Of a DNA stretch of 55,532 bases, positions 1 to 55,532 are shown piece by piece. The DNA is taken from positions 478,397-533,928 of the forward strand of contig NC_057746.1 of the NCBI RefSeq assembly GCF_004010195.1, in the 5' to 3' direction. Position 1 is the first letter of the stretch. Every line of letters begins with the position of its first letter. The notes under the pieces are model-generated. The model saw only the letters and a list, made by a program, of their open reading frames with translations, had not been told where the DNA came from and made no database searches. The stretch is from Chiloscyllium plagiosum (lineage: Eukaryota). The position numbers and the translations under genes were made by a program.

Positions 1-24
1 CATCGACATATCCCTTTTTTCACT

Positions 25-150
25 CTCCCCTCCACCCCCCACTGCCCATCACCATATACCCTCCTGCACTCACCCCTCCACTCCCCCACTGCTCATCACC
101 ATGTCCCCTCCTACACTCCACTTCCCCCACTGCCCACCGCCATGTCCCCA
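25..150. repeat. C-rich minisatellite
   Basis: About three degenerate copies of ctccactcccccactgcccatcaccatgtcccc. Confidence 0.6.
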
Positions 151-334
151 TGTGTGACAGTGCAGATCCCACTGTGCTCTTGTTTTGTGTGCATTTCGTT
201 ATGGGCTGGAGTCAGGTAGCCTTTGTTACCTCGAAGCCAGTGTGGTTGTTGCGGTGGGTCAGAGATAAGTGACATAGTGAACTCCCACAAAATTATAGAA
301 ATTATGACTGTTGCATGAACAGTCGTAGGATCAC

Positions 335-613
335 GACAGTACTGAAAGAGGCCATTTGGCCAATCGAGTCTGCACTGACCCTCTGAAGAGCGTCCCACCC
401 TATTCCTGTAACTGTGCATTTCCCGTGACTAATCCACCCGCCTGGACACTATGAACAATATTAGCATGGCCAGTTCACCTAACCTTTGGACTGTGGAAGG
501 ATACTGGAGCACCCAGAGGATACCCACACAGACAGTCACTGAAGGTTAGAATCAAACCTGGGACCCTGGTGCTGTGAGGCAGCATTGCTAACCACTGAGC
601 CATCAGGCCACCC
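335..613 (-). mobile_element. HE1-type tRNA-derived SINE
   Basis: Reverse complement of the GGTGGCTCAGTGGTTAGC head, the central domain and the CR1-like tail. Confidence 0.85.
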
Positions 614-729
614 CTGATACACTCCTGGATCATACAGTAACTGGACATTGAGACATTCATAGAGTGCTATCTTTATGTCAAGGACAGTCACTCTCCCCTC
701 ATCTCTCGAATTCGGCTCTTTTGTTCAGG

Positions 730-1205
730 TTTGGAACCCCAGATTCTAATGAGGTCAGGAGCGAAGTGGCCCTTGTGGGAGTCACATTGATTGTTCGTGA
801 GCAAGTTATTGCTGAGAAGTGCTGCATGATAAAACTATGGACAATACCTTCCATCAGTTAGGATGAACTAATGGAGAGTGCAGACGAGATTGGATTAGCC
901 CTGCATTTTGTGGTTGGGACATTGTTGGTTGGATCTTAGCGTGTAGTGTCTGGAACACTTTATGGTTAGTCCTTCAGTGCTTTAGCAGAGATGTTGTCCG
1001 GGCCCATAGCCTTTGCTGAGTCAAGTCTCTTCAGTTATTTCAGCGGGTTTGTCGTAAGGTGGTTGTGAAGCTTCAGCCACTTCATTTGAACCTGATGAGC
1101 TTGGATTCCTCCATCATTGAGGATGTGAATATTTCTCGGGTACTGCTCTGATGAACTGTTTCTTTGTGCACCCCCATTCATAACTTGATGCTGTATGGCA
1201 CCAAG
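730..1205 (-). mobile_element. Old LINE ORF2 fragment (CR1/L2 group)
   Basis: Minus-strand degenerate AKAMGPDNI and MEGIV...QHFSAITCS RT-region motifs. Confidence 0.6.
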
Positions 1206-1295
1206 GCTGAGAGCAGACTAATTAAGTCTTAAAGGTAGAGAGATGGGCTTTAGTAGATAAAGAATGTAGTTTGTAACTGGGTAGAGATGTTGTCT

Positions 1296-4200
1296 GTGCA
1301 GCCAGCTCCAGCTCCTCACAGACCGTGTTAGGGAACTGGAGTTGGAGTTGGATGAACTAAGGATTATTTGAGAGGCTGAGAGGGTGATAGATAGAAGCTA
1401 CAGGGACATAGTTACGCCAGAGAACAGAGGTAGCTGGGTAACAGTTAGAGGTGGGAAGGGGAGGAAGCAGGCAGAGCAGGGATCCCCTGTGGTCGTTCCC
1501 CTCAACAATAAGTATATCATTTTGGATACTGTTGGGGGGACGGCTTAGCAGGGGTAAGCTGCAGTGACCGGGTCTCTGGCACGAGGTCCAGCTCTGAGGC
1601 TCAGAAGGGAAAGGGGGAGAGGTGGAGAGCGCTAGTTATAGGAGACTCTATAGTTAGAGGGACGGACAGGCGGTTCTGTGGNNNNNNNNNNNNNNNNNNN
1701 NNNNNNNNNNNNNNNNNNNNNNNNNNNNNNNNNNNNNNNNNNNNNNNNNNNNNNNNNNNNNNNNNNNNNNNNNNNNNNNNNNNNNNNNNNNNNNNNNNNN
1801 NNNNNNNNNNNNNNNNNNNNNNNNNNNNNNNNNNNNNNNNNNNNNNNNNNNNNNNNNNNNNNNNNNNNNNNNNNNNNNNNNNNNNNNNNNNNNNNNNNNN
1901 NNNNNNNNNNNNNNNNNNNNNNNNNNNNNNNNNNNNNNNNNNNNNNNNNNNNNNNNNNNNNNNNNNNNNNNNNNNNNNNNNNNNNNNNNNNNNNNNNNNN
2001 NNNNNNNNNNNNNNNNNNNNNNNNNNNNNNNNNNNNNNNNNNNNNNNNNNNNNNNNNNNNNNNNNNNNNNNNNNNNNNNNNNNNNNNNNNNNNNNNNNNN
2101 NNNNNNNNNNNNNNNNNNNNNNNNNNNNNNNNNNNNNNNNNNNNNNNNNNNNNNNNNNNNNNNNNNNNNNNNNNNNNNNNNNNNNNNNNNNNNNNNNNNA
2201 ATGGTATAACAGCTGCAGGAAGGCAGTTCGAGGGGGATCTGCCTTTGTAGGTAGTATGGGCTGAAGTCAGAAATAAGAAAGAAGCAGTCATCTTGTTGGG
2301 TGTTTACTATAGGCCCCCCAATAGCAGCAGAGATGTGGAGAAACAGATTGGGAAACAGATTGGGAAACAGATTTTGGAAAGGTGCAGAAGCCACAGGGTA
2401 GTAGTCATGGGTGATTTCAACTTCCCGAATATTGATTGGAAGCTCTTTAGATCAAGTAGATTGGACGGGGTGGTGTTTGTGCAGTGTGTCCAGGAAGCTT
2501 TTCCAACTCAGTATGTAGATTGTCCGACCAGAGGGGAGGCCATATTGGATTTGGTACTTGGTAACGAACTGGGACAAGTGATGGGCTTGTTAGTGGGGGA
2601 GCATTTTGGTGATGGTGACCACAATTCTGTGACTTTCACCTTGGTTATGGAGAGAGATAGGTGCGTGCAGCAGGGTAGGTATTACAATTGGGGGAAGGGT
2701 AAATACGAAGGGCAAGACAGGATCTGAGGAGCATAAATTGGGAGCACAGGCTGTCAGGGAAGGGTGTCGTGGAAATGTGGAACTTTTTCAAGGAACAGAT
2801 ACGACGTGTCTTTGATATGTATGTACCTGTCAAACAGGAAAGAGATGGTCGTGTGAGGGAACCTCGGTTGACGAGGGAGGTTGAATGTCTTGTAAGGAGG
2901 AAGAAGGGGGCTTACATAGGGTTGAGGAAACAAGGTTCAGACAGAGCATTGGAGGGTTACAGGATTGCCAGAAGGGATCTGAGGAAAGGGATTAGGAGAG
3001 ATAAGAGAGGGCATGAAAAATCTTTGACGGATAGGATCAAGGATAACCCCAAGGCATTTTATGCGTATGTGAGAAACATGAGAATGACGAGAACGAGGGT
3101 AGGTCCGATCAAGGACAGTAGTGGAAGACTGTATATTGAGTCGGAAGAGATAGGAGAAGTCTTGACTGAGTACTTTTCATCAGTATTTACAAACGTGAGG
3201 GACCGTATTGTTGAAGAGGAGAGTGTGAAACAGACTGGTAAGCGAGACGAGATACTTGTTAGGAAGGAAGATGTGTTGGACATTGTGAGTAACTTGAGGA
3301 TAGACAAGTCCCCCGGGCCTGACGGGATATATCCTAGGATTATGTGGGAAGCAAGAGAGGAAATTGCAGAGCCGTTGGCAATGATCTTTTCGTCTTTCAC
3401 TGTCAACGGGGGTGGTACCAGGGGACTGGAGAGTGGCGAATGTTGTGCCCCTGTTCAAAAAAGGGAATAGGGATAACCCCAGAAATTACAGGCCAGTTAG
3501 TCTTATTTCGTTGGTAGGCAAAGTAATGGAAAGGGTACTGAGTGATAGGATTTATGAGTATCTGGAAAGACACTGCTTGATTAGGGACAGCCAGCACGGA
3601 TTTGTGAAGGGTAGGTCTTGCCTTACAAGTCTTATTGAATTCTGTGAGGAGGTGACCAAGCATGTGGATGAGGGTAGAGCAGTGGATGTAGTATACATGG
3701 ATTGTAATAAGACATTTGATAAGGTTCCCCATGGTAGGCTTATGCGGAAAGTCAGGAGGCATGGGATAGAGGGAAATTTGGCCAGTTGGACAGAAAACTG
3801 GCTAACAGGTCGAAGTCAGAGAGTGGTGGTAGATGGTAAATATTCAGCCTGGAGCCCAGTTACAAGTGGAGTTCCGCAGGGATCAGTTCTGGGTCCTGTG
3901 CTGTTTGTAATATTTATTAATTTATTAAGGAAGCGGGAGTCCAAAGGTGGGTCAGAAAATTTGCAGATGATACGAAGATTGGTGGAGTTGTGGATAGTGA
4001 GGAGGGCAGTTGTCGGCTGCAAAGGGACTTAGATAAGATGCAGAGCTGGGCTGAGGAGTGGCAGATGGAATTCAACCCTGCCAAGTGTGAGGTTGTCCAT
4101 TTTGGAAGGACAAATAACAATGAGGAATACAGGGTTAACGGTAGGGTTCTTAGTAAGGTGGAGGAGCAGAGGGATCTTGGGGTCTATGTTCATAGATCTA

Positions 4201-4845
4201 TGAAAGTTACCACTCAGGTGGATAGAGCTTGTCAGAAGGCCTATGATGTATTAGCGTTCATTAGCAGAGGGATTGAATTCAAGAGCTGTGAAGTGATGTT
4301 ACAGCTGTACAGAACTTTGGTTAGGCCACATTTGGTGTACTGTGTGCAGTTCTGGTCGCCTCACTTTAGGAAAGATGTGGAAGCTTTGGAGAGGGTGCAA
4401 AGGTTTATCAGGATGTTGCCTGGAATGGAGAATAGATCGTATGAGGATAGGTTAAGAGTGATCGGCCTTTTCTCATTGGAATGGAAAAGGATGAGGGGTG
4501 ACTTGATCCAGGTTTATGAGATGATCAGGGGAATAGACAGAATAGACAATGAGAAACTTTTTCCCCGGGTACAACAGAGTGTTACAGGGGGACATAAATT
4601 TAAGGTGAAGGGTGGAAGGTATAGGGGAGATGTCAGGGGTAGGATCTTTACCCAGAGAGTGGTGGGGGCATGGAATGCACTGCTTGTGGGAGTGGCAGAG
4701 TCAGAATCTTTGGTGACCTTTAAGCGGCAATTGGATAGGTACATGGATGGGTGCTTTAGCTAGGACAAATGTTCGGCACAACATCGTGGGCCGAAGGGCC
4801 TGTTCTGTGCTGTATTGTTCTATGTTCTATGTTCTATGTTCTATC
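1296..4845 (+). mobile_element. Near full-length CR1 (HER1-like) LINE, frameshifted
   Basis: ORF1 coiled coil and esterase (ALVIGDSIVRGTDRRFCG); APE endonuclease (VYYRPP, MGDFNFP, LDLVL, DH); RT ([25 protein letters not shown] region); 3-prime (CTATGTT)n tail. Contains an N-gap at 1682-2199. Confidence 0.95.
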
Positions 4846-5015
4846 TTTCAGATCCCCCTTATTCAACTTGTTTGTCACACTTCTTAATACGAAAACGTTA
4901 GTAAAATCATTCAAACATGATTTATCCTTAATACAATCATGTCGACTTTGATGGATTGTGGTTTGACTTTCAAAGTCTCCTGTTGTTAATTCCTTAATAA
5001 CAAATTCCAACAATT
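4846..5015 (-). mobile_element. Old CR1 RT fragment
   Basis: KLLEFVIKE...IHQSRHDCIKDKSCL resembles the CR1 KLLESIIK...QSQHGFMKGKSCL segment. Confidence 0.7.
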
Positions 5016-5320
5016 TGTCTTCAGTCCCAATCGTTTGCTCATATCTTTCCATTCCCGAGTGAAGTTGGTTATTCTGAGTTCATCCATTTCCATAACCTTG
5101 ACAGTACGTTTCAATTCCTGTGAAATAGGCACGAGGCTGTGAAAGATCGGCTCTAATTGCTGTTTGAGGGGCATGGGTGGCTGATTGGACTCATTCTGTT
5201 CCTGCTTTACAGACACGATGGGCTGAATGTCCTCCTGGTGTTCCTGCACTATAGCTTCGATGTCTTCCATGTCCTGCGCCTGTTCCTGGCAAAGCCGCTC
5301 AAGATATCATTGTCCGAATC
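5016..5320 (-). pseudogene. Copy C: 5-prime half of the same exon family
   Basis: Phase-1 acceptor (cattgtgcaacag|), reading GFGQ*YLERLCQEQAQDMEDIEA...MEMDELRITNFTREWKDMSKRLGLKT. Matches to copy A: Q*YLERLCQ~QPFLETRPTPCQ, MDELRIT~LEELKIIT, GLKT~GLIT. Premature TGA at 5309-5307; truncated by a CR1 fragment at ~5016. Confidence 0.55.
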
Positions 5321-5416
5321 CTGTTGCACAATGACAAGTTTGGAGACTTATGGAATCTCCCTGCTGTTATGCAACATTTCGAGTGTTGAATTGAGCAGGC
5401 AGGTTGCGTTGTCCAC

Positions 5417-5720
5417 AGTGGGTAGCTCAGTGGTTAGCACCGCTGCCTCCCAGCACCAGAGATCTGGTTCAGTTTCAGTCTCGGGTCACTGTTTGTGTGG
5501 ATAATGCATATTCTCCCTGTGCCTGCAAGGGGTGCCTGTCTGGTACTGCAGTTTCTTCCCAAAGTCCCAAGATGTGCCAGTTAGGTGCATTAGCCATGGA
5601 AAATATTAGGTTGCAGAAATTGGGTTTGGAAGGGGGTTAAGGAGTGGGGTTTGTATGGTATGGCCTTCAGAGGATCAGCGTGGAGTCGATGGGTCAAATG
5701 GTCTCCTTCCATTCTATGAT
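5417..5720 (+). mobile_element. HE1-type SINE (diverged)
   Basis: GCTCAGTGGTTAGCACCGCTGCCTC head and typical body. Confidence 0.8.
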
Positions 5721-6931
5721 TAACACCTTCATTGCAGAAATCAGTTGAGGGAATAATATCTGAGTTAATACCAACACCCTTTCTTAGTGAGGAGATTAAA
5801 TCTGTGCACNNNNNNNNNNNNNNNNNNNNNNNNNNNNNNNNNNNNNNNNNNNNNNNNNNNNNNNNNNNNNNNNNNNNNNNNNNNNNNNNNNNNNNNNNNN
5901 NNNNNNNNNNNNNNNNNNNNNNNNNNNNNNNNNNNNNNNNNNNNNNNNNNNNNNNNNNNNNNNNNNNNNNNNNNNNNNNNNNNNNNNNNNNNNNNNNNNN
6001 NNNNNNNNNNNNNNNNNNNNNNNNNNNNNNNNNNNNNNNNNNNNNNNNNNNNNNNNNNNNNNNNNNNNNNNNNNNNNNNNNNNNNNNNNNNNNNNNNNNN
6101 NNNNNNNNNNNNNNNGAGGATCAGCGTGGAGTCGATGGGTCAAATGGTCTCCTTCCATACTATAGGGATTCTATGATTAACACCTTCATTGCAGAAATCA
6201 GTTGATGGAATAATATCGGAGTTAATACCAACACCCTTTCTTAGTGAGGAGATTAAATCTGTGCACATTACTCCAGATGTGATCTCACTAAGACCCTGTA
6301 CAGCAGCAGCCACACTTTACTAGCTTGTTGTAAGGTTCCCACTCCGGTGAGAGCAGGCTCAGCTGTCACGGGAATACACAATTTTATGCTGACCTTCATT
6401 TCAGGATGATTCGAGTCCAGGAGTAAGGGCGTCTTACTGCAGCTGTACAGGCCCTTGGTGAGATACATCTGGAACATTGTGCAGTATTGTGTGCAGTTCT
6501 GGTCTCCACACCTAATAAAGGACAAACCTGACATTCAGAGAGTGCAGTGAAGGATGACTAGACTGATCTCTAGGATGACAGGCTTGTTGTGGGAGCAGAG
6601 TTGGGGCAACTGTGCCTGTATTCCATGAGGTTTAGGAAAATGGGTGGATGATACAAAACTCTGACATGGCGAGACAGATTGGAAGCAGGGACGATAATTC
6701 CCCTGGGTGGGATGTCCAAAACACGGGCTCACAGTGTTGGGTACAGCCAGGACAAAGTGCGTTGAGATGAGACTAAATGTCTGCACTCAGAGACTGGTGA
6801 ACTTGGGGAATTATTTCCCTGATCAGGCTGTGAAAGCTAAGTTCCTGAATTTCAATAAGGATTTCAAGACACAGAAGGGGTGGGGAGAGTGCAGGGGTTT
6901 GGATGTGGAGATGTAGAATCAGCAATAATTA

Positions 6932-7566
6932 CAGGTAGTTATCCAATACTGTGGCAGCTGTGTTCCTGTGGAATACCGTAATATAGAAAACGGTGCAATA
7001 TCAATAATGGGGCCAATGGAAAAAAGAGGCTTCGGTGCGAAACACAAAATTACCAATAAAAATCAATACAAAAATAATAGTCGGCCTAACACAACAATAG
7101 CACAGGCTACATAAATCTTTAAACTGTATATTGTAATGAGTTAGTGTAGGAAATGCCACACTTTCACACTACAGCCACTGACTACAGCGCTGTACCTTTC
7201 ACCAAGATCTTCACCAGAAATCGCGTGGGCTAACTGACCACGTGATGCGGAATTCCAGTTCTCTCCAAAATATTCCCCACCCGGTTTGAAATAAAGTTCC
7301 TTCTGAATGTAAACTACAAATCCCAAAATCAGGCACAGTTTCAAGGCTTGCAGAGCGGATTACATTCCTGCTTTATCTGAACACACTGAGGGTGCATTTG
7401 GCAGACAGAGGGATCCTGAGGCTGGGATTTGCTGTTCAGCTGGTGCCAGAGACGGACTCCCATAACAGTGAACGGGAGCTCGCTTTGTAAAGAAAGGGGC
7501 ACAATTCACTAATTGTGTTGCAGCGAAATTGCGTTTAATAAACACACCTTTTTGGATAACTGTCTG
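6932..7566. mobile_element. Tc1/mariner-pogo (Tigger-like) MITE nested in a CR1 3-prime end
   Basis: TA|CAGGTAGTTATCCAA ... TTGGATAACTGTCTG|TA: 15-bp TIR (13/15 match) with a TA target duplication. The CR1 3-prime UTR (6400-6930) resumes at 7569. Confidence 0.8.
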
Positions 7567-8219
7567 TATATCGAATGGAGGATCAACATTTATGGACCAA
7601 AGCGAACACAGTAGTTCCTATTTTATGTGTTCTGACGATTAAACATGAAAAAGGATATGTGTTGAAAACTGAATTGAGGAGATTTTCACCATGAACTAGA
7701 ATGGAGGATGCTCAGTGTGTTGAATGACCTACTCCTTTCCCGAAGTTGGCAGGCTCCTTTATCAAGACCTGCTTTCTCCAGTGGCACACTCTATCTACTC
7801 TGACTCTCCAGCATCTGCAGTCCTCACTATGTCCTTAAAATGCAGGACAAATCCAGTCCAGTCATTACTGCCCCATCAGTGATGGAAGATGGTGAGGATA
7901 GTGTTATTGACAATAGCTTGCTCACTGACATGGCTTTCGTCTTCCCAATATTTAATTGGAGGAAATTCCTGCTGATCTGGTACTGAATAACTGGATGTTA
8001 CCTAGTACGGTGACAAAATGTCTGAAAATGAACCTTCCAGCTCAGCGAGCAAACTTACATCCAGAACCTCAACCTGAGCTACAAATCTTCTCCAAACTCA
8101 CTAACTGGACAAACAGTCTGATAATCTAGTGATGGAGAGGAAAGAACTGGTCATCAACCTGAAGTGGGTATCAAAGGCGAAGCTGTGAAAGCTAACCTGG
8201 GCTTTTGGATAATGTGACC

Positions 8220-8567
8220 TTATAGAGGTTTATAACATCATGAGGGGTATAGGTAAAGTGAATGGAAGATGTCCTTTCCCTCAGGTGAGGGATTTCAAGT
8301 CTGGGGGTATAAATATAAGGTAAGAGGAGAAAGATTTAAAAAGATGGGGGGGCTTTTTTTTTATATAGCAACTAGTCAGTGTCGGATGAACACTGGATGC
8401 GAGTGGATGCGGGTACAGTTACAATGCGTAAAAGACATTTAGATAAGAACATGAGTAAGGAATGTTTGGAGGGATATGGACCATAAGCAGGAAGGTGGGA
8501 CTAGTTTAGTTTGGGGTTATGATTAGCATGGACCGAAGGGTCTGTTTCCATGCTCTATGACTCTATG
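8220..8567 (+). mobile_element. CR1 3-prime fragment
   Basis: EVYNIMRG...FKVRG C-terminus, conserved 3-prime UTR and CTATGACT tail. Confidence 0.85.
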
Positions 8568-9594
8568 ATGTCACAGGGGCAGCAGACCAATGAGAGACAA
8601 GAGAGGACGAAGAATAGATCTCTGGAGGACACTGGGTGTCACATGCATGAACATGAAGAGAAAAGTCTGTAAGTGATTCTCTGGCCTTAATTAAACAGAT
8701 AAGAATGGAACAGCAGGGAGAGATCCTACCCAGCTGGTTACAAAATCATTTGTGATCTATTTTATGCTTTGAAAAATACATCTGAAACAATAAATGAATA
8801 ACTGTTAACTATAAGAATAACTTAATACAAATGTTCACATAATTCATAAAAGTTCAGCACAGCATGAGAAACTAATTGCAGTTACTAATTGGTTCCAAAG
8901 TTACTTACTGAATGAATGCCTTTTGATATTAATATTTGATGATTAAACAACAGCAATCTTATCTAACATTAAAATAAAACAGAGACAAAAAAGTGAAATG
9001 TCATGCCAATTTACAACAGGCCAGTCAGCATTTGGAAACAGAATGTGAAGTTTCAGATAGTACCTCTCTGACTCAAACAATACATTCACCCTCTTTGTTC
9101 CCAAGGGTGAGGATGGAGAAGATCCCCATTTCATTCTAACTCAGAAGCAAATTATTCAGGATTCTGGAATAGAAACTGAGAATCTGGCAAACACACAGCA
9201 GGTCTGACAGCGTCTGTGGGCAGAAAGCAGAGTTAATGTTTAGGTTCCAGTGACCCTTCCTCAGAACTGATCATGGATGGGTGAAGGTGGGATAGATGCT
9301 GAAGAGGGGGGATTGGGAGGAGCTGGAAAGGAGTAAGTGGATAGGTGGACAAAGAGCCAGAGGGAGAGAAAGACAATTAGGAAGACAAAGGAATGAATGA
9401 TTTCTTGCATCAATGTTTCCTGTTGCTGACCTCCTCTCTCTGCTCAGTTTAAGCTGAAGTGCTGGGCCCCTAATTCTGGGTCTCAATTTATCCTTTTGCT
9501 GGCTCCCTTCTCACTGCTCTATGTGCTGTTAACTCACTCATTTTATTTCGAATGCTATGTTTCTGACAAGAATTCTGTGTCTTTGAATGCTTCT

Positions 9595-9789
9595 TCAGTC
9601 ATTATTTCCACATTGACAGAAAGTCTTTTGCACAAGTTACCAAATATTGATGTGAAGTTCTTTCTGTACTTTATGTGTTCCAACCACTTTTCCAATTATT
9701 TTTTCAATTATTCCTGCTCTTCTCTCATTCCTTAGCATTTCTGCTTCAATGGAACTGATGTCAGCATTTTTAAATTCTTTTAAACTCAA
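9595..9789 (-). pseudogene. Copy B: 3-prime half of the same exon family
   Basis: Reads LSLKEFKNADISSIEAEMLRNERRAGIIEKIIGKVVGTHKVQKELHINIW*LVQKTF. Matches to copy A: KEFKNADISSI~KLFTSDELENI, MLRNERR~VLNNERK, HINIW~YIKIG. The flank 8765-9050 is also homologous to 34755-35020. The 5-prime half is cut off by a foldback element. Confidence 0.55.
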
Positions 9790-9794
9790 GCAAG

Positions 9795-10650
9795 GAAGGA
9801 GAAATTAAATACCCTCTGGTTAAGTGGAGTATGAGGATAGGCAACCATCTGGGCGATGCTACACTCCAATGGAAATAAAAAGGATCAGGCAAGAGCAGTA
9901 ATGCTAGATGAGAAAGCTGAGTAAGCCAAATAAGATATAAGTCAGATATATCAATACTATAGATTACAGTGTGTAGCTGGAGTGTTCAAGAGTTTTTCCA
10001 AAACTGTTTTTAAATATTACACAATCTGAAAGTGAATCCATCTCACTTATGCGTTCCAGGCTGCACTTAACTCAGGCAGATCATGAAAGGACATTTTGGT
10101 ATTCAGTGAGCCCTCAAACAGAGAACAGATTTCCCTGAAGGTGTGAGTAGCCTTGGTCTTTATGAATGCCTCAAGTGGTAAATGAGAAGTCAGTCCTGCA
10201 GTGCGATTACCACTTGCTTGAATTAGGAACACTGAGCCTGCAAGCTGCAATAGCAGCCATTGTTTGGGCAATCCGATATTGCTCAGTACAGACGTTTGGA
10301 CATTATGTCGAGGTTGTACAAGCTGAATCCCAAAAAATCTTTTTATAGTCTTCCTGAGTTAAGTGCAGCCTGGTAGTGATGGAATCCACAAGTGAGATAG
10401 AGTCACTTTCAAATTGTATAATATTTGAAAGCTATTTTCAAAAAAATCTTGAATGTCCTAATTGCATGCTGTAATCTATAGTATCGGTTTCTCTGACTTT
10501 TCTCTTATTTGGCTTACCCAGCTTTCTCATCTAGCATTATTGCTCCTGCCTGATCCTTTCTATTGCCACTGGTATGTAGCACCGCCCATGTAGTTGCATA
10601 TCCCCATGTATCAGGCTCCACATAACCCTAGGGTATTTAACTTCTCCTTT
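9795..10650. mobile_element. Foldback / long-TIR non-autonomous DNA element
   Basis: 9795-10110 is the diverged reverse complement of 10322-10650, e.g. aaggatcaggcaagagcagtaatgctagatgagaaagctg vs cagctttctcatctagcattattgctcctgcctgatcctt. Spacer about 210 bp. Confidence 0.85.
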
Positions 10651-10669
10651 GGCATTTCTTGCTGTTGAG

Positions 10670-11237
10670 GACATACAGGGTGTTGGTGACCTTCTGGAAC
10701 ACTGTGTCCAGTCCTGGTCGCCCTGTTATAGGAAGGATATTATTAAGCTGGAGAGGGTTCATAAGAGATTTACCAGGAGGTTGCTGGGAATGGAAGGTAA
10801 GAATTATATGGAGAGGCTGGATAGGCTGGGACCTTTTTAACTGGAGCTTAGGATGTTGAGGGATGACCTTTTAAAAGTTTAGAAAATTGTGAGGGGCATA
10901 GATAAGCTGAATGACAGCTGACTTTTCCCCTAGGCTCTGGGATTTCAAGACTGGAGGCATATCTTTAAGGTGAGAGGAGAGAGATTTCAAAAAGGCACAA
11001 GAGACAGATTTTTTTCACATAGAGTGGTTCATGTGTGGAATGAACCTCCAGGGGAAGTGGTGGATGTGGGTACAGTTACAACATTTAAAATACATTAGGA
11101 TATGTACATGAATAAGAAAGGGTTGGAAAGATATGGGCCAGGAGCAGGCAGGTGGGACTGGTTTAGTTTGGTATTATGGTCGGCATGGACTGGTTGGGCC
11201 GAAGGATCTGTTTCTGCGCGGTATGAGTCAATGGTTC
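10670..11237 (+). mobile_element. CR1 3-prime fragment
   Basis: LEHCVQSWSP...LERVHKRFTR followed by the 3-prime UTR. Confidence 0.9.
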
Positions 11238-11516
11238 TAGTGGGAAAGCTGGTATAACTGGAGCGATGAACAAACACACAGCCAGCCTCTTGGCAAGCTG
11301 ACATCATCACTGGCAGCCATTTCAGTGGGCACTCTAATATCTGGATGAGGATCTGGGCGATGACGGGGGAGTTGGGATGGTGATCAGCAGAGCAGGAGCA
11401 GTGGATGGGGTGAGGAATGGGCACAAGCTGTCCCCAGCTCCTGGACATCAACTCCTGGCTCCAGGAAGGGAAACCTGCCAGCTGAAGAGGGAGCATGCAG
11501 TCAGGCGCTGGCACCA

Positions 11517-12103
11517 GGGGAAATACAGCAAAATAAATCCATATAATATTTGTATATTCCTACTTTGGAAATAGAACCAGTCTGACTCAAGATTGGGATA
11601 CAGACAGACTCTAACCTCACACCTTTAATGCATTATCTGATCTGACCTTTTTTTTAAATAAAATCTTAAGTTATCTCACAAAGGTGACTTAAAAGAAATT
11701 TTTGGTATTAACGAGCCGAAACCTGTGACTCATCCTAAAAGATGAAAGACTTAACTACAACCTAGGTTTGTTAAACTTATCAATTCAGTTGCATGACACT
11801 GTAATCCTTTTGCTATAAATTCTGTATCCTTATGATCTTGCTTCACAACCCCCTGATGAAGGAGCAGCACTCCGAAAGCTAGTGCTTCCAAATAAACCTG
11901 TCGGACTATAACCTGGTGTTATGTGATTTTTAACTTTCCTGATGAAGAGCCTTTGCCTGAAGCGTTAATTCTCCTGCTCTTCGGATGTTGCCTGACCTGC
12001 TGTGATTTTCCAGCACCACTCTAACCTTGATTCTAATCTCCAGCATCTGCCTGATTTTAAACTTTGTCCACCCCCCCAGTCCAACACTGGCACCTCCACA
12101 TTA
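11517..12103 (+). mobile_element. Penelope-like terminal repeat with hammerhead-like motif, interrupted by a mini-element (11938-12051)
   Basis: CTGATGA-AGGAG-CAGCA-CTCC-GAAAG motif at ~11853. The insert is flanked by tgatttt(t/a)aacttt duplications. Confidence 0.65.
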
Positions 12104-12496
12104 TGGCACAAAGTAGTGACAGCTGAGGAGATGTAGTCCTCAAACATAGGCAGGGAGGGGAAGCCCACCCCTTTTTCAGCCCTTGGCCTGCACAGCGCCC
12201 CCATCTCTCATCTGGCAGTACATTTACACAGACACTTTTGTGGTCTGCCATGACCAGCTGGTGCTACAGGCCATGTCTGCACATGTGTAGGGGGTGATTT
12301 TGGCATTTCAGATAGTCACACTGATAGTAAAAAGGCAGGAAGCCAAGATAAAGAGAGTTCACGTTAAAGAACAGGGCACTCTGCAGCCACAGAGCATTCT
12401 CCAGAGAGGGTCTCCATCACAACGTGGAGAGCCATTTCACAATGACATGGAAGAGACATCTTATCCCGGGATGGTTTCCATCAGGCAGGGACAAAG

Positions 12497-12820
12497 TGGC
12501 GGCATGGTGACTCAGTGGTTAACACTGCTGCATCAAAGCACCAGTGACACGGGTTTGATTCCTGCCTTGGGCTACTGTCTGTGTGGAATGTGCATATTCT
12601 CCCAGTGTCTGTGTGGGTTTGCTCCGGTTTCCCTCCACAATCCAAGGATGTGCAGGTCAGGTGGTTTGGCCATGCTAAGTTGCCCATAGTGTTAGGTGCA
12701 TTAGTCAGGGGTAAAGATAAGGTAGGGGAATGGTTCTGGGTGGGTTACTCTTCAGAGGGTCAGTGTGGACTTGTTGGGCTGAAGGGCCTGTTTCCATATG
12801 GTAGGGAAGCTAATTGTAAT
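12497..12820 (+). mobile_element. HE1-type SINE
   Basis: Full head, body and tail. Confidence 0.9.
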
Positions 12821-13684
12821 AAAAGGGGGCATACCTGAAAACCGCTTACCTTCTTAAAATTCTTCAAGCAGATGTAAAGTGTCACACCTATGGAAGTGGA
12901 AGAAAGAATCTCTGTCTTCGTCCTGTAAACTGATCTGCTGAATGCTCCTATGAAATTAATAACTCACCCAGCCATTGACAATAGACGCTACTGTGGTTGA
13001 TGCAGCAACCCTACAATACAAACCCCTCACTCCAGTCAAGCGACTGAAATGCCAGACCTGAGTAATCCAATCCAACTTCAGTCAGATTCAATTTCTACCT
13101 TCACCTGCAATTAATAGGGGGGGGGGGGGGGGGTTGTTTGTGAATGAGATAATAACTTTAAGGGACTGGAATTTACTTGAGTAATGCAGACACAAATCTA
13201 TTCTTTTTTTTAAATAAACGGAATTTCTGCTAGATTACTTCTCACTGCTAAAGAAGAGATATATACATAAACAAATTTATCAGTAGCTTTGCGTGAAACA
13301 TGTTTTAAAGTATCCATGACAACTGAAAGCTTCAAACTGAAATTAAACCCATTGCAAATGAACTGAACCTGACTTTTAAACAATTTGATCTATATTACTA
13401 TCCCTTCCTTTTCCAAATTTTTAAGATCAAGCAAAATACTGCAGCAGCAAGCTTTAAGGAAATAATGACATGTAAGAAAGTTAGGATGGCTAAATTTTGG
13501 TGCACAAATGTTTGTAGAACAAAAGGATTTCATTTGGAAATAATTTGTGTCCTTAAACATTGAACAGCTATGAGATGTAGTGAAACAGGTAGGACTGAAA
13601 ATACAGACTCAGACAAAGAGAGGGGTTTGTAAAAAGTTAGAAAAACTGAGGTAGAATTTCAGGAAAACAGAAGAGAAGAAAGTT

Positions 13685-13980
13685 CATAGAACATAGAACA
13701 TTACAGCGCAGTACAGACCCTTCAGCCCTTAATGTTGTGCCAACCTGTGAAACCGACATGAAGCCCATCTAACCTACACTATTCCATTTTCATCCATACG
13801 TTTTTCCATAAAGTTGGCGAGTCCACGCTCTTACAACTCTCTGAGTATAGAACTTACCTCTGACATCTGTCCTCTGTCTATAACTCCTCAGTTTCAAGCT
13901 ATGCTCCCTTGGGCTGGCCATCACCATCTGAGGGAAAAGGCTCTCACTGACCACCCTATCTAATCCTCTGAATATCTTGT
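13685..13980 (-). mobile_element. CR1 3-prime fragment
   Basis: (CATAGAA)n tail and the KIFRGLDRV...FYTQRVV ORF2 end. Confidence 0.85.
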
Positions 13981-14689
13981 GAACTGGGGAGAAAGGGATT
14001 TGCAACTGCAAACTGGGGAGCTGGTCTTGATAGATGGAGAATTATATCAGCTCGGAGCAGCTAAGGCAAATATATCATTGCCCAATGGTTCTCGGTTACC
14101 CGCAAGCCTATCAGCCCAGAGAACCAACGATTTACTCAGTATCACTTCCCTGCTGATTGTAACATCCTTGAGTTTCTCCCCTTCTTCCATTTCCTGATTT
14201 ACAGGTATTAATTGTCTCCTCTACAGTGAAGACCATTGTGAAGTACCTATTTACTAATTGATCCCTTAGAGCTAAAGGATCAAAAGGTCTGGGGGAAAGC
14301 CAGGGGCAGGGTACAGAATTGGATGATCAGTCATGATCATATTGAATGGTGGAGCAGAGCTGAAGGATCAAATGACCTGTTTCAGTTTCTCTACTTGAAT
14401 GGAAGGAAGATAAGAATATAATAGTCTTTAATCCAATGAAAGAAGGAAGGGGCAGTTTAAAAACAAAAGGGAAGGCATATGATTGGGTGGAGAGAAAGAA
14501 AGGTAAATGAGGAACAGTTCCATGCCAGAAAAGCAAAACAGTATGGCAATGGTTATAGAGAAAATTGAAAGGCACATTCAGATGTGGCATTAGTGGTTGA
14601 GTAGAAGCTGTCTGAACGCAACATGGAGGGAGAAAGAAAGAATCAAAACAAAAGAATATGAACAAGATAGAGGCAAAGGTTATGAACTG

Positions 14690-16360
14690 AAAAAAAAATA
14701 GACTTGCCTTTACTTGCTGAGGCATATAGTATAAGATCAGGGAAGTTATGCTGGAACTGCATAAAATATTGTTTAGGCCACAGCTAGGATATTTTGCACA
14801 GTTCTGGAATTCACATTCTAGGAAGGATGTGACAGCACTGGAGAGGGCACAGAGGAGATTCCCCGGGAAGTTGCCTGGGATGGAAAGTTTCAGTTATGAA
14901 GGCAAATTCAACTGGCTGGGGTTGTTTTACAAAGATAGGTAGAGGGACAGGTGGCATTGAGAAGGCATGGAGGCTGCGGAAGGATTTGGACAGGTTAGGA
15001 GAGTGGGAAGAGAAGTGGCAGATGGAATACAACATGGGAAAGTGTGAAGTCATGCGCTTTGATAGGAAGAATAGAGTATGGCCTATTTTCTAAATGGGGA
15101 GAAAATTCAGAATTCTGAAGTGCAAAGAGACCAGAGAGTTCTAGTCCAGCATTTTCTCAAGCTAAACTTGCAGATTTAGTCAGTAGTTAGGAAGGCAATT
15201 GCAATGATGGCACTTATTTTGTGAGGGCTTGAATATAAAAGCAGGGATGGACTTCTGAGGCTCTATAAGGCTGTGGTCAGACCACATTTGAAGTATTGTG
15301 TGCCGTTTTGACCCTCATATCTCAGGAAGGATAAGGTAAAAACAATGACTGCAGATGCTGGAAACCAGGTTCTGGATCAGTGGTGCTGGAAGAGCACAGC
15401 AATTCAGGCAGCATCCGAGGACAGGCAAAATCGACGTTTCGGGCAAAAGCCCTTCATCAGGAAGGACTCCTGATCTCAGGAAGGATATACTGACACTGGA
15501 GCATTTTCAGGGGAGGTTCACGAGAATGATCCCAGTAATGAAAAGCTTAACATATGAGAAATGTTTGAGGACTCTGGGGCTATACATGATGGAGTTTAGA
15601 AGGATGAGGGGGGGATCTGATTGAAACATACAAAATACTGAATGGCCTGGACAGAGTGGATATTGGGAAGATGTTTCCATTGGTAGGAGAGACCAGGACC
15701 CGAGGGCACAGCCTTAGAGTAAAGGGAAGACCTTTCAGGAAAGAGATAAGGAGAAACTTCTTCAGCCAGAGAGTAGTAAATGTATGGAATTCATTGCCAC
15801 TGCAGGCTGTGGAGGCCAGGTCATTGAGTATATTTAAGACTGAGATGGGTAGATTCTTGATTGTCAAGGAGATCATGGGTTATGGGGAAAAGTGGGAGAA
15901 TGGGGTTAAGAAACTTATCAACCATGATGGAATGGCAGAGCAGACCCGATGGGCTGAATGGCTTAATTTCTGCTCCTATGTCTTATGGTCTTATGGTTTT
16001 CCTTAGAGCAGAGGGCATTGAAAAGAGAGATGATTGTGATGTTTTAAATTATGAGGGGCATAGACAAGGTGGACAGAAACTTTCCCCTGGTGGAGAGATC
16101 AATGAAAGATGGGCATAGATTTAAGGCAAGGGGCAGAGGATATATGAGGAAGTTTTGTTTTTCACCCACAGGATGGTGCCAATCTGGATCTCACTGCCTG
16201 TACGGCACAACATTTAAGAAGTATTGAGATGTGCACTTGCAATACCAAGTCTGACAAGGTTATGGGTCAAGTGCTGGAAAATGGGATTCAAATAGTTAGG
16301 TAACTGTTTTGGCCAGCACAGATTCAATGGGCCAAAGATCTCTTTCTGTACTGTACATCT
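14690..16360 (+). mobile_element. Nested CR1 3-prime fragments
   Basis: An old CR1 (14690-14930, resuming ~16000-16360) is interrupted by a younger CR1 (14930-16000), which itself carries a mini-element at 15334-15472. Confidence 0.85.
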
Positions 16361-17394
16361 CTCCTGAGAGATCTTCCTTTCCAAAATTAAACTTAACTTT
16401 GGTGGAAGTGAACAACTTAGAAAACTGGAGCTTGCATTCTAGGGAAAGCCATCAATTCTATTAAAGTGAAGACCATGTTTTTCAAAGAACATCCTTCTCT
16501 TTCACTCTTTGTCAATGGATAGCATTTGTGAGCTGAGCCAGTACAGGATTCCATTTGCACTCCAATTGTGTTTACCATTTTATCCTGGTGGAAATAGGTC
16601 TAGAATCTGAACTGGAAGCCTTGCAAAAGAGTACACAAAAACATTTCTTTACGTATGTGACTAGACTGCAGAATTGTCTTTTCTGGTTTTGGGGCATTAA
16701 GTGTTCAGATCTCATAGTCCATGCAGTAGGATCTCACCTTCCAGCAATGGAACATTCTACACAATGATGATTCTTTCCTCAATTCACATCTCCATTTTGT
16801 CCTGCCAAGACTACAGCCTGGAGATGTAGTCCTCTGAGCTTCCCTCCTCCGCTGCCTGTATGTTCTCTTTGATCATTGCTCAGATCCTTTTACCAGCTGA
16901 TGAGCTGAGATCTGGAAACTCCCTAAATGATGAAGAATAGCCTTGAGTACAGTGTAATGAAGCTATAGGATATGTTTAAAACACTGGATGAAGAGCATTC
17001 TCCATGTAGACCCTCCACACTCAGACCAAAGTAACACCAAGACACTTGGAATAACATTCCTGAAAAATGTGCTTGCAGTTGTTGGCTTTTTCAAGAATAA
17101 AACACAATGTGCTGGACCTTCCTTTGCCAACGTCAGTGAATGTTGAGACATCTATTGCTGTTTGTGCTTTAGGACCCACTGGACCTGCCGTGAACAAAGC
17201 TTATAGTTCAGCACAGTAGCTGCCAAAGAAGTTTGAACTTTTGTTGGGCTAATTTGCACTGCCAGGAATAGTATGCTCACCCCCACACACGCACCCCACA
17301 TTTGAATGGTTTCTCCCTTGTATATGTGCTTGGAAGGCAGCCACAATTGACTTTGCCCATCAACCAGTTGTCTGACTATACTGAGACACTGGGT

Positions 17395-17785
17395 ATGTAG
17401 GAGGTTGAGAGGCGACTTATAGATGTTCATAAAATAATGAGGGATATGGTGGTTGTCTTTTCCCTCGGATGGGGGGGAGAGGGTCTCAAGACTGGGGGGC
17501 ACATATTTAAGGTGAGAGGAGAAAGATTCAAAAAAGACATGAGGGACAATTTTTTTACACAGAGGGTGGTTCACGTGCGGAATGGATTTCCTCAGGAAGT
17601 GGTGGATGTGGGCACAATTGCAACGTTTAAAAGACATTTGGATAAGTACAGGAACAGGAAAAGTTTGGAAGGCTATGGGCCATGTGCAGACAAGTGGGAC
17701 TAGTTTAGTTTGGGATTATGTTCGGTGTGGACTGGTTGGTTCAAAGGGTTTGTTTCCATTCTGTATATCTCTATAATTCTATGAC
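17395..17785 (+). mobile_element. CR1 3-prime fragment
   Basis: LRGDL...FKVRGERFKKDMRDNFFTQRVV and the 3-prime UTR. Confidence 0.9.
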
Positions 17786-19253
17786 AGAGGAGAATAAGAG
17801 AGATACTATACATGATGAGCAATCAGGTAGAGAATTCCTGTAACTGCGCACTGGGCAGAGCGCAAGTTAGAAATCCAAATTTAAATAGTTCGATACCGCC
17901 AAAGTGCAACCAGCCCAGATATATAAAGTGATTACAGATCATGGGCCAAGTTATAAAGGAACAGAAACCAACTCAGCTGATATATAGAGTATCAATCATG
18001 CATGAAAACAGACTGAAGAACAACATTCTGACAATGATTGCAACCAACAGTAAGTCAAGCAAGTTGTCAAACAAGTGCAATAGAAAACAATGCATGAGAC
18101 CATAAGAAATGGGAACAGGAGTAGGCCATTTGGCCCCTCAAACCTGCTCCACTATTGAATAGGAACATGGCTGATCCAACATTCCTCACATCCTCTTTCT
18201 TGCCCTTTCCCTGTAACCCTTGATTCCCCAACTGATCAAGATTCTATGTATTTCAGACTTTAATATCCACAAGGATTCTGCCCATAGCTCTCTTTCAAGG
18301 ATTCAGATAGACTCACCAATCTCTGAGAGAAGAAGTTGGCGTAAAAAGAGGCAGAAGCTGACCAAAAGTGAGTTAGCATTTCTGAGGATGCTGTGGAGAT
18401 AGAGAACATTGCTTATTGTGTGATATATTATACAGACATGCTGTTGCTAGTTCTCAGTCTTCCGTATTCCTGCAGTGTCTGTGACATTCGGTTATATTTT
18501 AATTGGAAAAAAATAATTCCTGAAAGCTGTTGCTGCAATAGCTTCTGATGGTCTGATACTTGTTAAAATTGACAGCTATGGCCACATGAATCACATGGAC
18601 CTTTGATTCAGGTAGAAATGCTAACTGGAAATACTTCAGTCTTCCAACTTCATTCGATCTTGAAATCTAATGAACAGTTAATTTAAGTGAAATCTTCCAG
18701 GCACACCCAGAACATTTAGAAAAAGTGGGAGTAGAATTTAATTGGCCAACATTCAAGTCCCCAATGTCAGGCTTAAGATTTGACTTTAGTTTTCAGTACC
18801 TTTCGGACAGGTCAGCCTTGCAGAAAGTAGCGATCAAGATCCTTTATTGCATTCACCTGTATTACATTATTGCATCGGCTTGTTGGACTGCATTCATGGG
18901 CACAGTCTCTACAGGCAAAAATGAGAAAAATGATTCCCCACAAACCAGACCATATGTACATATATAAAGACATGTACCTGACAACATAGACATTTCCTAT
19001 AATATATGCTTCTTCAGAAGCATAGGTCCTTCATAACCTAAGCTGTTAGCTTAAATTGTTAGTAAGGGATGCACATTGCCCAGTCCACCACTCAGGAGAA
19101 ATCCAATTCAGTTGATGGTAATGCAGGACAAATCAAATCCCAGAGTGAAAACTGAGCTGACAGACCATCATTTTTATTCTTGAGATATGCTGACTGAAAT
19201 AACTGCACAGGGAAGCTGGTATCCTTTCACCAAGTCATCCTTGGCAAAAGTGG

Positions 19254-21010
19254 CAAAAGTGAGGACTGCAGATGCTGGAAATCAGAGTCTGGATTAGAGA
19301 GGTGCTGGAAAAGCACACAGCAGGTCAGGCAGCATCCGAGGAGCAGGAAAATCGACGTTTCGGGCAAAAGCCCTTCATCAGGACTGAGGCAGACAGCCTC
19401 CAGGGTGGAGAGATAAATGGGAGGGAGGTGGGGCTGGGGAGAAGGTGGCCAAGAGTACAAGAGCTGAATGGGTGTGGGGATGGAGGTGATAGGTCAGAGA
19501 GGAGGGTGGNNNNNNNNNNNNNNNNNNNNNNNNNNNNNNNNNNNNNNNNNNNNNNNNNNNNNNNNNNNNNNNNNNNNNNNNNNNNNNNNNNNNNNNNNNN
19601 NNNNNNNNNNNNNNNNNNNNNNNNNNNNNNNNNNNNNNNNNNNNNNNNNNNNNNNNNNNNNNNNNNNNNNNNNNNNNNNNNNNNNNNNNNNNNNNNNNNN
19701 NNNNNNNNNNNNNNNNNNNNNNNNNNNNNNNNNNNNNNNNNNNNNNNNNNNNNNNNNNNNNNNNNNNNNNNNNNNNNNNNNNNNNNNNNNNNNNNNNNNN
19801 NNNNNNNNNNNNNNNNNNNNNNNNNNNNNNNNNNNNNNNNNNNNNNNNNNNNNNNNNNNNNNNNNNNNNNNNNNNNNNNNNNNNNNNNNNNNNNNNNNNN
19901 NNNNNNNNNNNNNNNNNNNNNNNNNNNNNNNNNNNNNNNNNNNNNNNNNNNNNNNNNNNNNNNNNNNNNNNNNNNNNNNNNNNNNNNNNNNNNNNNNNNN
20001 NNNNNNNNNNNNNNNNNNNNNNNNNNNNNNNNNNNNNNNNNNNNNNNNNNNNNNNNNNNNNNNNNNNNNNNNNNNNNNNNNNNNNNNNNNNNNNNNNNNN
20101 NNNNNNNNNNNNNNNNNNNNNNNNNNNNNNNNNNNNNNNNNNNNNNNNNNNNNNNNNNNNNNNNNNNNNNNNNNNNNNNNNNNNNNNNNNNNNNNNNNNN
20201 NNNNNNNNNNNNNNNNNNNNNNNNNNNNNNNNNNNNNNNNNNNNNNNNNNNNNNNNNNNNNNNNNCCCACACCTCCTCCCTCACCTCTATCTAAGGCCCT
20301 AAAGGAGCCTTCCACATCCATCAAAGTTTTACCTGCACATCCACTAATAACATTTATTGTATCCGTTGCTCCCGATGCAGTCTCCTCTACATTGGGGAGA
20401 CTGGGCGCCTCAAGCAGAGAACTTTACGGAACATCTCCGGGACACCCGCACCAATCAACCAAACCGCCCCGTGGCCCAACATTTCAACTCCCCCTCCCAC
20501 TCTGCCGAGGACATGCAGGCCCTGGGCCTCCTTCACTGCCGCTCCCTCACCACCAGGCGCCTGGAGGAAGAATGCCTCATTTTCTGCTTCAGAACACTTC
20601 AACCCCAGGGCATCAATGTGGACTTCACCAGTTTCCTCATGTCCCCTTCCCGCACCTCACCCCAGCTCCAACCTTCCAGCTCAGCACTGTCCCCAAGACT
20701 TGTCCGACCTGCCAATCTTCCTTTCCACTCCACCCTCTTCTCTGACGTCTCACCTTCATCCCACCCCCATTCACCCATTGTACTCTTTGCTACCCTCTCC
20801 CACCCTCCTCTCTGACCTATCACCTTCATCCACACCCCCATTCACCTTTGGTACTCTTTGCTGTCGTCTCCCCAGCCGCATCCCCTCCCATTTATCTCTC
20901 CACCCTGGAGGCTCCCTGCCTTCAGTCCTGATGAAGGGCTTTTGCCCGAAACGTCGATTTTCCTGCTCCTCAGATGCTGTCTGACTAGCTGTGCTTTTCC
21001 AGCACTACTC
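19254..21010 (+). mobile_element. Penelope-like element: GIY-YIG fragment plus an inverted terminal repeat
   Basis: 20320-20640 encodes FTCTSTNNIYCIRCSRCSLLYIGETGR...EHL...VAQHFN...LQPQGIN (GIY-YIG endonuclease). 19254-19509 is an inverted copy of the 3-prime repeat. N-gap at 19510-20265. Confidence 0.85.
20924..20959 (+). ncRNA. Minimal type I hammerhead ribozyme motif (Penelope-associated)
   Basis: agtc-CTGATGA-a-gggc-tttt-gccc-GAAAC-GTC-gatt: intact core, helix II, helix I (agtc/gatt) and a GUC cleavage triplet. An identical copy lies on the minus strand at 19350-19385, and another core copy at 15429-15462. Confidence 0.7.
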
Positions 21011-21967
21011 TATTGTAGACTCTTCATTTACACATGTGCAGTACATAGGATCTGACCAGCCAGCTCAGAGCCAGTCCCTAGACTGAGGAGACTATGTCAG
21101 GGCCGCATTCCAGATGAAGGGATTTTGCCTGAAATGTCGATTTTCCTGCTCCTCTGATGCTGCCTGCTCTGCTGTGCTCTTCCAGCACCATTCTGATCTT
21201 GACCCACATTTCCAGCATCTGCATTACCCACTTCTGCCCTGAGGAGACTATGTTGCATATTTTCCTTTTACAATGAAATAGAAATTTATTAAGCAAAACA
21301 AATGAAAATAAAATAAAATAATGTTTTTATGCATTGTACAAATTCAAAAATGTTTAAATACAAGTAAACTTGTAATTCTGTTAATTCCAGACTGTCCTTT
21401 CTAAGTTTAAAGAAAACATTTCTTCTACTATACTTCAATAGCAAACATTACACTGAAAATTGTAAAATCAAAGCTAAATGAAAACCCCATTTATGATGGG
21501 GTTGATTGTCACCAGAAAATAAAAAGAAGGGCAAGAATATACGAATATTATAGCACATTAAAGAATCATAAAAGTGTAGAGAAATTTAATAAATTTTGTA
21601 TCTTAACAGACAAAGCATTTGGGATAAGGTAGATGGACAGTGCAAATCAAAGTAAATGGATAGAACCTCACAACCATCGCAGAGACGTGGTTGCAAGGAG
21701 ATCAAATCTGGGAACTTGATGTTCGGCGATATTAGACCTGCTTAAAAGGCAGGGGAGGAGGAAAAGCTGGTGGCATTGCACTGTTAATCTGAGATGAAAT
21801 GAAGACAGTTGTGAGAGAGGACCTGGACTCCGATAGCGTAGAGTCCATTTGTGTAGAAATCAAAAACAGCAAGGGAAACGAGACACTGGGGATCTATTTA
21901 ATACTGTTACTAAATAATAGTCACTTTATAAGAAAGAGTATAAATCAACAAATAATAAAAACATGTA

Positions 21968-23138
21968 AAACGCCAGGAAACTACAGACCAGTGAGCCTGA
22001 TGTCGGTGGTGGGTAAGTTGTTGGAGGGAATTCTGAGGGACAGGATGTACATGTATTTGGAAAGGCAAGGACTGATTAGGGATAGTCAACATGGCTTTGG
22101 TGCGTGGGAAATCATGTCTCACAAACTTGATTGAGTTTTCTGAATAAGTAACAAAGAGGATTGATGAGGGCAGAGCGGAAGACGTGATCTATGTGGACTT
22201 CAGTAAGGCATTTGACAAGGTTCCCAATGGGAGACTGATTAGCAAGGTTAGATCTCATGGAATACAGGGAGAACTGGCCATTTGGATACAGAACTGGCTC
22301 AAAGGTAGAAGACAGAGGGTGGTGGTGGAAGGTTGTTTTTCAGACTGGAGACCTGTGACCAGTGGAGTGCCACAAGGATCGGTACTGGGTCCACTACTTT
22401 TCATCATTTATATAAATGATTTTGATGTGAGCATAAGAGGTACAGTTAGTAAGGTGCAAACGACACCAAAATTGGAGGTATGGTGGACAGCAAAGAGGGC
22501 TACCTCAGATTACACAGGATCTGGACCAGATGGGCCAATGGGCTGAGAAGTGGCAGATGGAGTTTAATTCAGATAAATGCGAGGTGCTGCATTTTGGAAA
22601 AGCAAATCTTAGCAGGACTTATACACTTAATGGTAAGGTCCTAGGGAGTGTTGCTGAACAAAAAGGCCTTAGAGTGCAGGTTTATAGCACCTTGAAAGTG
22701 GAGTCGCAGGTAGATAGGATAGTAAGGAGGCCTTTGGTATGCTTTCCTTTATTGGTCAGAATATTGAGTACAGGAGTTGGGAGGTCATGTTGCAGCTGTA
22801 CAGGACATTGGTTAGGCCACTGTTGGAATATTACGTGCAATTCTGGTCTCCTTCCTATCGGAAAGATGTTNNNNNNNNNNNNNNNNNNNNNNNNNNNNNN
22901 NNNNNNNNNNNNNNNACGTATACAGAATGAGCTGCCAGAGGAAGTGGTGGAGGCTGGTACAATTGCGACATTTAAGAGGCATTTGGATGGGTATATGAAT
23001 AGGAAGGGTTTAGAGGGATATGGGCCGGGTGCTGGCAGGTGGGACTAGATTGGGTTGGGATATCTGGTCAGCATGGACAGGTTGGACCGAAGGGTCTGTT
23101 TCCATGCTGTACATCTCTATGACTGTATGACTCTATGT
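21968..23138 (+). mobile_element. Young 5-prime-truncated CR1
   Basis: PGNYRPVSL...[10 protein letters not shown]...[10 protein letters not shown]...WQMEFN and a CTATGACT tail. Confidence 0.95.
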
Positions 23139-23234
23139 AATAATTATGGATGACTTTAATCTTCATGCTGAATGTTTTAATCAAGCTGGAAAGGGTCGCT
23201 ATGGCAGCAAACTCATAGAGTGAGTTAAGGATAG

Positions 23235-23943
23235 TGTTACGACATGGGGTAAACTCTCCTGCTTGATGTAAACCAGCAACACAGAAAATATTTATCCCGT
23301 GCAGTAATCTGTGAAAATTCAAGTGGCCAAGCAATATTTAAAGTTAAAATTAACCAGTTTTTTCTTAAAATATAACAGATAATAATTAAATAACAACTAT
23401 TTACAATTCTTTCCTCTAACCTATCTTTTATCTTCCCTTTCCACAATACTAGTCAGAGAAAACTCCCAATTTAAATTTACAAAGCCAAAATTCTTATCTC
23501 AAAACCAGGCAGCCTTTAGTTTTCTCTGAATTCCTGTCATCTTTTCTCTTTCTTGGAGATACTGCTTCACAGGTTACTGATCGATAAAGTAACCTCTAAG
23601 AGATCTATTTTTCAGGCAGTCTTTACATGCTAGTAGCTGGGCAGTTCTCCTCTCAACTGTTCAGTTTTCCCAGTCTTATACCCCCAAAGCATCGGATTGT
23701 GTAATTGGCTTTTAAGATTGTCAATATACTAAATTCAAACTGGACTGGAGTTTGGTATTTTTCTGTGCATAATTTAAACTGTTTGGCCTAATTTGAATCT
23801 GTTTTTGCCTCTAGGCAACCAGCTACCTTAGCTGCTGGTCCAAAAGGTTACATTGTTTCTTGTTCAGAATACTTGGTGCTGTCAGGTAGTTCTGCTAGCT
23901 TTTAACTTTCTTAAAGGTACAGTACATCCACATCTTCATAACA
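23235..23943. mobile_element. Solo LTR
   Basis: TGTTA...TAACA termini, about 709 bp; same family as 48980-49661; degenerate 4-bp TSD (atag/atga). Confidence 0.8.
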
Positions 23944-26793
23944 ATGATTTCCTTGAACAATATGTTGTTGAGGCAACCAAGGATTAGGCTGTCTTATAAC
24001 TTGTAATGGGCAATGATGCAGCTTTAATAAATGATCTTTGAGTAAAAGTTAAAATTAACCACTTTTTTCTTAAAATATAACAGATAATAATTAAATAACA
24101 ACTAGTAGTTATTATAGCATGATAGAATTTGATATTCAGTTTGAGGGTGAGAAACTGGATCAGAAGCAGCTAAACAATTGTTTAACTTAAACAAAGTAAA
24201 TTACAGTGTACTGATTCCAGAGGTAGCTAAAATAAACTGGGTGGATACATTAGCAAGAAAGACAGTGGCAGACATTGAAGGAGGTAATTCATGACTCTCA
24301 GCAGAAGTATATCCAAATAGGGAGGAGAGATTATAAAACGGATAAGCCAACTATGTCTATCTGAGGGAGTTAAGGAGAATGTTAAGTTGAAAGAGAAAGT
24401 ACATAGGGAGGTAGAACTTAATGGCAGCCCAAAGGACTGGACTAAGTTCAGAAATCAGTAAAGGAAGACAAAAAGGATAATAAAAAGAGAGAAAATAAAT
24501 TATGAGGGCAGACTAGCAAGGAATATAACACTGACAATAAGAGCTCATTTACCTACATATAAAGGAAGAGAGAGCAAAGTGAACAGAGGCCAGTTAGAAA
24601 ATGAATCTGGGGAGATGGTTATAGGGACCAGAAAATGGCAGAGAAATTAAACTAATATTTTGCATTGGCCTTTGTAGTTGAAAATACTTCAAATATCCTG
24701 TATTACCCACCGAGTATAAGGGAGGGATTCAGTGCCACCAACATCACTAGAGAAGCAGTATCAGCCAAATTAGTGGGATAAGATAAGTCGTTCTGATCTT
24801 AAAGGATCCTATAGGGATTGTGGATGCATTGGCTGGAATTTTCTAAAGATCCTTGGATTTTGGAGAAGTACCAGAGAATTTAAAAACTGACAATGTGATA
24901 CCTTTATTCAGAAAGGGAGGAAAACCGAAAGCAGATAAATATGGGCTGATTCACATAATATCGAATTTTGGAATCAGTTATTAGGTACGTAATAGCAGAA
25001 CATTTGAAAAATCACAAACTATACAAGCATAGTCTGCATGGCTTCATGAAAAGAAAGTTGTGTCTGACTAAAGATTTATTAAACTTTTTGAGGAAGTCTC
25101 AATCAGAGTGAATAGAAGGGAACCAGTAGATGTGCTGTATTTGGAATTCCGAAAAGCATTCAACAAGGTACCTACAAAAGGTTAAGTCATAAGATGAGAT
25201 TGTATGGTGTTGGGGTACTATATTGGCATGAATAGCAAACTTGCTAATGTGCATTTCTTCAGAGAGGTCACTAGATTTGGAATTGTAACTCTTAGCTCTC
25301 CCCAGATACTGCCAGACCTGCCAAGTTTCCCCAGTAACTTCTGTTTATGGTTGTTTCAGGTCTCCGACCTCCACAGTTCTTTGTTTTGTTTCGAGATAGA
25401 ATTTTAATCAGTAAGGGAATCAAAATTGTGGGTAAAAGGCAAAATGGAATTGAGGATTATCAGATCAGCTAGAATCCCTTGAATGGTGGACTAGACCTGA
25501 TGAGCTGAATGGAGAAAGTGAGGACTGCAGATGCTGGAAATCAGAGTCGAAGAGTGTGGTGCTGGTGAAGAGCTAATGCTCAAAACATCGACTCTGCTGC
25601 TCCTCGGCTGCTGCCTGACCGACTGTGCTTTTCCAGCACCACACTCTTTGACTTGATTGGCTGAAAGGCCTATTTCTGTTCCTACAACTTGTGGTCTTAC
25701 GTTCTAACTGTCAATAGCTGTCAAGAATTGTCAAATATGTCATGAACTGACAAAATATTTCTAATGTTTCAAGATCTGATTTCCTAATTATTGTCAAGAA
25801 CAGCCAAGGAAAGTCAGACTTGTAAAGAACTGTAAAGAGGTGTCAGACTTTAGTGGCTGTCAAAGTGCTTTTTCTTATGGATGATAATGCTTTATTTCAA
25901 TATAAAAAAAACAATCAATCGGACTTTTTTTCTCCTATGAACTGCGGTAGTAGTGGAGACTGGATAAGTTGACAGGGTTGGTGAAATAGAAAAGGGTCAA
26001 CATATGGGTTGAAACATTGAATACTTTTTCTCAGTTCATGACAATCAGCAGTATTTTGAAGTGGGGGTGTGAAGGGCCAAGGGGAATGGATAGAGATACA
26101 TAGGGTGCAGGCTGGGCCGATGAGGATTGGTAATAGAGATTAGGTGACATGTGTTGGAACGGATGAGCATGGGAAGTATGGGGGATTGCATGGGCTGTGA
26201 GGAATGTGGGCTGGATTAATGTTTCACACTTTAATTTTCTATTTTAAATTGAGGAAACAATGCTGGTACTTTGAGGCATGATTTTCATTCAGTCAGCCTT
26301 AGCAGCCTCTCAGTTATTCCCAGGTCATCTGACCTGGCTACCAAACCAAGCTGCCCCCCTCATAGTGAAACTTGGGAAGTGAGGCAAACATTTTTAAAGG
26401 TTTGGTTTTGCAGTGCTATGAAATCTTCTATCACCGAGACACCCGGACTGGAATGAAAATCGGAACCTAGGCATTTTCATAAGAGTGTGGAAACTGAAAG
26501 TTGTGGGAAGACATGTACAAACAGAAACAAAAGACAGAAATGACTGGGATGAGTTTGATTTCAGGATAAAGAAACTAATCCGAATGCTTCTTAGGGAGGG
26601 GATGTTAATGAAACACCAGATGCAGATTAATAGGAAACAAAGGGGAAAACAAAAACATTTAGAAGACCCACAGGCTGAAGCAAAGTTAAAGCACTGTGAG
26701 AAAGGAAAAGATATTCGGGGCGTGAGTGAGAAATCTTTCCCATTTATGATTACATTTCTTCTGGTTTGCATTGGCATGTTTTTGTTGAAGATG

Positions 26794-27097
26794 TGGGTGG
26801 CACAGTGGTTAGCACAGCTGCCTCACAGTGCCAGAAACCCGGGTTCAATACCCGCCTCAGGCGACTGACTGTGTGGAGTTTGCACGTTCTCCCCGTGTCT
26901 GTGCGGGTTTGCTCTGGTTTCCTTCCACAGTCAAAAGATGTGCACGTCAGGTGAATTGGCCATGCTAAATTGCCCATAGTGCTAGAGGCAGGGGTAAATA
27001 TAGGGGAATGGGTCTGGGTGGGTTGCGCTTCGGCGGGTCGGTGTGGACTTGTTGGGCCGAAGGGCCTCTTTCCACACTGTAAGTTATCTAATCTAAT
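26794..27097 (+). mobile_element. HE1-type SINE (young)
   Basis: Intact A/B-box head and (TAATC)n tail. Confidence 0.92.
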
Positions 27098-27755
27098 GTG
27101 ATTCTTACTTTATGCAAGAAGCAGCTATCGTGCACAGCATTAATTTGGAAATAGAGATATGTAAAATGCCCAAAGCATCCCTAACAATTTCAATCAGATT
27201 AAAAGAACCACATATTTTAGACTAAAGCTATTAATGAGGTTCATAGCAATACAGGCATTTACTTGGAGATCAAAGAAATAGCATATAAACAAGAATGACA
27301 ATTTTCTTGTTTGAAGTTTTTTTTGCAATCAAAATTTGAAATAGCCATTCCAGAAATAACCATGAGGATAATGCATGGTGATTCAGCCAGTCCAAATAGC
27401 ATCATTGTTTAATTATTTCAGGGCCATTTTTCCCAACAAAAACAGAAGTTGCTGGAAAAGCTCAGCAGATCTGGCAGCATCTGGGAAGAGTAATCAAAGT
27501 TGATTTTTCAGGCCCAGTATTTCCAAATATTGTCTGAAGTCTTCACCAAATTACGTTGTTTTCATAATGTCTGTTCACAAGCCAGATCATAAAGAAAAGG
27601 TTAGTCATGACACTTAGCACATGTACTGGCATTTAATTACTCACAGCAAAATGTATTTTTCTGGAAAGAACAGATATGAATTATCAGTAAATTTCAGTAC
27701 ATTGATTTTGCTACAATTAAACATGAAGGGTGTAACATGGAAATGTAGAGCACTT

Positions 27756-28005
27756 GTGGTGCTGTGGTAGTGTCCCTAACTCTGGACCAGGATTGTCAGA
27801 TTCCTTCCCACCTACTCCAGCAGGATTCAATAATGTATCAGAACAGGTTAACCAGTATCTACCGCTGTAGATTGTTAATTGTATTAATATTTGTTTTAGG
27901 GACTCTTCCAGTGCAATGGTAGTGTTCCTTCCTCTGAGCCTGGGTTCAGGTCTCACTTGCTCTAGAGATGTGTAGTAATGTCTCTGAACAGGTCAATTAG
28001 AAAGT
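27756..28005 (+). mobile_element. Two adjacent short tRNA-SINE remnants
   Basis: gtggtgctgtggtagtgtccct...gaacaggtt is repeated at ~27756 and ~27910. Confidence 0.55.
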
Positions 28006-28819
28006 ATCTATAACATCAAAATATTTCACAGCATAAGGTTAGGGTGGAGACCATTCTCATCATAGTCATTCAGAATGGCCATTGGCTTGAAGAACTGAGG
28101 CTGGTAACCCCAGCAACTAGGCCATATGAAAACCCTTTACACAGGATCGACTAGTATTCATTACTGCAAACACTGAGGACAGTTTTACTCATCTGTAAGC
28201 TGGGATTTTAACCTTCACCAGCTCCCATTGAAAATTATGATATATTATTTGAGAAAACTAGGGACAGGGAACATAATCTTTTTACATTTTCTTTTTAATT
28301 CCTGATTTTCATTTGATCAGGAAAGAAGGCCCCTCAAAGAGATTCTCCTGCTCCTGTTCCACTTGGCTTCACTTGGCTAATCTACTGGAGGAGAAAGTGA
28401 GGTCTGCAGATGCTGGAGATCAAAGTTGAAACTTTATTGCTGGAACAGCACAGCAGGTCAGGCAGCATCCAGGGAACAGGAGATTCGACGTTTCGGGCAC
28501 AGGCCCTTCTTCTACTGGAGGCCACCATATCCCTGTCAGTGTGGATGCTGAATGTTTCCTCTTGTGGGAGAGACTAGAAACATTGAACACTATTTCAAAA
28601 TGAGGGATCTTTCATTTCAAAGAACAAGAATTGTGCTCACCCATTCCACAGTTCTGGGTTTTTAAAATAGTATTTTTTTCTATATCAGTCCGCATTAAAA
28701 AAAAATGCGGAAAAATGAATAGACTTTGCCCTTTACAGAAGGACAACTGATCTTCAGAGAAAATGCTTTGACTTTTGCCCTTCTCACTGAATATTTATAA
28801 AGAATTTGCGATTTTAAAG

Positions 28820-30560
28820 TTAGAGTTGTAGATAGAGTTATAGAGATGTACAACAAGGAAACAGACCCTTCGGTCCAACCTGTCCATACCGACCAGATAT
28901 CCTAACCCAACCTAGTCCCACCTGGCAGCACCCGGCCCATATCCCTCCAAACCCTTCCTATTCATATACCCATCCAAATGCCTCTTAAATGCTGTAATTG
29001 TACCAGCCTCTACCACTTCCTCTGGCAGCTTATTCTACACACGGACCACCCTCTGTGTGAAAAAGTTGCCCCTTAGGTCTCTTTTGTATCTCTCCCTTCT
29101 CACCCTAAACCTATGCCCTCAAGCTCTGGACTCCTCCACCCCAAAGAAAAGACTTTGTCTATTTATCCTATCCATGCCTCTCATGATTTTATAAGCCTCT
29201 ATAAGGTCACCCCTCAGCCTCCAATGCGCCAGGGAAAATAACCCTAGCCTATTCAGTCTCCCCCGATAAATTAAATCCTCCAACCCTGGCAACATCCTTG
29301 TAAATCTTTTCTGAATCCTTTCAAGTTTCACAACATCTTTCCGATAGGAAGGAGACCAGAATTGCACGCAATATTCCAATAGTGGCCTGACCAATATCCT
29401 GTACAGCTGCAACATGTCCTTCCAACTCCTGTACTCAGTACTCTGACCAATAAAGGAAAGCATACCAAATGCCTTCTTCACTGCCCTATCTACCTGCGAC
29501 TCCACTTTCAAGGAACTATGACCTGCACTCCAAGGTCTCTTTGTTCAGCAACACTCCCTAGGACCTTACCATTAAGTGTATAAGTCCTGCTAAGATTTGC
29601 TTTCCCAAAATTTATCTAAATTAACTCACATTTATCTAAATTAAACTCCATCTGCCACTTCTCAGCCCATTGGCCCATCTGGTCCAGATCCTGTTGTAAT
29701 TTGAGGTAACCCTCTTCACTGTCCACTACATCTCCAATTTTGGTGTCATTTGCACCTTACTAACTGTATCTCTTACGCTCGCATCCAAATCATTTATATA
29801 AATGATGAAAAGTAGAGGGCCAAGCACCGATCCTTGTGGCACTCCACTGGTCACAGGCCTCCAGTCTGAAAAACAACCCTCCACCACCACCCTCTGTCTC
29901 CTACCTTTGAGCCAGTTCTGTATCCAAATGGTTAGTTCTCCCTGTATTCCATGAGATCTAACCTGGCTGACCAGTCTCCCATGGGGAACCTTGATGAATG
30001 CCTTACTGAAGTCCATATAGATCACATCTACTGCTCTGCCTCATCAATCCTCTTTGTTACTTCAAAAAAACTCAATCAATTTTATGAGACATGAAGCCAT
30101 GTTCACCATCCCTAATCAGTCTTTGCCCTTCCAAATACATGTACATCCTGTCCCTCAGGATTCCCTCCAACAACTTGCCCACCACCGACGTCAGGCTCAC
30201 CAGCCTATAGTTCCCTGGCTTGTCCTTACCAACCTTCTTAAACATGGCACCACGTTTGCCAACCTCCAGTCTTCCGGCACCTCACCTGTGACTATCGATG
30301 ATACAAATATCTCAGCAAGAGGCCCAGCAATCACTTCTCTAGCTTCCCACAGAGTTCTCGGGTACACCTGATCAGGTCCTGGGGATTTATCCACTTTTAT
30401 GCGTTTCAAGACATCCAGTACTTCCTCCTCTGTAATCTGGACATTTGTCAAGATGTCACCATCTATTTCCTTAAATTCTATATCTTCTATGTCCTTTTCC
30501 ACAGAAAATACTGATGCAAAATACTCGTTTAGTATCTCCCCCAACTCCTGTGGCTCCACA
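28820..30560 (-). mobile_element. Young 5-prime-truncated CR1
   Basis: KSPGPD...DWRLANV...DFSKAF...[10 protein letters not shown]...LERIQKRFTR and the 3-prime UTR. Confidence 0.95.
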
Positions 30561-32236
30561 CAAAGAAAACACACTGTACAGAATATGTTCGGAGCTGATT
30601 GAAGGGTTCTTGGTTTATCCTGGGGAATTAGATACACTGCACTCAGACTGCACCTCCCAGGACTATTAAATCCAAGCCCCGGCTTTTGGGAAAGGCCGAT
30701 GCCTTCAGGTGAAATCCTTAAAAAATATCTTCAAAGACATTTCAATAAGTGCCTCTCCGGGTACAGTGGTTGAATTGCTGTGGTGCTGGGTTATCATTCC
30801 AGAGATTCGGAATTCAAATCCAACCACGGAAAGTTATATTTATCGAATGACTGAGAAACAGGCCAAGTGGTCTGTGCTGGGATTTATGTTTCACCTCCTA
30901 TTAGCAGATCCTTCTAATCCTTTTCCCTCATAGGTTCCGCTGAGGCCCATTTAGTGAAGGTCGATCCTCCCCTTTGTCCCGTTCTCCTGATCCCATTGTT
31001 TGCATTTACAGTGTCCCTACCTGTTCACCGGAACCTCTCGGTTCAAGTCCTGGAATGTTCAGGGATGGAACCCAATAGAAAGTGATCAGAACATTCAGCC
31101 CATTTAACTCAAACCTTATCCAACCCCCACAGCAACAAGACCCTCCAGCAGATTGACTCTCCACATTATAGATTTCAGCAACATTTTATCCAGTCACACA
31201 CTTTGCCCTGAATATACGAACCACTAGTTTGCTGTATTCTGTTTATCATGTCTATTTCAGAAGCTGGTACATGTCAGAACCATTTGTGAATTTCAGACAC
31301 AGACATAGATAAAGAATACCCCGCCTGTCTCCCTAGTGAGAATCTCGCCTTACTGTTTGACAAACGTATAAGAGACACAGTGAGATGTTCTGGGTGTGAG
31401 GAGATTCATCACTGGACTCCTCATGTGTTTGTGGTACTAAATGCGACAGCTTACACCTGGGATACCCTTAGAATACCTGCTCCTGGTTCTGGTTTATTTA
31501 ATGTGGCATCAGTCACTGAAGCACAAAAAAACAGGGTTTGCAGATTTGGTTTTTAACAATAAAATCGAAGTTAACTGCGTAGAATGAATTAACAAAAATA
31601 TCTATCAGGTCAGATATCATTCTGGGGTCTGACTTGTCCAGTACTAACACAAGCTGGAATCATAACAATGGTTTGCCTCAGAGTCATTAGGCCTTTTCAA
31701 TCATTACTGTCAGGGAGGGTTATAAACCGTGTCCCCGAGGTAGCTCCGAAAGCCAAGGGCCAGATCAGAGGAGTGGGTGGAGTGTGTGTGACTGGTCCCC
31801 TCCACAGGCCTCACCCACAATTTATTTTCTTGTTGGTTCCTTTCATCATAGGAACCATTGTGGAAGTCCCAGCAGGTTTCAGATTTCCTACCCGGGTATG
31901 ACTTGATAATAATCAAGTCACTATATCCCCAAAAGGCTGAGACCAGGCAAGCACCAGGATTTGTTGGAGGCCAAGATAGAGCCTCCCAAAGTGAATAAGG
32001 TCAGGAGAGAGAGCCCAGAGGAAATAACAAGGGCACAAAGGGTCTCATCCAGTAAAAAGGGATTTCCACCTGGGTCCCAGGGACTGACAGGGTGTGCCGA
32101 GGTTTAATCCACTTCAGAAAAGTTCCACAAAGGTGCAGAAAGCAGCACAAGGTTCAGTGGCCCTGCAGGGGGCAGTATTATCCAAATAGTTTGGAGAAGC
32201 AGGTTAAACTCTGAGAAATTATAAAGACTGAAAAAT

Positions 32237-32550
32237 TTAGATTAGATTACTTACAGTGTGGAAACAGGCCCTTTGGCCCAACAAGTCCACACCAACCCGC
32301 CGAAGTACAACCCACCCAGACCCATTCCCCTACATCCACCCAACACTACAGGCAATTTAGCATGGCCAATTCACAAAACCTGCACATCTTTCTGACTGTG
32401 GGGGGAAACCAGAGCACCTGGAGGGAACCCACACAGACACGGGGATAAAATGCAAACTCCACACAGAGGGTCACCTGAGGCAGGAACTGAACCCAGGTCT
32501 CTGACGCTGTGAGGCAGGAGTGCTAACCACGTACCACCATGCCACCCACT
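32237..32550 (-). mobile_element. HE1-type SINE
   Basis: Reverse complement of a full SINE with TAATC tail. Confidence 0.9.
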
Positions 32551-32949
32551 TGTTGGAAGGATTGATAGAAATGAAAAACTAAAGGGAATACATCTGAAAT
32601 TAAAATGGTAGACATCTTCAGAGGTGACTTACTCAGGAGTCTGAAGGATTTCCACACAGGTAAGCAGATGGAGAGTGGGATGCCCTCACCGAGTTAAACA
32701 TTCAAAGCCAGTCTGAGCTTAGAATTCCTACAGTGTAGAATGAGGCCATTCAGTACCAACCCTCTGAAGAGCATCCCTCCCAGGACCCACCCCCTTCCTA
32801 GACCCTGCATTTCCCATGGCTAACCCACCTAGCCTGCGCACCCCTGTTCACTACAGGATAACATACCTTGGCCAATCTACCTATCCTGCACATTTTGGAC
32901 TGTGGAAGGCCCACTTCTTATTTTTATGGCTCTTCAGATACCTTCCAGA

Positions 32950-33322
32950 CTTGACAGCAGCATCCTGTTCATGGACAATTCCATTTGTGTGGGAATTCCA
33001 AAGTCATGCTGGCTTCATCTGCTCAGAATTTTGTATTGGTTTCTCTTTCCAGGGTAGCCTGAGGTATATAGGACATTTTTCAGGGTCAAAAGGCACAGCC
33101 CCTTTGTACAATACAGAGCAAGTGTTGATCTGATCAGTGAATCTATGAGTGTGCAGGATAACTTTGATATGCTCTATCCCAGCATTAAGCCCATACAATG
33201 AGCAGATGGCTTGAGCTCAATTCACGAGACTGATTTTGTCGTGTGTGTGTCTGTAGGAATCCCAACATGTGATCAATAGGAACAGAGGATTCATTGGCAA
33301 ATTTCTCAACAAATACTTTGAA
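32950..33322 (-). mobile_element. Old Penelope-like RT/linker fragment
   Basis: PEKCPIYLRLPWK motif typical of the PLE RT-to-endonuclease linker. Confidence 0.65.
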
Positions 33323-33326
33323 CAAA

Positions 33327-33632
33327 GGGCGGCACAGTGGCACAGTGGTTAGCACTGCTGCCTCACAGCGCCAGAGACCCGGGTTCAATACCCGCCTCAG
33401 GCGACTGACTGTGTGGAGTTTGCACGTTCTCCCCGTGTCTGCGTGGGTTTCCTCCGGATGCTCCGGTTTCCTCCCACAGTCCAAAGATGTGCAGGTCAGG
33501 TGAATTGGCCATGCTAAATTGCCCGTAGTGTTAGGTAAAGAGGTAAATGTATGGGTGGGTTGCGCTTCGGCGGGGCGGTGTGGACTTGTTGGGCTGAAGG
33601 GCCTGTTTCCACACTGTAAGTAATCTAATCTA
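33327..33632 (+). mobile_element. HE1-type SINE (young)
   Basis: Near-consensus full copy. Confidence 0.93.
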
Positions 33633-35089
33633 AAACCCTGTTTAATCAATCAATTTTAATGGTAAATCTGATTGCAGGATGATGTTTGGTACGTTATATC
33701 ATAATATAGCACTTGTCTATCACTAAATGGTGGTGTCTCACTTTCCTGTACAAACCATATGTTTCCTCTTTCCTCATCAGATACCTTTAACATGTCCAAA
33801 AAATGTCATGACAACAACAGTCCTTGTTTTAAAATCTTGGGTAAATATGTGAATTATGTTTACTGAGGGAATATATAAAAAAGTAAATTGTTGCTAATGA
33901 TGATATTGCTTGATAATGTGAAGGCTGAATTATCATCTGATGAGTTATATATTATAACAAATTTCAAACTTCAAATTCCAGAGTTGCTAAACATGCGGAT
34001 AACCAGAACATCTTTGGACTGTGGGAGGAAACCGGAGCACCCAGAGGAAACCCACGCAGACACGGGGAGAATGTGCAAACTCCACACAGACAGTTGCCCG
34101 AGGCAGGAACTGAACCCGTGCCACCTTGCCGCCCACTGTGCCACGGTGTTCTGTCTCGTATCTGTGTCAGGCAACATTACCAGATATTATACATTTCCAG
34201 TCACACACTGACGTGTAGGGATTGGGAGGGTCACTATTAGAGTAATGCTTGGTAACGAGTATGGAAAACGTTTCAGAGTAAAAGCATATCAGTCACTTAG
34301 TAATAAAATAATAACATATATGATACTGAGTAAGGCAGGGGGATCCATCCTCTTGTAAATTACTCTTAATACAGATTTGTACAGGCATTTAATTGCTGTT
34401 AAAGATGACACTAAGGTGGATCAAAAAATATAACTTACTGACAACCATTGATTGCTTTACAGTTAATACAATTTCAAAGTAAGTCACTTGATAAAGTACA
34501 AATGAGTAGTGGAATAGAAACCATTTTTGAAAGACTATAAAAAAATTGATTCAATTCAAATAAAGTTGGTGAGCAGAATTCAAAAATATATTAATTGTAG
34601 AATTAAACTTCCAAAAGGTTGCAATAAGAATACAGGATACGTTTTAGACAAGTTTGATTCAATAATTTTAAATTTTAGCAACAGAATAACATTGCCAGGA
34701 AACACATTTGTCTAATAATTGAACATAAGTAACATTGTTTGTAATTCCCTTTTTAAGTATTTGATGAAAACATCTGAATCCATACAATTGTAACTGATAA
34801 ACAAAATAACAATCTTACAATAGTGTTAAGTTGTGCTTTATGATATGAGAAACCTGTTGCAGTTTCTGCTGATTTCTGCTGGTAGTTGCTGATTTCTTTA
34901 TGTATTGACATCCAATGAGTGTAAACAGTCAATGTCTCCAACTTTAAAATATCAAAGAGTTAAAAACAGGAAATAATGTAAATACACAACAGGCCAGTCA
35001 GCATTTGAAAAGAGAACATGGAAAAGAATCTTTCAAATTCAGATCCACCCCAGGGAAACACAGTCAGGAATACTCATTAAAACTGTCTT

Positions 35090-35387
35090 TGTCCTTCACA
35101 CATGTCATTTCCCCAATTTTGATGTAGTATTTGCTCTGCTGCACAATTTTCAGTCTAGATCTTTTTGTGACAATCTTTCCTCTCATTGTTTAAAACCCTA
35201 AAACAATATGTTTTCCAATTCATCACTGGTGAATAGCTTCTCTTGAAATGCTATTATTAACGTGATCAGACCTTTCTTTCCCTTGCCATTCACATCAATT
35301 TCAATTCCTATTTCTCCTGTAATTATTTTCAGTTCCTCCAAACTCTGGGGTACACAGACTAGTATTGGGTTGTAATGGGGAACTTTC
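35090..35387 (-). pseudogene. Decayed continuation of copy A: helical CARD/death-fold-like domain remnant
   Basis: After the stop and a frameshift it reads SLEELKIITGEIGIEIDVNGKGKKGLITLIIAFQEKLFTSDELENILF / RVLNNERK ... YIKIGEM. It aligns by eye with copies B and C. The CARD assignment is by pattern only. Confidence 0.45.
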
Positions 35388-35719
35388 TCAATGTGCATTG
35401 TGTTGTTCCAATAAACTCTGCATTGCCTCTTGTTCCTCACTGGTGGTTAAGAATTCTGTTACATTGCTACCTGGATGATATTTCACTGTGTTTCCATCAG
35501 AAATGTTGCTTGCAGGGTTTAATTTGTCTGTTTCTGAGGGACTCTCTTCTTCATTTGTGGCTTTATTCCCTCCCTCCAGGCCACGTGGATAGTTTGACTC
35601 TCTCTGTAAGGGCTGTGTTTTGAGCTGGGGCTCAGATTTGCTCATCAGCTTCAGTTCCACATTCTTATCCATGACTTCCTGCTGACAGGGGGTGGGCCTG
35701 GTCTCCAGAAAGGGTTGAG
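35388..35719 (-). CDS. Large phase-1 exon (copy A): 110-aa polar/acidic segment, candidate long cytoplasmic tail
   Basis: Acceptor attaattccag|, then an open frame AQPFLETRPTPCQQEVMDKNVELK...EEQEAMQSLLEQHNAH-stop with no TE similarity recognised. Its start is homologous to copy C at 5320. Confidence 0.5.
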
Positions 35720-36393
35720 CTGGAATTAATGATAATATTAAACAGATCAATCGCATGAAAACTGAGAGAAATATAAATGTGCCTATTAACAGGTCAGTAA
35801 CAGTAAATATTGAATCATTACATTTTAATGCCTTTTTCCAGAATTTAAATAGAATAGCTGTTGTAGATTTCCTGTTTAATCTGTTTCTACTGACAAGGAT
35901 ATGGAGCGTTGATTATAAACCCTTCTGCATGACCCCCCCAGAGAGCAGGCACTGGGATAGGATGGAGAGTGGATAAAATGAAATAAAGCAGCAAGAGAGG
36001 GAAACTCAGTCTGTGGGTCGAGTGTATTGGAAGAAAACTCAAAAACGAAATCACAGGAAGACAGGATTCTCTAGTGAGGATTTTGCTGATTTGTTTCTCA
36101 AACCCATGTCATTTGTTAGTTAGCATAATGTTTTATTAGTATTGGTAACATTTCCTAGTGGTAATGAAGTCACAGGAAGCAGTAGATTTTATTAATCTCA
36201 AATAAATGCAGAGAAAATAATAGGTTAATTAATACATAATAAAGATAGCAAGACAGAAGATGTGACTGCAGAATTGCTCCTGAGTTATCAGCATGATTGG
36301 CACGAATATATCTCAGTAATTGTCTGTGCCTTGAGGAACTCTATTAACACTGTGATACATCAGGGAGGGAGATGGACACCTCATTTCAGGAGA

Positions 36394-37580
36394 CAAAAGT
36401 GGGTACTGCAGATGCTGGATATTAGAGTCAAGATCAGAATGGTGCTGGAAAAGCACAGCAGGTCAGGCAGCATCCGAGGAGCAGGAAAATCAACGTTTTG
36501 GGCAAAAGCCCTTCATCAGGAATAAGGCTGGAAGCCTCTGCGGTGTAGAGATAAATGGGAGGGGGTGGGCAATGGGGAAGGTACCTGAGAGTATAGTAGA
36601 TGGATGGAGGTGGGGGTAAAGGTGATAGGTCAGAGGGGAGGGTGCAGCAGATAGGTGGGAAGGAAGATTGACAGGTGGGACAGGTCATAAGGATGATGCT
36701 GAGCTGGAAGGTTGGAACTGGGGTATAGTGGGAGGAGGGGAAATGAGGAAACGTGTGAAGTCTACATTGATGCCCTGGGGTTGAAGTGTTCCGAGGCAGA
36801 AGATGAGGCGTGCTTCCTCCAGGCGTCGGGTGGTGAGGGAGCGGCGGTGGAGGAGGCCCAGGACTTGCATGTCCTCGACAGAGTGGGAGGGGGAGTCAAA
36901 ATGTTGGGCCACGGGGTGGTGTGTTTGATTGGTGTGGGTGTCCCAGAGATGTTCCCTAAAGCGCCCTGCGAGAAGGCGTCTGGTCTCCCCAATGTAGAGG
37001 AGACCGCTTCGGGAACAACAGATACAATAAATGACATTGGTGGAAGTGCAGATGAAACTTTGATGGATGTGGAAGGCACCTTTGGGGCCTTGGATGGAGG
37101 TGAGGGGGAAGGTGTGGGCCCAGGTTTTGCAATCTCTGCGATGGCAGGGGAAGGTGGGTTGTTGGGGGACATGGACCTGACCAGATAGTCACAGAGGGAA
37201 CAGTCTTTGCGGAAAGCAGGCAGGGGTGGGGAAGGAAATGTATTTCAGGTGTTGGGGCCTGTTTGTAAGTGGCAGAAATGACAAAGTGGCGGAAGATGAT
37301 GCAATAAATACGGAGGTAGGTGGGGGTGGAAGGTGAGGACCAGAGGGGTTTTGTCCTTGTTGCGGTTGGAAGGGTGGGGTTTGAGGGTGGAGGTGCGGGA
37401 TGTGGATGAGATGTGTTGGAGGGCATCTTCAACCACATGAGAGGGGAAATTGCTGTCTTTAAAGAAGGAGGTCATCTGGTGTGTTCTGGGGTGGAACTGG
37501 CCCTCTTGGGGTGGAGGCAGAGGAATTGGGAATACGGGATGGCATTATTACAGGAGGTAGTGTGAGGCGGTGTAATCTAA
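36394..37580 (-). mobile_element. Penelope-like element 3-prime portion (RT end, GIY-YIG, terminal repeat with hammerhead motif)
   Basis: KDKTPLVLTFHP, LLYIGET, AQHFDSPSHS...LQPQGINVDF; CTGATGAAGGGCTTTTGCCC motif at ~36490-36520. Confidence 0.85.
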
Positions 37581-38519
37581 GTAGCTCCTGCAAATGGGGA
37601 CGTGGGGAGAGGGAATGAGGGGGTGGGGGAGGGGAATGAGGAGGGGAGGGGTATGTGCCAAATTATACCAATTTCAGCAATTCTAGAACCTACCAAATGC
37701 CTAAATCCTCGCAGCAAGAAATCAATCAGAAACCAGATTAAAACCACTTCTGGTGAGGGCCCTTCCTGCACATGTTGAGATCTGCTTAAGAGATGGAAAG
37801 CCTAAAGCATTGATCTCCAAAATGACAGTGTGACATTAAATCAGAGTTACATGCTAACGGACATCACAATCTGCCTACTCTGCATATTTCTAGGGAGTGT
37901 ATGTTGTGTTCTCGCTTATGCTTTTACTAAATGGGGAAATGAGGGGAAGGGGAATGAGGACATTGGGGGACAGGGAATGAAGTTATAGTGGGGAATAGAA
38001 TGAAAACATTATGGTGGGGGAATGTGGGCATGGGGCTGGTTTATGAGAAAGTGATTGGGGGTATTTATGTGGAAGTGGTGGGGCAGCTTGGGGGAAGGAA
38101 TGCAAAGTGTAAGCAGGCCCCAGGAAGCCTCCAGCCCTCCTCCTTCCGTTACTGTTCCTTCTGTCCTTCCCTTCCCCTTTTGCCTCCCTCACTCCTTCCC
38201 CTGTCTCCCAGATTACATCCTCATCATTTCCTGGGAATCATGCTGCATTCCACCCTCTACCGAGCATGCTCCCAGCTTCCTGGTCCTGTTCCCATTGTCT
38301 CTCAGGTCCCGTTACTATGACCACCAGATTCTGCATCCCACTTCCAGCTTCCCAGGTCCCATTCCCCCTCATGTAGGTCCCATCACCACCACCCCATTGT
38401 CCTGGATCCTGGTTCCCCCTCTCCCCTCTCCTGGGCCTTGTAACCCCATCCCCATCCTCCATTCATTTCCAAATGTACTGATAATGAGACATAGTAACGT
38501 GATTGATTAGACATTTACG

Positions 38520-39260
38520 CAAGATAAGATTGAACATAGTAATAGGTTTAACATTGCTCAAATGGTGAGCAGATGGGAAATGTTGAACTTCAAAGGGATT
38601 TGTTATCCTTGTTCATGACTAACTGAAAGTTAACATGCAGATACAGCAAGCAATTAAAGCAAATGTCACGTTGTTCCTCAGTACAAGGGGATTTGAGTAC
38701 AGGAGTAAAGATGCTTTGCTGTAATTCCACTCAGCTTTGATAAGATGTCACCCAGACTATCAAGTGCAGTTTAGTTCTCAGTACCAACGAAAAAAATATA
38801 CAGTATTTGGTGTAGATGGAATTCAACAAAACATTACAGACCAATTCCTGGGATGGAAGGATTTCTCTCAGAAATAATATTAAATAAACTGGACCTTTAT
38901 TCTCTTGAGTTTGGAACAATGTGAGATGATCTCATTCTTCCAGGGTTCGACAGGGTCAATGGAGGTTGGCTGGCAGTCAGAGTTAGGGGCCTTGGGACTC
39001 GTTCTCAGAATAAGAGGTAACTCACTGAGGTCTGAGGTGGGAAGGAATTCTTTTACTCAGAACCTGGTGATTCCTTGGTACGGACTGTCTCAGGAGGTTG
39101 GGGATGCTCAATTGTTCAGTATGTTGAGACTGTAATCAATAATGTTTGGATTATTAACAAACATCAAGGGATATGGGGAGAGTGCAGGAAAATGGTGTGG
39201 ACGATCAGCCAATGAATGATGGAGTGGGCCTCCTGTTGGTCCTATTTGGTATGTTCTTAT
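38520..39260 (+). mobile_element. Old CR1 3-prime fragment
   Basis: Degenerate FEYRSK...RNSFTQ segment and 3-prime UTR. Confidence 0.7.
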
Positions 39261-41559
39261 TCATTGTCTACATCACGCTCTAGATGACCAATGCTCACTT
39301 CCCTTACTCTTTTCCTTTTCTAAATACACTTACAGGTTCTTTCTTTCTAATTAGCATACTCTACTTTCCTTCCTTATTAATCTGTTAGTTATTCTTTTCA
39401 GTACTTTATAACCTATCCAATCTTCTGACCCGCCACTTGTTAAAGTACAGATTTGAATCCCTTATAGACTCTACCTGTAGAGTCTCTCTTTGTTCGTCCT
39501 GGAGATTGTTCTCATTGATAGTCTGGAATAAAAACCCCTTGCAGACAGATTGGTTTAATTTTAGTCATCCCCTTTATTCACTAATAGCATCACTGTTACA
39601 ACATAACACTGATACCTATAAACTAAACTAACTCGGTTCTAATAACTTTGGAGATGAGAGTACCAGCTCTTCAAGTGCCCCAGCAGGCTACTCCGATGTA
39701 CTGATACAAAGTGGCTTCCGTTATACAAAAGTTTACAAAAACACTGCATGTTCTTAATTAGACAGATAACAATAATTAATAAGGAAGAAAAGTTAACTGA
39801 CAGGTCTGTATACACTTGACTAATCACTCCTGCAGGCCCTAAGCTATTCATCAGGTGGGAAAAACATAGGTTAGGTGCTTGCGAGTGAGATAAACTCCTA
39901 TCATAAAGAGGTTCCAGTCTGAGCTAATTGGAGAGTTCATAAGGTAACCTTGCACAGCTCACATGTCTGATACAATTATTTTAGAAAATGGCTTCTTAGC
40001 AACGAGGGCAAACTTTTGACCATAAAATGGCTTCCTGACACATTGTGCCAGAATCCCTTCAATGTTGGACTTAGAATAACTTTTTTTAAAGCTAGGAGCA
40101 GATTCCTGTTTTTAAGCACTGAATCATTCTGTACCTGAGGCTGAGATGTTGCCGTAAGGTTGCATTTAAACTGATTCATTTAAACTTATTTGAATTAAAC
40201 ATGCTTTCTTTCAGGGTTGTGATTCAAATTCAAATAAGACATAAGATCTGATTAATTAGAATTGGTAGTGGGGCAGTTTGTAAGGTCTGTAGAGTGGTCT
40301 GCAAGAACAGCAAGTAAGTTAAAGCTTCATCAATATTACCTTTTACAGAGTTTGTATTTAATAACCAGTAATGGCTACTCCATATTATTATAAAGTCTCA
40401 AAAATTCAATTAAGTTCAAACCATAGCAGGTAAGCACAAAGAGTTAATTTTCTACGGGCTTTGACAGCCCCAGCACGAAAATGGTCTCCGTCTCTCTCTC
40501 TCTCTAGTGTCCTTTTGAACTCTCAAGTCAGGGACTTGTAACAGAAAAATGTTTTTCCCTCTGTGTCTACCCCGCTTGCAAGGGTAAGAAGAATCCATTA
40601 TAATTGATAGGACCTGACTGTTAATTACAAGGCTCTTGATGGTACTGGGTTTTGTTTCCAGGTCAGAATCAAACACTGTCATTAGTTTCACAAGGGAACA
40701 GTGAATGTTACCACTCAGTGTCCTGTTCACACAGATTCACTGATGCTAAGGCAAATGTTCTTAATTGCCTTAGAGCATTCTGTTATCACTTGGTGAGCAC
40801 AGATGTTTTTATCTTCTGCATAACTTGGGACCCCCACCCCTGACTTTTTTTCTGAGCCTCCCTGCCTGTCTATCTTCTAGTGTATAGCAAATGTGTTCTA
40901 TAATTCGACATTACATTATAGACTAAATGTTTAAAGACATGTTTTAAGGCTATAGACTTTCTCACACTCACATTTGTGGAATTGTACACGTTTTCTTTCC
41001 ATTTCAGGCTACACTTAATTTCCTTTCGTTGACCACCTTCCAATGAGAAAGAAGCTTAGTACTCTGAAATATCTCCATAACTGGGTGATTTTGCATCTTC
41101 ATTGACCTATCCCTGAACCTAATTTCTCTGACATCATGCCCTCATTTAAGTTTAAAACCGTAGCCTTCGATCCTCGCTGCACCTCCTCAAATGGAATGGG
41201 ATGTTTGATTATATTGGGATAACTGCTCCCCTGAAGCAACTTTATTCCATGATTATTAATTAACCCTGTCTCATTGCACATTACCAGATGTAACCAACCT
41301 GCTCTCTGGTTTTCCTTATAATATGCTGCTCCATGAAATTATGATTCTATGAAACTGTCCCAAAAACATTTTATGAACTCATCATTCACAGAATTTACCA
41401 ATCTTTCTTACTTATATATTTATAGAATAAAATCACCTATGTTCACTGCTGTACCTTTCTCACAAGTCCCCAATATTTCTTCCTGCGTCGCCCATCCTAC
41501 GATTTGATGGGTCTTGGGGAAAATCACGAACTGCTACGGTCTCCATGGCAACACCTCCA

Positions 41560-41790
41560 TCAGAGTCTAGATCAGAGTGGTGCTGGAAAAGCACAGCAGG
41601 TCAGGCAGCATCGGAGGAGCTCAGGAAAATTGACATTTCGGGAAAAAGCCCTTCATCAGCCCTTCCGGATGAAGGGATTTTACCCGAAACATCGATTTTC
41701 CTGCTCCTCGGATGCTGCCTGACCTGCTGTGCTTTTCCAGCACCACTCTGATTAGACTCTAATCTCCAGCATCTGCAGTACCAACCTCCG
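41560..41790. mobile_element. Palindromic head-to-head dimer of the Penelope terminal repeat
   Basis: 41560-41660 is the reverse complement of 41665-41760, centred between two hammerhead-like cores. Confidence 0.85.
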
Positions 41791-43139
41791 CCTGGTTGAT
41801 TTTAACACCTCAATCAGAGCCCACTTGCCAACCAATCAGTACTCTTCTCTCATATATGTTGTTTTCCCTTTACATTAATATTCATGTGAATTGGTCTGAT
41901 GAGTGCAAATGAAAAACTTCTCAAAAATATGTCTTTTTCTTTAGCAACACTGAAGTTTTGGAGCGACTGAATGACTACTTTTAAACCTAAGACAGAGGTT
42001 ACAACAAAGACCAAACATTAGGATATCAAAAACACAGTGCAACTTCCAGGTAAGTTTTGAACTTTTCTCCATGCTTGTATTAAACTGAAGTAGGTGCCAG
42101 TTTTCATTTCCAAATGTATTGATGATGTGAAGGTCAGACCCAGTCCCCCTGGCTGATGGATGTCTATGAGAGATCAGATATAAGAAACACGCTGTATTTT
42201 TGATCCCTCACCAATGTGGATAACCTCACATTTCTCCATATTCCATTCCATGTGTGAATGTTCTTGTCCACTCACTTAGCCTTTGCAAGTCATCTTGTAC
42301 CCTTCTTACAACCTCCTCTAACATCTAATTTAGTGCCATCTGCCAAGTTGGAAACATTAAATTTAATCCCACATCCCAATAATAAATTTAGATTGTGAAT
42401 AGCCAGATCCCTGGCACAGCTTCCTGTGGTTTCTCACTGATCACAACCTGCTAACCTGAATATGACCCATTTATCCCTACTGTACGGTTTCTGACTGTTA
42501 ATCCTTCAGTATGTTCACCCAAATCACATCAATAAAGCTAAATACTGAAAAGGTGGATGAATTGAGCAGATACTTTGTTTTTGAGGATAAATAAAACTAC
42601 CAAAATAATTAAGAATCAGATGAGAAAAGGAGACAATGAGAATCCCTCAGGAACGGATATTGGAAAAGCTGTCAGAACACACACTGACAAGCTCCCAGAT
42701 CATAGACTTATACAGATGTACAGCATGAAAAAAGACCCTTCAGTCCAACTCATCCAAGCTGACTAGTTATCCTAAATGTATCTAATCCAATTTTCCAGCA
42801 TTTGGCCCATTTCCCTGTAAACCCTTCCTATTTGGGTCCCTTTTAAATGTTGTAATTGTACCAGCCTCCACCACTTCCCCTGGCAGCTCATTCCATACAC
42901 ACGCCACCCTCTGTGTGAAATGAATTGGCTGTGCTAAATTGCCCCTCGTGTTCAGGGGAGTGTTGGTTAGGTGCATTAGTCAGGGGTAAGGGGAATGGTC
43001 TGGGTGGGTTACTCTTTGGAGGGTCGGTTGGGCTAAAGGGCCTGTTTCCACACTGTAGGGATTCTATGAAGTCATCGCTGAGACAAAGGATGCATTTGTT
43101 TTAAATTTCCTAAAGTCCATATAACGGTTTCATCAGGTT

Positions 43140-44630
43140 GAAAAATAATCAACTTGACTCCTCTCTTCAAGAAGTGAGGGAGAGAGACGGTGGGAAAGTA
43201 CAGGTCAGTTAGCTCACTACTGTCACAGGGAAAATGCTGGAATGTTTATTAAAGAGGCTGTAGACAGATACCTCAAAAATCTCAGTGCAATCAGGTTGGG
43301 TCAATGTGCTTTTGTGAAAATGCAATCATATTTGACTAATTTATTTCTTTGAGAAAGTAGCAAGAAACTGGTCAAAGGGAACATTGTGGAAATTGTGACC
43401 TCAGGTTGCCAGAAGGCATTTCACAAGAGACCACATCACAGGTTACCATATGCCAATGGTAACATGTGAAGTTGCATAGACAGAGGATTGATGACCTAAA
43501 ATGAAAGATAGATTATGTAAAAATCTGTCATTTTCAGGTTGGCAAGGTGTGACGAATGAAGTGACATAGTGATCAGTGCAGGGGCCTTAGTTATTTACAA
43601 CGTAGATCAATGATTTGGTTTAAGGAACTAAATATATGGTTACCAGATTTATTGATAATTCAAAGAAAAGCAGGAAAGTTAGTAGTAAACAGACACCGGA
43701 GTCTGCAGAGGGATATAAATGGACAAGCATATGACAGCTGGTTTAGAATATGGACAATATGACATTGACCAAAGGGAAAACAAAGAAAACTTACAACCCA
43801 GGAACAGGCCCTTCGGCCCTCTAAGCCTGAGCCGATCCAAATTCACTCTCTAAACCTGTCACCCAATTCCTAAGCGTCTGTATCCCTCTGCTCCCCACCT
43901 ACTCATGCATCTGTCCAGACACAATGTAAATTAATCTACTGTGCCTGCCTCTGCTACCTCTGCTGACAACGTGTTCCACACACCTTGTCCACTTTGGCAG
44001 CAAGAATAGGGAGCAATATTTCATTTAAACGGAGAGAGACTGTGGAACTCTGAAGGGTTAAGAGTTCTGATACATGATTCACAGAAAGTTAGGATGCAGG
44101 TACAGCAAGTGATTCGGGAGGCTAATTAAATGTTGCAGTTTAATGTAAGAGTTGATGCATAAAAGGATGTTGTGTTAAAGGCATTGGTACTACAGCATCT
44201 GCAGGACCACCCACAGGTCTGATCCCCTCATGTAAGATAAAGATATAGATGTATCAGAAGCCGTTCTGAGAAGGGGTTGCTAGGTTACCTTCCGAGGAAT
44301 GTTGGACAGGTTGGGCCTCTATTCATTATAGATTAGAAGTAGGAGAGATGTTCTTACTGGAACACACGAGATCCTGAGGAGATTTGATAATGTGGATGCT
44401 GAAAAAATGTTTCCTCTTGTGGGAGAGACTAGAATCATTGGATATTTAGTTTAAAAATGAGGGATCTTCCATTCCAATGAACTGGAGAAAATTTCTTTCC
44501 TGTCAGAGGATTGTGAGTCTTCAGAACCTGCTTCTCCAGACAGCAGTGAATGCTGGGACATTAACATGTTTTAAAGGTAGTGTTGATCTATTCTTGACCA
44601 ACCGGGAGTCAAAGGTTATTGGTAGGTTTG
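43140..44630 (+). mobile_element. Old CR1 RT with an inserted antisense CR1 tail (43772-43985)
   Basis: Degenerate YRSVSS...GKMLE...QKAFHK...SVQGP motifs. Confidence 0.7.
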
Positions 44631-44809
44631 GAATTGAGGATTATCCCTGTGGGCCTAGTGACTACTGCTGATCGAGTCTTTTGTTCATTAAATGCAGGTA
44701 GGAATAATGCACTATTCGGATTTACTAATGGCTTTCGATAATTTATCACATGGAAGTCTCTTGAGTAAGGCCAGAACACATAAAATGAAAAGATAAGTTA
44801 CTGCATATA

Positions 44810-45115
44810 GTTCTGGCTGCCACACTAACAAAATGACGTGGAGGTTTTGGAGAGGGTACAGAAACGGTTTACCTGGAGATTGCCTGGTTTGGAGGGTATG
44901 AGCAATAAGGAGAGATTCGACAAACCTGGTTTGTTTTCACTTGAATGGAGACTGAGGGGTGTCCTGATGTATGTTAACAAAATTATGAGAGGCATGGAGA
45001 GAATGAGTTCTCAGAGTCTTTATCCCAGGGTAGAAGTGCCAAACATTAGGGGACATAGGTCTAAAGTGAAGGGGGGAAAGTTCAAAGGAGATGTGAGAAG
45101 CAAGTTTTTTTTGAA
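44810..45115 (+). mobile_element. CR1 ORF2 3-prime fragment
   Basis: LERVQKRFT...RGHRSKVKGGKFKGDVR. Confidence 0.85.
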
Positions 45116-45189
45116 ATCCTAGTTCCCACATTCCTTTCCATCCTCACCTTTTATGGAGATTCTGGCGATCTCTCCCATTCCATTGATAT

Positions 45190-45260
45190 TCAGTCAGTGA
45201 GGAGGTGAGAGTGTGTGAAGGGTTTAATGATCAATATTAGCCCTGGACTGGGCCGATCAC
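45190..45260 (-). CDS. Candidate short cytoplasmic/terminal exon of the class I gene
   Basis: Strong acceptor (cccctgtctgactttccttcag|) about 300 nt after the TM donor; the phase-1 reading gives GDRPSPGLILIIKPFTHSHLLTD-stop. No transcript evidence. Confidence 0.4.
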
Positions 45261-45425
45261 CTGAAGGAAAGTCAGACAGGGGACAGGACGTGTGTATACG
45301 TGTGTATGTGTGTGTGGGGGTTATTCAGTTCCATTCCCCACAGTGCCCTGTACTCCCAGTACAGGAGATTCCCCCACACTCACCCTGTCCCCTCAGTTCC
45401 ACATTCCCCTCTCTCTGATTCTTAC

Positions 45426-45479
45426 CTCTCCAGGGCTTTTTCCAGATGATCATTCCAAATATTGCAGCCATTGCAACGA
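45426..45479 (-). pseudogene. Relic half TM exon in a 141-bp tandem duplication
   Basis: Encodes VVAMAAIFGMIIWKKPWR with its own gtaaga donor, exactly 141 bp from the main TM donor. The adjacent intron sequence is duplicated too (units start at 45344 and 45485). Confidence 0.75.
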
Positions 45480-45566
45480 CTAATTGCCCTGTACTCCCAG
45501 TACAGGAGATTCCCCCACACTGACTCTATCCTCTAAGTTCTACGTTCCCCTCTCTCTGAGTCTTAC

Positions 45567-45674
45567 CTCTGTATGACCGTCTCCAGATGATTATCCCGAA
45601 TAAAGCAGCCAGTCCAGTGACTGATCCAATAATAATAAGTATTACTGAAAGGTGGGGCCACTCTCCGTTTTTTT
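45567..45674 (-). CDS. MHC class I connecting peptide/transmembrane exon
   Basis: Phase1-phase1 exon (ttctag|, or an in-frame alternative acceptor at 45683; donor AGAG|gtaaga) encoding EKNGEWPHLSVILIIIGSVTGLAALFGIIIWRRSYR: a hydrophobic helix followed by a basic stop-transfer segment, downstream of alpha2 on the same strand. Confidence 0.8.
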
Positions 45675-46035
45675 CTAGAATTGCTGAAACACATTTGAAT
45701 AACACCAGTATTATTTTTGTTCCTGGACCCATTCCCAATTTTCTGTTGATTGGGGACAATTTTAACTGATCCCACTCATTGGGAATTGTTTAGATTGATT
45801 GAAATGCTGGTTTGACCCTTATCAGATTTCCCTCTGCAGTGAAGTCCCTGAAGATCCCATTGATGGGGATATAAACATCACATTGTCCCAAACCTCGGGG
45901 TTACCCTCCTGTTCCCCTTCTCCCTGGTGTCTGTGCTCTGTCCTTGTTCAATCCCCAGAGCTACAATGGACAGCCCAGGAGGCAGCATCACTGATGGTTT
46001 TCATATCAAACTTCAAAGGGATGAGGAATAAACAG

Positions 46036-46352
46036 AGTGGCACGGTGGCTCAGTGGTTAGCACTGCTGCCTCACAGCATCAGAGTCCCAGGTTCGATTCT
46101 CAGCCTTGGGTGACTGTCTATGTGGAGTTTGCACATTCTCCCCGTACCTGCGTGGGTTTCCTCCGGGTGCTCTGGTTTCCTCCCACTGTCCAAAGATGTG
46201 CAGGTCGGGTGAATCGGTCATGACTAAATTGCCCAAAGTGTTAGGTGCATTAGTCAGAGGGAAATGGGACTGGGTGGGTTACCCTGCGGAGGGTCAGTGT
46301 GGACTTGTTGGGCCGAAGGGCTTATTTCCACACTGTAGGGAATCTATTCTAA
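46036..46352 (+). mobile_element. HE1-type SINE in a class I intron
   Basis: Full copy flanked by taaac(a/t)ga. Confidence 0.9.
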
Positions 46353-47257
46353 ACTGACTGCGGGAAACTGGGCTGAGCTGATAATGAAGAAAAAGACAGA
46401 GAAACAGAGCTGACATTTAAAAAAAAAAAGCACTTGGTCCAATCTAACTCCAGGATTTGGTCCTAATTTACTGCAGTGAACCCACCACGGTGAAGAGATG
46501 AACTAAGTGAGACTACCCAGCTCAAAGAAAAGGCTCCCACAAATGTCCAGAGATAGTGGGACAGACACTTGGATATGGATCAACTGATCAAACAGAGTAT
46601 GGGTGGATTTGTCAACTTGAAAACTCAAGTGTAAAGCTGACAGTGGAATTTCTTTGGAATTGAGCATCTTTAAAAAGAATAAACACAATGAAACTTTGTT
46701 TTTCTGTTTGTGTTAATGTCTTTCTCAGTGTCCTGTGTTGTTTCTTTTGTGTAATTAACCCGTGCTCTGTGTTTGAAGAGCCTCTGTAGGTTCCTGTGAA
46801 TATGTTTCAGTGTCCGTCAGCACCATAAATAATAAACATGTCAAGAAAATGATCCATCAAGTCAGGCTTTCTAAATATCCTTAAAGCTGGGACTGGGAGG
46901 TTTTGGTTTCTCAAGGAATCAGGGCATCTGGGAAGCAGAGAGTCAAGAGGATTTGAGGACAATGACTAGCCACGGTCACGTTGAATAACAGAGTAGAATT
47001 AGTCGTGTACTTTAAAGTTTTAGGATTTTCAATTAAATTGTGGTGAAAATCATCCATAACCTCGTTGAATGGNNNNNNNNNNNNNNNNNNNNNNNNNNNN
47101 NNNNNNNNNNNNNNNNNNNNNNNNNNNNNNNNNNNNNNNNNNNNNNNNNNNNNNNNNNNNNNNNNNNNNNNNNNNNNNNNNNNNNNNNNNNNNNNNNNNN
47201 NNNNNNNNNNNNNNNNNNNNNNNNNNNNNNNNNNNNNNNNNNNNNNNNNNNNNNNNN

Positions 47258-47531
47258 ACACGCGCACACACGTGCACATGCGCACACACGCGCACACACG
47301 TGCACATGCGCACACACGCGCACACACGTGCACACACGTGCACATGTGCGCACACACGCGCACACGCGCACACGCACACACGTGCACACACACATGCGCA
47401 CACACACACACATGCGCTCAACTATCACCACAGAAACACACGTGCATACGCGGGCCCGCGCGCGCGCACACACACACACGCCCACGCACACACACACACA
47501 CGCACGCACGCCCACACACACACACACACGC
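47258..47531. repeat. Compound (CA/CG) microsatellite
   Basis: Largely alternating purine-pyrimidine tract abutting an N-gap. Confidence 0.95.
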
Positions 47532-48405
47532 AGTAATTCTCGATTGTTATCCAAGAGGGTTCACATTTTCAACGAAAATAGATGTATTCCAGAACTTCAT
47601 CACAGAGTCCTTTACTGGATTGCTTCTGTTCAGTTTGGATTCTAAATTAGATTCCTGATTCGNNNNNNNNNNNNNNNNNNNNNNNNNNNNNNNNNNNNNN
47701 NNNNNNNNNNNNNNNNNNNNNNNNNNNNNNNNNNNNNNNNNNNNNNNNNNNNNNNNNNNNNNNNNNNNNNNNNNNNNNNNNNNNNNNNNNNNNNNNNNNN
47801 NNNNNNNNNNNNNNNNNNNNNNNNNNNNNNNNNNNNNNNNNNNNNNNNNNNNNNNNNNNNNNNNNNNNNNNNNNNNNNNNNNNNNNNNNNNNNNNNNNNN
47901 NNNNNNNNNNNNNNNNNNNNNNNNNNNNNNNNNNNNNNNNNNNNNNNNNNNNNNNNNNNNNNNNNNNNNNNNNNNNNNNNNNNNNNNNNNNNNNNNNNNN
48001 NNNNNNNNNNNNNNNNNNNNNNNNNNNNNNNNNNNNNNNNNNNNNNNNNNNNNNNNNNNNNNNNNNNNNNNNNNNNNNNNNNNNNNNNNNNNNNNNNNNN
48101 NNNNNNNNNNNNNNNNNNNNNNNNNNNNNNNNNNNNNNNNNNNNNNNNNNNNNNNNNNNNNNNNNNNNNNNNNNNNNNNNNNNNNNNNNNNNNNNNNNNN
48201 NNNNNNNNNNNNNNNNNNNNNNNNNNNNNNNNNNNNNNNNNNNNNNNNNNNNNNNNNNNNNNNNNNNNNNNNNNNNNNNNNNNNNNNNNNNNNNNNNNNN
48301 NNNNNNNNNNNNNNNNNNNNNNNNNNNNNNNNNNNNNNNNNNNNNNNNNNNNNNNNNNNNNNNNNNNNNNNNNNNNNNNNNNNNGAACAGAACTGAAATA
48401 CATAC

Positions 48406-48681
48406 CTTTCCTTTCAAAGTATTGTTTTCCAAAGTGTAAGCGTGATTTTAAACGCTCAACAAGTTCCTCTTCCAAGTGCCGTTTCCAATGCTCGTTCCAC
48501 ACTTCATCCGAATCCCAGTTCTCCTTGATCTTCACTGCAAAGTGATTTGCTGCGACCCATCTCATTCTGTCCGGCTCTAAACTGATAAAGTCCTTTCCAT
48601 CAAATCCAACATTCATCGATCTCTTAATAGAGCCATCAGCAGTGATCTCAACAGTCCTTATGAATTGCAAAATATGCACTC
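48406..48681 (-). CDS. Nonclassical MHC class I heavy chain, alpha2 exon
   Basis: 276-nt phase1-phase1 exon (ctttggcag| ... AAAG|gtatgt), the typical alpha2 exon size, encoding GVHILQFIRTVEITADGSIKRSMNVGFDGKDFISLEPDRMRWVAANHFAVKIKENWDSDEVWNEHWKRHLEEELVERLKSRLHFGKQYFERK. Motifs: H-x-x-Q, FDGKDFI, WVAA, K-x-x-W. Confidence 0.95.
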
Positions 48682-48979
48682 CTGCCAAAGATAAAATGAG
48701 AAACAAATTAATTGTTCACTGAAAAGTCCCTTTAAAACCAGACATCATCCTGCTCGCTGAGTGTTACCCTGATGGATTACTTGGAGGGTTCTGTTACAGT
48801 AATAAGATTTCTCAGTGGAATCAGTTTCACATGAATCGATTCCTTGTCATGTAAACTCATAATAAGACACAGGAGCAAGTCATTTGACATTGAGTCTGCT
48901 CTGTTCTTCATTGCCGACTTGATTGTGGCCTTAACTCCACTTTGTTTTTTGCCCCTGACAACCCATCACTCATTTGTAG

Positions 48980-49661
48980 TGTTCTGACACGGGGTAAACT
49001 CTCCTGCTTAATTTAAAACCAGGAAAATATGTAAACATTCGAGTGGCCAAGAACTATGTAAAGTAAAAATTAACAACTTTATTTCTTAAAGTATAACAGA
49101 GAATAATTAACCAACCACTACTTACAATTTCTTTCTCTAACGTATCTTTTACTGCTCCTTTTATAATACTCATCCGATAAAATTCCCAATTAAGATTTAC
49201 TAAACAACACTTCTTATCTCAAAACCAGGCAGCTGCAAGTTCTTGCCTTCAGATCTTCCGGTGTCCTCTTTTCTCCTTGTTAGGAATTTCTGCGTCACAG
49301 GTTACTGATCAAAAAGGTACTTTTAAGAGAGATATTTTTTCAAACAGTCTGTTACATGCTATGTCTTGGCAGTTCCCCTCTCAACTGTTCAATTTTCCCC
49401 AGTCTTATACCCCCAAAGCATCGGATTGCCATTGGCTTCTAAGATTGTCAATGTACTCAATTCAAATGGGATTGGAGTTTGAATTTTTGGGGGGTATAAT
49501 TTAAACTGGTTGGCCTAAGATGACTCTTTTTTTTGTCGTTTCCAGGCAACTCAGCAAGTGCTGTTTGTTCTTAATCAAATATTACTTTGTAAAGTCTCCA
49601 GCACTTGGTATACTTGCCAAGTCCTTCACTCTCTTAAAGGTACACCCACATCTTCAGAACA
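48980..49661. mobile_element. Solo LTR in the class I alpha1-alpha2 intron
   Basis: GTAG|TGTTCTGA...TCAGAACA|GTAG: 8-bp terminal inverted repeat and a perfect 4-bp TSD; it splits a CR1 tail. Confidence 0.9.
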
Positions 49662-50769
49662 GTAGATCAAAAATCTGTCTAAATCAGCCCAGCCTAGATT
49701 TAATTAACTAGTGCGCTGGCAATTACAACCAATGTACCCACCATCTCTGCAACTATTTAAGAATCTAGGGATGCAACCTTTGGGCTCATTAGTTTATCTT
49801 ATATCTTTTCCCTGTAGTGACAATGTTTAGTTTAAGATCCTTTTTCTCTCATGATTTTCTTCTATTTTAAGATTTGGTGTCTTCTGTTTTGAAGTTTACG
49901 ACATTTGTCCAAAGTCATTGCCATTCCCTTGTTTCCCATTATGAAACTCCCCAGTTTGTTTCCAACTCTCTTCACACAGAATCCGGAGGTAGGCCTGGGT
50001 ATTGCTCAGGCACATGTCAGTGCACTAAGTGCTGTGCTCTGCAACGATGGTACCAATGGGCAGAGTGAGAAGTGGGAAGGGACCAAGAATAGATTCAAGG
50101 CAGACACCAGAAGTCACACTAAGGGAACAGGAAGAAATGTCATTAATGCTGATTCTCAGACTGCTTTAGATAGAATGGAATGGATCCAGGCAAGTGAAAT
50201 TCCAACCAGCCAATGGTCTCAAGGCTTGAGGGGAATGCTATGGGCAACTGTATCAATCACTGCTCATCACCACTTCAAATCCTTCAGGCTGGCACTTTGA
50301 CCTTTCAAGTGGTTTGTTTAACCCACAGCTTCTCAGGTCTTCACAAAACAAATGACCTTGCACAGGTGCAGACAAAATTGGATATTTTTAAATGTACCTG
50401 AAAAAAAACCCCACCTTCTGGCCTGGGAATGGCCCTCGTTTCCCAGGCAAGGAATATTTGTAAGCCTTTGTGGTCAAGTTGGCATGAGCTGATTCGTTCC
50501 CTGGCATTTTGTCTGTCCACTGACAGCTCCATTTTGAACAGAATTTTTATGCAAGTTGTAGGTTACTTCACTAACACCTTACAGTAAAGTAACGAGAAAA
50601 GAGTTACTGGAGGAATGAGGAAGAATTTCTCAAGGGAATGACTGCCTGAGAAAGCAGGAAAACAGGGAAACTTATCACCGTCAGGTGATACAATAAATAT
50701 CTGTGGACATTGAGAAGAAAACATTATTGTAATCTGGTAATGATAGCTGACAAGAAAGAAAAGGGAGAT

Positions 50770-50945
50770 CTTTCATGTAGGTGCAGTTACAACATTCAAA
50801 AAATATTTGGATAGGTACATGAATAGGAAAGGTTCATAAAGATATGGGTCAAGGACAGGCAGAAGGGACTTAATTAGTTTGAGAAATCTGGTCAGCATGG
50901 ACAGGTTGGACCGAAGGGTCTGTTTCTGTGCTGTATGACATTATG
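50770..50945 (+). mobile_element. CR1 3-prime end
   Basis: Conserved CR1 3-prime UTR. Confidence 0.8.
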
Positions 50946-51662
50946 GCTGCAAACGGGTTGAGAAAAGGCGAAAAGGGAAAGTGTTTTTTTCAACGCAGTC
51001 AAAGAAAGTGAAGGGATAAGAGCTGTTCCAGGGATGGAAAGCTGATCAGTGGGATGCAGATATGAAGTTCCTGTGAAGATGAACATGCTTTCGGGAGATG
51101 ACCACATATTTAAAGCTCCTGGAGGGGAAAGGGAGGTTGGAGATTAAGCAGCAACAGGACAGGAGTCTAGCTTTTCCTCTTTTACAGGAGAGTGATGATA
51201 ATGGTAGATCTGAAGGAAACAGGGACAGAGGCCAAGGGGTGGGAAATGACAGCAATGACAGCCAAGGCAAAGGCAACGAGACAAAGTAGTAAAACAAGCC
51301 CATTATTCACACGGGCAGTTGGAATGAGGAGTCCATTTACGGGATAGAACAACACCAGTAGGTGGTTTGTGACAACAAACACAGGACCCTGATTGCCAGA
51401 TGGGTATCATTGTTTTACATATTCCTGATTGCAGCTTCTCTGCTGTGCAGAAGCTGATTCCATACGATAGCGTGCATTCAGTGAAGAATTTGCTGCCAAT
51501 TGGTGACTAGGTAGCCGCTCCACAGCTGTCTAATACAGTTGTGGTCAGAGTGTCCCAAATCGTGTATGTCTCAGTCTCAACCTATTGCAGTCTAACTGTG
51601 GTTGTATCCCGATCTGCTTTAAACAGGGCAGTTAGTGGGAGAATCTGTATCAGTAATCTTAC

Positions 51663-51923
51663 CAGACGTTTGGTTTGCACTTTTCATTACCGTCCTCAGG
51701 TTCTCCCTTGCCTTGGCAGAATGTTCGTCCCCTTGCTTTGTGAGAATTTTCCAGTAATTAGCATCATACGCGTCTGTCATCCACCGCTGCAAGGAGACTG
51801 TCTGACGGGTGTCACTGTCATAATAGGTCACAGGAACTCCATTGATCATTGTTGCACCAAAGTATTCAGGCAGGTCAGTTGTGCCAGAGACAGCCATAAA
51901 AGCTGCAGTATAGATTTTGCTGT
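51663..51923 (-). CDS. Nonclassical MHC class I heavy chain, alpha1 exon
   Basis: 261-nt phase1-phase1 exon (ttcaaaactgcag| ... TCTG|gtaaga) encoding DSKIYTAAFMAVSGTTDLPEYFGATMINGVPVTYYDSDTRQTVSLQRWMTDAYDANYWKILTKQGDEHSAKARENLRTVMKSANQTS. It has the class I motifs LPEY, YYDS, WM, YW and the N86 glycosylation sequon NQT. Confidence 0.93.
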
Positions 51924-52894
51924 CTGCAGTTTTGAACAAAAGTGAAAGGGTCAGGTTTGTGTACTCGATCAAGCAAAGCCCATTCCCCAAAGCCCTGTAA
52001 TCAATGACAGGAGTCACTCAAACTGTCAAATCCACCATCTCAAAAAGCAGCTACAACCAGTGGATTTTCTGATAATAACACCCAGATAGGAACACACTCT
52101 ATTCTCTTTTTTTTTACATATAGAAAGACCTCTGCATTTTTGGCAGAAGATTCTTAGGCTCCTTCAGAAATGTACAGCCATACTTCTGTCATGACAAGTT
52201 AGCATGGTGGCTCAGTGGTTAGCACACAGCATACCAGGGTTCAATCACATCCTTAGATGACTGTCTGGGTGGAGTTTGCACATTCTCCCTGTGTCTGTGT
52301 GGGTTTCCTCCCACAGTGCAAAGATGCGCAGGTTCGGTGGACTGGCCGTGCTAAATTGCCCCGTCCACGGCCCAGGCATAGCAGCAACGTCTGGAACCAG
52401 AGACCAATGCCATGATTGGTGTGCCAACACTCATCACGGAAGATCAGAGCGGCTGCGTATGGCACAGTTATGCAGCTTAGAGTGAACACCGAGTGAATGT
52501 CCAAAAGAGTGAGCACATGGACCTCTGCACTGGCCAGGAATGGAATCAGGAAATTCAGTACTTGTGGATGCACATGAAGTATTCCAAAAAAAACTATCAA
52601 CTTTAATAACAGAAGAAGCCTGTAAATCCACATAACGATCCATCCTGTCCTCAGATGAAAGTAGAGGACCTACTCATGTGCCAAGGAAGAGGACAGCCTT
52701 GTGGTTGATTACTTTTCTAAATTTCCCATTGTTCGATAACTGAACAACACAACAAGCTCAAACATTTGTTGACATGATGTATGATAGTTCCAATTTTGGA
52801 GTACGTGGCCAATTCTCAAAATGGCCATAGGGGTATGTGCAAATAGGCACATGATGTCAGTTACTGGTTACTAGATCTGCCCAAGCCAGACTGA

Positions 52895-53900
52895 ACAAGG
52901 AAAATTACAGCACAGGAACAAGCCCTTCGGCCCACCAAGCCTGCGCCGATCCGGATCCTCGATCTAAACCTGCCGCCTATTTTCCAGGGATCCGTATCCT
53001 TCTGCTCCCTGCCCATTCATGTATCTGTCCAGATACATTTTAAATGTTGCTATCATATCCATCTCTACTATCTCTGCTGGCAACGTGTTCCAGACCCCCC
53101 CACCACCCTCTGCATAAAGAACTTTCCACGCATATCTCCTTTAAACCTTTCCCCTCTCCGCTTGAACTCGTGACCCCTAGTAAGTGAGTCCCTCCCTCTG
53201 GGAAAAGTTGCCCTCCTGGTGAACCTCTTCTGCACCCTCTTCAAAACATCTACATCTTTTTGGTAATGTGGCGACCAGAACTGTACGCAGTATCCCAAAT
53301 GTGGCTGAGCCAAAGTCTTATACAACTGTAAACATGACCTGCCAACTCTTGTTCTCTATACCCCGTCCGATGAAGGAAAGCATGCTGTATATCTTATTGA
53401 CCACTCTAATGACCTGTGTTGCCACTTCAGGGTACAATGGACCTGAACACCCAGATCTCTCTGTACATCAATTTTCCCCAGGACCTTTACATTTATTGTA
53501 TAGTTTGCTCTTAAATTGGATCTTCCAAAATGCATCACCTCGCATTTGTCCAGATTGAACTCCATCTGCGTTTCCCTGTCCAACTCTCCAAATTACCTAT
53601 AGTTTGCTGCATTCTCTGACAGTCCCCTTCACTATCTGCTACTCCACCCATCTTTGTGTGATCTGCAAACTTGCTAATCAGATTACTGATACCTTCCTGT
53701 AAATCATTTATGTATATTACAAATGACAGTGGTCCCAGCACGGGGCCCTGTGGAACACCACTGGTCACAGGTCTCCATGTTGAGAAACTCCCTTCCACTC
53801 CTACTCTCTGTCTCTTGCTGTCCAGCCAGTTCTCCATCCATTTAGCTCGTCACACACCCTCGACCCCATGTGACTTCACTGTCTCCATCACACTGCATCG
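52895..53900 (-). mobile_element. CR1 RT 3-prime fragment
   Basis: TSGVPQGPVLGP, KFADHTK, CVQFWSP. Confidence 0.9.
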
Positions 53901-53909
53901 TGTTTTTGT

Positions 53910-54935
53910 TTAAAATTCGCTCATGGGATGTGGGCATCACTAACAGTTTGTGGCCTGCCCCTAGTTGCCCTTGAGAAGTGGGTGGTGAGCTGCAGTCCAT
54001 GCGCTGTAGTTAGACCCAGAGAGTATCGGGTAGGGTTCCAGGATTTTGACCTAATGATATATTTCCAAATCAGGATGGTGAGTGGCTTGGAGGGGAACTT
54101 ATCCCTATGTGTCTGCTGCCCTCGTCCTTCTAGATGGAAGTAATTATGCATTTGGAAAGTGCTGCCTAAGGATTATTGGTAAATTTACACAGTGTATCTT
54201 GCACATGGTACACACTGCTGTTACTGAGCATTGGTGGTGGAGGGAGTGGATGTGGTGCCAATTAATGGGCTACTTTGTCCTGGTTGGTGACAGGTTTCTT
54301 GAGCAGTGTTGGGGCAGCGCCCATCCAGGCAAGTGGTGAGTATTCCATCACTCTCCTGACTTATACCTTGAAGATTATACTTTGGGGAGTCATGGGATGG
54401 GTTACCTGTCACAATATTCCTAACCTCTGACCTACCCTTGTAATCACCTGTATTTATATAGAGTGTCCAATTCAGTTTCTGGTCAATGGTAACTCCCAAG
54501 GTGTTGATACTGGGGATTCGGTAATCTTAACACCATTGCATTTGGGGAGGGGGGTGAATAGTTTGTCTCTTATTGGCAACAGTTATTGTCTGGCATTTGT
54601 GTGGCACAAATGTTAATTGCCATTTGTCAGCCTAAGCCTGGATATTGTTCAGATCTTGCTGCATTTGAACATGGACTGCTTCAGTATCTAAGGAGTCACA
54701 AATGGTATTAAACATCGGGGATGTTCCCTGGTGATTCACTATGATGTTATGATGGCGGGAAGGTCATTGATGAAGCAGCAGAAGATGGTTGGGTCGAGAA
54801 CACTACCCTGAGGGACTCCTGCAGAGATGTCCTGGCGCTGAGATAACTGATCTCCAACAACCACCTTCCTATGTGCCAGGTATGTCTCCAACCAACAGAG
54901 AGTTTGCCCCCGATACTCATTGATTCCAGTCAGCT
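53910..54935 (-). mobile_element. LINE 3-prime fragment of a second family (CR1/L2 group)
   Basis: [11 protein letters not shown]...LGVTIDQKLNW and an ATCCCATGA tail. Confidence 0.8.
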
Positions 54936-55069
54936 GCTCCTTCACCTTTAGACAGCTTTTCAGTTACCTTCACCCTTCTCATTTTCTCTCCCTATCTCTC
55001 TCTCGCTCCACACCTCCCCCACCCCCCAGCCCCAAATCATTAATGTTTTCACAGAGGATTCTGTAACTG

Positions 55070-55366
55070 ATTAGATTAATTACTTACAGTGTGGAAACAG
55101 GCCCTTCGGCCTAACAAGTCCACACCGACCCACACGAAGCGCAACCCACCCAGACCCATTCCCCTACATTTACCCCTTCACCTAATTTAGCATGGCCAAT
55201 TCACCTAACCTGCACATCTTTGTGACTGTGGGAGGAAACCGGAGCACCCAGAGGAAACCCACGCAGACGCGGGGAGAATGTGCAAACTCCACACAGTCAG
55301 TGTGGAGGGAATTGAACCCGGGTCTCTGGCGCTGTGAGGCAGCAGTGCTAACCACAGTGCCACCGT
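55070..55366 (-). mobile_element. HE1-type SINE
   Basis: Full reverse-complement copy. Confidence 0.9.
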
Positions 55367-55532
55367 GCAACTCCTGCCCTCTGTCCACTTCCCCACAGCA
55401 CTTTCAAGATACCCTTTACTCCAAAGTGGCTGGTATAAAGGGGAAAGGGCTGCCCTCTCAACAGGGAGAAACAACTGGGAGTGGGTTTAACCTGAGGGTC
55501 ACCATGACTCAGGCAAGGGGTGAGATTGAGAA

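Follow-up and report, generated by a model that had tools for sequence, protein, structure and literature searches.

The window analysed here, a stretch of 55,532 nucleotides of Chiloscyllium plagiosum (NC_057746.1, positions 478,397 to 533,928), contains four readable exons of an MHC class I-like gene, all on the minus strand: an alpha1 exon (51663..51923), an alpha2 exon (48406..48681), a connecting-piece/transmembrane (TM) exon (45567..45683) and a tail exon (35388..35719). The alpha1 exon (261 nt) and the alpha2 exon (276 nt) are in phase 1 on both sides, with splice sites read from the letters. The alpha2 frame scored above the Pfam MHC_I cut-off of 28.3 bits (54.3 bits, E 1.6e-14), and the frame enclosing alpha1 scored just below it (26.9 bits, E 4.1e-06). 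The exons were compared by tblastn with a family set of 116 proteins, the members of which carry P numbers throughout. The alpha1 exon is 82% identical to P0004/P0005 and the alpha2 exon 94.6% to P0005 and 90.3% to P0004; by these Pfam matches and by 82-95% identity to class I models, both groove domains of an MHC class I heavy chain are present, and the alpha2 exon encodes no cysteine. As in a class I heavy chain, the ectodomain is followed by a single transmembrane segment, encoded by the TM exon (117 nt, phase 1 on both sides), which is 79-84% identical to the TM segments of P0004/P0005. The TM exon ends in phase 1 at 45567 with the donor GT at 45566-45565, and the tail exon opens at the phase-1 acceptor AG at 35721-35720, both as described in an earlier note on this DNA, which had put the distance at about 9.8 kb; the intron measures 9,847 nt. 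The final G of the TM exon and the CT that opens the tail exon form the first tail codon, Ala, from which the frame runs over 110 codons to the stop TGA at 35390-35388. P0004, P0005, P0008 and P0009 are the best relatives of all four readable exons.

A phmmer search of 1,835,955,588 representatives with the tail frame returned only two matches, P0001 (E 1.3e-32) and P0002 (E 2.3e-10), both of them class I models of sharks from RefSeq that have the tail exon at the C-terminus (XP_072406454.1 from Chiloscyllium and XP_067865876.1 from Heterodontus). The tail stands behind a class I ectodomain in 14 of the 116 family proteins, from nine shark species (E < 1e-5), and four further members have only its first 9-10 residues. 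In the full-length isoforms P0003, P0004 and P0005, the order SP-a1-a2-a3-TM leads directly into the same opening tail residues. Tail identity amounts to 73-89% in orectolobiform sharks and 43-46% in Heterodontus. The window tail and Heterodontus P0003 share the last alignment column, and the S. canicula tail ends four residues earlier, past the same Q-S-L-L-R/E-H stretch. Since the stop is thus shared with Heterodontus and, within four residues, with S. canicula, it is native and does not mark decay, contrary to the earlier reading of a tail left truncated. Both the frame and the C-terminus of the tail are conserved over what we take, from the ordinal placement of the species, to be four shark orders. 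Several paralogs, including the closest models, have tails that end early, at 75, 88 and 97 residues, which could mean weak constraint; the window copy keeps the full 110. The joining of the TM exon to the distant tail exon is supported by this homology and gives a candidate splice for the window copy. The proposal that a class I gene is joined to a long cytoplasmic exon therefore appears sound at the level of sequence, the only relatives of that exon in the 1.84 billion representatives being C-terminal tails of shark class I models.

We consider it probable that the locus holds a long-tail shark class I paralog with a native tail stop and 3' untranslated sequence beyond it. The gene would be a single member of a non-classical MHC class I family that is multicopy in sharks and lacks the alpha2 disulfide. 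Its sublineage would be one that splices the TM exon to a remote exon, in this copy over a 9.8-kb repeat-bearing intron. The remote exon would give an acidic cytoplasmic tail of about 110 amino acids, predicted as coil plus one short C-terminal helix. We infer that the window copy is transcribed and spliced in this long-tail form.

It is unlikely, although worth weighing, that the family link is real but that this particular copy is dead or spliced otherwise, having lost alpha3 or ending at 45260, with the tail exon a mere passenger of tandem duplication. Alpha3 is the membrane-proximal C1-set Ig domain of a class I heavy chain; with that of P0005 as query nothing credible was found in the readable letters of the window, the best match (E 0.042) being a spurious one next to the tail exon, nor was a leader exon found in them, so the window copy may be broken. 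Against this, an assembly gap of 722 N (47663..48384) starts 22 nt past the alpha2 donor and is an obvious hiding place for alpha3. A second N run (47073..47257) is adjoined by frames that are runs of Cys/Ala/Arg/Val or His/Thr/Arg/Ala. Both gaps fall in the interval from alpha2 to the TM exon, and none lies between the TM exon and 35719; an unseen alpha3 exon may sit in such a gap, for example the one directly past alpha2. A different 3' end is suggested by two features just downstream of the TM exon. The first is the remnant of another TM exon, one of the short-tail type, of which the 3' half is left (45427..45483, minus strand); it has its own gtaag donor, shows a visible local repeat and matches the end of the P0018 TM with 89% identity across 19 residues (tblastn, E 1.8e-08). 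The second is the exon at 45260 already listed in the earlier note and present in the letters (45190..45260, minus strand; acceptor AG 45262-45261), a phase-compatible candidate short-tail exon with 23 residues in phase 1 and a TGA at 45192-45190. When the short tails of P0018, P0022, P0024, P0028, P0048 and P0032 were run by tblastn, none matched this candidate for a competing 3' end. Other sharks have a small cytoplasmic exon in the middle, between the TM and tail exons. In the window it is decayed: its relic with an internal stop (35828..35887, minus strand) precedes the tail exon by 108 nt and has 60-68% identity to P0010, P0013 and P0017 across 19-20 residues (tblastn, E 4e-04 to 2e-03); the closest models, P0004 and P0005, likewise skip this exon. 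No protein identical to the window copy was found in the databases, the best reaching 82-95% per exon. The alpha1, alpha2 and TM frames are nevertheless open with intact splice sites, as read from the letters, and the tail frame is open all the way to its native stop, whereas paralog tails stop early.

Every protein that supports the long tail is a RefSeq prediction (XP_ accessions), and in the window a long distance separates the tail and TM exons, as would be expected if gene predictors had wrongly attached to class I an exon of a separate downstream gene or repeat. We regard such misattachment as highly improbable. Class I tails are the only relatives of the exon in 1.84e9 representatives, it is single-copy in the window (tblastn), phase 1 is retained at the TM/tail junction in every model, and in the tail alignment the frame is kept whether or not a species has the middle exon. 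The frames downstream in the window belong to a LINE reverse transcriptase: an RVT_1 frame (Pfam E 1.9e-13) is followed by the frame 29122-29511 (minus strand), to which a fragment of a LINE 3' end within the TM-tail intron (44838..45119, plus strand) is 58% identical (E 1e-20). These downstream frames gave no GTPase match. The LINE fragment, together with the 21% of the 9,847-nt intron that has another copy within the window, bears out only in part the earlier description of the intron as mostly transposable element. The word "mostly" goes further than the Pfam search, in which none of the ten larger frames tested, eight of them inside the intron, had a match. Misattachment is further opposed by the clustering of the tail-bearing genes on a tree built from the ectodomain only, which left out 27 of the 116 family proteins. 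A group of 18 rows contained all 12 long-tail rows, three rows with the start of the tail only and the window alpha2, as well as two Heptranchias rows without this tail, and stood apart from 60 rows without a tail; SH-aLRT at the base of this tail-bearing group was only 81. Within it, the window alpha2 was sister to P0005, inside groups of three rows (SH-aLRT 98) and five rows (99).

The sequence behind the tail stop had been read as the continuation of the tail into an amphipathic helical segment and, further, as the remnant of a CARD/death-fold domain, so that an ancestor would have joined a class I ectodomain to a death-fold signalling module. The letters are there: a frame of 63 residues (35201..35389, minus strand), one frame off the tail, runs to a stop and is followed by shorter frames. 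The stretch is ordinary, because the six frames of the window hold 97 stop-free stretches of at least 84 codons and the post-stop stretch has about 84. The three local copies from which a consensus had been merged were not recovered; when the tail, the post-stop segment and the piece after it were run by tblastn against the whole window, each matched only itself (others E >= 0.25), and without other local copies that consensus is not reproducible. None of the 116 family proteins continues into sequence similar to the post-stop pieces (best E 0.59). Pfam gave only noise on the segment (KHA, E 0.13) and no death-fold match, and among PDB sequences compared by phmmer none scored below E 0.9, the best being a GTPase at E 0.94. 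The single-sequence AlphaFold (AF2) model (pLDDT 52.2) shows two strands forming a beta hairpin and one helix instead of a helical bundle; Foldseek against the PDB returned no match at E <= 0.001 and no death fold among the matches listed, a result that counts little given the poor model. The Atlas recognition value of the segment, 2602, exceeds the mark of 2300, although its best rows are below 0.9 and belong to small helix-hairpin families, not to death folds.

A CARD or death fold is a bundle of six helices and about 90 residues, for which 63 residues in one frame are too short, and the likeness comes down to a loose hydrophobic spacing in one short frame. Unlike a death fold fused to the receptor, the segment lies out of frame with the tail and behind a conserved stop: the TGA at 35390-35388, common to other shark orders, and the frame shift separate it from the receptor's own reading frame. 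Profile, PDB sequence and fold searches thus placed the segment in no death-fold superfamily, the outcome that the earlier note had itself named as grounds for giving up the idea. The claim of a class I ectodomain with a death-fold signalling domain fails on testing, and a decayed domain of this kind is hardly credible; the sequence past the stop is judged to be 3' untranslated and its "amphipathic helix" a chance open frame.

The tail of the long-tail paralog has a net charge of -8, and 72% of its residues are polar or disorder-promoting. An AF2 model from 11 sequences (pLDDT 58.6) is coil with a helix at residues 94-108, and the conserved Q-S-L-L motif lies on this short predicted C-terminal helix. 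The acidic-dileucine sorting signal [DE]xxxL[LI] of cytoplasmic tails has its acidic residue at -4 from the leucine pair. In the window, in Heterodontus and in S. canicula the nearest Glu stands at -5 from the conserved leucine pair near the C-terminus, so this pair departs from the canonical form of the signal. The clusters of acidic residues with Ser/Thr and the leucine pair near the end resemble endosomal routing signals, and we infer from this analogy that the tail may be a flexible sorting or docking region rather than a folded signalling domain.

The closest known counterparts are the shark RefSeq models named "class I histocompatibility antigen, F10 alpha chain-like" with long tails (for example XP_072406454.1 and XP_067865876.1, and also rows from Hemiscyllium ocellatum and Rhincodon typus), which have the same exon order, the same TM-to-tail junction, a homologous tail and, as in the window copy, an alpha2 without cysteine. 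The window copy is identical to none of them (82-95% per exon) and has the full 110-residue tail, compared with 75, 88 or 97 residues in the closest models. Published accounts of the elasmobranch MHC describe multicopy shark MHC-Ib lineages, UBA and UEA (PMC10751288, PMC12562908); compared by these descriptions, they resemble the window gene in being multicopy, non-classical class I. For teleosts, published work describes part of an expanded class I family with a cytoplasmic tail lengthened by an extra exon, for which a role in routing, not folded-domain signalling, is proposed (PMC4364491, PMC3760826). The teleost genes are unrelated in sequence to the shark ones, and the shark tail, in which no canonical motif is demonstrated, greatly exceeds theirs in length (110 residues, rising to about 135 when the middle exon is included).

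Within the enlarged non-classical class I family of sharks, one branch has a tail of several times the length usual for class I, which gives comparative immunologists a concrete starting point for studying the cellular destination and binding partners of these molecules. More tentatively, galeomorph sharks may keep an old class I sublineage, perhaps undescribed in print, with a conserved tail that routes the molecule or signals inward. If so, the galeomorph tail of 110 or about 135 residues, with its acidic Ser/Thr clusters and leucine-pair helix, would direct these molecules to a particular compartment or pass a signal inward. For annotation, the locus is a warning that some 10 kb of sequence with repeats and exon relics may separate a tail exon from its TM exon.

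The class I-like gene lies on the minus strand, and direct reading of its letters bore out the coordinates, the phases and the 9.8-kb distance between the transmembrane (TM) exon and the tail exon that the earlier note had given. The alpha1 exon (51923-51663) and the alpha2 exon (48681-48406) are bounded by AG/GT sites, are in phase 1 at both ends and match Pfam MHC_I with E 4.1e-06, just below the curated cut-off, and E 1.6e-14, respectively. The TM exon (45683-45567, 117 nt) ends in ...ACAGAG followed by gtaag. The tail exon starts at 35719, behind an AG (35721-35720) that is preceded by a pyrimidine-rich run; it opens with CTCAACCC... and continues for 110 codons in phase 1 to a TGA at 35390-35388. 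Two N runs (47073-47257 and 47663-48384) between the alpha2 and TM exons, outside the TM-to-tail interval, span the expected position of alpha3, and the alpha3 domain of a close relative used as query gave no credible match in the readable letters of the window. A putative alpha3 remnant seen by eye at about 45800-46000 was dropped, as tblastn with an actual alpha3 domain lent it no support. Between the N runs, the readable stretch (47258-47662) has the look of a simple repeat, with frames composed of runs of Cys/Ala/Arg/Val or His/Thr/Arg/Ala, which may be the reason for the assembly break there.

The 110-residue tail frame alone was searched against 1.84 billion representative proteins and returned exactly two matches, P0001 (E 1.3e-32, 89% identity) and P0002 (E 2.3e-10, 46%), which are the RefSeq class I models XP_072406454.1 from Chiloscyllium and XP_067865876.1 from Heterodontus; in both proteins the matched region is the C-terminal end. 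The tails of these two models used as queries retrieved their full-length isoforms and one Hemiscyllium model, all of which have the order signal peptide, alpha1, alpha2, alpha3 and TM, followed directly by the opening residues of the window exon. The TM-to-tail junction predicted by the earlier note is present in predicted full-length shark class I models. When the window's exons were searched singly and unjoined, the best matches of each of the four readable exons were P0004 and P0005, two full-length shark class I models with the tail, and the family proteins P0008 and P0009. A search with P0005 yielded a family set of 116 proteins, the supporting RefSeq entries being predictions. The window tail was matched at E < 1e-5 by 14 of them from nine species (Hemiscyllium, two Chiloscyllium, Rhincodon, Heterodontus, two Scyliorhinus, Mustelus and Carcharodon), and four more, from Cetorhinus and Stegostoma, match the first 9-10 tail residues only. 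The original observation of a possible class I receptor with a long tail ending in a CARD or death fold is partly confirmed: the homology supports, at the family level, the link between the class I gene and the long cytoplasmic exon, and the domain is not supported. Genes of this kind already occur among public gene models, and the window adds a new copy. Literature searches outside the primary shark MHC-Ib descriptions and supplements found no report of shark class I molecules with a long tail and none of a class I-CARD fusion; the excerpts of two papers that name UBA and UEA as multicopy shark class I lineages do not mention tails (PMC10751288, PMC12562908).

A middle exon of about 25 residues lies between the TM and tail exons in Scyliorhinus, Mustelus, Carcharodon, C. 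plagiosum and Stegostoma. In the window a relic of it with an internal stop is found at 35887-35828 (minus strand). The tail exon starts 108 nt downstream of this relic, and the finding fits an exon pair that is old and part of the class I gene. The loss of the middle exon appears to be common to the group of this copy, since the closest models of the group also have no middle exon.

A tree was calculated from ectodomains only, using 89 of the 116 proteins and the window alpha2; the other 27 proteins were excluded for a length above 500 aa or because the motif marking the end of alpha3 was missing from its expected position. One group of 18 rows, with an SH-aLRT of only 81 at its base, comprises all 12 long-tail rows, three rows with the tail start only and the window, apart from 60 tail-less rows. 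It also holds two Heptranchias rows that have no long tail (P0012 and P0033), the tail of which opens like the short type. Provided that these models are correct, the long tail originated after the hexanchiform split or was lost in hexanchiforms. The window alpha2 contains no cysteines, as do 63 of the 89 family rows in the alignment (15/17 in the tail group and 48/72 among the others), and the absence is a trait of the family at large, peculiar neither to this gene nor to the long-tail group. Several additional Ig-type Pfam domains occur in two class I models, P0006 (694 aa, Hemiscyllium) and P0007 (611 aa, Mustelus), which are probably merged neighbouring genes.

The stop after the tail had been read as a sign of decay, a view that the alignment of C-termini contradicts. 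The window tail and the Heterodontus protein end in one and the same alignment column, and the S. canicula protein ends four residues sooner, after the same conserved Q-S-L-L stretch. The stop at 35390-35388 is therefore the native end and not a lesion. In some paralogs the tail is shorter, with ends at 75, 88 or 97 residues.

The segment after the stop (35389-35201, minus strand) is a 63-residue frame, one frame off from the tail and followed by short pieces in other frames, and it was here that a CARD or death-fold domain had been proposed. Neither Pfam, where the only hit was KHA (E 0.13), nor the PDB sequences, none of which fell below E 0.9, gave a match, and all rows of the Atlas search were below 0.9 and belonged to small helix-hairpin families. 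The single-sequence AlphaFold model has a pLDDT of 52.2 and a pTM of 0.23 and consists of two strands and one helix; Foldseek against the PDB returned 0 matches at E <= 0.001, a result that is close to uninformative for a model of such low confidence. The domain claim found no backing in these searches. The consensus of three local copies on which it had drawn was dropped, as no second copy turned up when the window was searched by blastn with 34900-35800 and by tblastn with three peptides. Ten post-stop pieces of at least 12 residues, compared with the 116 family proteins, reached a best E of 0.59, and the window's six frames contain 97 stop-free stretches of at least 84 codons. Because there are no copies and no family, Pfam or PDB matches, the model is poor and the frame length is ordinary, we conclude that the segment after the stop is not translated. 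About 1 kb downstream, at 34393, there is an ATTAAA. A reading of this segment as the beginning of a GVIN/VLIG GTPase remnant was also considered and weakly rejected for the window, with no Pfam match in the segment and downstream frames that are LINE reverse transcriptase.

The tail itself has a net charge of -8 and 72% polar or disorder-promoting residues; it has no Pfam match, 0 PDB sequence matches and only Atlas rows below 0.9. AlphaFold with an 11-sequence alignment predicted coil (pLDDT 51-67) except for a helix at residues 94-108 (pLDDT about 72-75), which coincides with the conserved C-terminal block. From charge and composition, the lack of domain matches and the predicted coil with its C-terminal helix we infer that the tail is flexible and carries short linear motifs. 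In the tail alignment the leucine pair is off the spacing of the canonical acidic-dileucine motif. By analogy with the class I genes of cod and stickleback, for which an extra tail exon is described (PMC4364491), the tail would most likely serve in routing.

Within the locus, a second TM exon, of the short-tail class I type, has left a relic of its 3' half at 45427-45483 (minus strand), with 89% identity to the family protein P0018 over 19 residues and its own gtaag donor. It is part of a local duplicated unit of about 120 nt between the used TM exon and a downstream exon at 45260-45190, a candidate short-tail 3' end that would encode a 23-residue tail if read in phase 1 and for which tblastn found no homology to the usual short tails. 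The TM duplication resembles what an exon swap or an unequal crossover between two sublineages of class I genes would leave behind. The long intron is repeated elsewhere in the window over 21% of its length, and none of 10 larger frames (eight in the intron, two elsewhere in the gene region) matched Pfam. A LINE with a reverse-transcriptase frame (29122-30637, minus strand; Pfam RVT_1 E 1.9e-13) lies downstream of the tail exon, and fragments matching the 3' end of this element are found at 44838-45119 (plus strand), within the intron, and at about 42785-42976 (minus strand). Copies of a short repeat at about 46030-46180 and 52245-52430 share a ...TGRMCKLH... stretch in their frames and resemble a tRNA-derived shark SINE.
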